Translations under genes and position numbers: made by a program
Assembly (NCBI GenBank): GCA_964486155.1
Contig: CAZAKQ010000002.1
Location: 1 to 62,153, forward strand
Direction of reading: 5' to 3'
DNA length: 62,153 bases
Source: an uncultured Candidatus Saccharibacteria bacterium
GTDB taxonomy: Bacteria > Patescibacteriota > Minisyncoccia > Phycocordibacterales > UBA12079
Notes under the pieces: generated by a model
What the model was told of the DNA's origin: nothing
Database searches by the model: none
The model's input: the letters and a program-made list of their open reading frames with translations, nothing else
Shown here: piece by piece, positions 1-62,153 of the stretch
Layout: the number at the start of each line of letters is the position of its first letter
Position numbering within the stretch: the stretch's first letter is position 1

Positions 1-140
1 TTTTTTATTTTTGTCATAATATTAATTATATATTAAATACAAGAGTTTTCAACAAATAATTTGACATATTTTATATAATAAAGTATTATTTAAACAGTAA
101 AAAGTAAAAAATTTCTAAATTTAATAAAAAGGAGTAAGGT

Positions 141-434
141 ATGGATTCCAGATATGAAAAAGAAATACCTAAAGATCATTTAATATTGCAAATAGAACTT
201 ATCGATCAACAAGAATCTTTAAATCATTTACGAAAACAAATAAAAGAAAGCTCTAACCTCAATCAAAAAATCCAAAAAGCATTAAAATTATTAAACGAAA
301 CTCCTAGTTTATCTGATGCTCTTTTCGTCTTATCTTTACAACTAGACAATGAAGAACTCAAAAAAAGATGTTCCGAAAAAATTAAAATTTTAAAAAGAAG
401 AAAGGAAAATCATATAAATGATTTACTTCCTTAA
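141..434 (+). CDS. hypothetical coiled-coil protein
   Basis: 97-aa ORF preceded by a GGAG Shine-Dalgarno (aaaaggagtaaggtATG). K/E/L-rich sequence. Hairpin terminator follows. Confidence 0.5.
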   Translation: MDSRYEKEIPKDHLILQIELIDQQESLNHLRKQIKESSNLNQKIQKALKLLNETPSLSDALFVLSLQLDNEELKKRCSEKIKILKRRKENHINDLLP

Positions 435-438
435 CGAC

Positions 439-485
439 ATCCTCTGAAATTTAAACCAAGCTTCAGAGGATTTGTTAATTTTTAT
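439..485 (+). terminator. rho-independent terminator
   Basis: Stem atcctctgaa / ttcagaggat (439-448 / 462-471) followed by a T-rich tract. Confidence 0.55.
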
Positions 486-511
486 TGCCTTCCTTTCAGA
501 TAAATCATATA

Positions 512-2038
512 ATGAATCATATGAAAACTGTTCAAGATTTGATTTCATTTATGGAATCTCCCACAGAAGAAAACAAAAAAATAATTGAAAAAGCATTTAG
601 GTTTGCTGTAAATGCCCATTCTGGACAAAGAAGAAAATCTGGCGAGCCCTATTTTAATCATGTTTACGAAACAGGAAAGATATTAGCTAAATTAGGCATG
701 GGAGCTACAGTTATCTCTGCGGGACTTTTACATGATGTAGTAGAAGATGGAGTAGCAACCAACGAAGAACTAAAAAAAGAATTCAATGAAGATATAGCTT
801 TTCTTGTTGAAGGAGTTACTAAATTAGGAAAAATTAGATTTCAAGGTTTAAAAAGACATACTGAAAGTCTTAGAAAATTATTTATGGCTTCTTCCGAAGA
901 TCTAAGAGTCTTAATAATAAAATTTGCTGACCGGTTACATAATATGAAAACTCTTCAATACATTCCTGAAGAAAAAAAACTTCGAATAGCAACAGAAACC
1001 CTTGAACTATTTGCTCCATTAGCCTATCGTTTAGGAATTGGAGTTTTAAATCGTCAATTAGAAGATCTTTCTTTCCCTTATGTTTATCCAAAAGAATATA
1101 AAAAAGTAGAAGAAATAATGAAAGAAGAATCTAAAGACTCTATTATTTCTCTTAAAAAAATAGACCGCTCTATTAAAAAACGTTTAGCAAAAGAAGGGAT
1201 AACTAATATTCAAACCTTTAGTAGAATAAAAGGGATGTATAGTCTTTTTAGAAAATTAGAAAGAAAACATTGGGATATAGACAAAATTTATGATATAGCT
1301 GCTTTAAGAATTATAGTTCCGACAAAAGATGATTGTTATAAAGTATTAGGAATTATCCACGCTTTTCGACGACCTATGCCAGGTAGAATTAAAGATTATA
1401 TTGCATTTCCTAAACCAAACGGATATCAAAGTTTACATACAACTGTATTTACTAGATTTGGAAATGTAGTAGAAATTCAATTAAGAACCGCCGAAATGCA
1501 TAAAGAAGCAGAGTATGGGATAGCTTCACATTTATCTTATAAAAATAAGATCAACTTTGAAAACAAAGAAAATCTTAATGTTTGGATGAAAAAATTATTA
1601 CCAAACATAAATAAAATAGATAACTCAAATAAAGACAAAAAAATATATCATTCAGGAGATGTTCCTCAATGGATAAAAAAATTAGCCAACCAATCTGAAG
1701 AAACAGAATCAAAAGAATTTATAGAAGGGTTAAAGAAAGATTTTTTTGAACATAGAGTTTTTGTATTTACTCCCAAAGGAGATGTAATAGATTTACCTAT
1801 TAATTCTAGTCCTGTTGATTTCGCTTTTGCTATTCACTCAGATATTGGGAATTATATGAACGGTGCTAAAGTACACGGTAAATTAGTTTCTCTAAACACT
1901 AAATTAAAAAACGGAGATATAGTAGAAATAACTACTACAAAAAAAATTGCGCCTACTAAAAAATGGCTTGATTTAGCCAAAACCTCTGAAGCTAAAAGAC
2001 ATATTAAAACAACATTAAGAAAAAATAATATAATTTAA
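512..2038 (+). CDS. rel: bifunctional (p)ppGpp synthetase/hydrolase, RelA/SpoT homolog (long RSH)
   Basis: HD hydrolase motif (AGLLHDVVEDG), RelA/SpoT synthetase region (YQSLHTTV..EIQLRT) and a TGS-like segment (VFVFTPKGDVIDLP..GDIVEI). The ORF track opens at TTG 485; the first ATG is 512. Confidence 0.9.
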   Translation: MNHMKTVQDLISFMESPTEENKKIIEKAFRFAVNAHSGQRRKSGEPYFNHVYETGKILAKLGMGATVISAGLLHDVVEDGVATNEELKKEFNEDIAFLVEGVTKLGKIRFQGLKRHTESLRKLFMASSEDLRVLIIKFADRLHNMKTLQYIPEEKKLRIATETLELFAPLAYRLGIGVLNRQLEDLSFPYVYPKEYKKVEEIMKEESKDSIISLKKIDRSIKKRLAKEGITNIQTFSRIKGMYSLFRKLERKHWDIDKIYDIAALRIIVPTKDDCYKVLGIIHAFRRPMPGRIKDYIAFPKPNGYQSLHTTVFTRFGNVVEIQLRTAEMHKEAEYGIASHLSYKNKINFENKENLNVWMKKLLPNINKIDNSNKDKKIYHSGDVPQWIKKLANQSEETESKEFIEGLKKDFFEHRVFVFTPKGDVIDLPINSSPVDFAFAIHSDIGNYMNGAKVHGKLVSLNTKLKNGDIVEITTTKKIAPTKKWLDLAKTSEAKRHIKTTLRKNNII

Positions 2039-2050
2039 GTATTTTCTTTT

Positions 2051-5000
2051 TTAACTCATATATCTTAAATATAAAATAGGAATTAAAATCAAAGTTATTA
2101 TAGTAGCAAAAGATAGTCCAAAAATAATAGAAAAAGCTAAAGGAGCCCACATAGTAGAAGCAAAAATTAAAGGAACCATACCTATAACCGTTGTTAAAGT
2201 AGTTAACAACACAGGCCTTAAACGAAGAGCAGACGATTCTAATACTATTTCTCTCAACGAAAGATCTCTTCGTTCTTTTTTCATATTATTCATAGTATCT
2301 ATTAAAATTATTTCGTTATTTACTACAATTCCTGCTAAAGCTATTACACCAATAAAAGAGGGAAAAGAAAAAGCGTTACCTGTTAAAGTCAATCCGAACA
2401 ATACACCAATTAGAGATAATAATACTCCTGCAATAATAAAAGAAGTCTGTTTAAATGAATCAAATTGCAAAACTAAAACAACAATTACAAAAATCATTCC
2501 AGCAATTAAAGCCAACAACATCTCTGTAAATGTTTTGGCTATATCCTCATTTTCCCCTCCTGTTTTTAAAATTATACCTTCGGGGATAATAAAACTTCCA
2601 TCTTCAATTTTAGACATAAATTTTTTATTCACTTCTATTGCGTTAGCTCCGTCTTTTAATTGACTAGAAACAACCGCTATTCTTTCTCCTTCTTCATGAC
2701 GAATTGAAGAATTATTTTTCTTTATAGAAACATCAATTAACGAACCTAACAAGATTGTTCCTGTCTGGGTCTTTATTTCCATTTGTCTAATAGAATCAAT
2801 AGTCGTTCTAGAAGTTAAATTAGGATCTATGTTTTCAGAATTTAAATTTAACTTAACCAAAACATCTATATCTTCTCCTTTTGTTTTAATAGTAGTCGCA
2901 TCAATTCCATAGATTGCAGTTCTTAAAATTTGAGCAATTTTAACTGGGGATAAATTATTTTCAGATAATTTGGCTCTATCAATTTTTAATTCAAACTCTA
3001 TTACAGAATCATTCATACTATTAGAAATATTTGTACTTCCTTTAATATCTTTTAAAATATCCTCTGCATCAATTACGACTTTCTCTAAATCTTGCAAATT
3101 CTCTCCAAAGAATTTTATTAAAATAGGTGCTTCTGAAGGAGGTCCCTCACTCGGCTGAGCTACAGTAACCTTAGCTGTATTAATTTCAGTTAATTCTTTT
3201 CTTAAAATCTCTACTAATTCCCAACTTGGTTTTTTTCTATCATCCTTGAGCAACACTGTAATATTTCCTAATTTTTCTCCTGAGCTAGATCCTGTTCCGC
3301 TAAATGCATTTGAAGATCCCACTGCCGTTGCAAAAGATTCAATATAGGGTTGTGAATACAAAATCTCTTCAACAATTCGAACCACCATATCAGTCTCGGC
3401 TAAAATAGTACCTTGATTCATCTCTATTTCAACATAAATAAAATCTAAATCTTCAGGTACAAATAAAGTAGTTTTTAATAATCCAGAAATAGGTAAAATA
3501 AAAGAGATTACCAAAAAAAATCCCATAGACCATAAAAATCTTTTCTGAAATTTTCTATTATTTAAAAGATGCTCCAATTTATTTCTATACCATTTTTGTA
3601 AATAAAAAGTATATTCAGTTTGTTTTTTAAATAAAAGATTATTCCTTGTATTTCCATTTTGTTTTAAAACAGACAAGGCAATTAAAGGAACTATCCCCAA
3701 GGCAACAAAAAGAGAAGCACATAAAATAAAAATAAGAGTATAAGGAATCCCTTTAATAAACTCTCCCATAATACCTGACAAGAAAAATAATGGGAAAAAA
3801 GCAGCGATAGTTGTCATAGTCCCAGAAGTTAAAGGTATATAGAATTCTTTTATTGTTTTAATAGCAGATTTCTTACCGTCCATTCCTTTTTTTATTTTAG
3901 TATGCATAGCCTCTGTTACAACAATTGCTGAATCAACCAAAATTCCTACCGCTAAAATTAAAGCAAATAATGATATAAAATTGATAGTATTACCAGTAGA
4001 ATATAAACCTACAAAAGCAATCAGAAATGAAAAAGGAATAGCTAATCCTGCAATTAATGCCTCTCGCCAACCAATAGTTAAATATAAAATTGAAATTACT
4101 AACAATATAGTTACTAAACCAGATGTAGATAAATTTCTCAAATCCTTATTTAAATATTCAGCTAAATCAATAGAGAATAGAACTTCTGCGCCATCAAGGA
4201 TTCCTCCTTCTTGCATTTCTTTTAATTCTTTTTTTACATTTTTTACTATTTTAGAAATATCTCCTCCTCTTTTCTTAAAAATGGAAAGAGAAACCGCTTG
4301 TTGAGACGGACTTCCATTTACACTTACTCTTGAAAAAGAAGTTCTTTGGCTAATTCCATCTGAAACAAAAGCCAAATCTCTAATATAAACTACCTCTCCT
4401 CCAATATTTAATACCGGAATATTTTTTATTTCTTCAGGATCAATAATATCTCCTTTAAATTTTAAAGGATATTTAATACCGTTTATTTCTATATCTCCAA
4501 TTGGCAGTGAAGAATTTGATTGTGAAATAGCTCTTGATAAATCAGAAATTTCTAAATTAAATTTAGACAAAGCAGATTGATCAACAATAACTTGAATCTC
4601 TCTTTCTGAAATCCCACTAGTAATTATCTTAGAAACACCGTTAATTGATTTTAAAGAATCTTCTACTTCTTCTGATAATTTTATAAATTCAGTTATGGGT
4701 AAATCGCTAGTTATAGATAACATTAAAATAGGTTGGTCAGCAAAATTAATATCTGAAACTATAGGATCTTCAGCTTCATCAGGTAACTCTGATTTAATTT
4801 TATCTATTTCATCTTTAACTTTTTGAATAGATTCTTGTATGTTAGCATCAGCATTAAATTCAGCGACTACAGAAGAAAAACCTTCACCCGAAGTAGAAGT
4901 TATTTTATTTAAAGTATCTAAATTATTTATTAATTGATTTTCAATCTTATTAGTAATCAATTTTTCAGTATCAGTAGCGAAAGCTCCTGGTAAATATGTA

Positions 5001-5146
5001 GAAATAATAGCTAGAGGAATTTGTATTTCTGGAGCTGATTCTTTAGTTATACTTATCAAAGAAAAAATACCCGACACAATCAGAGAAATTATCAAAAGAA
5101 TAGTGAAACTCTTTTTCTTTATAAAAAATATCCAAAAATTTTGCAT
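2051..5146 (-). CDS. RND-family efflux permease (AcrB/HAE-like)
   Basis: 1031 aa with a 12-TM-like architecture and two large extracytoplasmic loops. Typical AcrB-family N terminus, and an adaptor gene lies directly upstream. Confidence 0.85.
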   Translation of the reverse strand: MQNFWIFFIKKKSFTILLIISLIVSGIFSLISITKESAPEIQIPLAIISTYLPGAFATDTEKLITNKIENQLINNLDTLNKITSTSGEGFSSVVAEFNADANIQESIQKVKDEIDKIKSELPDEAEDPIVSDINFADQPILMLSITSDLPITEFIKLSEEVEDSLKSINGVSKIITSGISEREIQVIVDQSALSKFNLEISDLSRAISQSNSSLPIGDIEINGIKYPLKFKGDIIDPEEIKNIPVLNIGGEVVYIRDLAFVSDGISQRTSFSRVSVNGSPSQQAVSLSIFKKRGGDISKIVKNVKKELKEMQEGGILDGAEVLFSIDLAEYLNKDLRNLSTSGLVTILLVISILYLTIGWREALIAGLAIPFSFLIAFVGLYSTGNTINFISLFALILAVGILVDSAIVVTEAMHTKIKKGMDGKKSAIKTIKEFYIPLTSGTMTTIAAFFPLFFLSGIMGEFIKGIPYTLIFILCASLFVALGIVPLIALSVLKQNGNTRNNLLFKKQTEYTFYLQKWYRNKLEHLLNNRKFQKRFLWSMGFFLVISFILPISGLLKTTLFVPEDLDFIYVEIEMNQGTILAETDMVVRIVEEILYSQPYIESFATAVGSSNAFSGTGSSSGEKLGNITVLLKDDRKKPSWELVEILRKELTEINTAKVTVAQPSEGPPSEAPILIKFFGENLQDLEKVVIDAEDILKDIKGSTNISNSMNDSVIEFELKIDRAKLSENNLSPVKIAQILRTAIYGIDATTIKTKGEDIDVLVKLNLNSENIDPNLTSRTTIDSIRQMEIKTQTGTILLGSLIDVSIKKNNSSIRHEEGERIAVVSSQLKDGANAIEVNKKFMSKIEDGSFIIPEGIILKTGGENEDIAKTFTEMLLALIAGMIFVIVVLVLQFDSFKQTSFIIAGVLLSLIGVLFGLTLTGNAFSFPSFIGVIALAGIVVNNEIILIDTMNNMKKERRDLSLREIVLESSALRLRPVLLTTLTTVIGMVPLIFASTMWAPLAFSIIFGLSFATIITLILIPILYLRYMS

Positions 5147-5200
5147 GATAAGTTTATTTGAAAGTTTTAAATTTAAAAAAATTGCGGAGTATTTTTTATT

Positions 5201-6853
5201 TTATAAACTTTCAACTTTTTGCCCTTCTTTTAAACCTCTAGCATCAATCACTATTTCCATTTCAGCATTAACTCCTTCTTTTATAATTATTTTTTCTCCT
5301 AAAATTGGTCCTAAAATTATATGGTGAGAAACTAATTTGTCATCTTTATCTATAGTAAATACAACCACAGAATCTGTTCTAATTTTAATAGCTGAAATAG
5401 GAACAGAAAATTCTGATAATTCCTCATTTTCTTCTGATAAAACTCTTTCAACTAACAAAGATGTTGATTGACCATTAGTTAAAATTGTATTTTTATCATC
5501 TACTGCAATTTCTATTTTAATTTTCTTAGTTTTTGAATCCAATGCAGGAGCAATGTTTTTTACATAACCTTTCCATTTCTTATTAATTAGAACTTCAGAA
5601 CCATTTTTAATACTTTCTCTATCTTTCTCAGTAATATAAGATACAATTTCTAATTGATTATTATTAGCTACAATCAACACAGGAGCAAATGATGAAACAA
5701 AATCTCCTTTTTCTAAATTTAAAGAATTAATAGTACCACTTATAGGAGCTCGTATAATAGTTTTTTCATAAGCAGCCTTGGCTAAATCTAGCCCTGCTTT
5801 TGCTTGTTTTAATTGAGCTTCAGCACTAATTATATCTTCTGTTCTTTCGCCTATTAAAATTTGATCATAATTTAATTGGGCTATTTCTTTTGCAGAAACA
5901 ACAGAATTCAAACTATTTATAGCAGAAGAAATTGTTGAAGCGGTTAAATTTATAGATGAACGACTTACACTAATATTAGATTTCCAAGTATTAATAGTAG
6001 TTTCTGATAAATTAGAATTTGGAGATAAAACATTTACCGCCAAAGCTACTTGATCTAAAAATTTTCTAATTTGATTGATATTTTTCTTAGCTAATTCTAA
6101 AGCTTCAATTAAATTACCATCTACATCCAATGAAAACAAAAAACTCTCCCATTCCTCCAACATTTGTTCAATTAAAAATCTTTCCCATTCTATATCAATT
6201 TCTAATTGAGAGTCGTTCACAGAAAAAAGAACCTGAGGATTTGAGTCTCTAGGATCTCTGAACATAACATCTGTTTTATTTCTGACAGCATCATCAGCTT
6301 TTATATATGAATCATTTAATGTATTAATAATAGATACCTTAGTTTCATTTAATGAATTTTCACTATTATTTAAAGTTGCTTCTAAAATAGAAACTTGCTC
6401 ATCTCTAGCTCCTGTTTTGATTTTATTTAGAAAAGCAGCTGCAGATTCTACACTTGCCTCAGCTTGAATTAAAGAAGATCTTTGAGACCAATTATCTATT
6501 TCAGCAATTATTTGATTAGCCCAAACAAAATTCCCCTCTTTTTTATACAAAGCTATAATTTCTCCAGCACTCTGAGAATGAACTACAGCAGATGATTGAG
6601 ATTGAACTTTCCCTAACAAAGGTAAAAAAGTATTATCTAGAGTTAAGTCTCTAACAGTCATTGTTTTTACTTGTCTAATATTTTGAACAATTTTATCTTC
6701 TTCATTATTAATATTTTTTATAATAAATTGTTGGTAAATTACAAAAACCAGAATAAAGAAAATAACAGCTATTAAAATTTGCTGGTTTCTCTTCAGAGTT
6801 TTTATTTTTTGAATCCTATTTTGAACAGAATTTAAACTTAATATTTCTTTCAT
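5201..6853 (-). CDS. HlyD-family membrane-fusion (periplasmic adaptor) protein
   Basis: N-terminal TM, long coiled-coil region and a C-terminal beta-barrel-like region (IIRAPISGTINSLNLEKGDFV). Operon position upstream of the RND pump. Confidence 0.75.
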   Translation of the reverse strand: MKEILSLNSVQNRIQKIKTLKRNQQILIAVIFFILVFVIYQQFIIKNINNEEDKIVQNIRQVKTMTVRDLTLDNTFLPLLGKVQSQSSAVVHSQSAGEIIALYKKEGNFVWANQIIAEIDNWSQRSSLIQAEASVESAAAFLNKIKTGARDEQVSILEATLNNSENSLNETKVSIINTLNDSYIKADDAVRNKTDVMFRDPRDSNPQVLFSVNDSQLEIDIEWERFLIEQMLEEWESFLFSLDVDGNLIEALELAKKNINQIRKFLDQVALAVNVLSPNSNLSETTINTWKSNISVSRSSINLTASTISSAINSLNSVVSAKEIAQLNYDQILIGERTEDIISAEAQLKQAKAGLDLAKAAYEKTIIRAPISGTINSLNLEKGDFVSSFAPVLIVANNNQLEIVSYITEKDRESIKNGSEVLINKKWKGYVKNIAPALDSKTKKIKIEIAVDDKNTILTNGQSTSLLVERVLSEENEELSEFSVPISAIKIRTDSVVVFTIDKDDKLVSHHIILGPILGEKIIIKEGVNAEMEIVIDARGLKEGQKVESL

Positions 6854-6993
6854 AAATAGATTTTAAATTAATCTTTTAAAGATAATTTATCTTATAAAAT
6901 TAACTCCCTAAATATACCAAAAACAATCTTTAAATACAACGAAAAACAAAACCTGAAAAGCCAAGCTTTGAAGGTTTTGTTTTTTATTTTAAT

Positions 6994-7611
6994 TTAATTG
7001 TTTTCTTCTGTTTTTTTAAGTTCTACTTTTTGATACTCTTTAAACACTTTTTCTTTGTCTCTTTTTACTAGCTCCAATACCTTCTCTACTAATTTTTTAG
7101 GATCATCGTCAAATACAATTTTATCATTAGGACGATGAGCTTTTTCTAAAATAGTTTCTATAATTTCATCAGTTGCCCAATCCCCTCGTAGAATACCAAT
7201 GGGTTTATTGTCTTCAAAAGCAATAGTAAATTCGTGAATAGTTCCAACTCTACCAGCTGAAATAAACACCGCATCTACTGATTTAGTTAAAATTAAATCT
7301 CTTCCAGGATAACCAAAACCTGTATAAATAATTAAATCCATATACTCTAAAGGTAATTTATAGTGTTTTAAATGATCTTGTTCTGTATCTGCTGGAGAAA
7401 ATCCAATAGAAAAACCTCCTTCAGATTTAGCCCCTTTAGCTCCCCACAAAGGTAACCCTGTAGTTGCTCCCGTTACAATAATCCCCCCTTGTCTAGCTAT
7501 TTCTCTCCCTAATTCTTCTGTTTTTACAACAGCATCAGGAGTAAGATGAGTTGTTTCAGCAGCTCCCGAAACACATAATTTGGGTTTTAAAATAATTCCT
7601 TTTTCATCCAT
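6994..7611 (-). CDS. TIGR00725/LOG-like (SLOG Rossmann) family protein
   Basis: Motifs GGIIVTGATTG and ISAGRVGTIHEF are typical of the LOG/DprA-related Rossmann family. Confidence 0.65.
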   Translation of the reverse strand: MDEKGIILKPKLCVSGAAETTHLTPDAVVKTEELGREIARQGGIIVTGATTGLPLWGAKGAKSEGGFSIGFSPADTEQDHLKHYKLPLEYMDLIIYTGFGYPGRDLILTKSVDAVFISAGRVGTIHEFTIAFEDNKPIGILRGDWATDEIIETILEKAHRPNDKIVFDDDPKKLVEKVLELVKRDKEKVFKEYQKVELKKTEENN

Positions 7612-7881
7612 AATTATAAATAAGTTGAAAGTTTATAAAGTTAAAAGTTCTTTAAAAAATTTGCTCTGCAAATTTTTTACTTTATAAACTCTCTACTCAA
7701 TGATTAATTTTTAATTCTTACAATAATTTAGCTTTTCGATAAAGATCTTTTTGTAACTTATTTGATTCTGATACAGCATTTTTTATTATCTTTTTTTGAT
7801 TTCTAGAAGAAATAGAAGACCAACAAAAAGCTTTGTTTTTCGTTTTTCCTCTATCAAATATTTTTTTTATTGTTCTTGTTA

Positions 7882-8616
7882 TCATTGTAATTTATTATTT
7901 AATTCTTCTCTATTATAATCATCTTTTATATAGAAATCAACATTTTGAATATTAGTATAATATTTTTCTGTATGATTTAAAAAGTTTTTTATAATTAAGT
8001 TAAGAACTATTTTTTCTTTATATTTCTCTTTTAACTTATTAACATTCTTTCTAGAATTAAAAAATTGTTGAACAAAACTATCTTTCAATATATTTCTACC
8101 TTCTAATTTTTCTCTCTTTTTTGTATAATCCCAAGCAATTAATGGGTCTTGATATAAATAGAATATCGTTGGTTCTATATCTCTATCTAAGCACCTTTTT
8201 ATATTTTTTTCTATAGTATTAAATTCTCCTCCCATAGTAACATCTAAAATAAATAGTGTTTTATTTTTAAAACAATAATCTAACAAAATTTCAATTCCTT
8301 TTGTAGTAGCTTTTTGCAAAAGATGAGCATTCCCACAAATATTCTTATTAAAATCTGTCGGTGTATAAAATTCTTTTAAAAAATCAGTTCGAATTAAATC
8401 AGCATCAATATGTAAAGGTTTAATTATCTTTTCAGCTTCAGTAATTTTTAACTTTTTTACAAATTCTGTCTTACCAGCTCCTGGAGATCCAGCCATAAAA
8501 AAATTGGTTTTGGTTTTAAAATTATAAATTTCAGGTTTTACAAAGAAGTCAATAAGTAACTTTCTGTTCTTTTTTATATAAAAAAATGATTCTTGTTGTA
8601 TTTTATTTTCATTCAT
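7882..8616 (-). CDS. zeta-toxin-like P-loop kinase (AAA family)
   Basis: Walker A GSPGAGKTEF. Size and layout resemble zeta toxin/UNAG-kinase-like proteins. Ends in TGA TAA. Confidence 0.55.
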   Translation of the reverse strand: MNENKIQQESFFYIKKNRKLLIDFFVKPEIYNFKTKTNFFMAGSPGAGKTEFVKKLKITEAEKIIKPLHIDADLIRTDFLKEFYTPTDFNKNICGNAHLLQKATTKGIEILLDYCFKNKTLFILDVTMGGEFNTIEKNIKRCLDRDIEPTIFYLYQDPLIAWDYTKKREKLEGRNILKDSFVQQFFNSRKNVNKLKEKYKEKIVLNLIIKNFLNHTEKYYTNIQNVDFYIKDDYNREELNNKLQ

Positions 8617-8647
8617 ATTTACATTTTAATTTAATGTTAACTTTCAA

Positions 8648-9076
8648 TTAATTCTTAGTTTCTACAACTCGTAAAGTATCTGTTTTTTTCAAAACAAAAA
8701 TATAAGCAACCCCCCAACCTATCATATCCACAATCAAATCCAAAATTGTATCGAACAAGTAATTTGGTTTTAAAGGAAAAGCAAATACTAACTCATATAA
8801 CTCCCAAATAAGTCCAACGCCCAAAACAAAAATAAGAGAAATTAAAAAAATAGAATACTTTTGATTTATTTTACTCAATTTATCTTTAATATCAGATAAC
8901 ATAAAAACATAATAACTCAACAAAGCTACCCAAAATCCTCCTAAAAAATGCATAATTATATCAAACCACCAAAATCTCCAATACAAAAAATGATGCAAAG
9001 CGATAAAATCGCAAATTAATATAAACCAAATCAAGACTAATAAAATCCATAGAAATTTTCTTTTTAAATTTAACAT
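8648..9076 (-). CDS. hypothetical multi-pass membrane protein
   Basis: 142 aa with about four hydrophobic segments and no recognisable catalytic motif. Confidence 0.45.
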   Translation of the reverse strand: MLNLKRKFLWILLVLIWFILICDFIALHHFLYWRFWWFDIIMHFLGGFWVALLSYYVFMLSDIKDKLSKINQKYSIFLISLIFVLGVGLIWELYELVFAFPLKPNYLFDTILDLIVDMIGWGVAYIFVLKKTDTLRVVETKN

Positions 9077-9212
9077 AAAATAATTATAACAATTTAATAG
9101 ATTAACTGATAGTTTTTGCTACTTTTTAAAACAAATTTCAAACTTTTTCAACGGCTCAACCTGTTGAGCCGTTGAAAAAAGATAATAAAATTAGTATGAT
9201 TAATTACTATAC

Positions 9213-10460
9213 ATGAGAAAACTAAAAACAAAATTCTATAATTTCCTCCGCTGGTCCGAAAAATATACCAAAACTGATATGGTTTATTTATTTGAAGGTA
9301 GTTTTTGGATGGGATTAGAACATTTTGTTATTACTTTATTAGGTCTTATTACTGTAGTTATATTTGCCAATTTACTTTCCCCAGAGACTTATGGATCTTA
9401 TAAATACATATTATCCTTTATAGGAATATTAGCTATTCCTGCACTCCCAGGTATGAATACGGCAATTACACAATCTATTGCAAAAGGAAACGAAGGTTCA
9501 TTTATTCCATCTATAAAAATAAAAATTAAGTGGGGATTTTTAAGTACTTTTTTTGGTTTCTGTTTTGGAGTTTATTATTTTTTCAATCAAAATTATGAAC
9601 TAGCTATTTCTTTCACTTTAATTGGAGCCTTCATTCCTTTAATGGAAACTTTTGGACTTTATATCAATTATCTACAAGGTAAAAAAATATTCAGCCAATT
9701 AAGTCAATACAATGTTTATTCTTATTTAATTACTAGTTCAATTTTAATTATTACTGTTTTATTTACTAACAATCTATTTATTCTATTAACAGTGTATTTA
9801 TCCTCATGGACATTAGTCCGTTTACTATTTTTTAAAATAACTTTAAAAAAATTTCCACCTAATAAAAATAAAGATCAAAATATAATAAATTACAGTAAAC
9901 ACTTAAGTTTAATGCGATTAATATCTACTTTATCTTTGTCTTTAGATAAAATTCTTTTATGGCATTTCTTAGGAGCAGCTCAAGTAGCTACTTATATTCT
10001 AGCTTCAGTTATTCCTACTAACTTAAATGGATTAATAAGAATATTAAATCGTTTAGCTTTTCCTAAATTAGCTAAACAAAATATTTCTATAATTAAAAAA
10101 ACTCTTCTTCCTAAAATATTTAAACTATCTTTAATAGTGATAATAATTATTATATTATATATAATATTTGCACCTTTTATTTTTAAAATATTATTTCCTC
10201 AATACTTAAATGCAATCTTATATTCTCAAATACTAAGTTTAATTTTATTGATTCAACCGATAACACTTATTACCACAACCTTAACTGCCCATATAAAAAA
10301 GAAAGAGCTTTATTTACTTAACATCATTCCTCCTATATTCCAAATAATTCTTTTAATTATTTTAATTCCTTTTTTTGGAATACTAGGAGCAATTTTCTCA
10401 ACCTTAGGAGCTAAAATTACCAACTCTTTTTTATTAATTTATTTTTTAAAAAAGAGTTAA
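9213..10460 (+). CDS. oligosaccharide flippase (Wzx/MOP superfamily)
   Basis: 415 aa with 10 or more TM segments. Sits in a glycan-locus context. Confidence 0.7.
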   Translation: MRKLKTKFYNFLRWSEKYTKTDMVYLFEGSFWMGLEHFVITLLGLITVVIFANLLSPETYGSYKYILSFIGILAIPALPGMNTAITQSIAKGNEGSFIPSIKIKIKWGFLSTFFGFCFGVYYFFNQNYELAISFTLIGAFIPLMETFGLYINYLQGKKIFSQLSQYNVYSYLITSSILIITVLFTNNLFILLTVYLSSWTLVRLLFFKITLKKFPPNKNKDQNIINYSKHLSLMRLISTLSLSLDKILLWHFLGAAQVATYILASVIPTNLNGLIRILNRLAFPKLAKQNISIIKKTLLPKIFKLSLIVIIIIILYIIFAPFIFKILFPQYLNAILYSQILSLILLIQPITLITTTLTAHIKKKELYLLNIIPPIFQIILLIILIPFFGILGAIFSTLGAKITNSFLLIYFLKKS

Positions 10461-10532
10461 AATTTATTTATTGAATAAATCTATAATATTAGTTATTATT
10501 ACAATTATTAAAATTAATATTATTTCTAAATT

Positions 10533-11420
10533 ATGATTTTTGAAAACTTTTTTGAAACTGTAGGGAAAACTCCAATAGTAAAATTCGATAAATATAAAGG
10601 AGCTGAAATTTTTATAAAACTGGAAGGTAACAATCCTTCTGGAAGTTTAAAGGACCGCTCTGCTAAAGCGATAATATTAGATAAAATAAAAAATAAAGAA
10701 TTAATAAAAGGAAAAACAATTCTTGATGCTTCAAGCGGAAGCTTTGCTTGTTCTATTGCTTACTTTGGAAAAATATTAGGATTTCCAGTAACGGTAGTTG
10801 CTAATTCTAAAATAACAGAAAGTAATAAATCTTTCTTAAAAATAATGGGAGCTAATATAATTTATCAAGGGAATGCTACTATTGAAGGAAATAAATACTG
10901 TACAGAATTAATAAATAAAGATTCTAATAAATACTGTTTCCTAGACCAACTAAACAATTGGAACAGTCCTAAAGCTCATTATAATACTACAGCTCCAGAA
11001 ATATTAAAAGATATACCTAATATCTGTGCAGTGGCTACTTCAATGGGTTCTGGAGCAACATTATGGGGGTTAAGTAAATATTTAAAAAAACATAAATCTG
11101 ATATAAAAATAATTACTTCCTATGCCAAAAAAGGATCTAAAATAGCAGGAACTTTTCTCGAAGGAACTGATTATAAATCTCCTTTTATCAAAGAGATTTG
11201 GAAAAATAATTGGATAGATCATATTGGTTATGTAAACTTTGAAGAAGCTTTAAAATCAGCTCAATATTTAGCTCAAAAAGGTTTTTTTGTAGGTCCTCAG
11301 ACAGGAGGAGTTTTAGTAGCAATGTATGAAGCTATTGATAAATTAAATATCCAAGGGAAAGTACTCATTATATCAGGAGATTCTGGATGGAAAAATTTAC
11401 ACAAGCTAGCATATCAATAA
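10533..11420 (+). CDS. PLP-dependent cysteine synthase family enzyme
   Basis: NPSGSLKDRSA lysine motif and a GxGGT-like loop (GPQTGG) of fold-type II PLP enzymes. Confidence 0.75.
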   Translation: MIFENFFETVGKTPIVKFDKYKGAEIFIKLEGNNPSGSLKDRSAKAIILDKIKNKELIKGKTILDASSGSFACSIAYFGKILGFPVTVVANSKITESNKSFLKIMGANIIYQGNATIEGNKYCTELINKDSNKYCFLDQLNNWNSPKAHYNTTAPEILKDIPNICAVATSMGSGATLWGLSKYLKKHKSDIKIITSYAKKGSKIAGTFLEGTDYKSPFIKEIWKNNWIDHIGYVNFEEALKSAQYLAQKGFFVGPQTGGVLVAMYEAIDKLNIQGKVLIISGDSGWKNLHKLAYQ

Positions 11421-13124
11421 TTATATTAATTTAGAAAACATTTTTTCAAAATTAATTAAATTCTTTCTATTCCAATTAACGTCATACCATAAAGATATAC
11501 TCAATAAACGTATTAAATTTAAACCCGGCTCTGGTAATTTGTTATAATTTTTTTTATATATTTCCCAATCAATTAAATTTTTTAATACTTCAGAAGTCTC
11601 TAAATAAGAAATGATATCTTGGTAATTTTCTTTAAACCAATCATTATAATGAACAACCAAAGATCTAGCTTTATTTTTATAAAGCTTATCTTCTACATAA
11701 GGCTCAAAAACATCTCTTATTAATTGTTTATTCCAATTATTTTTTTTTCTAAAAACATCTGAGGTTTTAAATATCTTTTTAATAACATTTATTGAATCAA
11801 AAGGTATTATTGAATTGACTAAATATTTTTTAGATAAAATGTTTAAAGTCTGGGTTTGTAAATAATTCACCCAACTATAAAAATAAAAAATAACAATTTT
11901 ATCAACAAGACCTATTGATGACAACTTCATTATATTGTTCATCTTAGATATATATGAATCTAAAAAAGATTCATTTTTATTTTTAAAAATAAATTCTTCT
12001 CTTTCTCTAAGAGTTCCTCTCGCATAAATAAATCTTTTAGGCCAATTGTTAACAGCAAGAAGAAATGCTAATTGATTTTCAGAAACCAAATTTAATTTTC
12101 CAAGTATTCGATATATGCATGTTAGAATAACAGAAGGAATAATTTTTTCTATTTTACTTAAAATATCAGACGCCTTAGATATTTTTAAATTTCCCAATAA
12201 CATTTCAGCTCCGAAACCAAAAACGACATCAGTAGAACCAATTTTTTTTGCTTTTTCTAAAATAAGACTATTAGGAATGATAAAACTTCCTTCTATAGGT
12301 TGATTAAGACCTTTTGAAACTTGAATTATTTTTTCTATATCATTTATCTTTGGATAAATTTCATAATTTATAGATTTATTATATATAGCTGTTCTTCTAG
12401 AACTTTTTAAATCGAACGAATTTGGGCCATATGCACCCACAGTAATAGAGGAAGCTGGTTTAGTGCTAATAGACTTTAACATTCCAAGCAATCCTCCTGA
12501 ATCAATTCCTCCCGATAAAGAGACAGTTGGAATTTTATCTTTTACTTTAACAAGATTATCTAATAAAGCTTTTCTAATATCTATTATTAAATCTTTATAT
12601 TTTTTTTCTTTATTTTCAAATAATTTGTGAATATTCCAATAATTATTAATTTTCATATTAAGAGTTTCCAGATGAATCTCTAAATAACTAGCGATAGGAA
12701 CAGACACAACTTTCTTATAAATAGTTCTTGGAGGAATAATACTCTGGAAAAAGAGTAGTTCCTTCAGTGCTTCTTGATTAATTTTAGGTTCTATATTTTT
12801 CTTTTTAAAAAAAGAGACTATGTCATTTGTAATAATATTATTATTGTCTTTTTCAAAACAATAAATTTCATTACTACCAAATTTATCATTAAAAGCTAAA
12901 AACTTATTATTTTTAGGGTCAAAGATGAATAATAAAAAATGGTCAAAATTTCCTTCATCAAAAAAAGTTACTAATTTATTCTCAAAATATTTATTAATAA
13001 TAATATCGATATTTTCTTTAGTTAATCCATCATAAAAAAAAGATACTTCTCTAAAATCTTTTTGAATTAAATTTTCGGCAACTAAATCCAATTTTTTATT
13101 TTTTAAAACAAACCTATATTTCAT
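11421..13124 (-). CDS. asparagine synthetase-like PP-loop amidotransferase (no N-terminal Cys nucleophile)
   Basis: PP-loop SLSGGIDSGG. The N terminus MKYRF lacks the Cys2 of class-II glutaminases. Confidence 0.7.
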   Translation of the reverse strand: MKYRFVLKNKKLDLVAENLIQKDFREVSFFYDGLTKENIDIIINKYFENKLVTFFDEGNFDHFLLFIFDPKNNKFLAFNDKFGSNEIYCFEKDNNNIITNDIVSFFKKKNIEPKINQEALKELLFFQSIIPPRTIYKKVVSVPIASYLEIHLETLNMKINNYWNIHKLFENKEKKYKDLIIDIRKALLDNLVKVKDKIPTVSLSGGIDSGGLLGMLKSISTKPASSITVGAYGPNSFDLKSSRRTAIYNKSINYEIYPKINDIEKIIQVSKGLNQPIEGSFIIPNSLILEKAKKIGSTDVVFGFGAEMLLGNLKISKASDILSKIEKIIPSVILTCIYRILGKLNLVSENQLAFLLAVNNWPKRFIYARGTLREREEFIFKNKNESFLDSYISKMNNIMKLSSIGLVDKIVIFYFYSWVNYLQTQTLNILSKKYLVNSIIPFDSINVIKKIFKTSDVFRKKNNWNKQLIRDVFEPYVEDKLYKNKARSLVVHYNDWFKENYQDIISYLETSEVLKNLIDWEIYKKNYNKLPEPGLNLIRLLSISLWYDVNWNRKNLINFEKMFSKLI

Positions 13125-13227
13125 GATATTAAATAATTACTTTATTTTTTAGCGTAAACATAATACCCAGCTGTTGTTGTTCTTACTTTAGCATTCAATA
13201 ACTTATCTAAATTATTTGAAACTAAAT

Positions 13228-13734
13228 TTAAAAAAAACGTATCCTGTTTTGTTTTGGAAAGAAAAATGAAAGAGCCTTAAAATAACCTCCACGTTTTTCT
13301 ATCTCAACCTCTTTAAAGTCCTTAAACAATAAGCTAATCGTATCATCAAAAAATCTCCAATAATCTGGATAAGTACCTTTTTTTGCATGATATGGATAAA
13401 TAGATGGAATATAAACAAAAATTTTTCCGTTTTTTTTCAATATCCTTCTCATTTCTTTCACTGCTTTTATCGGATTTTCTACATGCTCTAACACAGAACT
13501 GCAAATAATAGCATCCACACTGTTATTAATCAATGGAATATCATGAATGTCTCCCACTAAATCGGCACCAATTGAATTATCATAATCCATAATTTTAAAA
13601 TCACAATTTTTAAACAAATGCTTATATTCTTTAAGCCATTTTTGGAATCTTTTCCCTCCTCCAACATCAAGAATTATTTTTTCTTGACTTATTTCTTTAA
13701 TTTTTTTATCTATAAATATTTTAGAAGATTTCAT
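13228..13734 (-). CDS. class I SAM-dependent methyltransferase (possibly frameshifted at its 3' end)
   Basis: ILDVGGG motif I. The ORF stops inside an 8-nt homopolymer, and the adjacent frame continues to 13142. Confidence 0.7.
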   Translation of the reverse strand: MKSSKIFIDKKIKEISQEKIILDVGGGKRFQKWLKEYKHLFKNCDFKIMDYDNSIGADLVGDIHDIPLINNSVDAIICSSVLEHVENPIKAVKEMRRILKKNGKIFVYIPSIYPYHAKKGTYPDYWRFFDDTISLLFKDFKEVEIEKRGGYFKALSFFFPKQNRIRFF

Positions 13735-13768
13735 ATGTATATATAAATTTTAATTGATAAGAATAAAT

Positions 13769-14410
13769 CTATTTTTTATTTTTAACTTTAAATAAAAATG
13801 AAAACGAAAACATTCCAGGCCAAAATTTATCTAACCAGGCATATTTTCCTAAAGGATAAATTTTTACATCTTCAAAATATTTTTCTAAAATTTGCTTAAA
13901 TTCTTTATAAGAAAAATGGTTAATATGGGTAGGATCTTCTAAAGGAGTTCCTTGTTTTATTCCGAAAAATAATCTTATTCGATTCATTAAAGAAAAAGCA
14001 TTAGGGATAGAACCTAAAAAAACTCCATCTGATTTCAAAACTTTGGTTATTTTCTTTATTATATCTTCTGGATAATATAAATGTTCTAAAACCTCACCTG
14101 CTACCACAACATCAAAATCTCTAGTTAAATTCCAATCATCATATAAATTTAAAGTTTGAGTTTTTATTCCTAAATTATTTTTAGCAATTTCTAAAGCTTC
14201 TTCATCTATGTCTACACCTAAAATCTCATTATTTTTATAATAAGTCTCTGTTAAAACTCCATCGCGACATCCAATATCCAAAACTTTTTTATTTACTCCT
14301 ATTTTTTCTTTTAAGAAATTACCTCTTTCATCTTTTAACAAAGACATTCCGCGTCTACCTCCTTTTTTATGATGTTCTTTATAAATTGTGTTTAATTCTT
14401 TATTTTTCAT
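13769..14410 (-). CDS. class I SAM-dependent methyltransferase
   Basis: VLDIGCRDG motif I and a DVVVAGEVLEH motif. Confidence 0.75.
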   Translation of the reverse strand: MKNKELNTIYKEHHKKGGRRGMSLLKDERGNFLKEKIGVNKKVLDIGCRDGVLTETYYKNNEILGVDIDEEALEIAKNNLGIKTQTLNLYDDWNLTRDFDVVVAGEVLEHLYYPEDIIKKITKVLKSDGVFLGSIPNAFSLMNRIRLFFGIKQGTPLEDPTHINHFSYKEFKQILEKYFEDVKIYPLGKYAWLDKFWPGMFSFSFLFKVKNKK

Positions 14411-15537
14411 TATATTTTTTGATATATTCTTATTATTTTTTTAATTAAATTTTCTAAATTATGATCATCCATAATAATATCTCTTAATCTTTTACCAACT
14501 TTTATTTTTTCTTCTTCTGATAATTTAGAAAGATCATGTATCTTATCTATTAAATCTTTATTATCCTTTTTTTCAAAAAATAATTTATCAACATATTCTC
14601 TAAAAACTTCTTTAGAAGAATCATTACTTGATAATACTAACAATCCACAAGACATTGCTTCTAAAATAGCTTTATCTAAACTTCCTGTCTGGCTTGTATT
14701 AATAAACAAATCTGCTTTATGTAAGTAATTAATAATATTTTTATTAGGAACAGAGCCAACAAAGCTTATTTCTTTTTCTAAACCTTCTTTTTTAACTCTT
14801 TGTTTTAAATTTTCCAAATATTTTGTTTGATCAATTTTTCCTACTCCTCCAACAATGTCTAGTTTAACTTTTAATCCTTTTTCTTTTGAAATTTTTATCG
14901 AATCAATCAAAGTATCATAATCTTTAATTGGAGAAATTCTACCAACAGTTATAATTTTAAATACATTTTCTTTAAAATTATTATCTTTTCTATAAAATTG
15001 ATCTATATTGATTCCATGCCCTGTAATATTTAATTTTTTAGTTTTTATACGAAATGATTCTGGAGTAGCTGAAAAAATAGTGTGAGTTAATTTTTCAGCT
15101 ATTCGTAACTTTAAATCAACAGATTTATGCATATACCACAAACCAATTTTCTTTTGCCATAATCGCCACAAAATGCCCCCTAAAACAATATATTCTGGGT
15201 TCATATGTACAAAAACATTATCGTAATTATGTCTTTCAGTCCAAATATATTTGTAAAAATTTTTTATATATAAAAATTTCTTGAAAATTGAATCATTGAA
15301 AATTGATTGAGAATTGAAAATTGAAAACCTGCCTGCCGGCGAGGTAGGTTGAAAATTATCCTGTTCTTTTCCTAAGGAAAGAACTTTAACATTATTAGGC
15401 AAAGCATATTCTCCCACCTCTAAAGCTATTACTGTAATTTTTTCACAATGCTTGGCAAATTCAGCTACCCAACCATGAAAAAAACCAAGGATATCATCAT
15501 TTTTATTTATTTTTTGTGTTAATATCAATAATTTCAT
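14410..15537 (-). CDS. glycosyltransferase family 1/4 (carries an in-frame repeat insertion)
   Basis: GT-B C-terminal motifs (INTSQTGSLDKAILEAMSCGL). N terminus MKLLILTQK. Confidence 0.8.
   Translation of the reverse strand: MKLLILTQKINKNDDILGFFHGWVAEFAKHCEKITVIALEVGEYALPNNVKVLSLGKEQDNFQPTSPAGRFSIFNSQSIFNDSIFKKFLYIKNFYKYIWTERHNYDNVFVHMNPEYIVLGGILWRLWQKKIGLWYMHKSVDLKLRIAEKLTHTIFSATPESFRIKTKKLNITGHGINIDQFYRKDNNFKENVFKIITVGRISPIKDYDTLIDSIKISKEKGLKVKLDIVGGVGKIDQTKYLENLKQRVKKEGLEKEISFVGSVPNKNIINYLHKADLFINTSQTGSLDKAILEAMSCGLLVLSSNDSSKEVFREYVDKLFFEKKDNKDLIDKIHDLSKLSEEEKIKVGKRLRDIIMDDHNLENLIKKIIRIYQKI
15281..15355. repeat. palindrome-bearing repeat inserted in frame in the glycosyltransferase ORF
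   Basis: gaaaattga/gagaattga word run plus a GC hairpin acctgcctgccggcgaggtaggt (15327-15349). Same building blocks as intergenic repeats elsewhere in the window. Confidence 0.6.
15497..15537. repeat. 41-bp perfect direct repeat, copy 1 (5' end of the GT gene)
   Basis: tcatttttatttattttttgtgttaatatcaataatttcat is identical to 16128-16168. Confidence 0.95.
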
Positions 15538-15600
15538 TTGACTTTTTTTTTATATAGTATACTATAGTAGTAATCATTATAAAAAGCGTCGCCAACCGGG

Positions 15601-16131
15601 TTAGTCCAAAGGTTGGCGCTTTTTGTTTTCATCTTTTTCTTTTTCTATAAAATGCTTAATATCAATCAGATATTTTATAGTTTTCTTCCAACCACAAGCT
15701 TTTCTTAACAAAAAAGAAGTTTTCTTTCTATTTGGACTTAAAACAACCTTAAATTTAACCTTATCTTCTAAATAGTTAACTAAACTAGCAAAATCTCCAT
15801 CACTTGTAATCAAAATAGCTTTGTCGTATTCTAATAAAAGATCAACAGTTGTTAGAGTTAAATCAACATCAACATTACCTTTTGGTTTCTCATTTTTATC
15901 TTGAGAAATTTCTTTAAAAATAATTTCAAAACCAGCATTTTCCAACAAAGAATAAAATTTTTCATTTTCTTCTATATATCCAATAAACCAAAAAGCTTTA
16001 TTAACTTTATATTTATCTTTTAAATAAATTCTCAGTTTAAAAACATCAACAGCCCAACCATCATCTTTTGTTCCAAGGTATAAATTTTGAGCATCTATAA
16101 ATGCATAATTATTCTCTCTATTTTTCCTCAT
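15601..16131 (-). CDS. NYN-domain (LabA/PIN-like) putative ribonuclease
   Basis: N-terminal YAFIDAQNLY and ILITSDGDF motifs typical of NYN/LabA domains. Confidence 0.75.
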   Translation of the reverse strand: MRKNRENNYAFIDAQNLYLGTKDDGWAVDVFKLRIYLKDKYKVNKAFWFIGYIEENEKFYSLLENAGFEIIFKEISQDKNEKPKGNVDVDLTLTTVDLLLEYDKAILITSDGDFASLVNYLEDKVKFKVVLSPNRKKTSFLLRKACGWKKTIKYLIDIKHFIEKEKDENKKRQPLD

Positions 16132-16168
16132 TTTTATTTATTTTTTGTGTTAATATCAATAATTTCAT
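16128..16168. repeat. 41-bp perfect direct repeat, copy 2
   Basis: Identical to 15497-15537. Contains the NYN start codon. Confidence 0.95.
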
Positions 16169-16224
16169 AACCTTATAATTTCATTACACTGACCCCAACT
16201 TGGAAGCTCGGCTTCCAAGTGATA

Positions 16225-17343
16225 TTAATTATTTATTGTTTTACTCCATCCTCTTTGAATCAAAGCTAAATTTTCATTTCTAGATTGTGGAATTTTTTCT
16301 ATAAAATCTTTATAAGCCTTAGTTTTTAATTCTTCCAACAATTCCGGATGTTGTTGAGCATTTTTAATACTTTCTGAAAAACATTTTTTATCACCTACAT
16401 CACACAATAAAGCGTTATTTCCTCTTAAAACTTCTCCTACTATACCTACCTTTGTTGTTAAGATAGGACAACGAGAAACAATAGCTTCAACTAACGCTAA
16501 TCCATATCCTTCATAATTAGAAGCTGATAAAAATAAATCTGCTGTTTTGTAGTAAGAAATTGGATCATCAGTCCAACTTTTAAAAATAATATTTTCTTCT
16601 AAGCCTTTTCTTCTGGCTAATTTCCTTAAATTTTTTCTTTGAGAACCACTTCCTACTATTATTAAACCCGTCTTGGGAAAAACTTTAACAATATCTTTCA
16701 TAGCTGAAATAATTAAGGAAATATTTTTTTCATCTTCTAAACGACTCATTGTTAAAGCTATAAATTTAAATTGAGGATATTTTTCTTTTAAAGAAAAACT
16801 TGGAACAGTCGCCTGAATCAAACTTACACTAGTAAAAATAGGAATTACAGAGATAGCTTTTCTTTGGATATTTCTAGGTAAAGATTGTTTAATTCTTTTA
16901 GAAACAACTCTTATATGATCTGCCTTAGATAAAAGAAATCTAGCTATAAAAGATCTTATTCTATTTAAGAAAGAGTGTTTTACAAAATATTTATTAAACA
17001 AATCTGTATGAATTTGTAATTCCAATTTAATTTTCAATTTCTTAGCAATTCTCCAAGCTATAAATCCTATTTCATAAGCATCTTGAGCAGATACTAAATC
17101 TACTCGGTCTAAATCAAAAGCTATCTTTTTAGCATCTCTAATATATGAAAATTTATTTTTTGAATTAGTAGGATGTAAATGAACATTAGCACTAATTTTT
17201 GTTTTATTAAAAGATTCATTTTCTTTATTTAAAACAATTACATCTATTCTATCAACTAACATTCCATAATTAAATAAGCGATTACGTACATCACTATTTT
17301 CTTCAAATAATTTACGATCTGTACTAATAATTAAAATATTCAT
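16225..17343 (-). CDS. glycosyltransferase family 1
   Basis: GT-B fold motifs (LSASNYEGYGLALVEAIVSRCPILTT). Confidence 0.8.
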   Translation of the reverse strand: MNILIISTDRKLFEENSDVRNRLFNYGMLVDRIDVIVLNKENESFNKTKISANVHLHPTNSKNKFSYIRDAKKIAFDLDRVDLVSAQDAYEIGFIAWRIAKKLKIKLELQIHTDLFNKYFVKHSFLNRIRSFIARFLLSKADHIRVVSKRIKQSLPRNIQRKAISVIPIFTSVSLIQATVPSFSLKEKYPQFKFIALTMSRLEDEKNISLIISAMKDIVKVFPKTGLIIVGSGSQRKNLRKLARRKGLEENIIFKSWTDDPISYYKTADLFLSASNYEGYGLALVEAIVSRCPILTTKVGIVGEVLRGNNALLCDVGDKKCFSESIKNAQQHPELLEELKTKAYKDFIEKIPQSRNENLALIQRGWSKTINN

Positions 17344-17463
17344 CCCGTTAGAGATAGTTTGTCAGAGACAAACTATCTCGAATTAAATTAATAACTTTTT
17401 GTTTCCGTTTTATCTATACTAATAATAAATATTTATTCTCACCAAATCTCTAACGGAATTCAT
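17342..17463 (-). promoter_or_regulatory. leader cassette copy a: mini-ORF plus arm abutting the GT start codon
   Basis: Distal ATGAATTCCGTTAGAGAT opens MNSVRDLVRINIYY* (17463..17419). Proximal ATCTCTAACGGGATG ends at the start codon at 17343. Confidence 0.6.
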
Positions 17464-17552
17464 TGTCTTTAGTATATCAAAAACATAGATGAAAAGCTTT
17501 ACCTTTTTATCTGAGTTTTAATACCTGTCCGCCTCAGGCGGGTTTTTAAACC

Positions 17553-18644
17553 CTAATATTTTAATATTTGAACTAAATTATCTAGAGTTTTTTCTATAGA
17601 AAATTGCTTAGATTTATTAAAAGCATTTTGAGTTATCTTTTTTCTAAATTCATCATTCCCTAGAATCTTTATTATCGCACTTAATATTTGCTCTTTGTTA
17701 TTAGGCTTAATTAAAATTCCATCCATATTATCCTGAATTAATTCAGGATTACCTCCAATGTTGGTTGTAATAATTGGAACTTTTAACTTAGCTACTTCAA
17801 TTAATTGATGAGCAAAACCTTCATATTGTGTATTTAAGATAAAAATATTAACTTTTTTAATTAATTTTAAAACTTTTTCTCTCTCCAATTTACCTATTAA
17901 AAAAACTTTGTCTTTTAAATCTAAAATTTTAATTATTTTCTCTAGTTCTTCTCGTTGTGGGCCTTCTCCTACTATTTTCAATTTCAAATTAGGATAATAT
18001 TTTAGAATTTCAGGCATACTTTTAATCAAAACATCAAAACCTTTCCAAGGAACTAATCTCCCTACCGACAATAGCACTTTTTTATCACTTGGGGGTAGCA
18101 CCCCCAAGTCTTTAGAAAGTTCTATTCCGTTATAGATTACTTTAATTTTTTCTGACTCTATTCCCCAATTTTCAATTATTCCCTTAAAATATTTACTTGG
18201 TACTATTATAGACTCAGCAGTAGAAGCTACTTTTTTTTGAATCTTTTTTAAAATTTTAACTTTCCAATTATATTTACTATATTCTAAACAAAAATCATCT
18301 AAATTATCTTTAACTCCAAATCTCTGCACTCCTTGTTCCCAAGCATAGTCTCCAGCCACCCGTATTAAAAATCTTTTTTTTAAAATCTTATTAGCCAACA
18401 TAGTTGGTAAACCTACACTTACAGGATCTTGGGCATAAATAATATCTACTCTCTTAGATCTTTTTAAAATTTTGAAGAAATAAACAAAATGCCTAATTAT
18501 TTTAGGTAAATAACGCACTTCTCCAAAAGGCAAAACCTCCACTTTTATTCCTCTTTCTGGTAATTTATCAAAAAGCAACTTTGAGTAAGTTGCAGGTCCT
18601 CCAATATCTGGCGGATATATCCCTGTAGTAATTAATATTTTCAT
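17553..18644 (-). CDS. glycosyltransferase family 4
   Basis: MKILITTGIYPPDIGGPATY N terminus and an EGFAHQLIEVAKLKVPIITT motif. Confidence 0.85.
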   Translation of the reverse strand: MKILITTGIYPPDIGGPATYSKLLFDKLPERGIKVEVLPFGEVRYLPKIIRHFVYFFKILKRSKRVDIIYAQDPVSVGLPTMLANKILKKRFLIRVAGDYAWEQGVQRFGVKDNLDDFCLEYSKYNWKVKILKKIQKKVASTAESIIVPSKYFKGIIENWGIESEKIKVIYNGIELSKDLGVLPPSDKKVLLSVGRLVPWKGFDVLIKSMPEILKYYPNLKLKIVGEGPQREELEKIIKILDLKDKVFLIGKLEREKVLKLIKKVNIFILNTQYEGFAHQLIEVAKLKVPIITTNIGGNPELIQDNMDGILIKPNNKEQILSAIIKILGNDEFRKKITQNAFNKSKQFSIEKTLDNLVQILKY

Positions 18645-18703
18645 CTCTCTATTATACCAAAAAAGCCTTAAATTATAAGTGATATTATGCTAAACTGAGT
18701 TTT

Positions 18704-18806
18704 ATGAATCCCGTTAGATATTGTAACTTTTTTCACAAATAACGGAATTTTAAATTTAGGTAAACTACAATATGCAAAAAGAAAGAAAAAAAATCTCTAA
18801 CGGGAT
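18704..18806 (+). promoter_or_regulatory. leader cassette copy b
   Basis: Distal ATGAATCCCGTTAGATAT opens MNPVRYCNFFHK* (18704..18742). Proximal ATCTCTAACGGGATG ends at ATG 18805. Confidence 0.6.
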
Positions 18807-19350
18807 GAAAATTATTATTACAGCGCCACTTTTTCCTCCTGAAATCACAATTGGATCCATCTATATAAAAAAATTAGCTCAAACTTTAAAAGAAGTTGAC
18901 TTCAAAATTCAAGTCTTAACATATTCTATATTTCCTGAAAAGATAAATGGGGTTAAAATAACCAAAGTAAACAAACAATTACCTTTACCAATTCGTTTAA
19001 TAGTTTTTACTTTTAAATTATGGAAACTAGCAAGAAAAAATGATGTTATTTTTTCTCAAAACGGAGCTTCTGTAGAGTTTCCAATCTTTCTAATGTCAAA
19101 ATTAATTAAAAAACCTTACATCATATATATTAGTGATAAAAAAGCTTTTAATTATACTAAAGATAAAATCCTGTTAAATTATATTCAAAGAAAAACTTTT
19201 AAAAAAGCGTTCCAAATAATCAAAGATATTCCTGATCCAAAACCAGAAGTAACTCCTTTTGATAATAAAATTAAAGATAAGATAAACTTATATAAAAATT
19301 CATGGGAAAAACATATTAAATATATAAAAAAAATCTTAAAAAATGCCTAA
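18805..19350 (+). CDS. glycosyltransferase N-terminal-domain-like protein
   Basis: MKIIITAPLFPPE start typical of GT4 N-domains, but the C-terminal domain is missing. The ORF track opens at 18772; the internal ATG at 18805 abuts the cassette arm. Confidence 0.5.
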   Translation: MKIIITAPLFPPEITIGSIYIKKLAQTLKEVDFKIQVLTYSIFPEKINGVKITKVNKQLPLPIRLIVFTFKLWKLARKNDVIFSQNGASVEFPIFLMSKLIKKPYIIYISDKKAFNYTKDKILLNYIQRKTFKKAFQIIKDIPDPKPEVTPFDNKIKDKINLYKNSWEKHIKYIKKILKNA

Positions 19351-20431
19351 AGAATTAAATCTAAAAAAAGAACTAGAAATAATTAAACCTATTTTAAAAA
19401 AATTAGGATATTCTTTAGATTCAAAACAACCTCATATTCAAGGAGAAAAATTATTAATGCAAGCAGTTACTACTACCAGTGGAAGAAAACTTATTTTACT
19501 AGGAAAAGATTTACAAACTAACAAAAAAGTAGTTATTAAAATAACTAATGATCCAAAAGGTAAAGAAGAAATCCAAGATGAGCATAAATATAGAAATGCT
19601 TTAAAAAATATTATTTTTTCATATAAAAAATTCCATTCACCAAAAACTATTCTTTTAACTCAAAAAGAAAATTATTTAATATCAATCCAAGCTTTTATAA
19701 ATAAAGAACAAAATTTTATTGATCTTCCTTTAGAAACACAATTTAATTTAGCTTTACAAGGTTTCAAAACTCAAGAAGGAGCTCATGCTATTACTTATGG
19801 TCATCTCAAAAAAATAACTAAAATATTTGGAAAAGTCGATTCTTCTTGGTATTTAAAGTCTTTTAAAAACTTTCAAAAAAACATAAAAAAAACTTTACCT
19901 CAGCATGATAACTTACATTCTCTATTAGAAAAAGGAATCTTGGAACTTAAAAAAAACAAACAAACTATTGAACAATATTGTAATTTTTTAACTCATACTG
20001 ATTTCGTTCCTCATAATTTTAGAGTAATTGAAAATAAAATTTATCTTTTAGATCATTCCTCCATCAGATTCGGCAATAAATACGAAAGCTGGGCTCGTTT
20101 CCTTAATTTTATGACCTTATATAATCGTCCACTGGAAGATGCTTTAATTTTTTACATAAAAAATAACCGCACCCAAGAGGAACAATTATCTTTAAAACTT
20201 ATGCGTATTTTTCGTTTAGGAGAAATTATTTGGTATTACACTAATTTACTTTCTAAAACATCTGGAGATTTACATACCTTAACCCAAGCTAGAATAAAAT
20301 TATGGACTCTAGTCTTAAAAACTACTCTGCAAAATAAATCAATATCAGAAAAAAAGATACTTGAATACGAAACACTTCGCGATTCCCTACGAAGTATTGA
20401 AGAAAAAGAAAGGCAAAAAGATTTGCATTAA
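19343..20431 (+). CDS. APH/choline-kinase-like phosphotransferase
   Basis: HTDFVPHN catalytic-loop-like motif followed by LLDHS. Overlaps the upstream ORF by 8 nt. Confidence 0.6.
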   Translation: MPKELNLKKELEIIKPILKKLGYSLDSKQPHIQGEKLLMQAVTTTSGRKLILLGKDLQTNKKVVIKITNDPKGKEEIQDEHKYRNALKNIIFSYKKFHSPKTILLTQKENYLISIQAFINKEQNFIDLPLETQFNLALQGFKTQEGAHAITYGHLKKITKIFGKVDSSWYLKSFKNFQKNIKKTLPQHDNLHSLLEKGILELKKNKQTIEQYCNFLTHTDFVPHNFRVIENKIYLLDHSSIRFGNKYESWARFLNFMTLYNRPLEDALIFYIKNNRTQEEQLSLKLMRIFRLGEIIWYYTNLLSKTSGDLHTLTQARIKLWTLVLKTTLQNKSISEKKILEYETLRDSLRSIEEKERQKDLH

Positions 20432-20452
20432 AACATTTATTTTAATATAAAA

Positions 20453-20992
20453 TTAATCTAATTTTTTCATTTCTTCTATTAAAGATTCATATTTATCAAT
20501 TAAAGGATGTTCCCATGATTTTTTTAATGATTGCAATACTAGTTCTTCGAACCATATCTTTTTATCTTTACCACGATTAAATTTTTTCCACAAATCACTT
20601 CCTAATCTTTTATGAGCTTCTATTATGTTTTCAGCATTGTGAATTTTATCTGATACAATAACAGCTTTAGCTTCCATTGAAATATTTTCAATTGATTTAG
20701 CATATTTTTCTTTTATAGCTTCCCAATCCAAACTATCATCATGAGTTACTTCAGAAACGATGTTTACTATATTCTCTCCTAACTCTTGGGCTAAATTATG
20801 TCGTGAAGTATCAGAGTCTTCTAATACGTCATGCACTAACCCAGCAGCGATAACTTCATCTGAAAAACCATTTTGTGCTAATTTATTAGCTACCATAAAC
20901 GGATGGATGATGTAAGGAAAATCTTCATCTTTTCGCCTTTGATCTTTATGTTTAATAATAGCTATACGAGCCGCTTTTTCTATAATATTCAT
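20453..20992 (-). CDS. small HD-domain protein, (p)ppGpp hydrolase-like (SAH/Mesh1-like)
   Basis: HPFMVA...GLVHDVLEDS HD motifs similar to the Rel hydrolase domain. 179 aa, single domain. Confidence 0.7.
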   Translation of the reverse strand: MNIIEKAARIAIIKHKDQRRKDEDFPYIIHPFMVANKLAQNGFSDEVIAAGLVHDVLEDSDTSRHNLAQELGENIVNIVSEVTHDDSLDWEAIKEKYAKSIENISMEAKAVIVSDKIHNAENIIEAHKRLGSDLWKKFNRGKDKKIWFEELVLQSLKKSWEHPLIDKYESLIEEMKKLD

Positions 20993-20999
20993 AATTTTA

Positions 21000-22175
21000 T
21001 TATTTAGTTACTTTATCAAATACTTTTTCTTTCATATCTACCGCGATCATATCCCAATTAAATTTCCTTAATACCATAGCTCGGGCATCTTCTGTTATAC
21101 GCGCTACTTTTTCAGAGTTAGCCAAAATATCTTTAACAGCTTCAACAATTTGCTCAGGACTATCTACATCAACCACCCAACCTGTTTCTGTTTCTTCTGG
21201 ATTATGTTTTTTATCAAATAAAAATTCTTTAATACCTCCCACCCGAGTTGAAATAACAGGTAATTTAGTAGCCATTGCTGAAAGAAAAGCATTTCCCAAT
21301 CCTTCTGAACGACTTGGTCCTACAAAGATATCCGAAACTTTTCGATAATTTGAAACTACCGAACGATCCACCATCCCTGTAAAAATAACTCTGTGTTCTA
21401 ATTCTAACTCTTTAACTAAATCTTTCAACATTTTTTCTTCATCACCTCCTCCCACAGCCAAAAATTTAACATTTTCAGGTAACATTTTCAAAGCTTGAAT
21501 AGTAATATTAGCGGCTTTTTGATAAACCAAACGGGCAGTATTTACTAAAAATATATCTCCTTCTTTTTTTCCTAATTCTTTTTTAAGATTTTCAATTACT
21601 TGATCATCAAAATCAGCTGCTACATCTCGAGGGTTAGCTCCATTATAGATCTTTACAATTTCTCCTTTATAACCTCTTTTTTCAGGCCACTCTCCTAAAT
21701 AACTTGAAATTACTTGAATTATTGAAGCAGTTCTAAAACCTAAATCTAAAAGTGGGACAAAAGGTTTAATAAATAATCTTTTAAAAACTTTATCATAAGG
21801 ATCTCCATCTTGAAGAGTTAAAATATGAGGAATTCGAGAACCAAAAATTCTCATTAAAGCCACAGGAAAAAGCATATAAGTCATCATTGACCAAATAGCA
21901 TCAAATTTATGTTTTTTATTTAAGCTAAAAGCTTTCAATACAGCCAAAGGAATAAACATTATTTTAGAAAGATATAGGGATCCAAAATCAATTCTATAAA
22001 CATTTATATTCCCTAATTTTTCATTTCTAGGAAGAGATTTATCAAATAACATTGTTATCATATGAAATTCAATCTCATTTGGATTGATACGATCTGTTAT
22101 TTCCTTTATAGCCCCTTCAGCCCCACTAACATTAACTGGGTAATAAGAAAGTGAAAATATTAATATTTTTTTCAT
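21000..22175 (-). CDS. glycosyltransferase family 1
   Basis: PSRSEGLGNAFLSAMATKLPVISTRVGG motif. Confidence 0.85.
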   Translation of the reverse strand: MKKILIFSLSYYPVNVSGAEGAIKEITDRINPNEIEFHMITMLFDKSLPRNEKLGNINVYRIDFGSLYLSKIMFIPLAVLKAFSLNKKHKFDAIWSMMTYMLFPVALMRIFGSRIPHILTLQDGDPYDKVFKRLFIKPFVPLLDLGFRTASIIQVISSYLGEWPEKRGYKGEIVKIYNGANPRDVAADFDDQVIENLKKELGKKEGDIFLVNTARLVYQKAANITIQALKMLPENVKFLAVGGGDEEKMLKDLVKELELEHRVIFTGMVDRSVVSNYRKVSDIFVGPSRSEGLGNAFLSAMATKLPVISTRVGGIKEFLFDKKHNPEETETGWVVDVDSPEQIVEAVKDILANSEKVARITEDARAMVLRKFNWDMIAVDMKEKVFDKVTK

Positions 22176-22277
22176 TTTATATTTGAAGTTAATTTATAAT
22201 TATATTTAAGTCTATCAGATTTTTGAATAAAAAAAAGGTGCTGTATCTCCAATACAACACCTTTACAACTGTCAACG

Positions 22278-22997
22278 TCAAATAAAAAATTCCGGATGAC
22301 AACAAAAAAAGATAAACCACGCTGAATTTGCTGTACACATACGATAAACAGCTCCTTTTTCATCTTTTCCTTCAACCACCCGCTGACGAAGCTCTTGCGC
22401 TGTTATATATTCAGCAGAAAAAATCGGTTCATTTCGGTCTTCTTGTAAATCTTGAATCTTTTCAAGATCAACTTCTACAAACAATAAATCAGACCATGTT
22501 GCTACAAATGTAGGATTTGGATTATGCCAAGGATAATTAGGTCTTTCAATTCCTAAAACAACACTTGCCCCCGATTCTTCAAATGTTTCACGCGAAGCTC
22601 CTTTTTCAACAGACTCATACTTTGTAACAAAATCTTTACCAATAATCCGTTCTAAAAAGCCCATCACAATTTGACCAAACATTACAGGAGTATGATTATT
22701 TCCAGAGTTCTCTGGATCATCTGAATGAGGTCGGGGTTGTCGAATGACAGCTAGACGAATTACATCTTCTTTATCACGTCCCCAAACAACACAATTTACA
22801 TTTGGAGCTTCCCGATAAATTGGCCTGTCAAAAACAGGGTCTCCTTTTTTATCTACTACAATGGCAGATTCTACAGATCCAAAAGGTGATTCTGCTTTCC
22901 AATCCTGATCGGTTACACTTAATTTCCATCTACGAGGGTGTTTAGAAAATTCTTTGCTAACTTTTTTCAATTCATTAAACTTCTTTGTCGCAGTCAT
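22278..22997 (-). CDS. Nudix-family hydrolase
   Basis: Nudix box E-x7-RETFEESGA. Ends in TGA. Confidence 0.6.
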   Translation of the reverse strand: MTATKKFNELKKVSKEFSKHPRRWKLSVTDQDWKAESPFGSVESAIVVDKKGDPVFDRPIYREAPNVNCVVWGRDKEDVIRLAVIRQPRPHSDDPENSGNNHTPVMFGQIVMGFLERIIGKDFVTKYESVEKGASRETFEESGASVVLGIERPNYPWHNPNPTFVATWSDLLFVEVDLEKIQDLQEDRNEPIFSAEYITAQELRQRVVEGKDEKGAVYRMCTANSAWFIFFCCHPEFFI

Positions 22998-23097
22998 TAT
23001 TCTCTCCCTTTTTTAAAAATTTATTTTTTAAATATTTGTAAAAAACAAAAAATACCACTATTGTAAATAGTAACACAAAATACATTAAAAGTAAAGG

Positions 23098-23979
23098 TTA
23101 TTTATTTTGTTCTTTAATAGCTTTTATATAATTTTCTAAGGTTTTGGTTTGTTTCCAACCCAAAGCTTTAATTTTTTTAGAATCAATTACTGACATAGAA
23201 CGACTTGTTTTAGTTTGTGGTAACATTTCAATTTTCCCCCCAAACATATCAGCTATATCTAATAAAGAGTAATTCTCTGAGGCACTAATTCCAAAACCGT
23301 CTCCCTCTCCTTTTTCTCCTACTAACAAAATTCCATTTACTGTATCGTCAATATGAGTAAATGAACGAGTTTGAGTTCCTGGTTTTCTTACCAAAAGAGG
23401 TTCTTTTCTTAAATATTTTTGTTTAAAAGATTCAATAACTGTTCCATATTTTTCGAAAGCTCTTTCTCCTACTCCGTAAACATTATAGAAGTAAGCAATT
23501 ACATAAGATAAATTATACCAACGTCCATAGTTAATAATTGTTTCTGTATTAACTGCTTTTGCTAATGTATAAGGAGCTAAATCTCTTCCTGTGGTTCCAT
23601 CTTCACGAGCTCCTACTGATTTTGTAGAAGATCCTGCATACACTAACTTACAACCAATTTTTCTCCAAAATTCTAATACAGCTAAAGTTCCTATTTTATT
23701 CAAATCCCAAACTAATTCTGGTTCATCTAGAGAAGCAGCTACTCGAGAATATTCTCCTAAATGATAAATAATATCTGGTTTAACAGTAATTAGTTTTGCT
23801 ATATCTTTAGTGTGCCCTTCTATATATTCTGCTCCTTCTATATGATTGTCTTTTGAACCAGTAAAATAATTATCAAGTGAAATCACCTGATTATTTTCAT
23901 CTTTAACTAATTCTTCTATTAAATGAGAACCAATAAATCCAGCTCCTCCCGTTACTAATATTATTTTTTTATTTTCCAT
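23098..23979 (-). CDS. NAD-dependent sugar epimerase/dehydratase (UXS/GalE-like SDR)
   Basis: VTGGAGFIGSHL Rossmann motif and a YxxxK-like segment (YTLAK). Start taken at MENKKIILV rather than the ORF-track start 24018. Confidence 0.85.
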   Translation of the reverse strand: MENKKIILVTGGAGFIGSHLIEELVKDENNQVISLDNYFTGSKDNHIEGAEYIEGHTKDIAKLITVKPDIIYHLGEYSRVAASLDEPELVWDLNKIGTLAVLEFWRKIGCKLVYAGSSTKSVGAREDGTTGRDLAPYTLAKAVNTETIINYGRWYNLSYVIAYFYNVYGVGERAFEKYGTVIESFKQKYLRKEPLLVRKPGTQTRSFTHIDDTVNGILLVGEKGEGDGFGISASENYSLLDIADMFGGKIEMLPQTKTSRSMSVIDSKKIKALGWKQTKTLENYIKAIKEQNK

Positions 23980-24172
23980 GTTCTTTATTGTAACAAAATA
24001 AATAGTTAATTCAATCAAATTCTAACACCCCATCCGTTAAAACTAAAAAATTCTACTAGTCCAATTAACTGAACTAATTTACTCCATTTAAATGGAATAT
24101 TTGAATTACTTATAATTATTAATTAACCTTTTTACCTTACAAATACAAAATAATCCAAAAATTAAACACAGC

Positions 24173-24212
24173 TCAATTAGATTATTCCAATTAATTGGAA
24201 TAATCTAATTGA
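24173..24212. repeat. 40-bp perfect palindrome (core tattCCAATTAATTGGaata)
   Basis: Base-by-base symmetry checked. Degenerate relatives lie at 24054-24100. Confidence 0.9.
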
Positions 24213-24286
24213 ATTTTTTCCAAACCAGAGACGAAAAGCTTTAGCTTTTCGTCTCTTTAACGTTTAATCCACATTAATTTTAGCGT

Positions 24287-25756
24287 CTATTCTTTATGAT
24301 TTTCTGAATCTAATTTTGTAGTATAACTCATTCCTACTACGGCGACTAAAACAATTCCTCCTAACACAAAACTCCATTTATTTATAGGAAATTTAAAACC
24401 TTCTTCTTTTTTAGCTTCTCCATTGTCATTCATAATCTCGGAAGGTTCAACCTCCCGAGATTTACTAATTGTGGCAATTTGATTATTTGAGATATTTTCA
24501 ATCTTATCTACTGGTTTTTCTACTGAATATAAAACAGGAACTTTTGGAACTACTTCAACTTCTTCTTTAATAAAGCTAGAGACTTCATTTTTTATATTTG
24601 AATTTTCTTTTTTTTCAAAATTAAAAGCTAATATACCATTTGGATAAAGTAATTGAACAATTGAATTTTCTTTTGGTAATAAACCGCTAACACTATAAGG
24701 TAATTTTAAGTAACTCTTTGGGAGTAAAATAGTGTTTTTAGGCAAAGTAAAATAATTATTATCTACTCTCAAACGCCACCAAGATAAATTAATTTCATAT
24801 TTAGAAGAATTATAAAGCTCTATAAAATTATCATTAAAATCTATTTTAACATTAGAAATAATTATTTCTGAAGGAATTACTTCTATTTTTAATTTATCAC
24901 TAGTAGAATATTCTCCTGAAATAACTTCTAATACAAGCATATATTTACCTGGATAAGCATAATTATGTAAAACACTTTGTCCTTTTCCTTTAGTTCCATC
25001 TCCAAACGACCATTGATAAAGAGCGTTTTCCAAAATTTCATTTTCCAAACCAAGAGCTTTTCCTGAAAAAGTAAAATCAGCTCCAACAATAGGTAAATAT
25101 TCTAAAGAATCAATTTTAGCCTTTATATTTACTTCAATAAATACTGGATTTGTACTTTGAGAAGAAGTAGGTGTAGGTTCTTGTATTTTTTCAAATACAG
25201 ATCCTTCTTCATTTTCAATATTTTCTATAAAGTTAATTTTTCCTAAACTAGGACTAGAAGATATCCACTCTCCAGAAATTTTTTGTAATGATTTTCCATC
25301 TCCATTAGCTCCCCAATCAGACAAATAATCAACAGAATCAATATCTATTAAATCTAAGTTTCTTATAACTAAAAGTTCGCCTGAGTTTTTTAAAGAAAAA
25401 GATGTATCTAAAATCAATCCTGCAAAATTTGGATTATCTCCATAAAATTTATCAGGATTATCTACTAAAATTGCATAATCTCCTCCAGACAAAATAGTAT
25501 TTCCTCCTTCTGATATAGATTTTATTTTATGATTGGTTTCTGCTTCATATAATTTCCACTTACTCAAGTCAACATCACTAGTTCCTGAGTTATAGACTTC
25601 TATCCACTCTCTTCCGCTATCACTCCCTATCTCTAAATCATACATTATTTCAGTAATTTCTATTTGAGCTAAAAGCAAATTAACTGGATAAAATAAAAAA
25701 CAAAAAACGACTGTTATTAGTCGTTTTTTATTTAATTTTAAAAACAATTTAAACAT
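24287..25756 (-). CDS. surface protein with lamin-tail-like (LTD) and PKD-like domains and a C-terminal TM anchor
   Basis: ITEIMYD..EWIEVYN and FIELYN..WWRL LTD-like segments, a WSFGDGTKG PKD motif, a signal peptide and a C-terminal hydrophobic helix. Confidence 0.65.
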   Translation of the reverse strand: MFKLFLKLNKKRLITVVFCFLFYPVNLLLAQIEITEIMYDLEIGSDSGREWIEVYNSGTSDVDLSKWKLYEAETNHKIKSISEGGNTILSGGDYAILVDNPDKFYGDNPNFAGLILDTSFSLKNSGELLVIRNLDLIDIDSVDYLSDWGANGDGKSLQKISGEWISSSPSLGKINFIENIENEEGSVFEKIQEPTPTSSQSTNPVFIEVNIKAKIDSLEYLPIVGADFTFSGKALGLENEILENALYQWSFGDGTKGKGQSVLHNYAYPGKYMLVLEVISGEYSTSDKLKIEVIPSEIIISNVKIDFNDNFIELYNSSKYEINLSWWRLRVDNNYFTLPKNTILLPKSYLKLPYSVSGLLPKENSIVQLLYPNGILAFNFEKKENSNIKNEVSSFIKEEVEVVPKVPVLYSVEKPVDKIENISNNQIATISKSREVEPSEIMNDNGEAKKEEGFKFPINKWSFVLGGIVLVAVVGMSYTTKLDSENHKE

Positions 25757-27533
25757 CTTCTTTAGGTTTTTCTACATATAATATATCTTCTAAATCTTTT
25801 TTAGAAACTTCTTTATTTTGATTTTGTTCTAATACTTCTTTTGATTTCTGAATTATTGTATTCTCCTGCTCATTTTCTCTTTTAGAATTTAATGAAGACA
25901 TAGTTTTTTGTTGATGTGAGTTTTGTTTTACTGAATTCGTTTGTTTTGAAACTTCTAACCCATCTACAAATTGCTGATTAGACGATTTAAGTTCTTGTGA
26001 TTTGTTGTTCTTCAACTCCAAATTCTTCATCGCTTCAGAAAGAGCTTCTTTCAACTGATTTTTATTATCAATAGGAATTTTAGTTCTTGTTGACTTAGAT
26101 TTTAAATGACTAGTTTTGTTATTAGACAAATCTTTTAAAGAAATCTTTTTATTTTTTAATTTAGAGTAAGTTTGGATCTTAGGAGCACTTTGTTTAAAAT
26201 TATTTTTGTTAGATTGTATTTTAGTTTTAGCAATTATTTTAGTTGAATTAAGCCATTCTTCAATTTTTTCTTCCACCATTTTTTTAGGACTAGCAAAATT
26301 TTCACGAGAATATTTTATTATTTCATCTTTATATGAAAAATCTGGTTTAGTAATAGGAGGAAGAGTTCTTGCAGAAAAAGGATTAGAACCTATTCCATCA
26401 ATCATCAGTCTCAAATAAATTTGAGCAAAACCTAAATTAACCAAATCTTCAGCTGTAAATTCGGGAGAAAATTCTTTTTCTAATTGTTCGGCATCTGTAG
26501 CTCCTACTCTAAAAGTAATCATAGTTCCTACGTTTCCAAACACAGCAGCACGGACTACTTCGGGCATTTGTTCAATATATTGATGAGCTAAAGTCAAATT
26601 TAACTTGTATTTTCTAGCTTGAGATAATATATCAGCGAAAGAATCATTAGCTAGATTCTGAAATTCATCAATATATAAATAAAAATTAGGAAGTTTCGCT
26701 AATTCTTCTGTCCTTACATCGGCCCTACTCATCGCAGCTAAATATATCTTTGTAGTTAACATAGAACCTAATAAATCCGCGTTAGCTTCGCCTACTTGTC
26801 CTATAGAAAGATTAACCAAAAGAATCTTTTTACTATCTAAAACATCTCTAAAATCAAAAGAAGATTTTTCTTGCCCTACAATATTTCTAATTAAAGGATT
26901 AGAAGTAAATTGTCCCACTTTATTTAAAATAGCAGCATAAGCATCTTTTCTATATCGCTCATCCCATCCAGCAAATTCTTCAGTCCAAAAAGCTTTAACG
27001 GAAGGATCAGTAATATTAGCTACTACTTTTTTCCTATATTTAGCATCCGTAAATATTTTAGTCATTCCTAACATAGTAGATCCTGGATATTCTAAAAGAG
27101 CCAACAAAGTATTATTAGTAATATGTTCCATTCTATCCGAAAAAGTATCCTCTCCCCAAATCTTTTTAAAAGCAGAAAGAAGCCCTTGAGCAACTAAATG
27201 TCTTTTATCTGGACCAACATCTTCCATCACATTGAAAGAAATAGGATTATCAACATCAAAAGGAGCAAAATAAATTACATCTTCAATTCTCTCTTCAGGG
27301 ACATAATCTAAAAACTTTTTAATAGATTGCCCATGGGGATCAATAAAACACATACCATTTCCTTCTTTAATATCTTGAACAGCCATATTTTCTAACATAG
27401 TGGACTTTCCCATCCCTGTTTTACCTATAACATAAATATGTCGTGTTCTGTCTGAAGCTTTAATCCCAAAAGGAGTTCGTCTATTTCGTCGATCAATTTC
27501 AGCAAAATATGTAATTGAGTTAGTATCTTTCAT
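25749..27533 (-). CDS. TraD/VirD4-like (FtsK/HerA superfamily) P-loop ATPase with a low-complexity tail
   Basis: Walker A GKTGMGKST and Walker B LYIDEFQN. No N-terminal TM. C-terminal ~170 aa are K/N/S/Q-rich. Confidence 0.65.
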   Translation of the reverse strand: MKDTNSITYFAEIDRRNRRTPFGIKASDRTRHIYVIGKTGMGKSTMLENMAVQDIKEGNGMCFIDPHGQSIKKFLDYVPEERIEDVIYFAPFDVDNPISFNVMEDVGPDKRHLVAQGLLSAFKKIWGEDTFSDRMEHITNNTLLALLEYPGSTMLGMTKIFTDAKYRKKVVANITDPSVKAFWTEEFAGWDERYRKDAYAAILNKVGQFTSNPLIRNIVGQEKSSFDFRDVLDSKKILLVNLSIGQVGEANADLLGSMLTTKIYLAAMSRADVRTEELAKLPNFYLYIDEFQNLANDSFADILSQARKYKLNLTLAHQYIEQMPEVVRAAVFGNVGTMITFRVGATDAEQLEKEFSPEFTAEDLVNLGFAQIYLRLMIDGIGSNPFSARTLPPITKPDFSYKDEIIKYSRENFASPKKMVEEKIEEWLNSTKIIAKTKIQSNKNNFKQSAPKIQTYSKLKNKKISLKDLSNNKTSHLKSKSTRTKIPIDNKNQLKEALSEAMKNLELKNNKSQELKSSNQQFVDGLEVSKQTNSVKQNSHQQKTMSSLNSKRENEQENTIIQKSKEVLEQNQNKEVSKKDLEDILYVEKPKEDV

Positions 27534-27643
27534 TAAGATAATTATATGATAAAAAGATAAAAGTTGGAAGTAGTTGATAAATAAATAGAAAGCCTATACA
27601 ATGATAAATAGAATGTACCAGTAACTTAAAGAAAGGATATTAA

Positions 27644-28021
27644 ATGAAAATTACATTGCTTGAAGAAAAAGAGACAGAACAAATTTCATCTTATTCTTGT
27701 ATTTTAGGAGAAAACAATTCTGAAGATATCATTATCATAAAAGATGATGATAAATATCTTTTTATATTTCCCTACAATTATATAGAAAAATATATGAACA
27801 AATACACTGAAGATGAAATATTTATTCGTATCTGTGAAGTTCCGTTGAAACAAAAAGAAAAAGCTATTTGGAAATTTCCTCTTCGGGATAGAAACGGAAA
27901 CGAGTATGCCAAATTTTATCCTAATGAAAAAATTATCGAAACTCTAAAACAATATGGAAAAGAAAATAATCTTCAAAATCTTGTTGACTTAATAAATTCT
28001 ACTCCAATGATTTCTCTTTAA
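27644..28021 (+). CDS. hypothetical protein
   Basis: 125-aa ORF followed by a strong terminator hairpin (28035-28063). Confidence 0.45.
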   Translation: MKITLLEEKETEQISSYSCILGENNSEDIIIIKDDDKYLFIFPYNYIEKYMNKYTEDEIFIRICEVPLKQKEKAIWKFPLRDRNGNEYAKFYPNEKIIETLKQYGKENNLQNLVDLINSTPMISL

Positions 28022-28034
28022 CAAAAACTCCCTG

Positions 28035-28075
28035 CCCTGAACACAAAATATTAGTGTTCAGGGCTTGTTTTATTA
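28035..28075 (+). terminator. rho-independent terminator
   Basis: Stem ccctgaacac / gtgttcaggg followed by cttgtttt. Confidence 0.6.
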
Positions 28076-28163
28076 AAACCTCCAAAATCAAAAACCTTTA
28101 TTATAGTATTACATATACTATAATAAAAAATAAACTCCAAAACAAAAAACAATCTAATCACCT

Positions 28164-28189
28164 ATTTAGTCCAGTTAACTGGACTAAAT
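28164..28189. repeat. 26-bp perfect palindrome, core tagtCCAGTTAACTGGacta
   Basis: Symmetry checked base by base. Confidence 0.9.
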
Positions 28190-28321
28190 TTATAATTTAT
28201 ATTTCAAAAACATAATTTCTTATAATTTACTATAATTTATATATAATTTAAGACTTATTAATTTAAACGACCTAAATTGATTATATTGTAAATCTATTAT
28301 TAATAATAAAAACCTATTTTT

Positions 28322-28363
28322 TAAAACCCTACTAGTCCAGTTAACTGGACTAGTAGGGTTTTA
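28322..28363. repeat. 42-bp perfect palindrome, core tagtCCAGTTAACTGGacta
   Basis: Symmetry checked. Lies 26 nt 3' of the HTH gene stop, so it may double as a terminator. Confidence 0.9.
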
Positions 28364-28388
28364 TTTTTTAATTTTTGTTTATATTTAT

Positions 28389-28820
28389 TCAATTTCTTTT
28401 CTTGTATTTTTCATCTATTTGATTTAGAAAATCCCATCTACCTTTTCCTACAATCGGGGGCATTCCACATTTTAAAACAATCTCCATTCCATCCCAAAAA
28501 GTAACTCTGTTCTTTTTCTTTTCTACCATTTCTAAAATATTTTCATATTTGTCAAAATCAATATCATTAGCTACTTTAATTACTGTAGATTTACTTACAC
28601 TTAAAATTTTATGAATACGATACATAGATACTTTTTCGTATAACATAAAAATTATAGATAGTCGTTTAGCTAAAACTATTTTTTCAGATTCTGTTAATAA
28701 ATCATCTAAAAATCCTTTAGCTGAAGTATTAGTTTCCAAATCAGCAACAATATTAACTAAACGACTATTTATTTTGTTCGAAACATTTTTCTTTAATTTA
28801 TTTTTTGAAACATTAACCAT
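28389..28820 (-). CDS. TrpR/YerC-like helix-turn-helix protein (paralog 1)
   Basis: LLTESEKIVLAKRLSII..YRIHKILSVSKSTVIKV resembles the TrpR-family HTH. Paralog at 35706..36152. Confidence 0.6.
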   Translation of the reverse strand: MVNVSKNKLKKNVSNKINSRLVNIVADLETNTSAKGFLDDLLTESEKIVLAKRLSIIFMLYEKVSMYRIHKILSVSKSTVIKVANDIDFDKYENILEMVEKKKNRVTFWDGMEIVLKCGMPPIVGKGRWDFLNQIDEKYKKRN

Positions 28821-28846
28821 AATAATTTAATTAATTATAACATATT

Positions 28847-28868
28847 TTAGTCCAGTTAACTGGACTAA
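28847..28868. repeat. 22-bp perfect palindrome, core tagtCCAGTTAACTGGacta (candidate operator)
   Basis: The palindrome starts 27 nt upstream of the HTH gene start codon. Its centre is 63 bp from the centre of the next copy. Confidence 0.85.
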
Positions 28869-28907
28869 TTTATGGTAATTTGTTTTTTATAAATTTTAAT
28901 TTTACTT

Positions 28908-28933
28908 GATTAGTCCAGTTAACTGGACTAATC
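28908..28933. repeat. 26-bp perfect palindrome, core tagtCCAGTTAACTGGacta
   Basis: Symmetry checked. Confidence 0.9.
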
Positions 28934-29037
28934 TTTCTTAATTCTTAAATCCTAAACTTGCCCGCCAGCAAGCAAGTCTTAAATCTTTAAATTAATAAAA
29001 AAATAGAGAAGTTAAACCTCTTCATTTAAAAAAATTT

Positions 29038-29079
29038 AATAATTAAAATACTCCATTTAAATGGAGTATTTTAATTATT
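29038..29079. repeat. 42-bp perfect palindrome, core tactCCATTTAAATGGagta
   Basis: Symmetry checked. Lies 3' of the 29122 gene. Confidence 0.9.
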
Positions 29080-29121
29080 TTTAATTTATCATTTTTAATT
29101 TAAAATAATTTTAATTCAAAA

Positions 29122-30303
29122 TTATTTCTCATGTAGTGCTTCTTTAGTATACCGATTAGAAGCCGACCACAAAAACCAAGAATCTAATCCTGCATCATAA
29201 GTCGCTTGAATTTGAGCTCTAACTTTTGCTGCATCGTAATCAGCTCCTAAATCAAAATCTTGCAACCAAGGTCTTAATTTATCAGGGCTTGAACTAGCAT
29301 TTAAGGTTTTTTCTACTGCTTTGTCCATTGAATATTTAATTACCTGATACGGATGAGCCGCTGGGTTAGATAAACCAATAAATCCAGAAGGATAATGAGA
29401 AGGATAAACCATCGGACAAATATAATCAAAAAATGGTAAAGCATATTCTAAAATTTGACCAATATTTAAATCATCATCGTTAGTAGTCACCATTCCAAAT
29501 AAATCTGCAGAAAGCACTGCTTCGGTACTACCCATCTTGTTATTTAAATATACAAAAAATTCTTGCAAAACTTTAGCTTTACCTTTTTCAGGATCTAAAG
29601 TCACTCTTTCTTCACTTACAGGATAATAAATTTCTTTCATATTTCCATCAGAAGGAAAACGAATATAATCATAATTAATTTCATCAAAACCTAAATTATA
29701 AACTTCCTTAGATAAGGTAATAATATAATCCCAAACTTCTGTAGATCCTGCATCCAACCAAGAAATCCCCTTATAATCCTTCCAAATTTCTCCTCCTTTA
29801 CTTCTTTTTACAGCCAAATCGGGTCTTTCTTTTACTAAATGTGGATCTTGAAATACAGGAATTCGTCCAATAATATAAATACCTTTTGAATGCCAATTAT
29901 CAAGCAAAGCTTTTATATCATGAATCTTACATTCACCTTTGCTAGAATCTGCAATAGCATTTTTAAAGATAGGATTTTTTATGTCAAAAGCGATTTTCCC
30001 CGTTTCATCTTTAACATTTAAAATAATTGAATTTATTTCTGTATCTTCTACTAATTGTTCAAGGCTTTTTCTAAAATTAGAAGTACTGGCTGCACAAGCG
30101 GTCATATAAATAACCTTTGTTTTTTCAGGTGTTTTTATGTGCTTTACTTTTATAGATTTTTCTATTGTTTCATCTAATCCTATCGCATTTTTAAATTGAA
30201 TAATAAAGGGTTCTGAAATATTTTTTGAAAAAAACAAAAATAAAGTGATGCACAGAACACCACCTAAAATAATAAACACTAAAATTTTTAATTTATTCTT
30301 CAT
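29122..30303 (-). CDS. putative glycoside hydrolase-like TIM-barrel protein (DUF4015/GHL10-like)
   Basis: GFDEINYDYIRFP motif and an N-terminal TM/signal. Start taken at MKNKLKILV; the longer ORF-track start overlaps the upstream small ORF. Confidence 0.65.
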   Translation of the reverse strand: MKNKLKILVFIILGGVLCITLFLFFSKNISEPFIIQFKNAIGLDETIEKSIKVKHIKTPEKTKVIYMTACAASTSNFRKSLEQLVEDTEINSIILNVKDETGKIAFDIKNPIFKNAIADSSKGECKIHDIKALLDNWHSKGIYIIGRIPVFQDPHLVKERPDLAVKRSKGGEIWKDYKGISWLDAGSTEVWDYIITLSKEVYNLGFDEINYDYIRFPSDGNMKEIYYPVSEERVTLDPEKGKAKVLQEFFVYLNNKMGSTEAVLSADLFGMVTTNDDDLNIGQILEYALPFFDYICPMVYPSHYPSGFIGLSNPAAHPYQVIKYSMDKAVEKTLNASSSPDKLRPWLQDFDLGADYDAAKVRAQIQATYDAGLDSWFLWSASNRYTKEALHEK

Positions 30304-30511
30304 TTTTATAATTTTCCACAAAAACTTGATTATACTCACTCTTTTCTTTAATTTGTTTTTTATTTTTATCTTTTTTATTAAAAACCAAAGCCTGATAAAC
30401 AATATAAAGACCTATTATAATCAAAGACCAAGTTTTCCAAACTACAGGGATACCCAATAACGGAATCAATACTACTATTATACCTGCAATTAAAAATTTT
30501 TTCATATTCAT
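30293..30511 (-). CDS. small two-TM membrane protein
   Basis: 72 aa with two hydrophobic helices. Overlaps the downstream start by 11 nt. Confidence 0.4.
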   Translation of the reverse strand: MNMKKFLIAGIIVVLIPLLGIPVVWKTWSLIIIGLYIVYQALVFNKKDKNKKQIKEKSEYNQVFVENYKNEE

Positions 30512-30707
30512 ATGGTATTATTATATCACAAGAATATTTAAACACTAAATTAATGTAAAAATAAAGAATTAAATTAATAATTAACGATAGTATATACTAT
30601 AGTATATACTATGATATATACTAAAAATGAAAAAGCTCTGATTATTTCATTATTTCAATTGATTGAAATAATCTTTTTTTCTTTTATAAACCTTACAGTG
30701 CTTTAAT

Positions 30708-31394
30708 CTAACTTATTACCACCACAAACTCTCCTTTTATTTTACTTGGATTATTTTCAAAATATTTTAATACTTCATTGATATCTCCTGAAATAACTTG
30801 TTCAAATATTTTCGTTAATTCTCTTGCAATAACAATTTTTTTAACTTTTTTAGTAATTTCAGATAACTCTTGGATCATTTTTAGAGTTTTTAAAATTCTA
30901 TGAGGAGATTCATAAAATACAGAAGTTCTTTTTGATTCTAAAATTTCATTAATTATAGTCTGTTTTCCTTTTTTTCTAGGTAAAAAACCAAAAAAAGTAA
31001 AAGAATCTGCTGGTAATCCACTAATTGATAAAGCAGAAATTAAAGCTGAAGGTCCTGGAATAGGAGAAACAATTATATCTTCTCCAAATTTTTCTTTAAC
31101 TTGGGAAATTAATTGAAACCCAGGGTCTGAAATCGTAGGAGTCCCAGCATCAGAAACTAAAGCTAGGTTTTTACCTTCTTCTAATAACTCTAAAATTTTA
31201 TCTGTTTTGATTTTTCCACTAAAAGAATGATAAGAAACTGTTGGAGTTTTGATTTCGTATTTGTCTAAAAGTTTTCTTGTTACTCGAGTATCTTCACACA
31301 ACACAAAATCCACTTCTTTGAGAATTTTCAAAGCCCGAAGAGTAATATCTTCTAAATTTCCTATAGGTGTTGCTACTATGTATAAATTTGACAT
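30708..31394 (-). CDS. rsmI: 16S rRNA (cytidine1402-2'-O)-methyltransferase
   Basis: LYIVATPIGNLEDITLRAL..CEDTR N terminus typical of RsmI tetrapyrrole-methylase-fold enzymes. Confidence 0.85.
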   Translation of the reverse strand: MSNLYIVATPIGNLEDITLRALKILKEVDFVLCEDTRVTRKLLDKYEIKTPTVSYHSFSGKIKTDKILELLEEGKNLALVSDAGTPTISDPGFQLISQVKEKFGEDIIVSPIPGPSALISALSISGLPADSFTFFGFLPRKKGKQTIINEILESKRTSVFYESPHRILKTLKMIQELSEITKKVKKIVIARELTKIFEQVISGDINEVLKYFENNPSKIKGEFVVVIS

Positions 31395-31523
31395 AATTTT
31401 ATTTAATAATACCACTTTTTAAGCAATGTTTAAACCAAATCACTCAAAGGATGTTTTGTCATTTGCGACCTTAAATGCTCAGCACTCGCCATTAAATAGA
31501 TAGTGGTTGTTTTTAAAATTGTT

Positions 31524-31563
31524 AAGTAAAGTGTTAAGTAACTTGTTACTTAACACTTTACTT
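31524..31563. repeat. 40-bp perfect palindrome (aagtaaagtgttaagtaac...)
   Basis: Symmetry checked. Lies between the tRNA cluster and rsmI; possible terminator. Confidence 0.85.
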
Positions 31564-31630
31564 TTACCTTTAAAAAATATCTTAGAATAGTAGAGTAAAT
31601 TGAACCTACCTACCCTTAAACTCAAGTCTG

Positions 31631-31658
31631 ATTATACGATTATATATAATCGTATAAT
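31631..31658. repeat. 28-bp perfect palindrome (attatacgattata|tataatcgtataat)
   Basis: Symmetry checked. Confidence 0.85.
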
Positions 31659-31672
31659 TCTTATCTGCATAT

Positions 31673-31724
31673 AAATTAAAATCTTTATTACTCCAATCGA
31701 TTGGAGTAATAAAGATTTTAATTT
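31673..31724. repeat. 52-bp perfect palindrome, core tactCCAATCGATTGGagta
   Basis: Symmetry checked base by base across 26 pairs. Confidence 0.9.
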
Positions 31725-31733
31725 TGATTTCAC

Positions 31734-31767
31734 TGAACCACCTATGAGAATCAAACTAACGACCTAT
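31734..31767 (-). pseudogene. degenerate copy of the tRNA-Thr(CGU) T-arm/3' end
   Basis: ataggtcgttagtttgattctcataggtggttca compared with the tRNA's gtaggtcatgagttcaattctcatcttcggct. The T stem has a mismatch, and there is no 5' half. Confidence 0.4.
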
Positions 31768-31782
31768 AGTTTATCCCGTTAG

Positions 31783-31855
31783 AGCCGAAGATGAGAATTG
31801 AACTCATGACCTACGCGTTACGAGTGCGTTGCTCTACCAACTGAGCTACTTCGGC
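31783..31855 (-). tRNA. tRNA-Thr (anticodon CGU)
   Basis: Cloverleaf folded by hand: acceptor gccgaag/cttcggc, anticodon loop ctCGTaa, T arm atgag-ttcaatt-ctcat. Confidence 0.85.
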
Positions 31856-31861
31856 TAAATG

Positions 31862-31934
31862 AGCCCGAGGGCAGGATTGAACTGCCGACCTTTCGCTTAC
31901 CATGCGAATGCTCTACCAACTGAGCTACTCGGGC
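31862..31934 (-). tRNA. tRNA-Thr (anticodon GGU)
   Basis: Acceptor gcccgag/ctcgggc, anticodon loop atGGTaa, T arm ggcag-ttcaatc-ctgcc. Confidence 0.85.
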
Positions 31935-32014
31935 TGATTCTTATATCTTATTTTATTTTAGGTTTTTTTGCAAAATGAAAACCAAAGTATATAACTTTAG
32001 TTTTGTTTAAATTT

Positions 32015-32220
32015 GCGCGATCGAAGGGACTTGGTCACTCTCGTGGATATTTATTTCGTGCTTTGCACTCATAAATATCTCACTCCCTTGACCTCCACTC
32101 GGCGATACGACTCTTTCGCTTCGCTACAGAGTCGGCTTCGCATCGCCTCGGTTCAAGTCCATCATCGCGCTAAAACAAAAGTCACCCAACACTATCGTAT
32201 TGGGTTCCTTTGTTTTATGC
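32015..32220 (-). other. tRNA-3'-end-associated structured module A (candidate ncRNA or miniature integrative element)
   Basis: The 20-nt sequence at 32015-32034 is identical to 32219-32238 (tRNA-Asp T-loop to 3' end). An inverted copy lies at 32151-32172. Hairpins at 32047-32080 and 32110-32134. Confidence 0.65.
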
Positions 32221-32295
32221 GCGATCGAAGGGACTTGAACCCTCAACCTCTCGCGTGACAGGCGAGTGCTCTAACCAAATTGAGCTACGACCGCA
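32221..32295 (-). tRNA. tRNA-Asp (anticodon GUC)
   Basis: Acceptor gcggtcg/cgatcgc, anticodon loop ctGTCac, T arm gaggg-ttcaagt-ccctt. Confidence 0.9.
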
Positions 32296-32344
32296 AATTT
32301 ATACTGCAATACTTTAACAAATTTTTATATTTTTCTCAATACTG

Positions 32345-32418
32345 TGTCGACGAATGGATTCGAACCATTGATCTGGCGCGTATGAGACGCCCGCTTTAAC
32401 CAACTAAGCTACGCCGAC
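32345..32418 (-). tRNA. tRNA-Met (anticodon CAU), elongator type or Ile2-type
   Basis: Acceptor gtcggcg/cgtcgac with a paired 1-72, anticodon loop ctCATac. Confidence 0.8.
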
Positions 32419-32507
32419 AATTAACCAATAATATAGCATATTTAGTTAAATAATTAAACACTCCTCCAAACAAAAACAACCCAATTGGGTTGTTTTTGTT
32501 TTACTTG

Positions 32508-32578
32508 TTGCGGGAGCCTGACTTGAACAGACACCTGGAGGTTATGAGCCTCCCGTGCAACCTTTACACCATCCCGCG
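32508..32578 (-). tRNA. tRNA-fMet (anticodon CAU), initiator-like
   Basis: C1-A72 mismatch (cgcggga / tcccgca), anticodon stem ggagg/cctcc, loop ctCATaa, T loop ttcaagt. Confidence 0.7.
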
Positions 32579-32790
32579 ATATACTATTTAGTTTTAAAAC
32601 AAATTTATTCTTGTAACTCATAACCAAAGGTTATGAGTCTATGGATCCTATCGCGTGCAACCTTTACACCATCCCGCGATATACTATTTAGTTTTAAAAC
32701 AAATTTATTCTTGTAACTCATAACCAAAGGTTATGAGTCTATGGATCCTATCGCGTGCAACCTTTACACCATCCCGCGATATATTTAGTT
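32554..32790. repeat. 100-bp tandem repeat, about 2.3 copies, each containing the 5' 25 nt of tRNA-fMet
   Basis: 32554-32653 is identical to 32654-32753. A third partial copy starts at 32754 and has a 3-nt deletion. Confidence 0.9.
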
Positions 32791-33050
32791 AGTTAGATAT
32801 TAGGTAATTAGGGAAAAATTGCTTTGCAATTTTCATTACCTTCTTAAAAACTCTAAACTCTTTTTCAACGCTTAAAATATACAGTAAAAACACTCAAAAA
32901 GCAAGCAAAAACTGTCTTTAAATGAAAATTTCAACAACTCAAGTCGTTGAGCCGTTGAAACATTTAATGGCTTTAAATAAAGCTAGAATTCATTAATTTT
33001 TAATTTAGCATTTTTAATTTTTAATTTGAAATATTTTGTAAAAATATTTC

Positions 33051-33638
33051 TTAGATATATTGAAATTCTTCAAATACAGTTTTATATAAACCAACAGCTC
33101 TTTTTGCTGTTCTTTGTGTTAAAAGAGAATCAGAACCTTCATGAGCTACTTGATTTCTTATTTTATGAGCTTCCCAAGCATTATCAATTGTCGTAAAATC
33201 ACTTTTTTCAACTTGTTTCAATTTTTCTCCTATACCTTCGCCCACGTATCCCATTTTAGTAATCATTTCATCTAAAATTACATCAGCATCTAAAATAGCC
33301 ATTCTCCATTCTGCCTGAGAATCAGAATTAACATAGCGCACAATTTTTTCCCATCTTTCATTTTTAATTTCAACAAATTCAGAATCTCCAGCTGAAGAAA
33401 CAACCGTATCAAATATTTCTGAATCTTTTTGTGCCACAGGTTTCATTTTATACCGAACATATAAAATTCCAATCAACAAAACAACTGAAATTAAAAAAGA
33501 ATAAAACATAATAAAAGACCAATTATCATAATATATATTCCACAATCTAATAGGATTAAAATAATAAAATAAACCTTTTATTATAAGATAAATCCAATAA
33601 TATATTTGTTCAATATTTAAAAAATCAACATATTCCAT
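33051..33638 (-). CDS. membrane-anchored protein with a HEPN-like (DUF4145-like) C-terminal domain
   Basis: N-terminal TM segments. C-terminal AHKIRNQVAHEG contains an R-x4-H motif. Confidence 0.5.
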   Translation of the reverse strand: MEYVDFLNIEQIYYWIYLIIKGLFYYFNPIRLWNIYYDNWSFIMFYSFLISVVLLIGILYVRYKMKPVAQKDSEIFDTVVSSAGDSEFVEIKNERWEKIVRYVNSDSQAEWRMAILDADVILDEMITKMGYVGEGIGEKLKQVEKSDFTTIDNAWEAHKIRNQVAHEGSDSLLTQRTAKRAVGLYKTVFEEFQYI

Positions 33639-33724
33639 AACATAATTATAACATTAAATCATTAAAACATTAAAACCCACCTGCCGACAGGCAAGATTGA
33701 TGAAAGAATGCTTTATATTTGAGT

Positions 33725-35149
33725 TTAATTCAAAAAATCTTTAGAAACTTTAAATAATAACTCTTCCTGCATATGCGGAGCTAAAATCTGTAAACCAACC
33801 GGTAGATTTTTCCTCTCTCTTTCTACAGTCCCCATTGGAATAGATATAGCAGGATTTCCTACTACATTTGAAGATACCGTAAAAATGTCTTCCAAATATA
33901 ATTGAACAGGGTCATCTATTTTTGAACCAATTTTAAAAGCTGGAGTAGGAGCAGTCGGCATTAAAATAATATCTATATCCGAAAAAGCTTTTTTAAAACT
34001 TTCTTTTATTTTAGATCTTACAGCTTGAGCTTTTTTATAATAAGCATCTTTATATCCTGCTGATAAAATATAAGTTCCTAACATTATTCGTCTCCGAGCT
34101 TCTTTTCCAAAACCTTGACCTTTAGTTTTTAGATAATCTTCTAAAAGATTATCTCCTTCAATTTTCAAGCCATACCGAACTCCATCAAAACGAGCTAAAT
34201 TAGCAGAAATTTCAGCTGGAACTATTATATAATAAGCAGCCAAAGCATACTCTATATTTTCCAATTTAATTTCTTTAACTTCATATCCTAAAGTTTTAAA
34301 TCTTTCAATTGATTCTTCAAATCTTTTCATTACGCCTTCATCTAATCCTTCTTTCAAAAAATGTCGAGGAATTCCAATTATTTTTCTTTTATTTAAATCT
34401 ATTTTTTGTTCCTCTTTTTGAGTAATTTCATCTTTCAAAGTAGTACTATCCATCTTATCTTCACCTTTAATACAATCATAAACTATTTTTATATCTTCAA
34501 TATTTTTAGCAAAAGGTCCTATTTGATCAAAAGAAGATCCCATGGCTACAGCACCTGATCGAGAAACTCTTCCATAAGTAGTTTTTAAACCTAAAACTCC
34601 ATTCAAAGAAGCCGGTTGACGAATTGAACCTCCAGTATCAGATCCTAAAGCTACTAAAGCCATATCCATAGCTACTGCTACAGCAGAGCCTCCTGAAGAA
34701 CCTCCAGCCACTCTTTCTAAATCAAAAGGATTTTTCACCACTCCATAAGCAGAATTTTCAGTTGAGGTACCATGAGCAAATTCATCCATATTAGTTCCTC
34801 CAATAAATACTACCCCCTTAGCTTTTAATCTCTTAATTACAGTAGCATCATAAGTAGCTTTATAATTTTCCAAAATTTTTGAACCTGCTGTTGTTCTTTT
34901 CCCTTTAATTAAAATATTATTTTTTATTGCTATTGGTATCCCTGTCAATAATTCAGCTGTTCCGTTTTTAAACCTTTCGTCAGCTTTTTTTGCTTGTTCT
35001 AAAACATCATCAAAAACCTCTATAAAAGCATTCAATTTTGGATTAATATTATCTAAATAAGCTTGAGCTAATTCCTGTGCTAAAAAATCACCATTTTTCA
35101 TAGCTTCATGTGCTTTTTTTATTGTTAGTTTATGCAAATCTATTTTCAT
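33725..35149 (-). CDS. gatA: Glu/Asp-tRNA amidotransferase subunit A
   Basis: Amidase signature GGSSGGSAVAVA and GSDTGGSIRQPA. Confidence 0.95.
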   Translation of the reverse strand: MKIDLHKLTIKKAHEAMKNGDFLAQELAQAYLDNINPKLNAFIEVFDDVLEQAKKADERFKNGTAELLTGIPIAIKNNILIKGKRTTAGSKILENYKATYDATVIKRLKAKGVVFIGGTNMDEFAHGTSTENSAYGVVKNPFDLERVAGGSSGGSAVAVAMDMALVALGSDTGGSIRQPASLNGVLGLKTTYGRVSRSGAVAMGSSFDQIGPFAKNIEDIKIVYDCIKGEDKMDSTTLKDEITQKEEQKIDLNKRKIIGIPRHFLKEGLDEGVMKRFEESIERFKTLGYEVKEIKLENIEYALAAYYIIVPAEISANLARFDGVRYGLKIEGDNLLEDYLKTKGQGFGKEARRRIMLGTYILSAGYKDAYYKKAQAVRSKIKESFKKAFSDIDIILMPTAPTPAFKIGSKIDDPVQLYLEDIFTVSSNVVGNPAISIPMGTVERERKNLPVGLQILAPHMQEELLFKVSKDFLN

Positions 35150-35250
35150 ATTTATTAATTTAGAGGTCCGACCTCTTTAGATTATTTATTTAAATCTTTA
35201 AGCAAAACCATGTTAAAGCAAATTTAGAGGTCGGACCTCTAAATTATTTC

Positions 35251-35529
35251 TTACAGAATCTTCTTAACCTTAACATACCCTTTTTGAGTTTCTGGAGCTT
35301 CAATTAAGATATCATTACTAAACTCTCCTCCTATATAAGGATTATTATCTTCTCTCATAATATTTTGTAAATCACCTGCTTCATATTCTAAATCCCCTGT
35401 TTTAACTTTCTGAATTTGATCTATAAAATCTAAAATAGAATCCATTTCATTCAATAATTCTTTTTTTTCATTTTCTGTTAACTCTATTCTGCAAAGTTTT
35501 GCTAAATTTTCTATATCTTTAATTTCCAT
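35251..35529 (-). CDS. gatC: Glu/Asp-tRNA amidotransferase subunit C
   Basis: 92 aa, LAKLCRIELTENEKKEL..MREDN pattern, directly upstream of gatA. Confidence 0.85.
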   Translation of the reverse strand: MEIKDIENLAKLCRIELTENEKKELLNEMDSILDFIDQIQKVKTGDLEYEAGDLQNIMREDNNPYIGGEFSNDILIEAPETQKGYVKVKKIL

Positions 35530-35649
35530 AATTATTAGTATAATCTAAAAATATCTTTTTTGAAACACCTTCAACTATAAAATGTTAATTATAAATCTAT
35601 CCAAACACACAAAAACTATATCAAACCATCAATAACAATAAAACAAAAA

Positions 35650-35677
35650 CAATTACCCCAGTTAACTGGGGTAATTG
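35650..35677. repeat. 28-bp perfect palindrome, core taccCCAGTTAACTGGggta
   Basis: Symmetry checked. Lies 29 nt 3' of the HTH paralog 2 stop. Confidence 0.9.
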
Positions 35678-35705
35678 AACGAATTTATAATATCTAAAAT
35701 TACAT

Positions 35706-36152
35706 CTATTTCTTATTCTTATATTTTTTAATATTATATTTTTCATAAATTTCATCTAAGATATTCCATTGCCCCGCTCCTACAATAGAAGGTATCCCCA
35801 TTTTTAAAACCAAATCCATTCCTTTCCAAAAAGTCATTCTATTTTTTCTCAGTCTAACTATTCTCAAAATATATTTATATTTATCTAAATTAATATCTTG
35901 AGAAACTTTTTTTACAGTAGTATCACTTACCTTTATCAATTCAGAAATTCTATACCAACTTAAATTTTCTTGAAGCATAAAAATGATAGCTAATCTCTTT
36001 GCTAAAGTTATTTTTTCTGACTCAGTTAACAATTCATTTAAAAAGTTCTTTGTAGAGGAATTGGTTTCTAAACTAGTAATTACATTAATCAAACGATTAT
36101 TAATATGCTCAGAAACACCTTTTTTTAATTTTTGTTTAGAAACATTAACCAT
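35706..36152 (-). CDS. TrpR/YerC-like helix-turn-helix protein (paralog 2)
   Basis: MVNVSKQKLKKGVS..LLTESEKITLAKRLAIIFML. About half the residues match paralog 1 by eye. Confidence 0.6.
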   Translation of the reverse strand: MVNVSKQKLKKGVSEHINNRLINVITSLETNSSTKNFLNELLTESEKITLAKRLAIIFMLQENLSWYRISELIKVSDTTVKKVSQDINLDKYKYILRIVRLRKNRMTFWKGMDLVLKMGIPSIVGAGQWNILDEIYEKYNIKKYKNKK

Positions 36153-36230
36153 AAAATTATTTAAATTAAAATTTAATAAATCCTATTTTTTTAATTTTTA
36201 ATATTTCAATCAACTTATTTAATATTCTAA

Positions 36231-36264
36231 CACAATACACCCCAGTTAACTGGGGTATATTGTG
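36231..36264. repeat. 34-bp palindrome (one mismatched pair), core caccCCAGTTAACTGGggta
   Basis: Upstream of HTH paralog 2. Confidence 0.85.
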
Positions 36265-36411
36265 GGTAATTATTTTCTAAATTTTATTTAAAATATGAAA
36301 ATAATTGTAAAAAGCAATGACTTAGCAAAACTTTTAGAAAACTAATTTAATTAAATTAAAATTAATCAGACTTAATATCAACATAAAACAGAAAATACAA
36401 AAATTTAACCC

Positions 36412-36445
36412 CTTATATTACCCCAGTTAACTGGGGTAATATAAG
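36412..36445. repeat. 34-bp perfect palindrome, core taccCCAGTTAACTGGggta
   Basis: Symmetry checked. Confidence 0.9.
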
Positions 36446-36461
36446 AGATTGAAATGTTCTT

Positions 36462-36497
36462 TTTATTTAAATGTTATTTAAATAACATTTAAATAAA
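36462..36497. repeat. 36-bp perfect AT-rich palindrome (likely ligA terminator)
   Basis: tttatttaaatgttattt|aaataacatttaaataaa, 4 nt 3' of the ligA stop. Confidence 0.7.
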
Positions 36498-36500
36498 TAA

Positions 36501-38498
<1,998 letters not shown>

Positions 38499-38575
38499 TT
38501 ATCTGTAATTTTAACACAAAAAAGAGAGAATCTTTAGCTTCTCTCTTTTTCTTTTTAATATTCTATTTTTCTACT

Positions 38576-39118
38576 TTAATAAGACACTTTCCATGCTCTC
38601 TCTACTCTATCTTTTCTTAATGGATTACAAGTATTTTGTCCAAAAGATTTAATTATAGTTTCTTCTTCGGGTTCAGGATACTTAAAAAGTTCTACTTGAA
38701 CACAAGAATCATTTGAATAATTTAAATTAAAAGTATTGCGCCGACAATCTACTCCACAATCAGTATATGCAGTAACTATTGCTGTTTGTCCACTACAATC
38801 AATACTAACAGGAGAAGTACTAGTAGAAAAAACACCAGCCTTTATATCCCAATATAAAGCGCACTCCATTCCTCCATCAGCAGCGTAAAAGGCAAATATA
38901 GATTCTCTAGCACCTGATGACAAAATTACTTCTCTTAAAGCAATATTGAATATAGACATACCAATAACCAAAAATATATTTGCTAATAATAGAGCAATCA
39001 TTGATACAAAAGCTTTGTTGGAATGTTGGAAGTAAAAAAAAGAGGATGACTGAAAAAAACTTTGCTTCTTTTTTAAATTCAAATTATTTATTTTTTTAAT
39101 ATTTCTTATATTTGTCAT
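38576..39118 (-). CDS. pilus-associated membrane protein (PilX-like)
   Basis: Single N-terminal hydrophobic helix, Cys-rich C-terminal domain. Last gene of the minor-pilin block. Confidence 0.4.
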   Translation of the reverse strand: MTNIRNIKKINNLNLKKKQSFFQSSSFFYFQHSNKAFVSMIALLLANIFLVIGMSIFNIALREVILSSGARESIFAFYAADGGMECALYWDIKAGVFSTSTSPVSIDCSGQTAIVTAYTDCGVDCRRNTFNLNYSNDSCVQVELFKYPEPEEETIIKSFGQNTCNPLRKDRVERAWKVSY

Positions 39119-39197
39119 TTTAATTTAAAATTATTTTTAAATAAAATTTATGAAATAAATTTTTCCACTTTCTATCCTCTACATTTCATATTCTATA

Positions 39198-39776
39198 TTA
39201 CTGCCAATTAAATAATCTCTCTTTTATAGTAAATTGATGCTCATTTGGACCTCCAATCCAAAACATATTAACTACAATTTCAAGCTCTTTATTTGCTGTA
39301 ATTTCTGTAATTTGAACTTCTCTTCTAAAACGAGATTCATCTCCTGTTGAATAACCAAAAAGATAACTAGAAGAATTATATTTCAAATTTTCACAGTCAT
39401 TACTACAAGAATCGATACTTTCGTTTGGTGAATCTATTTTACATTTGCTTCCAATACAATCTGTTAGCCCATAAGTCCAGCTTCTTTCATTCAAAATATT
39501 ATTATCTCTAATATTTCTGATATACTCTATAGCTTCTTGCGCCAAATACATTGAAGTTATTTGACTTTTTGCTATTTTTGAAATAGATAAGCCTTTAGTT
39601 ACTAAAGTTAAAGGACCGGCCATAGCAATTATTAAAATAGTTATCGCTATGAAAGTTTCTATTAAAGTAAATCCAGCATTATTTCTTCTATTATGAAAAG
39701 TTATTTTAAATTTTAAATCTTCCTGTTGTTTAACAGTTTTAAAATAAGATTTAAAATTTAAGATTATTTTGTTCAT
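39198..39776 (-). CDS. prepilin-type minor pilin
   Basis: N-terminal methylation motif AGFTLIETFIAITIL. Confidence 0.7.
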   Translation of the reverse strand: MNKIILNFKSYFKTVKQQEDLKFKITFHNRRNNAGFTLIETFIAITILIIAMAGPLTLVTKGLSISKIAKSQITSMYLAQEAIEYIRNIRDNNILNERSWTYGLTDCIGSKCKIDSPNESIDSCSNDCENLKYNSSSYLFGYSTGDESRFRREVQITEITANKELEIVVNMFWIGGPNEHQFTIKERLFNWQ

Positions 39777-39809
39777 TATAATATTTTATTCTATTTTTCT
39801 ATTTCAAAA

Positions 39810-40412
39810 TTAATAATCAATTAATCTTTGAGTAACCGTTGTTTGTAAATTAAAATAAGTTTTTTCTTTTTCTTTTTCTCCTACATAACCCTTAGCTACA
39901 ATTAAAACTTTAGGTTGAATTAAATCATTAATATCCGATCCTGTTACTACAAAATATAAATCTTCTAAAATTAATTCTTCAGCTGTTAAAGAAAGAAAAT
40001 TGGCACCACTATCAACTGATTTATAGATTCCATTATTATCAAATCTAAAAACTACTTGATCATTAGGATTAAAAACATCTCCATCAAAAGGCTCAAAAGC
40101 AATTGAAGAATCACCAACCAAACAATCTCTAGTTAAAGTATAATCTCCTGAACCACAATGATAATAATAACCCGTTCTTATTTCACGAGACATCATTTCC
40201 ATAGCTAAATTTAAATTGTTTACAGCTGTTTGAATTGCTTGTGTTTGTTTATTTGCATGTAAGACATTTAATAATGCTCCCATACCTATTACCATAACTA
40301 AAGAAAAAATAGCAACAGCCGTTATCATTTCTACAAGAGTAAATCCTTTACTAGCTTTTAGGAAAAAATTAACTTGTAATTTTTCCTTATTTTTTTGTTT
40401 TAATGTTTTCAT
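39810..40412 (-). CDS. prepilin-type minor pilin
   Basis: KGFTLVEMITAVAIFSLV motif. Confidence 0.7.
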   Translation of the reverse strand: MKTLKQKNKEKLQVNFFLKASKGFTLVEMITAVAIFSLVMVIGMGALLNVLHANKQTQAIQTAVNNLNLAMEMMSREIRTGYYYHCGSGDYTLTRDCLVGDSSIAFEPFDGDVFNPNDQVVFRFDNNGIYKSVDSGANFLSLTAEELILEDLYFVVTGSDINDLIQPKVLIVAKGYVGEKEKEKTYFNLQTTVTQRLIDY

Positions 40413-40431
40413 ATTTTAATGTTTTAATGAT

Positions 40432-41016
40432 TTACTCTACTGAATTAACAGAAATTTGACCTATTCTATTTACAAAAATTCTTTTTTTGACTCCTTTAGG
40501 TGAAATAATATAAATATTAGCAGAATCATATATTTCTGTTCCTGAATCAGCTTTTATAACAGCGCTCGGATTAGGTCTCAAAAAAGCTATACTGATACTA
40601 CTTGGAGAACAATCACTTTCAACACATAAATCATCAACTTCATTTCCTCTAGACATTCTTAAAGTATCTACAACTTCATCTAAACCAGGATCATAAATGA
40701 AATTAGGAGTACTCACAGGATAAATATCTGCAAAAATAAAAAATTCATCTGAATTGATGTCAAAATAAACTCCATATCCTTCGTTAAAATCTCCAGCAGT
40801 TTGTTTAACTTGCACTCCATAAGATTGAGCTTGTCTGATAGCTAAAGAAATTTCATAAGCTAAATTTTCAACTATAACTTGACTATTAAATTGAGAATGA
40901 TTAAAAAAAACAAAACCTGATACTAGTGCTAAAATTGAAATTGTCACTAATAATTCAATTAATGAAAATCCAGCATTATCTCTTCTATTATAAAAATTTA
41001 AGATTATTTTGTTCAT
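40432..41016 (-). CDS. prepilin-type minor pilin
   Basis: AGFSLIELLVTISILAL motif. Start taken at MNKIILNF (TAATG overlap with the pilD stop). The first ~35 nt and upstream sequence duplicate those of the 39198 gene. Confidence 0.7.
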   Translation of the reverse strand: MNKIILNFYNRRDNAGFSLIELLVTISILALVSGFVFFNHSQFNSQVIVENLAYEISLAIRQAQSYGVQVKQTAGDFNEGYGVYFDINSDEFFIFADIYPVSTPNFIYDPGLDEVVDTLRMSRGNEVDDLCVESDCSPSSISIAFLRPNPSAVIKADSGTEIYDSANIYIISPKGVKKRIFVNRIGQISVNSVE

Positions 41017-41852
41017 TATAATATAAAATTCAAACTCCACACATTCCAATTAAAGAAAAAAACTAAAATCATTCCTATTATTAAGAAAGGCGCAAAAGGT
41101 AATTCACTTTTAATTGTAAAATCTTTAGATAAAAAAGACAATTGCTTACTGTGACTAATTTTTGATAATAATATTAAAAACAAACCGACTAAAGCTCCTA
41201 ACCAAACTCCTAAAATAATAGCTGACGAACCTTTAATTAATCCTAAAAACCAACCTATTCCCAAAGCTAATTTAGCATCTCCTAAACCTAACCATTTTCC
41301 TTTAGAAACAATCCACAAAAATATAAAAGGGAAAGCCAATATCGGTCCAGCCCAAAAAATAGACAAAAAACCAAAACCATCAAAACTTAAAATAAAAAAT
41401 CTAAACAAAGCTATCCCAGAAAATAAGAAAACCCAAAGATCAGGAATAATTTTATTATATAAATCATATACAAATATAATAATTAATAATGAAAAAATCA
41501 CCCATAACGACATTAAATCAAAAAATTGTAATATTGAAGATTGAGACATTGAGAATTGTTTGAAAGTTGTGAATTGTGAATTGAAAATTAGAAGAAATAG
41601 TGTCCCCGACACTATTTCGACCAAGGGGTATTGCCAAGAAATATTCTGTTTACATTTTTTACATTTGCCTTTTAAAAACAAAAAACTCAAAACAGGAATT
41701 AATTCATACCATGTTAGTTTTTTATGACAATTTGGGCATTCAGATCTTCCATTTAAAGATTTTTTCTCTTGTCGTAAAATAACCACATTCAAAAAACTAC
41801 CAATAATAGTTCCAAAAACAAACACGCTTATTCCCAAAAAATAATTTTCCAT
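41016..41852 (-). CDS. pilD: prepilin peptidase / N-methyltransferase (A24 family)
   Basis: CPNC..CKKC zinc-binding N-domain, YPLVEIVSG motif and multi-TM peptidase domain with GLGDAKL. Confidence 0.85.
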   Translation of the reverse strand: MENYFLGISVFVFGTIIGSFLNVVILRQEKKSLNGRSECPNCHKKLTWYELIPVLSFLFLKGKCKKCKQNISWQYPLVEIVSGTLFLLIFNSQFTTFKQFSMSQSSILQFFDLMSLWVIFSLLIIIFVYDLYNKIIPDLWVFLFSGIALFRFFILSFDGFGFLSIFWAGPILAFPFIFLWIVSKGKWLGLGDAKLALGIGWFLGLIKGSSAIILGVWLGALVGLFLILLSKISHSKQLSFLSKDFTIKSELPFAPFLIIGMILVFFFNWNVWSLNFIL

Positions 41853-41940
41853 TTATATAATTATATCATAATATGAAGTTTATTATATAAACAAAAAACC
41901 TACTGAGGAGTCCAACCCCTCAGTAGATTTTTTGTTTAGT

Positions 41941-42384
41941 TTAAGGCGCTACATTATACTCTCTTTCTGTATCACTTATATCTGTATCATTATCTTCTTT
42001 CAACAAAACATTATATTGTTGTAAAGTAGCACTCAAAGCATAATCTTGTCCACTACTTAATTGAGAATAAACATATTCCGAACCATTAGGATCATAAGAA
42101 ACATTTAAAAAACCATCTAATTGACCACTATATATACCGGACGGATAACTAGAATTAATATCATAATAAAGTTCCAAAGCTAATTGAATTTGTTTAATAT
42201 CAGATATTCTTCTTCCATCCTTAGCTCTTTCTCTTGTACCACTTAAAGACGTTAAAACTACTGAGGATAAAATACCTATAATAGCAACCACTACTAACAA
42301 TTCTGTTAAAGTAAAACCAAAATTAGTTTTCAAAAAAAGATTGTTTTGTAATTTTTTCTTATTTTTGTAGTCTAATATTGTCAT
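41941..42384 (-). CDS. type IV pilin (major-pilin-like)
   Basis: FGFTLTELLVVVAIIGILSSVVL prepilin N terminus. Confidence 0.8.
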   Translation of the reverse strand: MTILDYKNKKKLQNNLFLKTNFGFTLTELLVVVAIIGILSSVVLTSLSGTRERAKDGRRISDIKQIQLALELYYDINSSYPSGIYSGQLDGFLNVSYDPNGSEYVYSQLSSGQDYALSATLQQYNVLLKEDNDTDISDTEREYNVAP

Positions 42385-42404
42385 ATCTTAAAAACTTACA
42401 AATC

Positions 42405-42806
42405 TTACGAAGAAGTTATACAACCGGTTTCTGTACAAGTAATAGTCCAAGCATCTCCCTCTGAAGTAGAAGCTGAATAAGCCTCTGAACCGGAAGTAGT
42501 TACAGTAGCTCCATAACTCCAATTACTAGGCAATTCAGGATAAATTACTGAATCGGGACATAATACAGTTGTTCCACCAGTAGGAGTTCCACTAGTCAAA
42601 GTCTTTTCTTCGTTAATACAAATAATCAAATGAGAATGCAAAGATGACATTTGAGTTTGAGCTCTACCTAATCTTCCTCTTGCTCTAGCATCTCCCAAAG
42701 AAACTAAAACTATAGAAGACAAAATTCCTATAATAGCTACTACAACTAAAAGTTCTACTAAAGAAAAACCTTTTGATATTTTTTTATTTACTGGTTTATT
42801 TAACAT
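42405..42806 (-). CDS. type IV pilin (major-pilin-like)
   Basis: KGFSLVELLVVVAIIGILSSIVL. Confidence 0.8.
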   Translation of the reverse strand: MLNKPVNKKISKGFSLVELLVVVAIIGILSSIVLVSLGDARARGRLGRAQTQMSSLHSHLIICINEEKTLTSGTPTGGTTVLCPDSVIYPELPSNWSYGATVTTSGSEAYSASTSEGDAWTITCTETGCITSS

Positions 42807-42824
42807 AAATAATTTTAATTATTT

Positions 42825-43298
42825 TTAGTTACAACCGCTATCAAACCTTCCAATAGGACCTACAGCTGAATTAAGTCCAGCATTTAATTCTCCTGAACCA
42901 TACTCTAGATAAAAACAAATCTGAAAATCTTCAGTTCCTGCTCCAGCTGAACCGTCAGCAGCACTCAATGAATAACCACAAGCTCCGGTTGACGCACTAG
43001 AACAAGGAGTAGTACTTAAAGAAGGATCATTATAATCTGAGAAAAATGAAATATCTCCCGGACCTGTACAAGCACTGAACAAAGAATCTGCTGCTGTACA
43101 ACCAGTTAAAGCTACATTTCCAGTATCTGATTCAATTACTAATAACTTAACCATATCCTTTACATCTTCTAAACGACGAGCATCTCTCGCTTTTTCACGA
43201 GCTGTACCTAAAGAACTTAATACGACAGCTGCTAAAATTCCCATAATAGCCACCACAATCAATAATTCTATAAGAGAAAAACCTTTTTGTTTTTTCAT
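42825..43298 (-). CDS. type IV pilin (major-pilin-like, Cys/Gly/Ser-rich globular domain)
   Basis: KGFSLIELLIVVAIMGILAAVVL. First pilin gene after pilC. Confidence 0.8.
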   Translation of the reverse strand: MKKQKGFSLIELLIVVAIMGILAAVVLSSLGTAREKARDARRLEDVKDMVKLLVIESDTGNVALTGCTAADSLFSACTGPGDISFFSDYNDPSLSTTPCSSASTGACGYSLSAADGSAGAGTEDFQICFYLEYGSGELNAGLNSAVGPIGRFDSGCN

Positions 43299-43539
43299 AA
43301 ATATATTAGTTAAAAATTTTTAAAATCTAAGTTTACTTAAAAATTTATTTTAACTTACAAAATAAATATAACTTTTGATTCTATCAATTTTAACTCTACT
43401 TAATTAATAATTAATAATAAAATTATAAGACGATATAATTTATTTAATATATTATAACTCTAAGTTCTTTTAAAAAGGAAGTAAAGGTGGGGATAAAACA
43501 AATTCTTCAAATGATTTTTTATTCTTGGAATCTATTTTT

Positions 43540-44745
43540 TTAAATTGCTGAAGAAATATTGTAAATTGGCATTAAAACAGCTGCCATTAAACCACCAACT
43601 CCTAAACCTAGAAAAACAATCATTGCTGGCTCTATCATTCCTACCAACATATCAACCAAACCATTAACTTCTCTTTCGTAAAATCGTGAAAGAGTATCTA
43701 AAATTCCACTTAATTCTCCTGTTTCTTCTCCGATTCTTATCATCTGAACCATAATATTAGGAATTTCTTCATAGCCAGTCAAAGAATCCGATACCGAAAC
43801 ACCCGCTTTAATTTGTTTTACAGATTTATTTAAAATATCTTGATAAACGACACTATCTACTACAGTAGAAGTAGTTTCCATAGTCTTAACCATCGATACT
43901 CCACTAGCCAACATAGTTTGCATATTACCCAAAATTCTTGATAAATACATTTTTTTGTACAAATCTCCTATATACGGAGTTTTTAATTTAAATTTATCTA
44001 CAGATAATTTACCTACCGGAGTTTTAGCAAATCTAAAAAACATAAAAATACCAATAACTAAAAATACTAGTAAAAATAGTCCGTAATTTAACAAAAAATC
44101 ACTTATAGCAATCACAGCTCTTGTAAGAATAGGTAATTCTTGTCCAGCATCAATCAAAATAGAACTAATTTTAGGAATAACCATTGTAAACATTAAAACC
44201 ATAACTACAACAAAGACAATGATTACAAAAAGAGGATAAACCAAGGCATTTTTTACCTTAGATAATAATTCATAACCTCTATCTAAATGTTTAGCTAAAA
44301 AAGAAAAAGTTTCATTTAATTTTCCTGATTCCTCTCCAGATTTTATCATATTGATATAAAAACTAGAAAATACCTTAGGGTGTTTAGATAACGCTAAAGA
44401 TATCTGTGCTCCTCCTTGTATATCATCAGCTACCTTAGACAAGACTCTCCTTAAAGCAGGGTTTTCTGATTCATTTCCTAATAGACGAAAAACTCTTAAA
44501 GCTGACACATGCGAACCAAATAAAGTAGAAAGTTGTTTAGATAAAATAACCACATCCTTATGAGAAACTTTTTGCAAAAAAGTAAATTCTATATCCAGAA
44601 GTCCTTTTTTATTTACTTCACCTATATAAGTGATTACATAACCTCTATCTTGCAACGAAGAAATAGCTACTTCTTCATTAATAGCTTCTATTCTTCCCTC
44701 TTTCTCTATTCCTTTTTGATTTACTATTTTATATTTAAATAACAT
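43540..44745 (-). CDS. pilC: type IV pilus platform protein (GspF family)
   Basis: Two GspF repeats, 3-TM topology, 401 aa. Confidence 0.9.
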   Translation of the reverse strand: MLFKYKIVNQKGIEKEGRIEAINEEVAISSLQDRGYVITYIGEVNKKGLLDIEFTFLQKVSHKDVVILSKQLSTLFGSHVSALRVFRLLGNESENPALRRVLSKVADDIQGGAQISLALSKHPKVFSSFYINMIKSGEESGKLNETFSFLAKHLDRGYELLSKVKNALVYPLFVIIVFVVVMVLMFTMVIPKISSILIDAGQELPILTRAVIAISDFLLNYGLFLLVFLVIGIFMFFRFAKTPVGKLSVDKFKLKTPYIGDLYKKMYLSRILGNMQTMLASGVSMVKTMETTSTVVDSVVYQDILNKSVKQIKAGVSVSDSLTGYEEIPNIMVQMIRIGEETGELSGILDTLSRFYEREVNGLVDMLVGMIEPAMIVFLGLGVGGLMAAVLMPIYNISSAI

Positions 44746-44775
44746 AATAATTTGTTAAAAACCTAAAGAATATTT

Positions 44776-45837
44776 TTAATTTAAATTTCTACTTAATTCT
44801 TTTGATCTATAAGAATATTTTTTAGCATTTTCTAAAGTAATTTCTCCCATTCGGACTAATTCTTCTAAAGATTTATTCAAACTAATCATTCCTTCTTTAG
44901 AAGAAGTTTCAATTACATTATTAATCTCAAAAGTTCTCCCTTCTCTAATCAAATTTGCCGTAGCATTATTATTTATCATTAATTCATAAGCAGGAATCAT
45001 TCCTCCTGAAATTCTAGGGATTAGTCTCTGAGAAAAAATACCCAACAAAGAAGCAGCTAATTGGATTTTTATTTGGCCTTGCTGTTCAGGAGGGAACACA
45101 TCAATTATTCTATCTATAGTTTGCGCAGCATTATTTGTGTGTAAGGTAGAAAAAACTAAGTGTCCTGTTTCAGCTGCAGTAACGGAAGTAGATATAGTTT
45201 CTAAGCCTCTCATTTCTCCAATCATTAACACATCAACATCTTGTCGAAACATTGATTTTAAAGCAGTTGGAAAATCTTTTGTATCTATTTTAATTTCTCG
45301 CTGATCTATCATAGACTTTCCTTTTTGAAAAATATATTCAACAGGATCTTCTATTGTCATTATATGTTCAGCCCTAGATTGATTAATCATCTCTATCATA
45401 GAAGATAATGTCGTTGATTTTCCATGCCCCATAGGTCCTACTACTAAAAAAAATCCCTGTTGTTTTTGAATAAAATTCTCTAAAATAGAAGGTAAATTAA
45501 GCTCATTTAAAGTTTTTACTTTCTTAGGAATCAACCTTAAACTTATTCCTATTGATTTTTGAGCAAAAAAACAACTTCCTCTAAAACGAGACTTTGAAGT
45601 TTCATAAGAAAAATCTATCTCTTTATTCTTTAAAAATTCTTCTACTTGCTTAGGGCTAAGAAGAATATTTAATATTTCTTTCATATCTTCAGAACTAAGA
45701 ACAGACATAGACTCTAAATAATGCAATAGCCCATGTACTCTAATTACAGGATGTTCTCCTTCAGCCAAATGAATATCAGATCCATTTTCTTTAATAACAG
45801 CCTCTATTAAACTTTCTACTAATTGTTTATAATCCAT
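44776..45837 (-). CDS. pilT: twitching-motility retraction ATPase
   Basis: Walker A GPMGHGKSTT, Asp box and His box (GHLVFSTLHTNNA), 353 aa. Confidence 0.9.
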   Translation of the reverse strand: MDYKQLVESLIEAVIKENGSDIHLAEGEHPVIRVHGLLHYLESMSVLSSEDMKEILNILLSPKQVEEFLKNKEIDFSYETSKSRFRGSCFFAQKSIGISLRLIPKKVKTLNELNLPSILENFIQKQQGFFLVVGPMGHGKSTTLSSMIEMINQSRAEHIMTIEDPVEYIFQKGKSMIDQREIKIDTKDFPTALKSMFRQDVDVLMIGEMRGLETISTSVTAAETGHLVFSTLHTNNAAQTIDRIIDVFPPEQQGQIKIQLAASLLGIFSQRLIPRISGGMIPAYELMINNNATANLIREGRTFEINNVIETSSKEGMISLNKSLEELVRMGEITLENAKKYSYRSKELSRNLN

Positions 45838-45982
45838 GATTGTTTAAATTAATTATATTATATTTTTTAAAATTCGTCACATAAGTTTGTGTATAGTAAA
45901 TTATATTCACAATTTAATTTTCAATTCACAATTCTCAATCCGCCAGCTGGCGAATCAATCAATGAATTAATTATCAATTTTC

Positions 45983-46080
45983 AAACACGAATTTTGGCTC
46001 CGCCAAAATTCGTCAACATTGGAAATTTAAACATTGAAAATTCCTTGAAAATTATGAATTATGAATTGAAAATTTTTTTA
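45983..46080. repeat. intergenic repeat in the pilB-pilT spacer (58-nt core identical to 49442-49499)
   Basis: attttggctccgccaaaattcgtcaacattggaaatttaaacattgaaaattccttga at 45991-46048. Confidence 0.9.
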
Positions 46081-47805
46081 AAGTTTATTTGCTTCTTCAA
46101 ACGGAATAATCTTTTTAAAAGCTTTAATTAGAGCATCTTGTTTCATAGTAACCATTCCTTTTCCCATTACAACTTTTTCAATAGAAACTGAATCAGGACT
46201 CTTTAAAATAATTTCTTCTATATCTGAATCCATTTCAATAACTTCGTAAACTCCTGTTCTTCCTTTCATTCCTTGAGGGTTTCCTTCTATAGGAGTAGCT
46301 TCATAAACACTATCTGGAACTTCTATATCCTTTCTATATTCTTCAGGCAGACTTTCAAAAGCTTTATCTATCATCATTTTAATACTTCCTTCTATAGGAA
46401 TAGCCTTACCAGATCCTTCTGCTAATTTTCTAGTCAATCTTTGAGCAATAGCTACTATTAAAGTAGGAGCAATTAAATAAGGATCTACTCCCATTTCAAT
46501 CAATCTAGGAATAACTCCAACCGCATTATTAGTATGGATAGTAGACAAAACTAAATGACCTGTTAAAGCTGCCTGAATAGCCAAACCAGCAGTTTCTTTA
46601 TCTCTAATCTCACCTACCATAATTACATCTGGATCTTGTCTTAAAGTTGTTCTCAGTCCACTAGCAAAAGTATATCCTATTTCTGGACGAACTTGAGATT
46701 GACTTACTCCTTCTACGTTTTTTTCTACAGGGTCTTCTAAACTCAATACATTTTTACTTAATCGATCCACTTCATTTAGAATTGAATATAAAGTCGTGGT
46801 TTTTCCTGAACCAGTCGGACCTGAAATCAAAACTAATCCATGAGATTTCCTTATCCCTTTTTTAATAATAGATGAATTCTTTTCGCTCAAACCTAATTGT
46901 TCAAGCTTAGGTACTCCTTCATTAGATTCTAAAAGACGCATTACAACCTTTTCTCCATAATAAGTGGGAAAAGTAGAGACTCTAAAGTCAACTTTTGCTT
47001 CGTCAATCATCGCTGAAAAACGACCATCTTGAGGTTTTCTTTTTTCATCTAATCTCATTTGAGCTAGAATTTTAATTCTAGCTACAACAGCCCCATGGAC
47101 TTTAATCGGTAAAACTAAATGAGTTGATAAAACTCCATCTATTCTAAAACGAACACGAACCTTTTCTCCTACATGCTCAATATGAACATCAGAAGCACTT
47201 CCTTCATGAGCAAATCTTAAAATAGTAGCTACTATTTTAGTTACGGGAGCATCTTCTGTAATAGTTGCTTCTAATTTTTTCTTATCTTTATTTACTTTAT
47301 TTACAGCACTGCTGATCTTAGCTTCTTCTTCTGTTAACTCTAACTCTAATTCAGTCAAAGCTTGGGAAACCTCCCCTCTTAAACCACGGTATCCATCAAT
47401 AATCAATTCAAAATCACTAAAAGAAATTACAAAAAGTTTAAAAGGTAACCCTATCTTAGAAGAAATAAACTGAATAGCATCTCGAGCTTCAATATTAGAA
47501 GGATCCATTATTCCTATCTCCAAAAAATTATCTACAACTCCCAAAGGAACAAATTTATAATGCAAAGCTGATTTCTCAGGAACATATTTAAGAGCTTTAT
47601 TTGAAAAATTATCTATACTTAAATCTTTAGAAGGTAAATTAAAAAACTCCTCTTTAGCTTTAAGGATTTCTTGTTTAGCTATACCGTTTTTAATAAGAAT
47701 TAAATCTAAGTTAGCATCTTCATCTGTAGCTAAACTTTTTTTTACTATAGCTAGCAATTCAGGCGTAACTATATTCTTTTTAGATAAAATATCTAAATAA
47801 CTCAT
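46078..47805 (-). CDS. pilB: type IV pilus assembly ATPase (GspE family)
   Basis: N-terminal GspII-like domain, Walker A GPTGSGKTTT, GHLVLSTIHTNNA. Confidence 0.9.
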   Translation of the reverse strand: MSYLDILSKKNIVTPELLAIVKKSLATDEDANLDLILIKNGIAKQEILKAKEEFFNLPSKDLSIDNFSNKALKYVPEKSALHYKFVPLGVVDNFLEIGIMDPSNIEARDAIQFISSKIGLPFKLFVISFSDFELIIDGYRGLRGEVSQALTELELELTEEEAKISSAVNKVNKDKKKLEATITEDAPVTKIVATILRFAHEGSASDVHIEHVGEKVRVRFRIDGVLSTHLVLPIKVHGAVVARIKILAQMRLDEKRKPQDGRFSAMIDEAKVDFRVSTFPTYYGEKVVMRLLESNEGVPKLEQLGLSEKNSSIIKKGIRKSHGLVLISGPTGSGKTTTLYSILNEVDRLSKNVLSLEDPVEKNVEGVSQSQVRPEIGYTFASGLRTTLRQDPDVIMVGEIRDKETAGLAIQAALTGHLVLSTIHTNNAVGVIPRLIEMGVDPYLIAPTLIVAIAQRLTRKLAEGSGKAIPIEGSIKMMIDKAFESLPEEYRKDIEVPDSVYEATPIEGNPQGMKGRTGVYEVIEMDSDIEEIILKSPDSVSIEKVVMGKGMVTMKQDALIKAFKKIIPFEEANKL

Positions 47806-47874
47806 ATAATTTCAAACAAAGTTTTATAAAAAATTTATTTTCAATATAATTTTTTATAAAACCTAACTCTTAAA

Positions 47875-48189
47875 TTATTCTTCAATTTCAATATCTAACA
47901 TGAAATCTTCAAAAGGGTTATTTCTTCCTAATTCTTTTTCATCCAACTCAATACTGAAATCTATCAATTCTTTAAAAGCAATATCTTCAAAAATACTGTT
48001 GTCTAATTTTAAAGATTTCAAAGCTAATAGTATCTCTAAAGTTTCTTTACTTACTTCATTTATATTTCCTTTTATAGAAGTTAATTGTGAACTAGCTGAA
48101 ACATTAGATCTTCCTAAAATCAGAAACAAAGCTATTAATACAATTACTAATATTAAGATATTTCGTTTTTTTAAAATTATATTAAACAT
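47875..48189 (-). CDS. small membrane-anchored protein of the pilus operon
   Basis: 104 aa with an N-terminal TM. Position between pilO and pilB. Confidence 0.4.
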   Translation of the reverse strand: MFNIILKKRNILILVIVLIALFLILGRSNVSASSQLTSIKGNINEVSKETLEILLALKSLKLDNSIFEDIAFKELIDFSIELDEKELGRNNPFEDFMLDIEIEE

Positions 48190-48193
48190 TATT

Positions 48194-48733
48194 TTATTCT
48201 TCTAACCAATAAGTTTTAAAATTTAATTTAAATTGATATAAACTTAATTTACTCGATTCAAAAGAAAGTTCATTAATATCCATAATCCTCAAACTAGAAC
48301 TAAGATCATCTAAAAACTTTATGAAATCTTTATAAGAAGCTTCTATTTTTAGATTTAAATTAATAGTATTATATCCTTTAGTATTTGGTCCTAATGAATC
48401 TGTTTCATCAGCGGAAATTCCCACATCTACTTTTCTGATTGTAGCTCCATATTTAGAAGCCATCGAATCTATTTCCATTATTAATTTAACATTATCTACA
48501 TTATTTGGAACTATCTTTTCTAGTCGGTCAATGTCTTCTGGATTAAAGGTATTATATTTTGACAACAAAGCATCTCTCACTCCTCGTAATTCTTTTGACT
48601 TATCTAAAGCCTCATCGTATTGAATCTTTTCTATTTTTAATTTTTTTATTTCTTGATAATTAGGATCAATAAAAAAATAAGCTAAAGCCCCAGATAATAG
48701 TATTAAAAATATTGGTGTAGCGAACTTAAACAT
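48194..48733 (-). CDS. pilO: pilus assembly protein PilO-like
   Basis: N-terminal TM, coiled coil and a ferredoxin-like C-terminal region. Operon position. Confidence 0.6.
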   Translation of the reverse strand: MFKFATPIFLILLSGALAYFFIDPNYQEIKKLKIEKIQYDEALDKSKELRGVRDALLSKYNTFNPEDIDRLEKIVPNNVDNVKLIMEIDSMASKYGATIRKVDVGISADETDSLGPNTKGYNTINLNLKIEASYKDFIKFLDDLSSSLRIMDINELSFESSKLSLYQFKLNFKTYWLEE

Positions 48734-48743
48734 AATGTTATTT

Positions 48744-49334
48744 TTATTCCAATTTACTTAAATTATCCTTATAAGAAATTAATTTTGGATCTATTTTCAT
48801 ACTAACAGTAAAAATAATATCACCTAAAGTATTTACTCCTAAATCTGAAAAAATAGGATTTATAATATTCTTATTTTTACCTAAAATATCTGATTGAATT
48901 GCAATTGCTGCGTAACTACTAGCCTTTCCATCTAATGTTAACATATACCCTTCTTTAGTAATTTCAAAATTAAAATTATCAAACATCACTTCTTTTAAGG
49001 TATTTTTCTCTAAAAAACTAAATAAATGAACTAAAGAAGTATGCTTATTCAAAATTTCTTTAGTAACCTCTACTCTTTTATCAAATTTAGAAAGTTTTTG
49101 GATTAAAGCCAAATCCAAGCCTCCTTTTTCTTTCTCTAAAATAATATTTTTATTTACTATATTACTTTCCAAAAATCCTTTATAAAAATAAACCCCTGCC
49201 GAAGCAACCAAAACAGCTACAAAAACAAAAGAAGACACAGCTACAGATAAGCCTACAAACTTTTTACCTGATTTTTTTTCAGAGTAATCTTTTTTTGGAA
49301 TAAAAGAAGTTTCCATCATATATATATTATACAT
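48744..49334 (-). CDS. pilN: pilus assembly protein PilN-like
   Basis: Single TM after a short cytoplasmic N terminus. Follows pilM. Confidence 0.5.
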   Translation of the reverse strand: MYNIYMMETSFIPKKDYSEKKSGKKFVGLSVAVSSFVFVAVLVASAGVYFYKGFLESNIVNKNIILEKEKGGLDLALIQKLSKFDKRVEVTKEILNKHTSLVHLFSFLEKNTLKEVMFDNFNFEITKEGYMLTLDGKASSYAAIAIQSDILGKNKNIINPIFSDLGVNTLGDIIFTVSMKIDPKLISYKDNLSKLE

Positions 49335-49433
49335 TAAAAAATAATCTGTATCTTAAAAAGTGTGGATAGAAACGAATACGAATTTTCAATTTCTAATTTT
49401 CAATTTTCAATCAATAAAAAATGTTCAATTCTC

Positions 49434-49530
49434 AAACATGGATTTTGGCTCCGCCAAAATTCGTCAACATTGGAAATTTAAACATTGAAAATTCCTTGAG
49501 AATTGTAAATTGTAAATTGAGAATTTTTTA
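49434..49530. repeat. intergenic repeat in the pilM-pilN spacer (second copy)
   Basis: 49442-49499 is identical to 45991-46048, and the flanks are similar. Confidence 0.9.
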
Positions 49531-50703
49531 ATGCACATCTTCCAGCCCTCTTAGTGCCAATCCTACTGCTACAGCAAATTCAGGACCTATTTCTTTCAAA
49601 ACTTCGTCTAAAAAAGCAGGAGTTTTAACTTTAGAAAAAGGATTTGCTATTTGAGTATTAATCTCCAAATTTTCAGAAGTAAAAGCTGGCAAACCTTTTA
49701 TTACCGAACCTCCTCCTGTAAAAATTAACTCTTTGATATTTTTACCTTTTTTAGTTTGATATTTTTTTAAAACTTTATTAGCTTCTATAAAAATATAATT
49801 CAAATTAGTAGTCATAATTTCAGCTAACTCTTTATTTTCTTCAGTAATATTAGCTAAATCAATTTGTCTTTTCCTTTCTTCTGCCTCTTTTATAGATATA
49901 CCTAAAGCTCTAGATATTGCCAAAGTTATATCTTGAGATCCTTTATTTATAATATAAGAATCTTTTACTATTCCATATTCAACTATATACATTTTACTTA
50001 CACTAGAACCAATATCTATCATAGCCACTGTGTTAATGTTATGGTCTATCACTGATCTAATAGTACTGAAAATTTCTATTTCTAAAAAATTCAAACTTAA
50101 TTGAGATTGTTTTATTATATTTCTATATTTTTCTATAGCATTTTTGTGAATCGCTACTACAAATATTTTTAATTGTTTTACTTTTGCACCTTCCTTTTTT
50201 TTATTATTTACAGCTATAGCAGATCGCTTATCTTCAGCTTCAATCTCTTCATCATCAAATTGATCTTCTGGAATAATCCTCCAATCTAACACTACCTCAG
50301 AGATAGGAACTGGAATATATCTTCTAGCCTCTATAGGAACTATTTTTTTCAGTTGTTCTTCTGACATTACAGGAACCTCCATATTGAAAACTAAAGCTGA
50401 ACGAATAGGGATACAAGTACCACAATGAGAAACATTTACTCTAGATTCTTCAATTAAACTCATTAAAGAAGAACTAATTTGTTTGTTACTTAAATTAGTC
50501 GATCTTCCTATTTCTGTTCCTCCTGCTGGACCTAAAGCCAACTCTCCATAAGTCTCTAAAACCGCCACCTCTTTTTCTTTTTTTAGTTGTACTATTTTTA
50601 TAGCAGAACTACCAATATCTACTCCTAAAAAACTTTGAGATTTATTTTTTAAAAACTTAAAGCTTTTTATTTTGTTTAAAATATTTTCCAATTTCATTAA
50701 CAA
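49528..50703 (-). CDS. pilM: actin-like pilus assembly ATPase PilM
   Basis: FLGVDIGSSAIKIVQL and IDIGSSVSKM ASKHA-fold phosphate motifs. Confidence 0.85.
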   Translation of the reverse strand: MLMKLENILNKIKSFKFLKNKSQSFLGVDIGSSAIKIVQLKKEKEVAVLETYGELALGPAGGTEIGRSTNLSNKQISSSLMSLIEESRVNVSHCGTCIPIRSALVFNMEVPVMSEEQLKKIVPIEARRYIPVPISEVVLDWRIIPEDQFDDEEIEAEDKRSAIAVNNKKKEGAKVKQLKIFVVAIHKNAIEKYRNIIKQSQLSLNFLEIEIFSTIRSVIDHNINTVAMIDIGSSVSKMYIVEYGIVKDSYIINKGSQDITLAISRALGISIKEAEERKRQIDLANITEENKELAEIMTTNLNYIFIEANKVLKKYQTKKGKNIKELIFTGGGSVIKGLPAFTSENLEINTQIANPFSKVKTPAFLDEVLKEIGPEFAVAVGLALRGLEDVH

Positions 50704-50721
50704 TATTATATCATATACTTA

Positions 50722-50806
50722 ATGAATCCCGTTAGAGATTACGGGGATAATTGTTATCAATTTAATTTAAGATAGTTTACCAAAAATAACCTATCTCTAA
50801 CGGGAT
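50722..50806 (+). promoter_or_regulatory. leader cassette copy c (upstream of comF)
   Basis: Distal ATGAATCCCGTTAGAGAT opens MNPVRDYGDNCYQFNLR* (50722..50775). Proximal ATCTCTAACGGGATG ends at ATG 50805. The arms are 14/14 complementary. Confidence 0.65.
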
Positions 50807-51479
50807 GAAACTAAACATTTTTTTGAAAAAAAGTTGTGGATTATTTTTAAATCTTTTTATTCCTTTAAATAATACTCAAAAGATGTTGAATAATATTTCT
50901 GTTGATGAATTTATGTCTTTAACTTCTCAAACTACTAATTTAAATCTTTCTATTATAAACACCTTAACAATTTTTAATTATAAAAATAAATTAGTTAAAC
51001 AAGCTATTTGGGCTTTGAAATTTAAAAATAATACAAAAATTGCTGAACTTTTTGGACAAATTATCTATGACTATTTAATTGAGGAATTAGCTGACTTAAA
51101 ACTTTCTCATAATTTTAATAAACCAGTTCTTATTCCTATCCCAATTTCTTTGAAAAAAAGATCGGAACGAGGATATAATCAAACTGAGTTAATTGCTTCT
51201 AAAATAAATAAATTAGATAAAAACAATTCTTTTGATTATCGTAAAAATATTTTAAAGAAGATAAAAAATACACTTCCTCAATCTAGAACTAAAACAAAAA
51301 AAGAACGTGAAGAAAATCTTAAGGGATGTTTCAAAGTGGTAATGCCTAAATTAGTTTCTGAACGAAATATTATTTTATTAGATGATGTTATTACTACAGG
51401 AGCCACTTTAAACGAAGCCAAAAAAGAACTTAAAAAATATAACCCTAAACAAATTATTTGTGTTGCTTTAGCGCATTAG
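50805..51479 (+). CDS. comF: ComF-family phosphoribosyltransferase-like competence protein
   Basis: PRTase motif ILLDDVITTGATLNEA and a ComFC-like core. Confidence 0.8.
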   Translation: MKLNIFLKKSCGLFLNLFIPLNNTQKMLNNISVDEFMSLTSQTTNLNLSIINTLTIFNYKNKLVKQAIWALKFKNNTKIAELFGQIIYDYLIEELADLKLSHNFNKPVLIPIPISLKKRSERGYNQTELIASKINKLDKNNSFDYRKNILKKIKNTLPQSRTKTKKEREENLKGCFKVVMPKLVSERNIILLDDVITTGATLNEAKKELKKYNPKQIICVALAH

Positions 51480-51558
51480 AAATGAATAAAATTCATTTCT
51501 AGATTAAAAGATTAAAATATGTTATTTTATAGGAAATTAGATAAAACTAAATATATAT

Positions 51559-51645
51559 GGAGAGTTGGCTGAGTGGTTTAAAGCGCACCCCTGCTAAGGG
51601 TGTGGGGGAGAAATCCCCTCGAGGGTTCGAATCCCTCACTCTCCG
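51559..51645 (+). tRNA. tRNA-Ser (anticodon GCU)
   Basis: Acceptor ggagagt/actctcc, anticodon loop ctGCTaa, long variable arm tgggggagaaatcccctc, T arm gaggg-ttcgaat-ccctc. Confidence 0.9.
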
Positions 51646-51707
51646 CAACATTGTACTAGCACGAGGAAATTACTATTTGTCAGAGTTTCAATTTTAAAAT
51701 ATATATT

Positions 51708-52277
51708 ATGGAAACAGATGAGAAGAAAGTGAAAAATGACCTTAAAGAACGTTTTGATATATACAAGATCTTTGTTAAAGAAGTACAATCAACAGAATCT
51801 TTTTTATTTCAACTCAAAATTGGACTAGGAAGTATGATTATAGCCATATTTGTTTTGGTATTCTCAGACATTCAAAACATTCAATTATCTTCTTCTTTAT
51901 TTAAAATATCATTTTTAATTATAATTTCATCTGTCATTATTCTCTTTGTTGAAGAAGTCTACGGTGATATGAAAGAAAAAATCAAAGCATCAGAAAAAAC
52001 AAAAATTGACGCTATCCTTTCAAACATTAGATATCATTGTTTCCTTCTAAAGAGAGATCCTAATAATCTAAAATTTTTAAAAATTGGAGCAGAAGCAGAA
52101 AAAAGACTTAATGATAATGTCGACATAAGTAATGATATAAAAGAAGGTCTTACTGTAGATGAAATTTTAAAAAAAAGAGGAAGATTTGATTTAAAATGGA
52201 AATCACGATTATTTATATGGACAATTCTTGCACTCTTAGTACCAATTATTTTATTTTATGAGATTTTTCTTAGGTAA
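51708..52277 (+). CDS. hypothetical membrane protein
   Basis: 189 aa with three hydrophobic segments. Confidence 0.45.
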   Translation: METDEKKVKNDLKERFDIYKIFVKEVQSTESFLFQLKIGLGSMIIAIFVLVFSDIQNIQLSSSLFKISFLIIISSVIILFVEEVYGDMKEKIKASEKTKIDAILSNIRYHCFLLKRDPNNLKFLKIGAEAEKRLNDNVDISNDIKEGLTVDEILKKRGRFDLKWKSRLFIWTILALLVPIILFYEIFLR

Positions 52278-52776
52278 TTAATTGCCCAAAGATATTTAAA
52301 AGAATATAATAAATTTATTAAAAATAGTGTTACAAAGGTTTAATTTTTTTATTAAACAAGATAGAATATAAAATATGGAAACCATTTGGATAATTTTTGG
52401 AATATTATCACTTATCTTACTTATCATTTATTGAAGTAGAAGAACTTTTGTGTGGGGAGGATTAACTTTGGGAATTATTATCGGATTTATAATTACTTTT
52501 TTTATCAAATCTGATTGGTATATAATTTTAAAAAGTGCTATATCAGGTACGATTGTTGGGTTTTTAGCAGATTTGCTTGGTAAAATTTCTGATAAAATGA
52601 AGAGTAACTAAAAGCGCACGAGGATCCTTTGTTAATAGTTCTTAAAAGCTTATAACCACCTTGTAGGGCTTGGTAACTCACAGTTCCAGCCCGAGGTTAC
52701 CCGCATTTATAATTTTAAAAATAAAAACAGCCTGAAAAAAACATTTGACAGACTGTTTAAAATAAGCAGGGAAAAG

Positions 52777-52959
52777 TTAATTATTTTTTCCTTGATGTGG
52801 AGGAAACCCTACTTTAATATCAGCTCCTCCACAGAAACCTTCTCCTTGATTGTTATCGTTGCATTTTTTCCCTTTTTTTTGGCAACAATCAGAACCTTTG
52901 CCACAATTACAATCATCTCCGTCATTAATATCTGTAGGACTTTCATAAAAATCAATCAT
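52777..52959 (-). CDS. small Cys-rich protein (metal-binding-like)
   Basis: AGGAG Shine-Dalgarno 7 nt before ATG 52959 (MIDFY...). Six Cys within DCNCGKGSDCCQKKGKKCNDNNQGEGFCGG. Confidence 0.45.
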   Translation of the reverse strand: MIDFYESPTDINDGDDCNCGKGSDCCQKKGKKCNDNNQGEGFCGGADIKVGFPPHQGKNN

Positions 52960-53025
52960 TTTATTTCTCCTCATTTAATACTTAACAACTATTATTAGTA
53001 TAAACTAATAATTTGAAAAAACAAG

Positions 53026-53055
53026 AAAAAACGGTCATTTTAGCGACCGTTTTTT
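53026..53055 (-). terminator. rho-independent terminator (bidirectional hairpin)
   Basis: aaaaaacggtc / gaccgtttttt with an 8-nt loop, 3' of the 53125 gene. Confidence 0.55.
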
Positions 53056-53124
53056 GTTCTTGTGCCTACCTGTCCGATAGGCAGGTTTTGATATTTTATT
53101 GTTTTAAGATAACGTAAATTCAAG

Positions 53125-54132
53125 TTATCGTGTATATCTAAGTGTATTCCATCTATCTAAGTAAATCATTTCTAAATTATGTTCATCTAATTTTACTATT
53201 TCATATACAAAAGGATCTAATCCTGGGGTAACTGCAAATAAATATTTACCATTTTCATCTTCAGGAGTTTCTCTTGTTATTGGATATTCATTATAAAGAA
53301 GAAAAGGTCCTTCTATCATAGAGACTCCATCGTAAAAATCTACTTTATATTTATCACTGAAATCTAAAATAGATTTTTCATCGTCAACTGAAATCCACCG
53401 TCCTTTTATTTTTTCATAATTATTAGAAATTTCAAGATTTTGATCATTCAACTCAATAGTATCTACTACTTCATCAAAAGAATTAAACCAACTCTGAGCT
53501 TCTTCCGAACCTTTCCCTTCCTTTAAACTATTATAGAAAGCATCTATTTTATCAAAATTCCAAATTAATTGATCTCCACAATTTTCTTCATTCTTTTCAA
53601 AATATTCTGACATAGTTGGAATAATTAAATCTTTATTTCCTTTTAAGGTTATAATAATTCTTCTATCATTTTTAAAAAATAAAGCTTTCCTTTCTAAAGT
53701 TACATCACAAATCTCAAAACGACTTAAAACCATATATTCTTGAGCATTAATTCCTTTTAAATCTCTGACTTTTTTTGAAATTTCCAATTCCCAATCATGT
53801 TCAGTTCCATATTCTCCCTTTTTCAAAGACTCTACTGTACTTAAAACATCTTCTTTGTCAAAACTTGGATAATCTAAATCATCTATTTTCGTATTTTCAA
53901 CCAAAAGCTGAGTTTCTCTTCCTGCGAAAGAGACACTATGTGGATATTTTAAAAATAAATCAGTTCCTTCTATTTCATAGAAATTCCATAAATCTGTTTC
54001 ATTTTCTATAGCCTTAGCTTGTCCACTTTGGTTAAACTCCTGTTCCTCTTTATTTTCTATAGAGCCTACTAAAAAACTTAGTCCAAATACTATTAATAGT
54101 ATTACTCCTAATAATATTAAAATGTTTTTCAT
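53125..54132 (-). CDS. hypothetical secreted protein
   Basis: Signal-peptide-like N terminus MKNILILLGVILLIVFGLSF. No motif recognised. Confidence 0.5.
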   Translation of the reverse strand: MKNILILLGVILLIVFGLSFLVGSIENKEEQEFNQSGQAKAIENETDLWNFYEIEGTDLFLKYPHSVSFAGRETQLLVENTKIDDLDYPSFDKEDVLSTVESLKKGEYGTEHDWELEISKKVRDLKGINAQEYMVLSRFEICDVTLERKALFFKNDRRIIITLKGNKDLIIPTMSEYFEKNEENCGDQLIWNFDKIDAFYNSLKEGKGSEEAQSWFNSFDEVVDTIELNDQNLEISNNYEKIKGRWISVDDEKSILDFSDKYKVDFYDGVSMIEGPFLLYNEYPITRETPEDENGKYLFAVTPGLDPFVYEIVKLDEHNLEMIYLDRWNTLRYTR

Positions 54133-54236
54133 CCCGTTAGAAATAATTCACTATTAGCAAACAATCTCAGTTAATTTATAATTTTAATTCCCGTTTTTTA
54201 TCCAAATTACAAAATCAAATCTCTAACGGGATCCAT
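54131..54236 (-). promoter_or_regulatory. leader cassette copy d
   Basis: Distal ATGGATCCCGTTAGAGAT opens MDPVRDLIL* (54236..54207). Proximal ATTTCTAACGGGATG ends at the start codon at 54132. Confidence 0.6.
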
Positions 54237-54278
54237 AATATTTTCGTTAATTACTAAACTTAATTTGATTGTAACACA

Positions 54279-54327
54279 AAACCCCCGTTCTTTGAATTTT
54301 GATTTAAAATTCAAAGAACGGGGGTTT
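54279..54327. terminator. long bidirectional hairpin 3' of rubrerythrin
   Basis: aaacccccgttctttgaatttt / aaaattcaaagaacgggggttt, a ~21-bp stem. Confidence 0.6.
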
Positions 54328-54335
54328 GTTATATA

Positions 54336-54887
54336 TTATTTTACTTCAAAATAATTTTGAGGATGATCACAAGAAGGGCATTTTTCAATTGCTTCGGTTC
54401 CATTATGCAAATAACCACATTTTCTACAAACCCATTCTACTTCTAACTCTTTTTTAAAGACAGAATTATTTTCAATATCATTTAAAATTTCTTTAAATCT
54501 TTCTTCATGATGTTTTTCTGCAACAGCAATAGCTCTTAATCTCTTGGCAATTTCTGGTAGATTCTCTTCGTCAGCTGTGTTAGCAAACTCAGGATACATT
54601 GTTAAATTTTCATAATTTTCTCCTGCAATAGATGCTTTTAAATTTTCGATTGTATTTCCTAGAGTAGTTGGAACTCCAGTCTCTACCGTAACTTCACCTT
54701 CTCCTAATTCATTTATCATTCTCATTAACCATTTTGCATGTTCTCTTTCATTATCAGCGGTTAATAAAAATATTTCATTTAATTGTTCGTAACCTTCTTT
54801 TTTTGCAATTTTAGCATAAAAGGTATATCTATTTCTTGCTTGAGATTCTCCAGCAAAGGCTTTTGCCAAATTTTCTAATGTTTTCAT
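54336..54887 (-). CDS. rbr: rubrerythrin
   Basis: Ferritin-like diiron motifs (E..EREH, E..EKHH) and a C-terminal rubredoxin-like CRKCG...CPSC. Confidence 0.9.
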   Translation of the reverse strand: MKTLENLAKAFAGESQARNRYTFYAKIAKKEGYEQLNEIFLLTADNEREHAKWLMRMINELGEGEVTVETGVPTTLGNTIENLKASIAGENYENLTMYPEFANTADEENLPEIAKRLRAIAVAEKHHEERFKEILNDIENNSVFKKELEVEWVCRKCGYLHNGTEAIEKCPSCDHPQNYFEVK

Positions 54888-54952
54888 ATATTATTTTTTA
54901 TTAATTATTAAAGTTTAATTATATCACAAAATTTTTATGATAGAATAAAGGA

Positions 54953-57130
54953 ATGAATTTAAATTCAACAATATTAAAAGAATTTCGAACTACCGAAGCT
55001 CAAAAGAAAGCACTTAAAAAACTTGGATTAAAAACCATAGAAGATTTACTTTTTTATTTCCCTGCTCGTTATAACAGCACTGAAGATTTAAAAGAAATAA
55101 AAGGTCTAAAAAAAGGAGACAAAATAATTCTCTATGCTCAAGTCAAAAAAATAAAAGCTACCAAAGCTTATTACAAAAAAATTCCAATGACAGAAGCTAC
55201 TTTAGAGGATGCTTCTGGTATAATCAAAGCTATCTGGTTTCGTCAAGCCTACATTTCTAAAATGCTTCCTGAAGGTTCTTTTGCAAAATTTTCAGGTACT
55301 ATTTCTGAACGAAAAGGGAAACCTTATTTAGCCAATCCTGAATATCAAAATGTAAGTTCTTTACCAATTGTGTCTAAAGGAGCTTTATTTTCAGAACAAA
55401 AAATAGATTCTTTTACATTGCCTATTTATCCAGAAACTCGTGGTCTAAGTTCCAAATGGATTTATCATAAAATTGAAAGGATATTTTCTGAAGGGGTTTT
55501 AGATAAATTAGAAGATCCAATTTCAGACAAAATTTTAAAAAAATATAATCTTCCTACTTTAAAAACAGCCTTAATTTGGATCCATACTCCTAAGAAAAAA
55601 TCAGATGCTCAAGCTTCTAGAAAAAGATTCGCTTTTGAAGAAGTTTTTTTTATTTCTCTTTTACGAGCCAAACAAAAAACTGAATATCAAAAAAATCCTT
55701 CCTTTAAAATTTCTACAACCCAAAAAAAATTAAAAGATTTTATCAATCGCTTCCCTTTCAAACCAACAACCTCTCAAACAAAATCAATAAATGCAATTTT
55801 AAAAGACTTCAAAAAAGATTATGCTATGAATCGTTTACTTGAAGGAGATGTTGGTTCTGGAAAAACTGCCGTAGCAGCTGCAACTATTTATGCAATTACT
55901 ACTACCTCTCCTAAAAACCAATCTTCGGCACGCTTGCAAACAGCCTATATGGTACCAACTGAAATTTTAGCCAAACAACATTTTGAATCTTTTATTAAAT
56001 TTTTTGAATACTTAAACATTAATATTGGTTTGATTACTTCTTCAGGCTGTAGAAAATTTCCATCAAAAGTAGATCCTACAAAATGGACAAAAATTTCCCG
56101 AGCTCAACTTTTAAAGTGGATTGCCAATGGCGAAATACCAATTCTCATTGGAACGCATTCTTTAATTCAAAAATCAGTTGAATTTAAAAATTTAGCTTAT
56201 GTCATTATTGACGAACAACACCGTTTCGGGTTGATGCAAAGACAAAAATTAACTCGTAAAAACGGAGAAATTTCTAAAACTAAAGACTTAACTCCACATT
56301 TATTATCTATGACAGCTACTCCTATTCCTCGAACTTTAGCTTTAAGTATTTATGGAGATTTAGATTTAACTTTATTAGATCAAATGCCTCACGGAAGAAA
56401 ACCAATTATTACTGAAATTGTTACTCCTCAGCAAAGAGAAAAAACTTACACTCAAATTAAAAAGAAATTAAAAGAAGGACGACAACTTTATGTAATTTGT
56501 CCTAGAATTGAAGAACCTGATCCTACTAAAGCAGGGGCTTTACGAGTCAAATCAGTAACAGCTGAGGCTCAACGATTAAAAACAGAAGTTTTCCCTGAAT
56601 ACGAAATTGGAATTCTACATAGCAAAATGAAACCAACTGAAAAAGAAGAAATTATGGATGATTTTTCTGAAGGTAAAATAGATATCTTAGTAGCTACTTC
56701 AGTTGTGGAAGTAGGAGTAAATGTAGCTAACGCTACTATGATTATTTTGGAAGGAGCTGAAAGATTTGGCTTAGCTCAACTTCATCAATTACGAGGACGA
56801 GTTATTCGTTCTAATCATCAAGCCTATTGTTTTGTTTTCAGTGATACTAAAACAGATAAAACTTTAGATAGACTGAAAGCCTTAAAAACTGCTAAAAATG
56901 GTTTTGAATTAGCAGAATTTGATTTAGAATTACGAGGTTCTGGAGAATTAATAGGAAATAAACAATGGGGAATGTCTGATTTAGCTATGGAAGCTATTAA
57001 AAATATTAAATTAGTAGAAGCGGCTCGAACTGAAGCTAAAAAATTAATAGAGGATGATCCTGAATTTCAGAACCACCCTCTAATCTTAGAAAAAATTTCC
57101 CAAATTGAAAAACTTATTCATTTTGAGTAG
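54953..57130 (+). CDS. recG: ATP-dependent DNA helicase RecG
   Basis: Wedge/OB N-domain, Walker A GDVGSGKT, DEQHRFG box, helicase C motifs QLHQLRGRVIR. Confidence 0.95.
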   Translation: MNLNSTILKEFRTTEAQKKALKKLGLKTIEDLLFYFPARYNSTEDLKEIKGLKKGDKIILYAQVKKIKATKAYYKKIPMTEATLEDASGIIKAIWFRQAYISKMLPEGSFAKFSGTISERKGKPYLANPEYQNVSSLPIVSKGALFSEQKIDSFTLPIYPETRGLSSKWIYHKIERIFSEGVLDKLEDPISDKILKKYNLPTLKTALIWIHTPKKKSDAQASRKRFAFEEVFFISLLRAKQKTEYQKNPSFKISTTQKKLKDFINRFPFKPTTSQTKSINAILKDFKKDYAMNRLLEGDVGSGKTAVAAATIYAITTTSPKNQSSARLQTAYMVPTEILAKQHFESFIKFFEYLNINIGLITSSGCRKFPSKVDPTKWTKISRAQLLKWIANGEIPILIGTHSLIQKSVEFKNLAYVIIDEQHRFGLMQRQKLTRKNGEISKTKDLTPHLLSMTATPIPRTLALSIYGDLDLTLLDQMPHGRKPIITEIVTPQQREKTYTQIKKKLKEGRQLYVICPRIEEPDPTKAGALRVKSVTAEAQRLKTEVFPEYEIGILHSKMKPTEKEEIMDDFSEGKIDILVATSVVEVGVNVANATMIILEGAERFGLAQLHQLRGRVIRSNHQAYCFVFSDTKTDKTLDRLKALKTAKNGFELAEFDLELRGSGELIGNKQWGMSDLAMEAIKNIKLVEAARTEAKKLIEDDPEFQNHPLILEKISQIEKLIHFE

Positions 57131-57347
57131 TTTTTTTAGGAAACTCATAATTTAAATCACCGGTTTTTGGATCAATTTTCATTGTATACCAAACAGATTT
57201 TTCTTTTTTTCCAGGTTTTTTTAAAGAATCATATCCCTCCATACTTTGAACCTCAAAACTTCCACAAGAAGGACAAGAATCAGAATTTGAAAAACGAGAC
57301 CTACAGTTCAAACATCGAATATTTTCATCAAAAGCATAATCACTCAT
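57114..57347 (-). CDS. small zinc-ribbon protein
   Basis: CLNC...CPSC pair. 77 aa. Converges on recG and overlaps it by 17 nt. Confidence 0.45.
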   Translation of the reverse strand: MSDYAFDENIRCLNCRSRFSNSDSCPSCGSFEVQSMEGYDSLKKPGKKEKSVWYTMKIDPKTGDLNYEFPKKTTQNE

Positions 57348-57411
57348 TTTAAATATTCTCCTATTTTTTAGTTTAAATTTATACTTCTAAAATTGATATT
57401 ACCACATACAA

Positions 57412-57641
57412 AAAACCAAAGCTATCTGCTTTGGTTTTAAGTATTTTAAATTCAGGACTCGGTCCCCAGTTCTAAGTTCAGACTTCGTCCTTCGGAACTC
57501 GTCTTCACTAAGAACTCTTGACCTCGCTCAGTCGTATTTCCCTTCACTTCGTTACGGGAAATTTACTCCTTCGTTTCGAGTCCTGCCACACGCTAAAATA
57601 CTAAAAACCAAAACTAAACGCTTTGGTTTTAAGTATTTTAG
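57412..57641 (-). other. tRNA-3'-end-associated structured module B
   Basis: Inverted copy of the tRNA-Ile 3' end at 57577-57593. Hairpin at 57536-57562. CTTGACCTC at 57517-57525. Distal direct copy of the T-loop segment plus terminator hairpin at 57412-57461. Confidence 0.6.
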
Positions 57642-57714
57642 TGCGTGTGCCAGGACTCGAACCTGGGACCACAGAGGTATAAGCTCTGCGCTCTACCAAC
57701 TGAGCTACACACGC
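57642..57714 (-). tRNA. tRNA-Ile (anticodon UAU)
   Basis: Acceptor gcgtgtg/cacacgc, anticodon stem cagag/ctctg, loop ctTATac, T arm ccagg-ttcgagt-cctgg. Confidence 0.85.
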
Positions 57715-57959
57715 ATTAGCATTTATAAAATATTATATCAAAAACTCTTTAAAATCAATTTAATTTTCCTAGACTACTGCATCAAAATTATTTGGAAATA
57801 CGACTTCTTTTAATTATTTATTAAAATCTTTAGGCAAATTCATATCAATGCAAATTCAGAAGTCGGACTTCCAAATAATTTCTTCTCGAAGATGAATTTT
57901 GCTTTAGCAAAATTCGTCACTTTCAACTTTATGAACTTTTTAGACTTTCGACTTCTCTC

Positions 57960-58637
57960 CTATTCCGCATAATTTAATCCCAAAGCAAATTCTAAAACTT
58001 TCTTTCGAACATTTTTATTAAACAAAAAACCATTATGTCCTGACCATAAATCTTTATGTTGAGAATCTTTTATCTTAGTTTTGGGAAATAAAACAATAGG
58101 ATCTGCATAACCACCAAAAGAATAAGTAGGAACTGTAACATTGTCTGGTGTTTCCAAAAAATCCTTAGATTTTTCTATACCAAAAGAATTCATAGTATGC
58201 GGAGAAGCCATAGTAATTAATTTAACTACATTAGCACCCTTAGACCTTTCAATAATAGATTTAACTAAAACTCCTCCATAACTATGAGCAATTATTAAAG
58301 TACTTTCTCCGTCATCCAATATTTCTATTCCTTTTTCTACAATCATCTCAGTTTTATTATTCTGCCAATAAAAATAAACCGTATCATCCAAGAAAACTAT
58401 TTCTTTATTAGGAAAATTAAAAGCTAAATCTCTTTCCCATCTAATCAATTCTCTAGCTGAAGTATTAATTCCAGGAACAAATAAAATTCTATTAAAATCT
58501 AAATTGTCTGTATCTATATTCAAAACATTTATACCTGAACTAGTAGCTAAACCTACTATGTAAATTACATATAAAGAAACGAAGACAATTGCCAATTTTT
58601 TAAAAAGTTGAATAATTAATTTTTTCAAAAATGTCAT
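57960..58637 (-). CDS. alpha/beta-hydrolase (lipase/esterase-like) with N-terminal TM
   Basis: Nucleophile elbow AHSYGG (GxSxG type). Confidence 0.6.
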   Translation of the reverse strand: MTFLKKLIIQLFKKLAIVFVSLYVIYIVGLATSSGINVLNIDTDNLDFNRILFVPGINTSARELIRWERDLAFNFPNKEIVFLDDTVYFYWQNNKTEMIVEKGIEILDDGESTLIIAHSYGGVLVKSIIERSKGANVVKLITMASPHTMNSFGIEKSKDFLETPDNVTVPTYSFGGYADPIVLFPKTKIKDSQHKDLWSGHNGFLFNKNVRKKVLEFALGLNYAE

Positions 58638-58729
58638 TTTTTAATGATTTATTGCTCCAATCTTAATTTTTGTAAAACTAAAACCAATACCTAAAGATTA
58701 TATTTACTATAATTAATAGTTCGAAGCAT

Positions 58730-60658
58730 TTATTTTTTAATTTCTTTTGGTTCTATTCCATTTAATAACAAAAGTTTTTCATACTCAGCTCTTTCTAAAG
58801 TTTCTACTTCCATTAATTTATCAGAAATTACTTCTAAAGTTTTTTTATTTTCCTTTAAAATACTCTGAACTTTTTCTACTATTTTACTTATAATTTTATT
58901 AACTTCAGTATCTATTTTTCTGGCAGTTTCTTCTGAATATTTTTTCTCATCTTTAGAATAATTCGGCAACAACATCTTAGAACCTTTTTCAAAAACAATA
59001 GGTCCTAACTCATCTGACATACCATATTTAGTTACCATATTTCTAGCTAATTTAGAAGCAACCTGCAAATCATTAGAGGCTCCTGTAGTAATATCTCCAA
59101 AGATCATCTTTTCAGTTAAATAACCTCCTAAAGAAACACCTATATCATCTAAGAAGTATTTTTTAGAATATAAACTCTTTTCCTCATCAGGCAATTTGAT
59201 TGTATAACCAGCTGCTCTACCTCTAGAAACTACAGATATTTTATGAACAGGATCGGCATTGGGCAATAAAGTCGCAACTAAAGCATGTCCAACCTCATGA
59301 TAAGCAATAATCTTTTTTTCCTCATCTGTCATAATATGACTTTTTCTTTCCGGACCTAACATTACTTTTTCAATAGAACGAATCAAATCAAATTGAGAAA
59401 TCTTTTTACGATTCTCTCTGGCTGCTAAAATAGCTCCTTCATTCATTAATGATTGTAAATCAGCTCCTGAAAAACCAGGTGTTCTTTCAGCTATAATCTC
59501 AAAATTAATATCTTCAGCAAATATTTTTTTTCTTGAATGTATTCTCAAAATAGCTTCTCTGTCTTTTCTATCAGGAACATCTATCATTACCCTTCTATCA
59601 AATCTTCCCGGACGAAGCAAAGCTGGGTCTAAAACATCAGGTCTGTTAGTCGCAGCTATAACTATTACTTTTCCATTTGGATCAAAACCGTCCATTTCTA
59701 CTAAGATTTGATTTAAAGTTTGCTCTCGTTCGTCATTCCCTCCTCCCATTCCAACCCCTCTGGCTCGTCCCACAGCATCAATTTCATCTATAAAAATAAT
59801 AGAGGGAGACATTTTTTTAGCTTCTTTAAATAAATCTCTAACTCTAGAGGCTCCTACTCCGACAAACATTTCTACAAACTCCGAACCTGAAATAGAAAAA
59901 AATGGAACCTTAGCTTCACCAGCTACTGCTCTAGCCAGTAATGTTTTGCCTGTTCCCGGACTTCCCATCAACAAAACTCCCTTAGGAATTTCAGCTCCTA
60001 TATTTAAAAATTTTTTAGGATTTTTTAGAAAATCTACTATCTCTAATAATTCTTCTTTAGCTTCCTGTACTCCGGCTACATCTTTAAAAGTAACTTTTTG
60101 TTTGTTGTCTTTTGGATCAGTTAATCTTGCTTTAGAATTTCCAAAAGAAAAAGCTTGCATACTAGAACCTTTAACTTGCCTAGAAATAAACCAGAAAAAA
60201 AGGACTATAAATAAAATTGGAATCAAAAATGGAGCTAACATTAACAAAGCAAAACGAAAACCTCCTTCTTTCTTAATTATAATATCAATTGCATTTAATT
60301 GTTCAGAAGTTATTCCGTAATTAATTAAAGACTCTGACAAAGAAGATTCTTGTTCTTTTTTAGAAGTTTTAATTATTTCGTTTTTATATAAAATAGACAG
60401 TTTTTCTCCCTCTACTTCTATGCTTTTTATTTCTTCAGCTGAAATTCCTGATACTAATTCGGAAATAGAAATTTGTTCTATATCTTTTTTCCCATCTTCA
60501 AAAGCAGAAAAAATAATTAAAATAATTAAAAAAATTATAATAGTATTGAAAATATTACCTAAAAATCCTAATTTTGATGCTTTATTTTTCTTCCCAAATT
60601 TTAAAAAGTTTTTCTTTTTGGTTTTTTTATTTTTTACCTGTTTTTTTGTTTTTATCAT
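58730..60658 (-). CDS. ftsH: ATP-dependent zinc metalloprotease FtsH
   Basis: Walker [12 protein letters not shown] region and HEVGHAL zinc motif. Confidence 0.95.
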
Positions 60659-60780
60659 TAATTTATTTTAACACCTAAACTTATTATAATAAAGTAAAAA
60701 TAGTAGCAATCCGATTGCTACTATTTATCATAGTGAGTTTATTATATATTCATAGTTAAAAATATGCTATTATTCAATTA

Positions 60781-61233
60781 ATGACATATATCAAAAACAA
60801 AAAAATAGGGTTAAAATATGAAATATTAAAAAAATATGAAGCAGGTATCAAACTGCTTGGTTTTGAGGTTAAATCAATTAAAAATAAAAAAGGATCTTTG
60901 GACGGGTCACATGTAAGTGTCCGTGGTGGAGAAGCCATACTTTTTAATTCTAAAATTCCTCCTTATCAACCAGATAATACTCCTACAGATTATGATTCTA
61001 AAAGAAATAGAATTTTACTTTTAAATAAAAAGGAAATATTTAAACTTGCTGAACTAGAAAAGCAAAAAGGTTTGACAATAATACCAATATCAATGTATAA
61101 TAAAAGTAATAAAATTAAAGTAGAAATAGGAGTTGTGCGAGGTAAAAAGAAATATAATCATCGTGAAGATATAAAAAAGAAAGATATGAAACGCGATTCT
61201 GATAGAGAAATGAAAATAATTTTAAATCGATAA
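60781..61233 (+). CDS. smpB: SsrA-binding protein
   Basis: YEAGIKLLGFEVKS..GSL motif typical of SmpB. Directly upstream of tmRNA. Confidence 0.95.
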   Translation: MTYIKNKKIGLKYEILKKYEAGIKLLGFEVKSIKNKKGSLDGSHVSVRGGEAILFNSKIPPYQPDNTPTDYDSKRNRILLLNKKEIFKLAELEKQKGLTIIPISMYNKSNKIKVEIGVVRGKKKYNHREDIKKKDMKRDSDREMKIILNR

Positions 61234-61338
61234 ATTATAGTTCGTTGAAAATATGAAAAGATGTTCGCCCGAACATTTCGTATAAAATTAATTTCTGAAT
61301 TATAAATTCAAAAATTAATTTTATACGAAATATTTTAG

Positions 61339-61752
61339 GGGAGTGACAGGCTTCGATAAATAAATTCTTTTTAAATATGCAAAGAAAGCTGAATTAACTT
61401 TCAAACTGATTCAACTAGATAAGTGCAGACTTAACTAAGAAAGCAGGGAGAACGGTTTCACCTTACTTCACTGCTCCAGCTTTGGCATTCGCTTAATTTT
61501 TTAAACGAAAAGACCAATTATCGCAATTAGCGACTGGTGTCATATAGATGAATTTCTAAATAATCTATACCGGCATAATAATTTTAGAATATAGAAATTT
61601 AATTTTTTCGCCAAATTTCCGAAACTCAGAAAATCGAGACTATAAGGTTTTGTTTATTTCTTACTTATTTTCTTTAAACTGAAAAATAATCTAACTTTGT
61701 AGAATTATTTAAAAACTTTATTTACACGAGAGTTCGATTCTCTCCACTTCCA
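61339..61752 (+). ncRNA. ssrA: tmRNA (SsrA)
   Basis: 5' gggagtg pairs with 3' cacttcc, including a G3-U70 wobble. Conserved ggcttcga near the 5' end. Tag frame ends ...APALAFA-TAA. T arm gagag-ttcgatt-ctctc. Confidence 0.85.
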
Positions 61753-61945
61753 CAATAAAATAAAGAACAGGCTCTAATGCCTGTTTTTTGTTTTATCTGC
61801 ATGGAAACAGAGAAGATAATCGAAAGACGGAAGAAAATCCGAGATTTTCTGAGTCCGGGCAGGAGCCACTTAATAAAATATAAGTGAGTTTACGAACGAA
61901 ATATTTTATCTTAGTGAGCTGACGCCGATTCTCTCCACTTCCACA
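61753..61945 (+). other. tmRNA-3'-end-associated structured module C
   Basis: The 20-nt sequence at 61926-61945 is identical to 61735-61754 (tmRNA T-loop to 3' end). A terminator at 61766-61795 is followed by a degenerate inverted copy and an AT-stem hairpin similar to module A. Confidence 0.6.
61766..61795 (+). terminator. rho-independent terminator of ssrA
   Basis: aacaggc-tctaat-gcctgtt followed by ttttg. Confidence 0.7.
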
Positions 61946-62153
61946 TCTTCACCAAATCCTTGTAGTACAAGCTCAACTAAACCATTCGTTAGATTGGTTT
62001 TTTGTTTAAAATCCAGAAGCTCCCTAATTATATTTAACACCACAATAAACTTTTAACAGTGTTGCACTTCAAAAGTTAATTTAAGTTATTATCTGAACAA
62101 GTTCACATACATATTAGACTTTTCTGGCAAAAAATCTAATGAAACAATTTAAT

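Follow-up and report, generated by a model that had tools for sequence, protein, structure and literature searches.

The tyrT locus of E. coli carries tRNA-linked repeats of 178 bp (RtT RNA, Rfam RF00391), which contain a piece of the tRNA and are co-transcribed. SegB, one of the free-standing GIY-YIG endonucleases of T4-like phages, has DNA-binding parts besides its catalytic domain. This enzyme cuts inside tRNA genes, and the breaks followed by homologous recombination give rise to an unstable tandem segmental amplification (PMC2330249; PMC13096335). In fungal mitochondria, mobile endonuclease ORFs (mORFs) carry a duplicate of the gene end while the native end is left as a pseudo-copy, examples being atp6 of Allomyces macrogynus and atp6, atp9, cox2 and nad3 of Glomus (PMC3630166). 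Finally, tandem arrays of trnF(GAA) pseudogenes have been described in plastids upstream of the functional trnF gene (PMC3786074).

The locus described here belongs to an uncultured Candidatus Saccharibacteria bacterium and lies in a window of 62,153 nt, this being the whole stretch of DNA that was analysed. Truncated copies of the 5′ part of the initiator tRNA gene are arranged there in tandem upstream of the intact gene, and small GIY-YIG cassettes were found at other tRNA genes. As in the case of SegB, a GIY-YIG gene is placed among tRNA genes. However, the host of SegB is a phage, whereas the CPR cassettes are cellular, encode UPF0213-like proteins of 81–88 aa with the catalytic domain only, have at their border a second copy of a tRNA gene's 5′ part, and contain an ORF overlapping the tRNA; the array of the window, in turn, has no ORF left. 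With the fungal mORFs they share that the endonuclease ORF travels with a part of its target gene and that the copy restores a working gene, but the mORFs duplicate the 3′ (C-terminal) end of protein genes, whereas in these bacteria a tRNA gene has its 5′ part duplicated, and an ORF-less tandem amplification would have come later. The plastid trnF arrays also consist of head-to-tail truncated tRNA copies beside a working gene with a copy number that varies among lineages; unlike the array of the window, they have neither a nuclease cassette nor a conserved hairpin made of an inverted anticodon arm, and they belong to a different domain of life. The repeats of E. coli tyrT are likewise in tandem beside a tRNA and contain a piece of it, but they lie downstream and hold its 3′ end, whereas those of the window lie upstream and hold its 5′ part. 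Each ingredient of the system has a precedent, namely the arrays of tRNA pseudo-copies, the GIY-YIG genes in tRNA clusters and the mORFs with a duplicate gene end. No description was found of their combination, in which cellular tRNA genes are overlapped by tiny GIY-YIG ORFs, the tRNA 5′ part is duplicated and apparent ORF-less tandem remnants lie in the leader of the initiator tRNA; the literature searched on GIY-YIG or homing endonucleases at tRNA genes of CPR bacteria and on tandem initiator-tRNA pseudogenes gave no account of such an arrangement.

Analysis with Tandem Repeats Finder identified a perfect tandem repeat at 32554–32783, with a period of 100, 2.3 copies and 100% of matches. In agreement with the initial annotation, both a repeat search and whole-genome BLAST showed that 32554–32653 is identical to 32654–32753 and that a third partial copy (32754–32790) follows with 93% identity and a gap of 3 nt. 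BLAST gave no further copy of the unit elsewhere in the 657-kb, 29-contig genome. Read on the minus strand, the distal pseudo-unit is followed by the proximal one and this by the intact tRNA gene. The proximal unit begins with positions 1–29 of the tRNA (32650–32678, one mismatch), continues with an insert of 11 nt (TAGGATCCATA), which each pseudo-copy carries between tRNA positions 29 and 30, and with GACTCATAACC and the hairpin, and ends in an AT-rich tail of about 37 nt that adjoins the real gene. After the insert, each unit has GACTCATAACCT, equivalent to tRNA positions 30–41 with one mismatch, and no identity was detected beyond. The break of the copies at the anticodon loop and stem, pointed out in the initial annotation, is borne out. 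That annotation had also assigned to each unit the first 25 nt of the tRNA; positions 1–29 were found, followed by the insert and positions 30–41. The remnant of the anticodon region (AGGTTATGAGTCT in the units versus AGGTTATGAGCCT in the intact gene) is recast as a hairpin arm, as had been proposed, and this hairpin is perfect. On the other hand, the 5′ flank of about 60 nt attributed to each unit was not upheld, only the last ~17 nt of the unit tail, immediately upstream of the tRNA, being also found before the outermost copy. This flank marks the upstream limit of the duplicated segment. The intact gene was recognised by ARAGORN and by the Rfam tRNA model, and the pseudo-units were called neither by ARAGORN nor, at E ≤ 1, by Rfam tRNA; they have no T arm and no 3′ acceptor strand and do not form a complete cloverleaf. 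They did not match any other Rfam family at E ≤ 1, RtT included. Among the open reading frames at the locus, there was no integrase ORF near the array and no ORF in the tail of about 37 nt after the hairpin.

Features of the initiator tRNA locus in the window and intact cassettes at two other tRNA genes of the same genome.
Feature	Position	Strand	Basis or remarks
Terminator-like perfect 17-bp hairpin directly after tRNA-fMet	32468-32501	-	Sequence reading
Intact initiator-type tRNA-Met(CAU), C1:A72 mismatch	32507/8-32578	-	ARAGORN; Rfam tRNA 53.4 bits, E 9e-10
Proximal pseudo-unit	32579-32678	-	Covariance model R1, 66.9 bits
Hairpin of proximal unit	32616-32638	-	Perfect, ACTCATAACC-AAA-GGTTATGAGT; predicted RNA fold with 11-bp stem
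Distal pseudo-unit	32679-32778	-	100% identical to the proximal one; repeat and R1 searches
Hairpin of distal unit	32716-32738	-	Perfect, identical to that of the proximal unit
Distal-unit flank still matching the unit tails (aactaaata[gta]tat)	32779-32795	-	Match to 32790 with 3-nt gap
Palindromic leader element	32796-32845	-	Core AAAATTGCAAAGCAATTTT at 32815-32833; between promoter-like motif and array
Promoter-like motif TTGCTT-17 nt-TATATT	32904-32876	-	Inferred from sequence shared with relatives
Terminator-like hairpin of the upstream gene (33051-33638)	32928-32961	-	Terminator scan
tRNA-Pro(UGG) cassette (L074)	C20:7195-7560		Truncated 5′ copy, 81-aa GIY-YIG ORF, intact tRNA
tRNA-Asn(GUU) cassette (L075)	C4:36559-36930		Truncated 5′ copy, 83-aa GIY-YIG ORF, intact tRNA

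The 5′ arm of the hairpin is the remnant of the anticodon loop and its 3′ arm, which contains an ATG, is the antisense of that remnant, the stem having 10–11 bp. A homologous hairpin was kept in 25 of the 30 distinct units compared. One of its pairs switches between C-G and U-A (CAU/AUG versus UAU/AUA), a compensatory change, and in the hairpin of G005 two A-to-G changes keep G-U pairing on the sense strand only. This conservation with a compensatory pair hints at selection on the unit itself. The predicted fold of a single unit was not exceptional, with a z-score of only −1.6, and, against a strict requirement for the hairpin, three of the four units of G007 have been amplified despite having lost most of it. 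The fold predicted for the whole leader has three identical 5′ acceptor strands competing for one 3′ strand, so that an effect of the leader RNA on the maturation of the tRNA would be possible. The initial annotation had named, as a candidate, 5′-tRNA-half-like transcripts that would end in this hairpin. A role of the hairpin as terminator or attenuator was also considered and discarded, as it has no U-tract and was not flagged by the terminator scan.

The promoter-like motif of the locus was missed by a promoter scan with the E. coli consensus and was recognised in the sequence shared with the relatives, where it also lies upstream of tRNA-fMet; in the genomes G006, G009 and G016, which have no units, it directly adjoins this gene. 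The same E. coli-consensus scan gave no sigma-70-like site inside the units. The proposal that the array multiplies promoters is not supported by these data, because the conserved motif is outside the repeat and the units share only ~17 nt of flank. Likewise, the three copies of the tRNA promoter region that had been supposed in the array do not exist as such, the units being devoid of a promoter. The other end of the locus is given by the hairpin placed directly after tRNA-fMet. The consensus terminator scan flagged it on the plus strand only; however, it is a perfect palindrome and a T run follows on the strand of tRNA-fMet too, for which reason we read it as the putative terminator of this gene, and a like arrangement was seen in relatives. 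This disposition implies, from the sequence, a monocistronic unit made of promoter, leader array, tRNA and terminator. Located downstream of the promoter-like motif and ahead of the gene, the array would presumably be included in the transcript, as a leader of about 290 nt.

The palindromic element that precedes the array recurs throughout the genome in about 45 copies, mostly some 50–60 nt before start codons, and matches were also obtained in other contigs and genomes. Its palindrome (AAAAWYGCARAGCRWTTTT; 32815–32833, and also at 7675 and 42355 of the window) is often extended by aggaga/tctcct arms and by ctaa-rich or "agtcNaaagt" repeats. One copy of the element adjoins the first pseudo-tRNA of the array.

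Comparison with related genomes revealed that the array is not private to this strain, since homologous units precede tRNA-fMet elsewhere. They were present in 7 of the 15 relatives of the family in which the tRNA-fMet gene was found, in numbers ranging from one to four or more: two units in G004 (93 nt) and in G010 (101 nt), at least two in G008 (99 nt, with an N-gap inside the array), four in G007 (94–105 nt), one in G003 (96 nt) and one decayed unit in G005 (98 nt), the contig of G002 ending inside a unit. No unit was found before tRNA-fMet in G001, which belongs to the same genus, in G006 or in any of the genomes of genus g5. A covariance model (R1) was built from eight ORF-less units. Applied to a sample of 150 genomes from the order, it detected full-length units in 8 of them, each belonging to a different further family. 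Outside the order, units were found in three genomes, all of one genus of another order. In addition, 15 loci, each having between one and four units, came from pattern scans of contigs of metagenome-assembled genomes (MAGs) and metagenomes, several of these loci being the same record twice; no exact match to the unit of this strain was found in the metagenome contigs. The identity of the module across genera is 73–80% and the length of the unit remains constant at 93–108 nt even in distant families. The 5′ halves of outermost or single units are decayed, as in G005 and in the outer unit of locus L114, and show signs of neutral decay. Synteny with the relatives extends over the series tRNA-fMet, tRNA-Met, tRNA-Asp, tRNA-Thr, tRNA-Thr and includes the upstream gene. 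Since the one-unit state is common to three genera of the family, we infer that it is old; the step from one to two units would be very recent, because the two units of this genome are identical.

The possibility that the repeat, or its number of copies, had been made by the assembler had also to be considered. The genome is a draft of 29 contigs, and the arrays of related assemblies coincide with contig ends or carry N-gaps inside. However, homologous arrays are present in many independent assemblies, obtained with different assemblers and with flanks on both sides, and the likely error in such a locus is under-counting. An assembly artefact is consequently extremely improbable. Because a true one-unit array would not assemble as two, the two pseudo-units are best taken as a lower bound. 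Arrays of this kind break assemblies and can mislead the annotation of tRNA genes.

Three genomes of the same order (G164, G131 and G239) have a GIY-YIG ORF adjoining an intact tRNA-fMet gene. Upstream of the ORF, G164 and G131 also carry a truncated 5′ copy, which is absent from G239. The ORF of G164, the one fMet-cassette ORF that could be fully delimited, encodes 88 aa with a match to Pfam PF01541 (E 1.9e-17). It starts at the ATG of the 3′ arm of the hairpin, that is, at the antisense of the CAU anticodon, and runs 37 nt into the intact tRNA until the TAA of the anticodon loop, on which the ORFs of all three cassettes stop, G131 and G239 showing the same overlap of ORF and tRNA. The start of the fMet-cassette ORFs is within 0–6 nt of the break point. 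Furthermore, the pseudo-copy of G164 was matched by R1 (36 bits, E about 2e-7) and shares with the units of the window the insert after position 29, GACTCATAACC and GGTTATG. Pairing of the nuclease start codon with the pseudo-anticodon in the hairpin of G164 suggests a translational occlusion in the intact cassette, of which the hairpin of ORF-less units would be a relic.

The genome studied here contains two intact cassettes, at tRNA-Pro and tRNA-Asn, in both of which a GC hairpin (TCCGCC-N4-GGCGGA) forms part of the truncated 5′ copy. The ORF of the Asn cassette stops on a TAG inside the tRNA, and another copy of the GC hairpin together with fragments of tRNA-Pro was observed downstream of tRNA-Pro in C20. 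GIY-YIG ORFs of this type are present in 273 of 401 genomes of the order. Among the best 31 loci, 15 lie 3–44 nt upstream of a tRNA on the same strand (fMet, Gln, Asn, Val, Pro or Ser); ten of these 15 have flanking direct repeats derived from the tRNA 5′ part, and such a repeat occurs at only one of the 16 loci without tRNA. The cassette proteins (81–88 aa) consist of the GIY-YIG catalytic domain without any further domain, their nearest structures being UPF0213/YhbQ proteins (PDB 1zg2 and 1ywl); they are putative homing endonucleases. Partial copies are frequent in this genome, in which six tRNAs have upstream 5′ copies and five tRNA or tmRNA genes have downstream 3′ copies, that is, 11 of 36 genes.

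Given that this genome has two intact cassettes of like design and that ORF-bearing cassettes occur at tRNA-fMet in the order, we consider it probable that the array is an ORF-less and recently amplified remnant of a GIY-YIG cassette that colonises tRNA genes of CPR (Patescibacteria/Paceibacteria) bacteria, placed in a transcribed leader. This reading starts from the array itself, the homology of its units with those of other genera and the ORF-bearing cassettes of like design. A complete cassette would have three parts: a displaced, truncated 5′ copy of the tRNA on the original promoter, ending at about position 40 and altered by a short insert or hairpin; a stand-alone GIY-YIG ORF of 81–88 aa starting a few bases past the break; and a regenerated intact tRNA gene, into which the last codons of the ORF are read. 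The units of the window would keep the first part, the hairpin with its ATG and the AT-rich tail, the ORF having gone. Accordant with this are the position of the array, whose truncated 5′ part ends in the anticodon arm directly upstream of the intact tRNA, and its left junction, with the insert after about position 29, GACTCATAACC and GGTTATG as in the fMet cassettes. A GIY-YIG ORF between pseudo-copy and gene is not present in the window. To look for residual ORF sequence, 15 unit tails were compared with the three cassette ORFs by local alignment against shuffles and all p values were above 0.14; strings resembling SxKNK and EKY..SLK in the tails were likewise dropped as ORF remnants, their alignments being not significant against shuffled controls. 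Since the tails have no significant similarity to ORF DNA, it is only from the shared junction architecture that the loss of the ORF is deduced.

According to the proposed sequence of events, a nuclease ORF accompanied by a tRNA 5′ part would have displaced the 5′ part of the resident tRNA-fMet gene, which was left on its promoter as a pseudo-copy, in the manner of the fungal mORFs (PMC3630166), and the ORF would have been lost later. Three genera of the family would then have inherited the remnant, whose copy number would shift by unequal recombination or by replication slippage involving the 30-nt repeats; the two resident GIY-YIG nucleases could possibly stimulate these changes by making breaks in trans, as is known of SegB (PMC2330249; PMC13096335). 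Being part of the transcribed leader, the array would be cut away by RNase P, the enzyme that trims the 5′ leaders of tRNAs, as the tRNA matures, and would have no required function. Several findings count against this reading. The constant length of the units is easier to reconcile with one old ORF-less form, or with a constraint on length, than with many independent deletions; among the fMet units, those without an ORF are commoner than those with one; the cassette of G239 has no upstream 5′ copy; and the hairpin is kept with a compensatory pair and G-U-compatible changes. Moreover, the nucleases are tiny, UPF0213/YhbQ-like and without a DNA-binding domain, their homing activity being putative.

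A first rival explanation is a functional leader RNA module in which the truncated 5′ half and a hairpin sequestering a CAU-like sequence act in the precursor transcript. Such a module might gate RNase P, compete for the 3′ strand of the acceptor or titrate a factor that binds the initiator tRNA, the number of copies tuning the effect. In its favour, the units lie between a conserved promoter-like motif and the gene and persist across genera, at the identity given above, in a streamlined genome of 0.66 Mb; the hairpin, in most units and with the paired changes described, and the predicted competition of three 5′ strands for one acceptor strand point in the same direction. However, the module is patchy and dispensable, being absent from G001, G006, genus g5 and about 94% of the sampled order, its copy number goes from one to four or more, and the decay of 5′ halves in outer or single units, the amplified G007 units lacking most of the hairpin and the modest z-score of the single-unit fold also count against it. 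We regard this function as rather unlikely; a role of the leader and a mobile origin are, in any case, compatible.

The array could also derive from a plain local tandem duplication of the tRNA segment from −17 to +43, by an ancient slipped-strand or unequal-crossover event without any mobile element, followed by neutral drift and by changes in copy number like those of the plastid trnF pseudogene arrays, in which case the GIY-YIG ORFs would be secondary settlers. The units are in fact perfectly tandem and identical, their number differs among relatives, the tails contain neither an ORF nor a detectable remnant of it, and the trnF arrays provide a precedent (PMC3786074). Nevertheless, the layout of truncated 5′ copy, ORF and intact gene recurs at many different tRNAs, and secondary settlement can hardly explain that in three genomes the ORFs start 0–6 nt from the fMet break and have the TAA of the anticodon loop as their in-frame stop. 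The six upstream 5′ copies and five downstream 3′ copies of this genome are far above what plain slippage would give, and sequence foreign to the tRNA, namely the insert and the inverted anticodon arm, is shared by units of different orders. A plain duplication is thus improbable. The anticodon arm is a classical crossover sublocation of tyrosine integrases that target tRNA genes. The initial annotation had suggested scars of repeated site-specific recombination at the anticodon loop. With attL/attR-type repeats left by an integrative element, both the end of the homology in the anticodon arm and the palindromic hairpin, which resembles a core site, would agree. However, it is the 5′ part and not the 3′ part that is duplicated, the repeats are 100 bp apart with neither an island nor an integrase, relatives show synteny of the upstream gene and its terminator as well as of the promoter-like motif and the tRNAs downstream, and conservative recombination leaves no scars. 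Integrase scars are therefore very unlikely, and a GIY-YIG cassette that displaces the resident 5′ part and is then followed by tandem amplification fits instead.

Beyond the remnant reading, we put forward as a speculation, to which we attach little confidence, that the units belong, as non-autonomous elements, to a mobile system of CPR bacteria not described so far, in which tiny GIY-YIG nucleases with the catalytic domain only, perhaps recognising hairpins instead of sequence, colonise the 5′ parts of tRNA genes, and that the units are maintained and amplified in trans by the resident nucleases and, as leader elements, modulate the maturation of the initiator tRNA. The intact cassettes would be self-limiting in that their start codon is paired with the pseudo-anticodon and their stop codon lies inside the tRNA, so that processing by RNase P would strip the nuclease mRNA of its stop codon.

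At this locus, a single-copy and essential initiator tRNA gene of a 0.66-Mb genome appears to tolerate a leader with parasitic DNA that can expand. On a wider scale, the data suggest that the tRNA loci of CPR bacteria have been shaped to a major extent by partial gene duplications driven by nucleases, because tRNA-overlapping ORFs with 5′ duplicates are found, such ORFs occur in about two thirds of the sampled order and 11 of the 36 genes of this genome have partial copies. If true, gene-end replacement by mobile endonuclease ORFs and SegB-type amplification would be extended to cellular tRNA genes.

Other tRNA loci of this genome also presented partial copies. ORF-less truncated 5′ copies were observed 117–167 nt upstream of tRNA-Phe in C3 (54485–54558), tRNA-Thr(UGU) in C4 (16025–16098) and tRNA-Ser(UGA) in C22 (37–124); the spacers are structured and some of them hold antisense tRNA segments. 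Copies of the 3′ end were located 146–411 nt downstream of tRNA-Asp (window 32014–32040), the tmRNA (61339–61753), tRNA-Cys in C3 and tRNA-Ser(GGA) in C4. Inserts of 700–830 bp were found in related loci, between tRNA-fMet and tRNA-Met in L005 and L006 and between tRNA-Met and tRNA-Asp in L007, L009, L011 and L012. Those of the first two contain an ORF (about 225 aa) whose product has a helix-turn-helix motif, and the product of the other four is an endonuclease of about 220 aa with a double LAGLIDADG motif, the L009 protein matching Pfam LAGLIDADG_3 and LAGLIDADG_1 and the L007, L011 and L012 proteins resembling it. The tRNA cluster of the window has neither of these inserts. Additionally, L005 (96–406, G004) carries between two tRNA-Thr genes an insert of 311 nt without Rfam match at E ≤ 0.01 and with 50% G+C, the genome having about 27%. 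Apart from the initiator, the draft yielded a single tRNA(CAU), at 32344–32418, and a tRNA-Ile with the anticodon UAU, uncommon in bacteria, is encoded at 57641–57714 of the window.

Follow-up and report, generated by a model that had tools for sequence, protein, structure and literature searches.

The window, a 62,153-nucleotide stretch of DNA from an uncultured Candidatus Saccharibacteria bacterium (genome G000), carries two minus-strand genes encoding TrpR-like proteins of 143 and 148 amino acids, termed P1 and P2, each bracketed by palindromes. The features, with coordinates in the window and the palindromes listed without strand, are as follows.

24057-24202: cluster of three family sites, each of a different orphan type (units at 24057, 24080 and 24183).
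28164-28189: second palindrome downstream of P1, TAGT type.
28322-28363: palindrome downstream of P1, TAGT type, with 21-nt arms, a bidirectional terminator-like hairpin.
28389-28820, minus strand: P1, 143-amino-acid paralog with Asn3, Lys77 and Ser78.
28834-28842, minus strand: extended -10 box of P1, TGTTATAAT, 5 nt past the palindrome unit, with the same geometry as at P2.
28847-28868: promoter-proximal palindrome of P1, TAGT type.
28908-28933: distal upstream palindrome of P1, TAGT type.
29038-29079: orphan palindrome of another family type, halves TACTCCATTT and AAATGGAGTA, with 21-nt arms, beside the P1 module.
31673-31724: dispersed site of the P3/P4 type, halves TACTCCAATC and GATTGGAGTA, with 26-nt arms, near tRNA-Thr.
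35650-35677: palindrome downstream of P2, perfect over 28 bp, caattaccCCAGTTAACTGGggtaattg, 29 nt past the P2 stop; its TACC-type unit (35654-35673) is followed on the minus strand by TTTTTGTTTT.
35706-36152, minus strand: P2, 148 amino acids, TrpR fold, with Asn3, Asp77, Thr78 and an extra C-terminal tail of ~45 amino acids (open reading frame, Pfam PF01371, AF2 and Foldseek).
36224-36232, minus strand: extended -10 box of P2, TGTTAGAAT, 5 nt past the palindrome unit, a promoter predicted by reading the sequence.
36231-36264: promoter-proximal palindrome of P2, with 17-nt arms and one mismatched pair (cacc vs ggta).
36238-36257: 20-bp unit of the proximal palindrome, halves CACCCCAGTT and AACTGGGGTA, the proposed operator at about -40 to -21.
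36407-36450: distal palindrome of P2, 51 nt past the ligA stop, with a TACC-type unit at 36419-36438.

The exact core CCAGTTAACTGG occurs seven times in the window (starts at 28171, 28337, 28852, 28915, 35658, 36242 and 36423) against 0.06 expected, and seven or more copies were found in none of 100 shuffles. The four copies around P1 are flanked by tagt and acta, every one of these sites reading tagtCCAGTTAACTGGacta, and the three copies around P2 have (t/c)acc and ggta flanks. The first-pass annotation had described a 12-bp core common to both paralogs with paralog-specific flanks, a uniform reading of the four P1 sites, and three P2 palindromes at 35650-35677, 36231-36264 (one mismatched pair) and 36412-36445; the sequence bears out all of these. 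The distal P2 palindrome is perfect over 36412-36445 and reaches 36407-36450 if one mismatch or G-T pair is permitted. It marks off the P2 module on the upstream side and is terminator-like for ligA; the module limits were set by comparison with empty ligA-gatC spacers of relatives. Throughout the source genome the exact core was found 27 times, always in intergenic DNA, with seven copies of the tagt type, five of the tacc type (plus one with acca) and 14 of the tatt type. The genome-wide set of exact cores contains no cross-type site adjoining P1 or P2. All three palindromes of the P2 locus are identical in three other, independent metagenome assemblies, so strain comparison does not inform on turnover there.

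P1 and P2 are 61% identical, and the homology claimed for them, with MVNVSK and an LLTESEKI.LAKRL.IIFML block in common and a divergent recognition region, agrees with the alignment, in which the helix-turn-helix differs. Pfam PF01371 (cut-off 27 bits) matched P2 with 43.0 bits and P1 with 38.1 bits, and all four paralogs of the genome score above this cut-off. Scores of 28.9 and 22.3 bits were obtained with NCBIfam TIGR02531 (YerC/YecD, HisR), below the cut-off of 42.2, and of 23.5 and 20.9 bits with TIGR01321, the equivalog for TrpR proper, below the cut-off of 67.25. The AF2 model of P2 (pLDDT 81.6, residues 11-110 confident) has a helix-turn-helix at residues 66-73 and 77-88, the latter being the recognition helix. 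Positions 77 and 78, which we take to correspond to Ile79 and Ala80 of TrpR at the start of helix E, are the specificity positions discussed below. The top 29 matches in a Foldseek search of the PDB were all TrpR or TrpR-like proteins (probability 0.97-1.00, TM 0.65-0.78 relative to the target), led by 3KOR, 3FRW, 1TRR and 1TRO; TrpR and HisR-type structures were matched at probability 1.00 and TM 0.68-0.78. Profile matches were to 3KOR, 3FRW and 3G1C, with VS-x77-x78-T of the family aligned with their AS-T-A-T recognition helix. Searches of Pfam, NCBIfam and PHROGs returned only TrpR or helix-turn-helix matches, those in PHROGs being weak and unnamed; no recombinase, nuclease or HUH/Y1 transposase domain was detected, and the extra C-terminal tail, ~45 amino acids long in both P2 and P1, had no match in the domain searches. 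The family is patchy, being present in 85 of the 401 genomes of the order with one to four copies each. No published description of this system of TrpR-like gene and palindromes was found in the literature.

The closest matches of P2 in both sequence and fold are proteins of the HisR type (B. subtilis YerC; 3KOR, 3FRW, 3G1C), which have the same xS-x-x-T frame in the recognition helix. Regulators of the HisR and TrpR kind frequently control their own genes and bind operators that are 20-bp palindromes, with a lineage-specific consensus in the case of HisR (PMC9413887), a format matched by the predicted operators of P2. The family differs from HisR in length (143-148 amino acids for P1 and P2 vs less than 100), in carrying a conserved MxxVSK arm and two additional helices at the C terminus, and in having up to four paralogs of different specificities per 0.66-Mb genome, with a site also past the stop codon. 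In addition, his genes are not at the sites of the P1/P2 family; none was seen among the neighbors examined, which include ligA, gatC, holB, dut, udg, nrd, dprA, T4CP, dnaE and gyrB. E. coli TrpR (operators of trpEDCBA, aroH and trpR; 1TRO, 1TRR) has the same fold, and the central 8 bp of the sites, AGTTAACT, is identical to the center of E. coli trpO, GAACTAGTTAACTAGTAC (PMC13762905). TrpR also represses its own gene (PMC9413887), which for P2 is a prediction. However, the P2 family is only 14-16% identical to TrpR and below the equivalog cut-off, the N-terminal arm here appears to read the center of the site, and bracketing sites and dispersed 3'-end sites are further differences.

The relation between protein and site was evaluated in 26 close relatives, where every gene has its own 20-bp palindrome on either side. 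Bases 3-4 of the half-site were CC with Asp77 (2/2), GT with Lys77 (5/5) and Ile77 (2/2), and CT with Glu77 or Gln77 (8/8); Pro77 was unspecific, occurring with TT (5), GT (2) and CT (2). Base 5 was C in all 16 cases with Ser78 or Thr78 and another base in all seven with Ala78, and the center was AGTT in 15 of 15 proteins with Asn3 and different in 11 of 11 with Arg3. Among 19 more distant relatives, residue 3 paired with the center as His with ATA or GTA (13 of 14), Asn with GTT (2/2) and Arg with ATT (2/2). Blind prediction of the site from residues 3, 77 and 78 was correct for all five new proteins. Positional orthologues at the holB-dut/udg locus have TACT with Glu77 and TAGT with Lys77, as predicted, and positional orthologues at one locus differ only in residue 77 and the matching site base. 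Across relatives the ligA-gatC locus pairs Asp77 with TACC, Glu77 with TACT and Gln77-Ala78 with TACTT. Genome G007, of another genus, has one tacc-type and one tagt-type gene, and its 27 exact-core sites (18 TACC, 8 TAGT, 1 TACT) match these two paralogs. When the columns of the helix-turn-helix and the arm were left out, the tree contained two to three well-supported independent pairs per trait, all in the predicted direction, which is too few for a significant sign test. In one strain the recognition helix alone is swapped in the P3 allele, with Glu77 replaced by Pro77, and the flanking sites are still TACT.

These comparisons confirm that the flank bases are predictable from one or two amino acids, amounting to a protein-to-DNA code that appears readable from sequence. 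Residue 77 opens the recognition helix, and Lys in P1 vs Asp in P2 is a charge reversal. The earlier suggestion of diverged repressor/operator pairs is thus well supported, by the tracking of bases 3-4 by residue 77 in the 26 relatives, the five correct predictions and the pairs of G007. The accompanying proposal that the flank follows the paralog holds for the recognition residue and fails for the protein clade as a whole, the closest relatives of P2 using other flanks. The 12-bp core would be common to P1 and P2 because both have the same N-terminal arm (Asn3, AGTT center) and Ser or Thr at position 78 (C at base 5), and their flanks would differ because residue 77 differs, with CC at bases 3-4 accompanying Asp77 and GT accompanying Lys77. 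The two regulators would thereby be kept to different sites within the same cell.

The arrangement of sites relative to promoters was also conserved. In ~22 of 25 loci, P1 and P2 included, 3-5 nt separate the proximal site from TGnTATAAT, and in relatives the TGnTA(T/G)AAT box is kept at the same offset from the site. A generic sigma-70 scan gave promoter-like matches no more often than in shuffles and is uninformative in DNA of 29% G+C. We conclude that P2 is probably a dimeric TrpR-fold DNA-binding protein and that it has its own operators in the three palindromes that surround its gene. The P2 dimer would recognize the 20-bp palindrome with halves TACCCCAGTT and AACTGGGGTA. The middle site, directly upstream of the extended -10 box, would span the -35 region, and bound P2 would repress its own promoter. 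Since the proximal site abuts the conserved TGnTATAAT box, we infer autorepression as the best reading for the P2 gene. The sites past the ligA and P2 stop codons, which bracket the unit and have the look of terminator hairpins, may add looping or roadblock effects. The palindrome at 35650-35677, terminator-like on the minus strand in the terminator scan, is proposed to be a second operator that may double as a terminator hairpin. A site just past the stop codon is found in nearly every family member; autorepression alone does not demand one.

Family sites in G000 number ~52, with at most 14 per type; each is a single palindrome whose outer arms are unique. Approximately 39 of them are dispersed, with a preference for 3' ends of genes, where many have long arms bordered by A and T runs; 14 are in convergent spacers compared to 4.9 expected. 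Convergent spacers are not where operators are expected. For 13 perfect TATT-type sites and ~10 of other types the cognate paralog is absent from the G000 assembly. A third paralog serving the 14 tatt sites was sought and rejected, since only four family genes, none with the combination of Pro77 and Asn3, were identified by tblastn and by scanning the whole assembly with PF01371. A metagenomic gene of the tatt type (L067, L069) was likewise rejected as belonging to G000; its DNA is only ~77% identical to that of G000, which indicates another species. Insertion of the 20-bp unit into the loops of existing terminators was rejected for ychF, glyS and trxB, where the hairpins of relatives are quite different and the G000 site hairpin is an extra one.

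The rival explanation that survives best, although we consider it unlikely, is that gene and palindromes are a mobile or recombining cassette like REP/RAYT or dif-bounded modules, with the palindromes as recombination or landing sites. Binding of the palindromes by the protein would then be in the service of the element, and the dispersed copies would for the most part be footprints or landing pads instead of operators. Several comparisons favor a cassette. The P2 module lies between ligA and gatC in G000, G006 and G007, and five relatives have empty spacers of 21-141 nt. The dprA/serS spacer contains a solo TAGT site in G000 vs a full module in L070, L160 and G007. The DUF4015/T4CP spacer contains a module in G000, a solo TAGT site in G002 and a solo site in G004, the one in G004 being positionally orthologous to the site at 28908-28933 and having the same left junction, GGATTTAAGAATTAAGAAA. 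Genes of the P1 clade that are 84-86% identical reside at three different loci, and P1 is 84% identical to its relative in G007 compared to only 60-69% for GatC and LigA. A circle that integrated at a solo site would end up bracketed by sites, and orphan site types in G000 are types used by paralogs of other genomes. The patchy distribution of the family and the preference for convergent spacers, the latter like that of REPs (PMC3337134), are also in agreement. Against a cassette are the TrpR fold with no recombinase or nuclease domain and an unmatched tail, the low copy numbers, and the restriction of the common part to a unit of 20-26 bp; the unique outer arms and spacers make a longer element with defined ends untraceable. 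Furthermore, a relic site is absent from the empty ligA-gatC spacers and present in one of four empty hot spots of G000, and ordinary regulation would account for the conserved site-promoter geometry and for the solo P1-type site retained 63 nt upstream of dprA. Dispersed sites of G000 and G007 have ~5 spacers in common vs a rough chance estimate of 2-3, with several of the matches on the other side of the gene. The proposal of mobile-unit subfamilies in the first-pass annotation gains some support from the alternation of full modules and solo sites in the same spacers and from near-identical genes at different loci.

A more speculative version, to which we assign a somewhat smaller likelihood, is that the TrpR-like gene and its palindromes are a co-evolving, self-propagating partnership, an analogue of RAYT/REPIN built on a helix-turn-helix protein. 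The palindromes would be sites of breakage and recombination kept perfectly symmetric by hairpin-templated repair, and the gene would enter and leave the chromosome at solo sites, with specificity reset through recognition-helix swaps between paralogs. The N-terminal MxxVSK arm is conserved and tracks the bases at the center; in this version it would act at the dyad, the place of exchange. Like REP/REPIN-RAYT systems (PMC3116915, PMC3337134), one small gene is flanked by cognate palindromes, types of gene and palindrome are specifically paired with several pairs per genome, and palindromes are scattered in extragenic space, often with A/T runs. The RAYT protein is an HUH tyrosine transposase in contrast to the TrpR-fold protein here, and REPs occur in hundreds of copies as conserved doublets vs tens of single perfect palindromes with unique outer arms.

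It is very improbable that the palindromes are mere intrinsic terminator hairpins with an incidental tie to the TrpR-like genes: the terminator scan called two of the three sites at P2 and several at P1 (2 and 7 vs 0.1 expected) and the long arms, A/T runs and 3' positions of many dispersed sites fit, but the sequence at the apex changes in step with residues of the protein and was predicted in five of five cases, promoter-proximal sites are not terminator-like (that at 36231-36264 is not called by the scan), a T-rich tail accompanies only 23 of the 39 dispersed sites and is oriented to suit the incoming gene in 15 of 26, the site hairpin at ychF, glyS and trxB comes after an ordinary terminator, and no G-T wobble signal was present at arm ends. 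Equally remote is that P1 and P2 are non-discriminating, both binding any CCAGTTAACTGG core with flanks inherited through local site duplication: sites around one gene could be mutual tandem copies, so the 4/4 and 3/3 agreements are not independent, 14 TATT sites have the same core with no protein of their own, and Pro77 proteins occur with three different flanks, but the same combinations of residue and flank turn up again in further genera, among positional orthologues and in the blind predictions, the charge reversal falls on the residue with which the recognition helix begins, and the outer arms around one gene are all different, indicating that the sites are not simple recent copies.

To our knowledge, almost nothing is known of gene regulation in CPR/Patescibacteria, organisms that cannot be grown alone. 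The TrpR-like family offers pairs of regulator and site that are legible from sequence, with what appears to be a simple code at this locus: residue 77 with bases 3-4, residue 78 with base 5 and arm residue 3 with the center. Cross-talk between two paralogs in one cell may be avoidable by a single Lys/Asp exchange. This undescribed, fast-changing family of regulators also provides natural material on the evolution of DNA specificity, in positional orthologues with different sites and in a strain with the recognition helix alone replaced. If true, the cassette-like behavior would represent a new kind of gene-plus-site unit and would account for the abundance of unusual perfect palindromes in genomes of such small size.

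The source assembly (657 kb in 29 contigs, 28.6% G+C, completeness 98%), of which the window is the entire contig C2, was placed in Paceibacteria (CPR/Patescibacteria). The window contains seven exact matches to the 12-mer CCAGTTAACTGG, where chance would give 0.06, and copies surround the genes of two TrpR-like paralogs, P1 and P2, which are 61% identical. Two further paralogs, P3 and P4, are encoded elsewhere in the assembly and are flanked by a palindrome that differs from those of P1 and P2.

28389-28820, minus strand: P1, 143 aa; four core copies around the gene, all reading tagtCCAGTTAACTGGacta
28842-28834: P1 extended -10 box, TGTTATAAT
35706-36152, minus strand: P2, 148 aa; three core copies around the gene, reading (t/c)accCCAGTTAACTGGggta
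36232-36224: P2 extended -10 box, TGTTAGAAT
36231-36264: proposed P2 operator, adjoining the -10 box
35650-35677: palindrome 29 nt past the P2 stop codon, terminator-like on the minus strand
36407-36450: palindrome 51 nt past the ligA stop codon, terminator-like on the minus strand
C1:60439-60891: P3, flanked by tactCCAATC(G/A)ATTGGagta
C4:11260-11697: P4, flanked by tactCCAATC(G/A)ATTGGagta

The sequence agrees with the palindrome coordinates and the single mismatched pair at 36231-36264 reported in the first-pass annotation, and with its assignment of one flank type to all four P1 sites and another to the three P2 sites; the conserved and divergent blocks it quoted were confirmed by comparison of the proteins. 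Three metagenome assemblies, independent of one another, agree base for base at the P2 locus, which rules out an artefact of assembly.

Both P1 and P2 exceed the Pfam cut-off for Trp_repressor and score below the threshold of either NCBIfam model, YerC/YecD or TrpR proper. The AlphaFold model, built on 39 relatives (mean pLDDT 81.6), leaves the N-terminal arm (residues 1-10) unstructured, places the helix-turn-helix at residues 66-73 and 77-88 and has two extra helices beyond residue 100. The top Foldseek matches in the PDB are all of the TrpR family (3KOR, 3FRW, 1TRR, 1TRO and 3G1C), while the C-terminal tail had no structural match in the same search. HMMER aligned the V-S-x77-x78-T segment of the family on the A-S-T-A-T recognition helix of 3KOR, 3FRW and 3G1C. 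Pfam and fold place the proteins in the TrpR family; by curated cut-offs they are neither HisR/YerC nor TrpR proper.

Covariation between protein and site was evaluated in 26 close relatives (identity 33-86%) taken from metagenomes and related genomes. Each gene is flanked on both sides by a 20-bp palindrome of its own, which follows the pattern TA-n3-n4-n5-C-A-n8-T-n10 and its mirror. Residue 77, the first of the recognition helix, tracks half-site bases 3-4: Asp is accompanied by CC (2/2), Lys by GT (5/5), Ile by GT (2/2) and Glu or Gln by CT (8/8), with Pro mixed (TT in five, GT in two and CT in two). Base 5 tracks residue 78, being C with Ser or Thr (16/16) and a base other than C with Ala (7/7). 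The site centre tracks residue 3 of the N-terminal arm: all 15 proteins with Asn have AGTT, and all 11 with Arg have AATC, AATT, ATTT or GATT. The same order yields 19 more remote relatives, in which His3 is found with ATA or GTA (13/14), Asn3 with GTT (2/2) and Arg3 with ATT (2/2). P1 has Asn3, Lys77 and Ser78 and P2 has Asn3, Asp77 and Thr78; thus a shared core with a difference exactly at the flank is expected, which is the pattern observed. As read from this code, the flank difference is a difference in predicted specificity.

Simple co-inheritance was addressed by several controls. Positional orthologues differ as the code predicts, with flank types named by half-site bases 1-4. At holB-dut/udg, P3 (Glu77) has TACT, as does locus L077 (Glu77), and L072 (Lys77) has TAGT; at ligA-gatC, P2 and its counterpart in related genome G007 (Asp77) have TACC, L076 (Glu77) has TACT and genome G006 (Gln77-Ala78) has TACTT. 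On a tree from which the helix-turn-helix and arm columns were left out, the nearest relatives of P2 carry other flanks; therefore, the flank tracks the residue and not the clade. The earlier proposal of diverged repressor/operator pairs thus stands as to the recognition residue, but not in its expectation that flanks follow protein clade. An independent-pairs test was underpowered, with two to three well-supported pairs per trait, all in the predicted direction and none opposite. Half-sites for five proteins of a large protein collection were written down before the DNA was retrieved, and all five were correct: TACCCCAGTT at P0014 and P0009, TAGTCCAGTT three times at P0016, TACTCCAATC five times at P0010 and TA(C/T)TCCATTT at P0002. 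G007, which belongs to another genus, holds one TACC-type and one TAGT-type gene, and its 27 exact-core sites comprise 18 TACC, 8 TAGT and 1 TACT; genomes of the family that lack such genes have 0-3 exact cores each.

A further allele bears on the recognition helix. Loci L157 and L158, from two other samples, are 100% identical to the source assembly across 2.3 kb around P3, palindromes included, apart from one 70-bp patch, where 21 substitutions recode residues 71-91 (Glu77Pro plus eight more changes) and so replace the recognition helix. Since this patch alone separates the alleles, the helix is replaceable as a block. The closest known sequence to the patch is the helix of L017 (89% identity), and the replacement probably arose by gene conversion from another paralog. 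In the L157/L158 allele the protein has changed ahead of its sites.

The 8 bp at the site centre, AGTTAACT, recur unchanged in the middle of the trp operator of E. coli, GAACTAGTTAACTAGTAC (PMC13762905). A 20-bp palindrome is the operator format of both HisR and TrpR, regulators that frequently control their own genes (PMC9413887). An extended -10 box, TGnTATAAT, lies 3-5 nt past the site nearest the start codon in ~22 of 25 loci, the gap being 5 nt at both P1 and P2. The start-proximal site would span roughly -40 to -21, and a bound dimer would therefore be expected to block the promoter of its own gene. We infer binding, repression and any ligand; the unit most likely acts as an autoregulated repressor like TrpR or HisR. 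At six loci (L070, L030, L020, L022, L075 and L068) the -10 box is only 6-8 nt from the start codon, and these family genes are therefore probably transcribed as leaderless mRNAs.

Autoregulation leaves unexplained the dispersed and orphan sites, the lack of decayed copies, the bias of sites to gene 3' ends, their long unique arms and the second site found directly past the stop codon in nearly all family members. An alternative, or an extension, is that modules (a family gene with its bracketing palindromes) are gained and lost by recombination at the sites, in the manner of solo LTRs or REP/RAYT-like units. The ligA-(P2)-gatC-gatA order is kept across the family, only three of the checked genomes have the P2 module, and the ligA-gatC spacers of five other genomes (21-141 nt) contain no relic site; other genomes have unrelated small genes there. 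Modules also alternate with solo sites in syntenic spacers. In dprA/serS of the source assembly a single TAGT site stands alone, 63 nt upstream of dprA; in L070, L160 and G007 a full P1-like module occupies this spacer, with homologous flanks on either side. In DUF4015/T4CP the source assembly has the P1 module, and solo sites are found in genome G004, after a junction shared with the source assembly, GGATTTAAGAATTAAGAAA, and in genome G002, of TAGT type. P1-clade genes 84-86% identical occupy three different loci in three genomes, and the family is patchy: within the order, 85 of 401 genomes have it, in 1-4 copies each. However, the solo site upstream of dprA fits ordinary trans-regulation by P1 as well, and domain and fold searches revealed no recombinase or nuclease domain in the family protein, for which reasons we consider recombination at the sites unlikely. 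The mobile-unit subfamilies suggested in the first-pass annotation are retained in that role, favoured by the alternation and patchiness and weakened by the missing enzymatic domain.

Approximately 52 family sites are present in the source assembly: 13 TACTCCAATC (the P3/P4 type), 7 TAGT, 5 TACC, 13 perfect and one hybrid TATTCCAGTT, and ~10 singletons of other types. No paralog matching TATTCCAGTT or the ~10 singleton types was found in the assembly; paralogs with its orphan specificities occur elsewhere (L067 for TATT, L070 and L020 for TAGTG, L071 for TACTCCATTT and L077 for TACTCCAATT). Decayed copies were not found among the two-mismatch neighbours of each type, almost all of which are perfect palindromes of another type, with few asymmetric. 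Convergent spacers with dispersed sites number 14 (4.9 expected) and divergent ones 2 (4.7 expected; chi-square for spacer orientation, p = 3e-5). Palindromy extends past the 20-bp unit at every site, the extra arms being unique to each site and averaging 6.6 nt apiece (0.47 nt expected by chance). Plain terminators are an unlikely explanation, with T-rich tails at 23 of 39 dispersed sites, a fitting orientation in 15 of 26, and the hairpins at ychF, glyS and trxB preceded by ordinary terminators.

Other features of the palindromes were recorded. Clusters of 2-4 family palindromes that differ in type, grouped within 40-270 bp, have no family gene near. Three TATT-type sites each have the AT-rich palindrome TTATAATATTATRCATAATATTATAA, with TATAAT on both strands, at a distance of 15-45 nt.

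Mixed-type clusters: window 24057-24202; C6:3494-3765; C13:5566-5702; C8:18256-18299; C16:5408-5450
AT-rich palindrome TTATAATATTATRCATAATATTATAA: C5:~42370; C17:~1450; C3:~12510

A palindrome related to TTATAATATTATRCATAATATTATAA is at window ~28090, near the site at 28171. The gene adjoining the P1 module (25749-27533, minus strand) encodes a type IV secretion coupling protein (TrwB_AAD_bind, TraG-D_C), and its G007 orthologue has two TACC-type sites upstream. Judged partly by eye, the neighbours of sites in the source assembly frequently appear to be genes of DNA metabolism (ligA, holB, dut, udg, ribonucleotide reductase, dprA, dnaE, gyrB, dnaB, and those for a PIF1-like helicase and a TrwB-like coupling protein). 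G007 has arrays of 3-5 family sites with ~100-130-nt spacing (C74:12024-12267, C32:1867-2245 and C54:6521-6876), including asymmetric TACCCCAGTT/AACTGTAGTG hybrids; since the arrays are often at contig ends, the results suggest that these repeats break assemblies. Genome G003, of the same genus, has eight TATCGCAGTT/AACTGCGATA sites, and no family gene was found in its 96% complete assembly. Two unrelated perfect palindromes are abundant in the source assembly, TCCGCCAG/CTGGCGGA (21 copies) and TGCCTGCC/GGCAGGCA (13 copies), the latter also present at relatives' loci.

The family is distinguished from TrpR and HisR/YerC by its N-terminal arm, C-terminal tail, bracketing sites, multiple paralogs and dispersed 3'-end sites; the likeness of its unit to RAYT/REP units is confined to layout. 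No relevant paper came up in a full-text literature search on Trp repressor combined with candidate phyla radiation. The locus contributes a pair with the same core and different flanks, an explicit residue-to-base code that was successful in prediction, the alternation of modules and solo sites at syntenic loci, and the P3 helix-swap allele.

Follow-up and report, generated by a model that had tools for sequence, protein, structure and literature searches.

What is the short cassette that stands between the divergent genes pilM and comF in this genome, and does it serve comF as a leader? The locus lies in a stretch of 62,153 nucleotides from an uncultured Candidatus Saccharibacteria bacterium (GCA_964486155.1 CAZAKQ010000002.1:1-62153), which was analysed as a whole and is referred to below as the window. 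A preliminary description had read the cassette as a leader whose translation or folded structure might control comF. Every structural detail in that description was borne out when we checked the sequence. ATGAATCCCGTTAGAGAT opens a 17-codon upstream ORF (uORF), MNPVRDYGDNCYQFNLR followed by a stop codon (50773-50775), which occupies 50722-50775. The gap between this stop and the comF ATG at 50805 is 29 nt long (50776-50804), and all 14 nt of the arm ATCCCGTTAGAGAT (50726-50739) can pair with those of the arm ATCTCTAACGGGAT (50793-50806). The distance of 18 nt between the leader and the start of pilM holds for a TTG at 50703, but an ATG at 50697 is the likelier start codon. What had been missed is that the 5 nt ATGAA at 50722-50726 recur at 50805-50809. 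Given this repetition of ATGAA, a single target site has been duplicated, and its two copies supply the "leader ATG" and the comF ATG. The features of the locus are as follows.

49528..50697, minus strand: pilM, divergent, with an extended -10 box TGATATAAT at 50705-50713 (minus strand) that adjoins the insertion.
50709..50714, plus strand: probable comF -10 box TATCAT, 7 nt before the original ATG and conserved in relatives, with presumed promoter activity.
50722..50726, plus strand: left target copy ATGAA, that is, the original comF start codon plus 2 nt.
50722..50775, plus strand: uORF of 17 codons, MNPVRDYGDNCYQFNLR and a stop, a probable relic of a frame leading from the host ATG into a nuclease.
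50726..50739, plus strand: left terminal inverted repeat, or distal arm, ATCCCGTTAGAGAT, the first A of which is part of the duplicated target.
50727..50805, plus strand: element proper, 79 nt, TCCCG...CGGGA, ORF-less and MITE-like, in the comF start codon.
50741..50748, plus strand: internal partial arm repeat ACGGGGAT, which could form an alternative small hairpin with the distal arm.
50793..50806, plus strand: right terminal inverted repeat, or proximal arm, ATCTCTAACGGGAT, the last A of which, with the duplicated TG, gives the comF ATG.
50805..50809, plus strand: right target copy ATGAA, the rebuilt comF start codon.
50805..51479, plus strand: comF, encoding a ComF-family phosphoribosyltransferase, intact.

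The boundaries of the element proper were set from the 4-5-nt duplication statistics of the family copies described below. As a remnant at comF, the cassette measures 81 bases. The N-terminus of ComF is conserved with its orthologues, which cover 100% of the query, and the ComF homologues point to Candidatus Pacebacteria (Patescibacteria/CPR).

Comparison with related genomes revealed the state of this site before the cassette arrived. The cassette is absent at four orthologous pilM-comF loci (L002, L006, L007 and L009), the ComF proteins of which are 73-76% identical to that of the window. In these empty loci, the start-codon spacer is 24-32 nt long and reads ...TATCATATACTTA directly before ATGAAA, so that the sites end in ...ACTTA followed by ATGAAA.... 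The empty relatives read ...TTATATCATATACTTA followed by ATGAAAATT..., and the window reads ...TTATATCATATACTTA followed by ATGAA, the insert (TCCCG...CGGGA) and TGAAACTA. Since the cassette is missing at four orthologous loci, it was inserted into the comF start codon of the window, where the duplicated ATGAA now flanks it; and since the sequence shared with the empty sites is interrupted after ATGAA, the "leader ATG" is the original comF start codon. Read at the nucleotide level, the present comF ATG is made up of the last A of the insert and the duplicated TG.

The cassette had also been assigned to a family within the window, and three further copies with the same architecture as the comF copy bear this out. 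The exact 14-mer occurs 5 times in the 62 kb, and the arms form four inverted pairs, at 17342/17446, 18708/18793, 50726/50793 and 54131/54219. When up to 3 mismatches were allowed, 13 arm matches were obtained where 4.4 were expected, and the count stayed below 13 in all 100 shuffles. The three further copies are listed below.

17342-17355 and 17446-17459, minus strand: arms of copy A, in the start codon of a GT4 glycosyltransferase gene (16225-17343).
18708-18721 and 18793-18806, plus strand: arms of copy C, in the start codon of the ORF 18805-19350.
54131-54144 and 54219-54232, minus strand: arms of copy E, in the start codon of the ORF 53125-54132.

All four copies can be written as ATGxy-TCCCGTTAGARAT...ATYTCTAACGGG-ATGxy-gene. 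The proximal arm abuts the ATG of a real gene in 4 of 4 copies, and the distal arm follows directly after ATG(A/G)A in 4 of 4, with the upstream ATG kept each time. The host genes are two different genes of a glycosyltransferase cluster, comF and a gene for a secreted hypothetical protein. In addition, two of these sites are empty in related contigs: site A in three of them (L251, L252 and L254), which read ...TTGATATACTAAAGAAA directly before ATGAAC..., and site C in L251. Conversely, the start codon of the adjacent glycosyltransferase gene is occupied by a copy in L251 and is empty in the window (GGTATAATAGAGAG directly followed by ATGAAAATA); on visual comparison, this copy is closely like copy A of the window. 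Such reciprocal presence and absence at adjacent start codons of related genomes is the pattern of a mobile element.

A scan with a degenerate two-arm pattern, covering one genome per species, matched at least 120 genome stretches. The matches listed include Saccharibacteria, Paceibacteria, Nomura-, Kaiser-, Yanofsky-, Wolfe-, Lloyd-, Doudna- and Kerfeldbacteria, Kazan and others, together with a few Planctomycetota-labelled contigs, and about 1 Mb of fetched loci contained 148 repeat pairs. The short copies measure 79-134 nt. In 116 of the 128 listed copies, ...GGG-ATG leads into a long ORF (median about 230 codons), and essentially no long ORF starts from the listed copies in the opposite orientation (n = 128). 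An upstream ATG in the canonical register is also present in 88 of the 128, and in 83 of the 128 a flanking direct repeat ATGxy of exactly 5 nt is perfect, with the positions outside it at background level. The few copies that do not lie at an ATG are flanked by 4-nt duplications (TTTA, CTAA and TAAA), indicating that the element proper is TCCCGTTAGARAT...ATYTCTAACGGGA, that the duplication is 4 bp long and that the terminal A of the element completes the ATG. The arm sequence is invariant across distant lineages, and the free arm position co-varies, forming a Watson-Crick pair in 110 of 116 cases. Among 2.9 million viral contigs there were 0 full-length and 2 short copies, and carriage by phages was rejected.

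The duplicated xy is AA in 64% of the perfect repeats, compared with 24% of the second codons in control genes, and its second base is almost always a purine. The AA excess and the purine bias suggest a target preference of about ATGRA; residence in start codons could owe much to this preference together with purifying selection rather than to true targeting. The 88 host genes represent 150 Pfam families and have no function in common, and for this reason a competence regulon or shared operator was rejected as an account of the family. They include PheT and other aminoacyl-tRNA synthetases, Mur ligases and a ribosome hibernation factor. Since essential genes are found among the hosts, the insertion must be compatible with their expression.

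A search for DDE-type transposases between distant arms in about 1 Mb of fetched loci found none, and full-length copies encoding a GIY-YIG nuclease surfaced instead. The full-length element is about 280 bp long and consists of 13-14-bp terminal inverted repeats, TCCCGTTAGARAT / ATYTCTAACGGGA, around one 86-aa GIY-YIG ORF. In L129 (1335-1614), the same repeats enclose the ORF MFYTYLLKSKKNGKLYTGSTNDLRKRLKQHN...RFLSLTG, which matches the Pfam GIY-YIG domain (PF01541) with E = 1e-16. A scan of metagenomes for arms 230-260 nt apart returned at least 120 such elements; those listed (n = 120) span 257-286 bp, and an intact ORF of 84-88 aa was recovered by a simple filter in 92 of these 120. The nuclease is a single-domain protein of 86-88 aa with no other domain. 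Its family comprises more than 3000 clusters at 90% identity, falls into length classes of 86 and 95 aa and is annotated only generically, as "GIY-YIG nuclease family protein". Among solved structures, UPF0213 BH0048 (1ZG2, E = 5e-4) is the best relative, and group I intron endonucleases are weakly similar in sequence (TIGR01453, E = 6e-7, below the cut-off).

The reading frames of the full-length element are interlocked with those of the host gene at both ends. At the right end, the repeat itself encodes the C-terminus of the nuclease, ...LSLTG and a stop (CTA TCT CTA ACG GGA TGA), and this TGA overlaps the rebuilt host ATG in the form ATGA. At the left end, the host ATG is in many copies in frame through the repeat into the nuclease (MNPVRD-xxx-MxYxY..., GIY-YIG), a fusion that accounts for the 95-aa length class; in other full-length copies, the frame stops right after MNPVRD, giving a 6-codon mini-ORF, and the ATG of the nuclease follows a few bases on. 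Among the intact full-length copies with T...A ends (n = 44 listed), the ATG is rebuilt in 43, a long host ORF lies downstream in 42, the ATGA stop/start overlap is present in 38 and the in-frame fusion to the host ATG in 16, and every one of those listed points in the same direction as its host gene. No such association with start codons is seen in a sister lineage that has C...G ends (48 intact copies listed).

The short copies can be connected with the full-length ones through their interior. The 8 nt that adjoin the right repeat on its inner side are complementary to a segment exactly 174-175 nt upstream, in the LRKR codons, in 72 of 91 full-length copies, and this pairing is accompanied by compensatory changes (GGAAACGC/GCGTTTCC, GGAAGCGC/GCGCTTCC and GGAACCGC/GCGGTTCC). 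These two halves lie together in many short copies as a tight 7-8-bp hairpin abutting the repeat, for example ACGGAAACG-TTAA-CGTTTCC-T-ATCTCT, which is exactly the arrangement that an internal deletion would give. This hairpin lies beside the gene-proximal arm in about 40 short copies and beside the distal arm in about 9 (roughly 4:1), and thus both insertion orientations survive, with a bias. The comF copy has ends of about 20 nt identical to those of the full-length GIY-YIG elements, and beyond these ends no similarity of its interior to the nuclease ORF was detectable. An AACGGGA-like internal motif is also found in the aligned family copies.

Beside what is directly observed, namely the insertion, its duplication, the membership in a family and the full-length parent with its reading-frame design, we consider it highly probable that the comF cassette is a MITE-like insertion derived from a GIY-YIG parent element. 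Inverted repeats, a target duplication, a small ORF-less form in many copies, polymorphism and an autonomous partner, the features by which MITEs are recognised, are all found for the comF copy, the candidate partner being the full-length GIY-YIG elements from other genomes, which have the same ends. The T...A lineage lies after ATGxy, with TGxy (or ATGxy) duplicated, and its last A and the duplicated TG rebuild the host ATG. In full-length copies, the host promoter and the original ATG would drive the nuclease, through either the MNPVRD fusion or the mini-ORF and the nuclease's own ATG, and the ATGA overlap would permit termination-reinitiation at the host gene. Deletion of the nuclease ORF would have left the comF copy with the two repeats, the start of the MNPVRD frame and AT-rich filler; since the frame of the full-length copies runs as MNPVRD... 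from the host ATG, the comF "leader peptide" is a stump of that frame. No GIY-YIG gene was found within the 62-kb window, and the element may have been mobilised in trans, the GIY-YIG nuclease being supplied by a gene at another place in the genome. We know of no GIY-YIG nuclease that acts as a transposase and of no integration chemistry for these enzymes. The 4-5-nt duplication also lacks a mechanistic explanation, and these points count against a derivation from such a parent, as does the dissimilar interior of the comF copy.

Under this derivation, comF, which was probably leaderless before, would now carry an 83-nt leader starting at or near 50722. Any transcript that starts at the conserved promoter carries both the uORF and the stem, since these separate the promoter from comF. 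The AUG at the 5' terminus would open the uORF, and the 3' strand of the 14-bp stem would take in the A and U of the comF AUG; ribosomes on the uORF, which spans the distal arm, would open the stem. Translation of comF could follow once uORF ribosomes or breathing of the stem free the proximal arm, and it might start by reinitiation over the 29-nt gap or by SD-independent internal initiation, although our confidence in any specific route is low. With the uORF stop at this distance from the comF ATG, the ATGA coupling of the full-length copies is lost. The most likely net effect on comF would be expression that is damped but retained. An internal GATAAT (50746-50751) may be an alternative promoter and source of comF transcripts, and the pilM promoter, given its extended -10 box TGATATAAT, should tolerate an insertion at about its -30.

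The family hosts and this genome have few SD motifs, and the ATG often follows a (TG)TATAAT-like box at a distance of 6-7 nt, a leaderless geometry; upstream of the original ATGs, an excess of TAnnnT boxes is found at -13/-12. The leaderless signature was found in 28.6% of the host genes and 17.5% of the control genes on the same contigs (p = 0.02). The enrichment is only modest, and targeting of open promoter complexes is therefore speculation, which we do not claim.

A full-text literature search returned no description of such an element, and the only close work was that on the Ssn nucleases (Chenal et al. 2025, Nat Commun, PMC11893778). These are single-domain GIY-YIG proteins of about 94 aa (cd10448) that cut ssDNA beside cognate hairpin repeats (NTS/SRM); their authors remark that ssnA genes are often flanked by the repeats in an "IS-like" arrangement, NTS-ssnA-NTS, and the Neisseria Ssn modulates natural transformation (PMC11893778). 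Start codons, target duplications, a start/stop ATGA overlap and CPR are not mentioned in that paper. The likeness to the present elements lies in a small single-domain GIY-YIG protein of about 90 aa between inverted, hairpin-forming repeats, and in repeats that are also scattered around genes as many ORF-less copies. However, the 13-14-nt terminal repeats enclose the whole unit here, whereas the Ssn repeats are self-contained hairpins of 20-50 nt. Copies in start codons with a fixed register, a 4-5-nt duplication and an ATGA stop/start overlap also set the present elements apart, as do their hosts, which are Patescibacteria and some Planctomycetota-labelled contigs. The SRM consensus HGTCWY...RNCYNB had 0 matches in the 120 listed full-length elements, each taken with 100 nt of flank on either side, and 0 in the window.

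This likeness gives rise to the first alternative, according to which the repeats are DNA-level hairpins for an Ssn/NTS-like ssDNA nuclease of the GIY-YIG type that the host keeps; they would mark genes and modulate the recombination of incoming ssDNA in transformation, and the effects on translation would be incidental. The succession of repeat, small single-domain GIY-YIG gene and repeat is indeed the layout of NTS-ssnA-NTS (PMC11893778). Moreover, the cassette stretch is predicted to fold as ssDNA into the same long-range stem as its RNA (-15.7 kcal/mol, z = -3.5), the internal stem is conserved through the compensatory changes described above, and the window encodes a type IV pilus as well as the ComF competence protein. 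CPR bacteria in general probably depend on DNA uptake. We nevertheless regard this alternative as unlikely, because the elements and the window are devoid of SRM matches, the window holds no nuclease gene, the best solved relative of the nuclease is a UPF0213 protein, and a selfish insertion is indicated by the presence/absence polymorphism and the target duplications as well as by the register within start codons and the ATGA overlap.

A second alternative, to which we give somewhat less credit still, is that the cell offsets the insertion by processing the RNA: an enzyme such as RNase III, which acts on Correia elements, or another endonuclease at the base of the stem would excise or cut the long hairpin, leaving a near-leaderless comF mRNA for which the uORF and the stem are irrelevant. 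The predicted RNA fold of the cassette stretch is the long-range stem (-25.7 kcal/mol, z = -3.5), whose 14 perfect base pairs stand exactly between the two ATGAA copies; the hosts are often leaderless, some of them being essential and in need of expression, and arms that are invariant across distant lineages suggest recognition by a protein. However, recognition by a nuclease at the DNA level explains the conservation of the arms equally well, and a stem of 14 bp is short for RNase III. Clean removal would in addition tolerate insertions in coding regions, yet the copies are almost confined to start codons. There was also no match to a ribozyme or known RNA family: the Rfam 15 covariance models, applied to the whole window at the gathering score, matched only tRNAs and tmRNA, and around the cassette only chance-level matches appeared at E up to 10.

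The reading of the preliminary description, a dedicated cis-regulatory leader of comF or of competence in which the peptide and an alternative hairpin couple comF translation to leader translation, is largely refuted as the origin of the comF cassette and in our judgement very improbable. Part of it stands, since the uORF and the 14-bp stem that hides part of the comF AUG are real and a dependence of comF translation on them is plausible; a regulatory origin, on the other hand, is unsupported. The distal arm can indeed pair with either the internal ACGGGGAT (stem 50727-50746) or the proximal arm, and all four window copies keep the upstream ATG. However, the target duplication accounts for that ATG, and a leader serving a competence gene is at odds with the empty orthologous comF loci and with the same cassette in the start codons of unrelated housekeeping genes. 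Nor are the features of the uORF conserved. Across the family, its length varies from 6 to 49 codons, its frame is split 40/25/23 among the three frames (88 copies), its stop lies between -4 and 100 nt from the main ATG, and the leader peptides share only the first 6 codons, which the repeat encodes. The freedom of length, frame and stop indicates that the peptide is not a selected feature. In place of a conserved leader, there are inverted repeats, a duplication and descent from a nuclease-encoding element. Conserved translational coupling in the short copies was likewise considered and rejected, as the uORF overlaps the ATG or ends no more than 4 nt from it in only 23 of 88 cases.

An invertible promoter switch or a paired transcription-factor operator between the divergent pilM and comF would suit inverted repeats around a short AT-rich segment between divergent genes and the occurrence of both interior orientations relative to the host gene (roughly 4:1), but it deserves next to no credence in view of the target duplication and the empty orthologous sites, the same spacing of the arms in two independent assemblies, the range of arm spacing from about 50 to 100 nt in short copies to about 250 nt in full-length copies, and the presence of copies between co-directional genes (copy A).

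Some further candidates were set aside. The cores of an integron attC site resemble the GTTAGAG and CTCTAAC of the arms, but their strand order is the reverse of R''...R'. Two others were rejected by eye: a promoter in the proximal arm, in which TATCTC lies 7 nt before the ATG and is without the invariant final T, and an SD motif in the same arm, the GGG of which is too close to the ATG. To our knowledge, the arms have no convincing complementarity to tRNA, 16S rRNA or the anti-SD.

The derivation of the cassette from a mobile GIY-YIG element invites comparison with other known repeats. Like the Correia/CREE elements of Neisseria, ERIC and RUP, the comF cassette and its relatives are short, ORF-less, bounded by inverted repeats, flanked by duplications, present in many copies and polymorphic. 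Bacterial MITEs are co-transcribed with neighbouring genes as hairpins that can alter expression; classical MITEs are intergenic and typically have TA or other duplications. Here, in contrast, about 80-90% of the insertions lie in start codons, in one register that rebuilds the ATG, and the parent is a 280-bp unit with only an 86-aa GIY-YIG nuclease rather than an IS with a DDE transposase. REPIN/RAYT systems and IS200/IS605 palindromes are similar in that their hairpin repeats form doublets of about 100 nt, their stems are conserved through compensatory changes, and a small nuclease or transposase acts on single-stranded hairpins. However, their enzymes have the HUH/Y1 fold and not that of GIY-YIG; REPINs are found downstream of genes and leave the target unduplicated, and RAYTs are single-copy genes that are not enclosed by repeats in a 280-bp unit.

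The GIY-YIG homing endonucleases (I-TevI, the T4 Seg and Mob enzymes, and the mobA-gene 60 bypass cassette) also represent selfish nuclease genes placed in or beside a host gene with host expression kept. The present nuclease differs from them in comprising 86 aa in all, with no DNA-binding domain and no intron or bypass signal, and in occupying hundreds of different genes instead of one cognate allele, with inverted repeats and target duplications. With regard to uORF and leader-peptide control, such as that of ermC or ATGA translational coupling, the comF locus shares a uORF and a stem occluding the main AUG, and the full-length copies share the classic stop/start overlap; the peptide, however, is neither conserved nor linked to a ligand or antibiotic, and the arrangement was made by insertion and did not evolve in place.

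A start-codon-inserting GIY-YIG element family that is widespread in CPR bacteria does not seem to have been described so far, and embedding in the start codon with regeneration of the ATG and ATGA coupling appears to be new. The comF cassette can be described as a putative MITE-like derivative of an Ssn-like, nuclease-only element. We give about an even chance to a broader, joint reading of these observations, in which the T...A-ended GIY-YIG units are undescribed autonomous mobile elements which would rank with the smallest at about 280 bp. Their niche would be the start codons of mostly leaderless genes in Patescibacteria, and they would borrow the host promoter and first AUG for their 86-aa nuclease and hand translation back through ATGA; the comF cassette and its three siblings would be decayed copies persisting as 5' uORF-hairpin leaders, and the nuclease might, like Ssn, also act on ssDNA repeat hairpins.

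The account of the comF cassette as a decayed insertion replaces a story of a competence leader by an evolutionary one that can be tested, and it exposes a large protein family that has so far carried only a generic annotation and whose way of living in genomes looks unusual. If true, it bears on how selfish elements survive in very compact genomes, on how leaderless and SD-less translation copes with 5' inserts, and on the spread of cognate repeats by small GIY-YIG (Ssn-like) nucleases, which was left open in the work on Ssn (PMC11893778). It also touches on annotation, as gene callers mis-start the host genes: ComF is called 6 codons short, and the nucleases are called at either 86 or 95 aa.

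In the public gene call for the window ComF (database protein P0001), translation begins at a TTG at position 50823, 6 codons late, which gives a protein of 218 aa, versus 224 aa when it is read from the ATG at 50805. Comparison with orthologues supports the ATG at 50805 as the likely true start of comF, and the gene caller was probably misled by the insert, the 79-nt ORF-less element copy that lies inside the comF start codon. At many gene starts in the window, a canonical TATAAT or TATACT box is located 6-7 nt 5' of the ATG (for example, at 9076, 18644, 27533, 33638, 35529, 41852 and 50697), and SD motifs are very scarce at the gene starts of the window. The source genome appears to be rich in leaderless genes.

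Outside the window, the same arms, which are the 13-14-nt terminal inverted repeats of this element family, were also observed in contigs labelled as Planctomycetota (L063, L050, L068, L071 and L025), where some of the arm pairs are very short hairpin versions of 47-64 nt and some of the element copies lie away from start codons. The copies in L063 are as follows:

4520-4566, element copy
6198-6289, element copy
7078-7128, element copy
7286-7349, element copy

The presence of the arms in these contigs could be the result of horizontal spread or of mis-binning. Among the matches listed, many full-length elements of the C...G-ended sister lineage (e.g., L152, L170, L189 and L200) are situated between TTTA...TGAA without a direct duplication; these flanks could mean that the inverted repeat is 4 nt longer in such elements, or the insertion may have split A|TG, resulting in a GTG start. 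With respect to the host genes in alignment A1, Ribosomal_S30AE, a ribosome hibernation factor, was the host in 4 of the 88 copies and was the sole family found more than twice among the matches listed. In the relatives L252 (4157-4879), L253 and L254, a 240-aa ORF with a faint match to the Y1 transposase family (PF01797) directly follows the glycosyltransferase orthologue on its 3' side, and this ORF is missing from the window at the corresponding position.

Other repeats were also noted in the window. Within the type IV pilus operon, an intergenic repeat of approximately 110 nt, 90% identical and built of ATTGAAAATTG-like motifs, occupies spacers 3' of pilB and of pilM. Palindromes centred on GTTAAC, namely TAGTCCAGTTAACTGGACTA and CCCCAGTTAACTGGGG, recur in the window; they look like terminator hairpins or, alternatively, like members of another small family of repeats.

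45969-46078, ATTGAAAATTG-motif repeat
49420-49529, ATTGAAAATTG-motif repeat
41530-41589, also ATTGAAAATTG-motif repeat
15277-15336, also ATTGAAAATTG-motif repeat
28333-28372, GTTAAC-centred palindrome
28848-28887, GTTAAC-centred palindrome
28911-28950, GTTAAC-centred palindrome
about 35660 and 36424, GTTAAC-centred palindromes

A tandem repeat and an arm-like match were further noted at two tRNA genes:

32507-32578, minus strand, tRNA-Met
31782-31855, minus strand, tRNA-Thr

Because a 100-nt unit present in 2.3 perfect tandem copies (32554-32783) begins within the 5' part of tRNA-Met, the start of this tRNA has been duplicated together with its upstream region. An arm-like 12-nt match, CTCTAACGGGAT, at 31773-31786 immediately adjoins the 3' end of tRNA-Thr and could be a solo arm or a chance match.

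Follow-up and report, generated by a model that had tools for sequence, protein, structure and literature searches.

Correia (CREE/NEMIS) elements of Neisseria are bacterial MITEs with 26-bp terminal repeats and a TA target duplication, and IS200/IS605 elements are moved by a Y1/HUH transposase and produce no target duplication. GIY-YIG nucleases are hydrolytic enzymes and none is known to act as a transposase. Selfish GIY-YIG homing endonuclease genes, both free-standing and intron-borne, include those for I-TevI and the T4 Seg proteins (reviewed in PMC2988022). In Neisseria, NTS/SRM repeats and the Ssn nuclease modulate transformation or recombination, and copies of the repeat lie on either side of ssnA, the gene for a small GIY-YIG nuclease with a single domain (Chenal et al., Nat Commun 2025, PMC11893778). 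SsnA-type nucleases belong to CDD family cd10448, and Chenal et al. themselves point out the IS-like architecture of the Ssn system and discuss strand-specific hairpins and a short target word of the IS200/IS605 kind (PMC11893778). Here we compare with these systems a short repeated sequence found in a 62,153-nt stretch of DNA (the window) that forms part of a 657-kb Paceibacterota genome, for which a literature search by topic and by arm sequences returned no description of an element family.

The copy considered here (copy d) is 98 nt long, lies on the minus strand at window positions 54133-54230 and has an interior of 74 nt, with no nuclease gene between its arms and a stop after nine codons. 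Together with its flanking words it spans 54128-54236, an interval which is probably a MITE-like, non-autonomous member of a family of small mobile elements whose autonomous form carries a GIY-YIG nuclease gene; that such copies move, what moves them and any effect they have on translation are what we infer. A consensus scan placed a promoter-like site (TTCAAA, a 17-nt spacer and a TG-extended TACAAT) at 54268..54296 on the minus strand, and a transcript from this site would begin approximately 25 nt upstream of the distal ATG. At the orthologous locus of the congener G002, TGTTATAAT lies at a comparable distance.

All features of the copy are read on the minus strand. The distal start word ATGGA (54232..54236), which we read as the upstream half of a target duplication, opens a mini-ORF of nine codons at 54207-54236 (MDPVRDLIL*; ATG GAT CCC GTT AGA GAT TTG ATT TTG TAA), present as the initial annotation, made from the sequence alone, had described it. 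The 5' terminal arm, T-CCCGTTAGAGAT (54219..54231, the 12-nt CCCGTTAGAGAT itself being 54230-54219), is the exact family arm and in full-length elements codes for nuclease residues 2-6 (NPVRD). A conserved interior motif, ACGGGAAT (54187..54194), was recognised by family comparison; it reads ACGGRA in the majority of copies without the gene, and sibling copy a, like the nuclease gene, has ACGGAAAC; this agreement over 8 nt suggests that the motif may be homologous to the nuclease gene. Directly 5' of the 3' arm lies a subterminal hairpin region, P3 (GAGATTGTTTGC-TAA-TAGTGAATT, 54145..54168), the pairing of which is weakened in this copy and rich in G-U and U-G. The 3' terminal arm, ATTTCTAACGGG (54133..54144), codes for the nuclease C-terminal SLTG in full-length elements. 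The family form of this arm is ATCTCTAACGGG, inverted to (T)CCCGTTAGAGAT, from which the present copy differs by one transition; this sole difference, ATTTCT versus ATCTCT, sets a U opposite a G, which can pair as G-U in RNA, as previously noted, and leaves a G-T mismatch in the DNA. The proximal start word ATGAA (54128..54132) contains the start codon that the host gene uses, the ATG adjoining the arm at 54144-54133 just as had been claimed, orthologues start at the same codon, and four of its five positions (54132-54128) are identical to those of the distal ATGGA (54236-54232). The host gene (53125..54132) has orthologues in G002 and G003 and encodes a 335-aa protein that matched no Pfam family; its hydrophobic N-terminus is the feature by which it may be secreted, as the initial annotation had called it.

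Three sibling copies lie in the same window, namely copy a (17344..17457, minus strand) in front of a GT4 glycosyltransferase gene, copy b (18710..18804, plus strand) in front of a 181-aa ORF and copy c (50728..50804, plus strand) in front of a ComF-like phosphoribosyltransferase gene, making four in the window and 19 in the genome. The earlier claim that the interior of copy d is homologous to that of copy a was borne out, CAAACWATCTC and TTYCCGTTTT..ATC being common to both. An internal outward promoter, TAAGAT, was considered and dropped, since the hexamer is not kept as TA...T in copies a and d. With up to two mismatches allowed, the window contains 11 instances of the arm 12-mer where 2.1 would be expected, a count reached in none of 100 shuffles, and ATCTCTAACGGGATG with up to one mismatch occurs 23 times in the genome against 0 for the reversed control. 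Conservation of the arms is far above that of the interior. Amongst relatives the arm word is patchy, with 0 to 58 occurrences per genome.

In all 19 copies of the genome the 3' arm adjoins the start of an ORF (63-722 aa), and every copy points the same way with respect to its gene. These genes have no functional relation to each other (RpiB, GT4, ComF-like, DnaX, TruB, PfkB, Wzy_C/TPR, PAP2, TIM, RNase H, FtsJ, SDR and L35), and those with an element at their start include dnaX, tpiA, rpmI and truB. A riboswitch or regulon was rejected on the grounds of these 19 unrelated downstream genes, and is also without an Rfam match. The mini-ORFs of the genome copies are 8-21 codons long and differ in sequence beyond the arm-encoded MNPVRD, the only part that they have in common, and a conserved leader peptide was rejected for this reason.

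Several properties expected of MITEs in general were found, i.e. a length of 98 nt, absence of coding capacity, inverted arms of 12-14 nt, 19 copies in 657 kb, a flanking duplication (4 to 6 nt) and, in relatives, sites without the element. A partner whose ends are identical exists as well; its gene encodes a GIY-YIG nuclease, and these nucleases are not an established class of transposase. The element resembles Correia elements and other MITEs in its size range (75-150 bp), terminal inverted repeats, target duplication and variability among close relatives, as well as in having many gene-adjoining copies that would be co-transcribed and able to form a long mRNA hairpin. It differs from them in that the target is a start-codon word and not TA, in its single orientation relative to the gene and in a partner that encodes a GIY-YIG nuclease rather than a DDE transposase. 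Membership of the Correia/CREE family itself was rejected, the flanks being ATGNN words, the arms 12-14 nt long and the sequence unrelated.

In full-length relatives the same ends bound a unit of ca. 275-285 bp, the sole gene of which encodes a 92-95-aa GIY-YIG (Slx1/UPF0213-like) nuclease. This ORF, MNPVRD...FLSLTG*, matches PF01541 (E 4e-14 to 3e-16) and no other Pfam family, and was found with identical ends in genomes G031 and G032 and in G005, which is of the same genus. The 5' arm encodes its beginning, MNPVRD, and the 3' arm its end, SLTG, while its TGA overlaps the host ATG (ATGA). Each of the 80 loci retrieved with the nuclease profile has the arm pair, with an arm spacing of 272-283 bp in most (range 234-399), and nucleases that are 64-74% identical and have these ends are present in Patescibacteria, Omnitrophota, Elusimicrobiota, Nitrospirota and others. 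The solved structures closest to the predicted fold of the nuclease (pLDDT 87.6) are UPF0213 BH0048 and Slx1. Like GIY-YIG homing genes, the full-length form is a selfish unit with the nuclease as its sole gene, sitting between or within essential genes and doing little harm; unlike it, homing genes encode an added DNA-binding domain and home to one cognate allele, and have no terminal inverted repeats, target duplication or gene-less miniatures at unrelated loci. In predicted fold the nuclease is also nearer to Slx1/UPF0213 than to I-TevI. The interiors of gene-less copies are not obviously derived from the nuclease gene, what they have in common with it being the 8-nt ACGGAAAC and the ends, and it is these shared ends that point to the nuclease as the putative mover. 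Since the ends of the nuclease gene are identical to the arms, the mini-ORF is best read as a duplicated host start codon followed by the fossil N-terminus of the nuclease.

Across a set of 143 copies the flanking word of 4-6 nt tracks the host's own second codon. Where this codon does not start with AA (n = 34 copies), the distal word matches in a fixed register in 14, matches in a 4- or 6-nt register in about six more, and keeps the consensus ATGAA in only two; matched flank pairs are ATGTA/ATGTA, ATGGA/ATGGA and ATGAG/ATGAG. Because the flanking word follows the second codon of the host, we interpret it as a target duplication. The length of the duplication is not uniform (4, 5 or 6 nt), and both a 5-nt model and one of 4 nt plus a terminal A belonging to the element agree with part of the copies while failing for the rest. 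The duplication would be only apparent if an IS200/IS605-type (Y1/HUH) transposase inserted the element 3' of ATGAA, with the right end bringing an ATGAA of its own, an explanation that we find barely credible. Six Y1_Tnp matches are present in the genome, one of them strong (C4:43148-43510, E 7e-43) and approximately 0.9 kb from the truB copy, and the very small size, subterminal strand-specific hairpins and short fixed target word are features typical of IS200/IS605 elements and their palindromic derivatives. However, an element-borne end would not vary with the second codon of the host as this flank does, and the ends consistently accompany the GIY-YIG gene (80/80 loci). Moreover, neither the local Y1 genes nor the Y1_Tnp matches across 41 genomes track the element, with six matches against no arms in G009, four against none in G007 and one weak match against 18 arms in G006, and a Y1/HUH transposase was rejected as the mover.

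Comparison of six congeners revealed filled and empty sites. The tpiA and dnaX sites are filled only in the genome of the window (G000), whilst at recG the element is absent from G000, G001 and G002 and present in G003, G004 and G005, with the promoter-to-ATG spacing kept. At the gene for the 335-aa protein, G000 and G002 have a copy and G003 has an empty site. The interior of the orthologous G002 copy has a similarity to copy d of 0.72, against 0.73 for a non-orthologous copy, values that would fit shared ancestry and re-insertion alike.

A 121-nt RNA comprising the copy at 54133-54230 has a predicted folding energy of -24.9 kcal/mol (z = -3.26, with 0 of 200 shuffles as good) and a predicted fold in which a 14-bp terminal stem reaches into the start codon, pairing its A and U. 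Over 66 copies, 882 of 924 terminal-arm pairs are Watson-Crick, and the tally of 23 G-U against 13 A-C is not decisive; the arms are mostly invariant and thus yield little covariation. In family alignment A4 the P3 hairpin is paired in 89% of cells, compared with 34-51% in slid controls, and six of its ten pairs have changes on both sides. P3 shows 28 G-U against two A-C on the sense strand, and this bias, together with the covariation, indicates that P3 acts single-stranded on the sense strand. Such a bias is compatible with site-specific cleavage of single-stranded DNA beside the hairpin. Selection on an RNA leader would likewise be consistent with the very high conservation of the arms, the retention of the upstream ATG and the excess of G-U.

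Under the latter explanation, which we consider unlikely, the element is a dedicated translational leader, a host module possibly exapted from a mobile element, in which the paired arms conceal the start codon and ribosomes translating the mini-ORF melt the stem. The A and U of the AUG are indeed within the stem, the upstream ATG is retained in around 14 of the 19 genome copies, the arms far exceed the interior in conservation, and P3 tolerates G-U and not A-C on the sense strand, as RNA would. Shine-Dalgarno sites were found for 43 of 508 crude genes of the genome and many genes look leaderless, so that accessibility of the start site may matter. Against this, the host genes have no common function, presence or absence differs among congeners even at dnaX, tpiA and recG, the mini-ORFs are not conserved beyond the arm and stop 8-21 codons in, far from the main AUG, and the same ends enclose a nuclease gene. 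The upstream ATG is missing from the copies at the essential dnaX, at C14:16873 and at recG of G005/G004, and Rfam gave no match at the element at the gathering threshold in a search of the whole window, nor, at permissive E-values, on the 54133-54230 copy or seven other copies. The 'leader cassette' of the initial annotation is therefore retained for what it describes, i.e. a mini-ORF, complementary arms, an abutting start codon, membership of a family and a 5' leader position in the transcript, and is not supported as a dedicated regulatory device on account of the unrelated host genes, the variation among congeners, the variable mini-ORFs and the ends shared with the nuclease gene.

On the favoured reading of the locus as a mobile-element copy, insertion would have duplicated 4-6 nt including the ATG, and we propose that a duplication which includes the ATG left the coding sequence intact. 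Transcripts from the upstream promoter would now bear the element as a leader of about 100 nt, the ends of which could pair into a 14-bp stem involving two bases, A and U, of the real AUG. Together with the arm, the upstream ATG would form the nine-codon ORF, a putative remnant of the nuclease N-terminus, and its translation may open the stem transiently. In full-length copies the nuclease ORF would start at the upstream start codon of the host and end in a TGA overlapping the rebuilt ATG, an ATGA overlap that would fit termination-reinitiation coupling. Mobility is probably achieved through recognition by the nuclease of strand-specific hairpin ends in single-stranded DNA, as with Ssn nucleases and their repeats. 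The whole 657-kb genome contains no cognate nuclease gene and keeps two other GIY-YIG genes, so the 19 copies are presumably either stranded or moved in trans.

The parallel with the Ssn system is close in some respects, as in both a GIY-YIG gene lies between its own inverted or hairpin repeats, gene-less repeats are amplified genome-wide and recognition appears, here from the hairpin bias, to be strand-specific and single-stranded. The copies might accordingly be Ssn-type target repeats, that is, sites of a host-kept GIY-YIG single-strand nuclease modulating recombination or transformation, spread by recombination and not as a transposon. This is very improbable in our estimation, although the small single-domain GIY-YIG gene flanked on both sides by its repeat is arranged like ssnA (PMC11893778), the hairpins are strand-specific and two other GIY-YIG genes are present in the genome. 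The copies here behave as discrete units: their flanks are duplicated, their empty sites are clean, and they are seated at start codons only and not at particular gene classes. The 19 copies are without a cognate nuclease; the arms are 12-14 nt long, 75-285 nt apart and partly coding, and no role in transformation is implied. The SRM pattern HGTCWYN(0-2)YYVSBRHN(0-5)WNVSBRGN(0-2)RNCYNB (PMC11893778) was found in none of 73 element copies and nowhere in the whole genome.

The word ATGAA occurs about 217 times at called starts in the genome and 511 times at intergenic non-start positions, and all 19 copies are at starts; the start-codon seat is thus not accounted for by the word ATGAA alone. Tentatively, and with some reservation, we suggest that the family represents a new class of mobile DNA element, driven by a minimal Slx1-like GIY-YIG nuclease that recognises strand-specific hairpin ends, with start-codon insertion more specific than a 5-nt word would explain; its gene-less copies would be mobile leader hairpins gating or coupling translation initiation. 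The nuclease gene would begin at a start codon borrowed from the host, for which another would be rebuilt, and the leader hairpins would gate host genes, essential ones included, in bacteria without Shine-Dalgarno-led initiation. If so, a tiny and very widespread selfish element would be powered by a kind of nuclease that is not known to move bacterial transposons, and it would tolerate, and perhaps exploit, insertion at the start triplet, the most sensitive one, of essential genes in genomes of ~0.6 Mb. In CPR bacteria, many core genes would have their 5' leaders altered by such copies, which would also create spurious mini-ORFs, affecting gene calling, start-codon annotation and models of translation initiation in these organisms, and the nuclease and hairpin pair could provide a compact sequence-specific single-strand DNA tool, as proposed for the Ssn enzymes. 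In the genome of one relative, G021, copies lie in TGATATAAT promoter boxes and not at start codons.

The initial annotation had read the minus-strand stretch at 54131-54236, which holds copy d (54133-54230(-)), as a leader unit in front of a gene, and its particulars hold. The mini-ORF MDPVRDLIL* lies at 54236-54207(-) (ATG GAT CCC GTT AGA GAT TTG ATT TTG TAA), the complementary arms CCCGTTAGAGAT (5' arm, 54230-54219(-)) and ATTTCTAACGGG (3' arm, 54144-54133(-)) form an inverted repeat with a single G-U (G-T) position, and a 335-aa host ORF (53125-54132(-)) opens with no gap at the ATG adjoining the 3' arm. The proposed homology to copy a was likewise confirmed, since all four window units with paired 12-mer arms, copies a (17344-17457(-)), b (18710-18804(+)), c (50728-50804(+)) and d (54133-54230(-)), can be aligned with one another. 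The arm 12-mer is over-represented in the window, with 11 matches vs 2.1 expected (shuffles reaching 11: 0/100).

Contig 2 of a 98%-complete genome (G000; 657 kb, 28.6% G+C) supplies the window. G000 holds 19 copies of the element, each of 75-146 nt, and in 19/19 the ATG or GTG of an ORF (63-722 aa) follows directly after one arm. The host genes are unrelated (RpiB, a GT4 glycosyltransferase, ComF-like, DnaX, TruB, a PfkB kinase, Wzy_C/TPR, PAP2, triosephosphate isomerase, RNase H, an FtsJ methyltransferase, an SDR and ribosomal protein L35) and several are without an assigned family. Most copies carry ATGAA both ahead of the 5' arm and behind the 3' arm. In about half, a TATAAT-type box stands 6-8 nt upstream of the distal ATG, and the mini-ORFs (8-21 codons) have in common only the arm-encoded MNPVRD. 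Across 41 relatives the arm word is patchy, at 0 to 58 per genome.

Scanning the relatives' loci for long ORFs with the 5' arm at their start gave 92-95-aa proteins (MNPVRD...KSGMGKRY...RFLSLTG*) that match Pfam GIY-YIG (E 4e-14 and 3e-16). The nuclease ORF starts at the distal ATG, the 3' arm supplies its final codons TCT CTA ACG GGA, and the TGA stop shares bases with the host ATG. Within the genus an intact full-length copy of 282 bp is present in G005:C12, its ATG 6 nt past a TGCTATAAT box. Scanning with a nuclease profile, at one genome per species, yielded 365 relatives, from which 80 loci were kept; the arm pair was found in 80/80, mostly spaced by 272-283 bp (range 234-399). Many Patescibacteria contribute to these loci, and by record title so do Omnitrophota, Elusimicrobiota, Nitrospirota, Desulfobacterota, Planctomycetota and others; protein identity is 64-74%. 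About half of the 80 have ATGNN on either side and a long host ORF; TTTAC/GTAAA-type flanks occur at other nuclease loci, mainly outside CPR. The predicted nuclease structure (pLDDT 87.6) most resembles UPF0213 BH0048 and the structure-specific Slx1 nucleases. A search across G000 found no cognate nuclease copy, and its two GIY-YIG genes are of a different kind, lying within tRNA genes: C20:7285-7515 (L063, C20:5785-9015) and C4:36617-36889 (L064, C4:35117-38389; one in-frame TAG). The tRNAs, by our reading of the anticodons, are Pro-TGG and Asn-GTT. Upstream of each nuclease gene is a copy of the tRNA 5' part with a GC hairpin and directly downstream a complete tRNA. They resemble a second kind of GIY-YIG cassette, in which the 5' half of a tRNA is duplicated.

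Among described systems Ssn comes closest: its small GIY-YIG single-strand nucleases lie between hairpin repeats of their own, a layout that the authors note is IS-like (PMC11893778). The published SRM pattern of that system gave no match. A description of the present family, sought in the literature by topic and by arm sequences, was not found. Correia-type MITEs are of similar size to the gene-less copies and likewise form hairpins inside mRNAs, but they have a different target and a different partner. IS200/IS605-type elements share the hairpin ends, but here the duplication is of host sequence (see below) and Y1 transposase genes do not track the element. G000 holds one strong IS200-type Y1 match (C4:43148-43510; L215, C4:41648-45010; E 7e-43, 158-aa frame) and five weaker ones in frames of ~230-285 aa (including C4:33751-34098), a weaker type that recurs in most relatives, also in genomes without the arm word.

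Filled and empty sites in G000 and its congeners (G001-G005) point to insertion. In G000, G001 and G002, recG is without the element and its -10 box is followed 6-7 nt on by ATG; G003, G004 and G005 carry the element, and in G005 the box and its spacing are unchanged and lead into ATAGA-TCCCG..., with the start of the gene at ...CGGG-ATGAAACTAAAC. The tpiA and dnaX sites are filled only in G000, the five congeners opening straight with ATGAAA or ATGAAT, and the 335-aa gene of copy d is filled at the identical position in G000 and G002 and empty in G003. In 34/143 copies the host second codon does not start with AA; the distal word matches it in fixed register in 14/34 (ATGTA, ATGGA, ATGAG) and in a 4- or 6-nt register in ~6 more, with the consensus ATGAA retained by only 2/34. 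The distal word thus tracks the host second codon, which identifies the flank as duplicated host sequence and not as element, and the duplication looks variable in length, at 4-6 nt. At tpiA the copy is flanked by GTGAA on either side, vs ATG in congeners, most simply explained by a 5-nt duplication; some copies in G021, a relative from another family of the same order, have a distal GTG and a proximal ATG, which fits better with a terminal A belonging to the element.

By crude gene calls, on which all G000 gene counts depend, ATGAA occurs ~217 times at called starts, 511 times at intergenic non-starts and 2187 times within genes. Targeting by the word only, with purging inside genes, predicts ~70% of survivors at non-starts, and 0/19 were observed there, so that either recognition needs more than the word or insertions at non-starts are lost for some other reason. 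A full-length copy brings no start signal with it, and the nuclease would therefore be expressed only from insertions on working start codons, one such reason for that loss. The interior of gene-less copies, however, is conserved between different loci and species, suggesting that these spread as such. Some G021 copies are located in TGATATAAT boxes, so start codons are not the sole possible seat. Among the non-coding forms of G021 (L111-L123; ~115 nt and ~190 nt), several of ~115 nt occupy these promoter-like boxes in place of start codons, and several of ~190 nt retain an inner co-varying inverted repeat that the nuclease gene also has, e.g. ACGGAAACGCC...GGCGTTTCC. The element at G004:C7:38171-38289 (L067/L078) has ATG on both outer sides (a left ATGCAT palindrome, a right ATGAAA) and may separate a divergent pair of start codons.

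The arms are near-invariant, with Watson-Crick pairs at 882/924 across 66 copies, visible variation being limited by the selection of relatives' copies through their 3' arm. Compensatory changes are few and non-canonical pairs are G-U 23 vs A-C 13; the invariance looks more like sequence-specific recognition, or recent spread, than mere pairing. A subterminal hairpin, immediately 5' to the 3' arm, co-varies (variants include GTTTGTC/GACAAAC, GTCTGT/ACAGAC, ATTTAC/GTAAAT, GTTTATC/GATAAAC and ATCTGT/GCAGAT): 89% of its cells are paired vs 34-51% in slid controls, 6/10 pairs show two-sided changes and 0/500 shuffles reached the observed score. Its non-canonical cells are G-U 28 vs A-C 2 (nominal p 9e-7, overstated since the copies are related), an excess that indicates a hairpin kept as a single strand on the sense strand. 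This could be mRNA or the top DNA strand, the two being inseparable here because element and gene always share one orientation. In copy d the hairpin is weakened to wobble-rich pairing.

The copy d region folds at -24.9 kcal/mol as RNA (z = -3.26; as DNA, z = -2.3), with a 14-bp terminal stem that includes the A and U of the host start codon. A promoter-like site upstream (TTCAAA, 17 nt, TG-TACAAT, ending at 54268), directly past the rubrerythrin terminator, would make the element the 5' leader of the transcript. The real AUG would be partly buried in the stem, and translation of the 9-codon ORF spanning the 5' arm would release it. At dnaX, starting at the next in-frame Met would cost the protein its P-loop, which means that the rebuilt ATG must serve there. 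The dnaX copy has lost its distal ATG and has a decayed 5' arm; a mini-ORF is therefore not generally required. The 335-aa coding sequence behind copy d is intact, with the same start codon in orthologues, and copy d is most likely a passive, tolerated insertion, with an exapted translational gate as a less likely alternative. In G000 at large, GGAG or GAGG lies <=20 nt upstream in 43/508 crude genes, Shine-Dalgarno sites thus being rare, and a TATAAT-like box lies 4-16 nt before ATG in 98/508, which suggests many leaderless mRNAs; the box-to-ATG spacing seen upstream of element copies is common across the genome. Leaders of some other G000 genes are built of repeated CCTAA or ACTTTTAACTTT units.

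The window contains further repeats. A 44-nt direct repeat (15494-15537 and 16125-16168; repeat families D11, D18) is 98% identical over copies 631 nt apart, and a 100-nt tandem unit at 32551-32783 (2.3 times, 99% identical) has its start within or next to the tRNA of 32508-32578. A 95-nt module (35158-35252 and 57790-57884) carries GAGGTCGGACCTC-type palindromes near tRNA genes, and a TAGTCCAGTTAACTGGACTA palindrome recurs at 28333-28372, 28848-28887 and 28911-28950.
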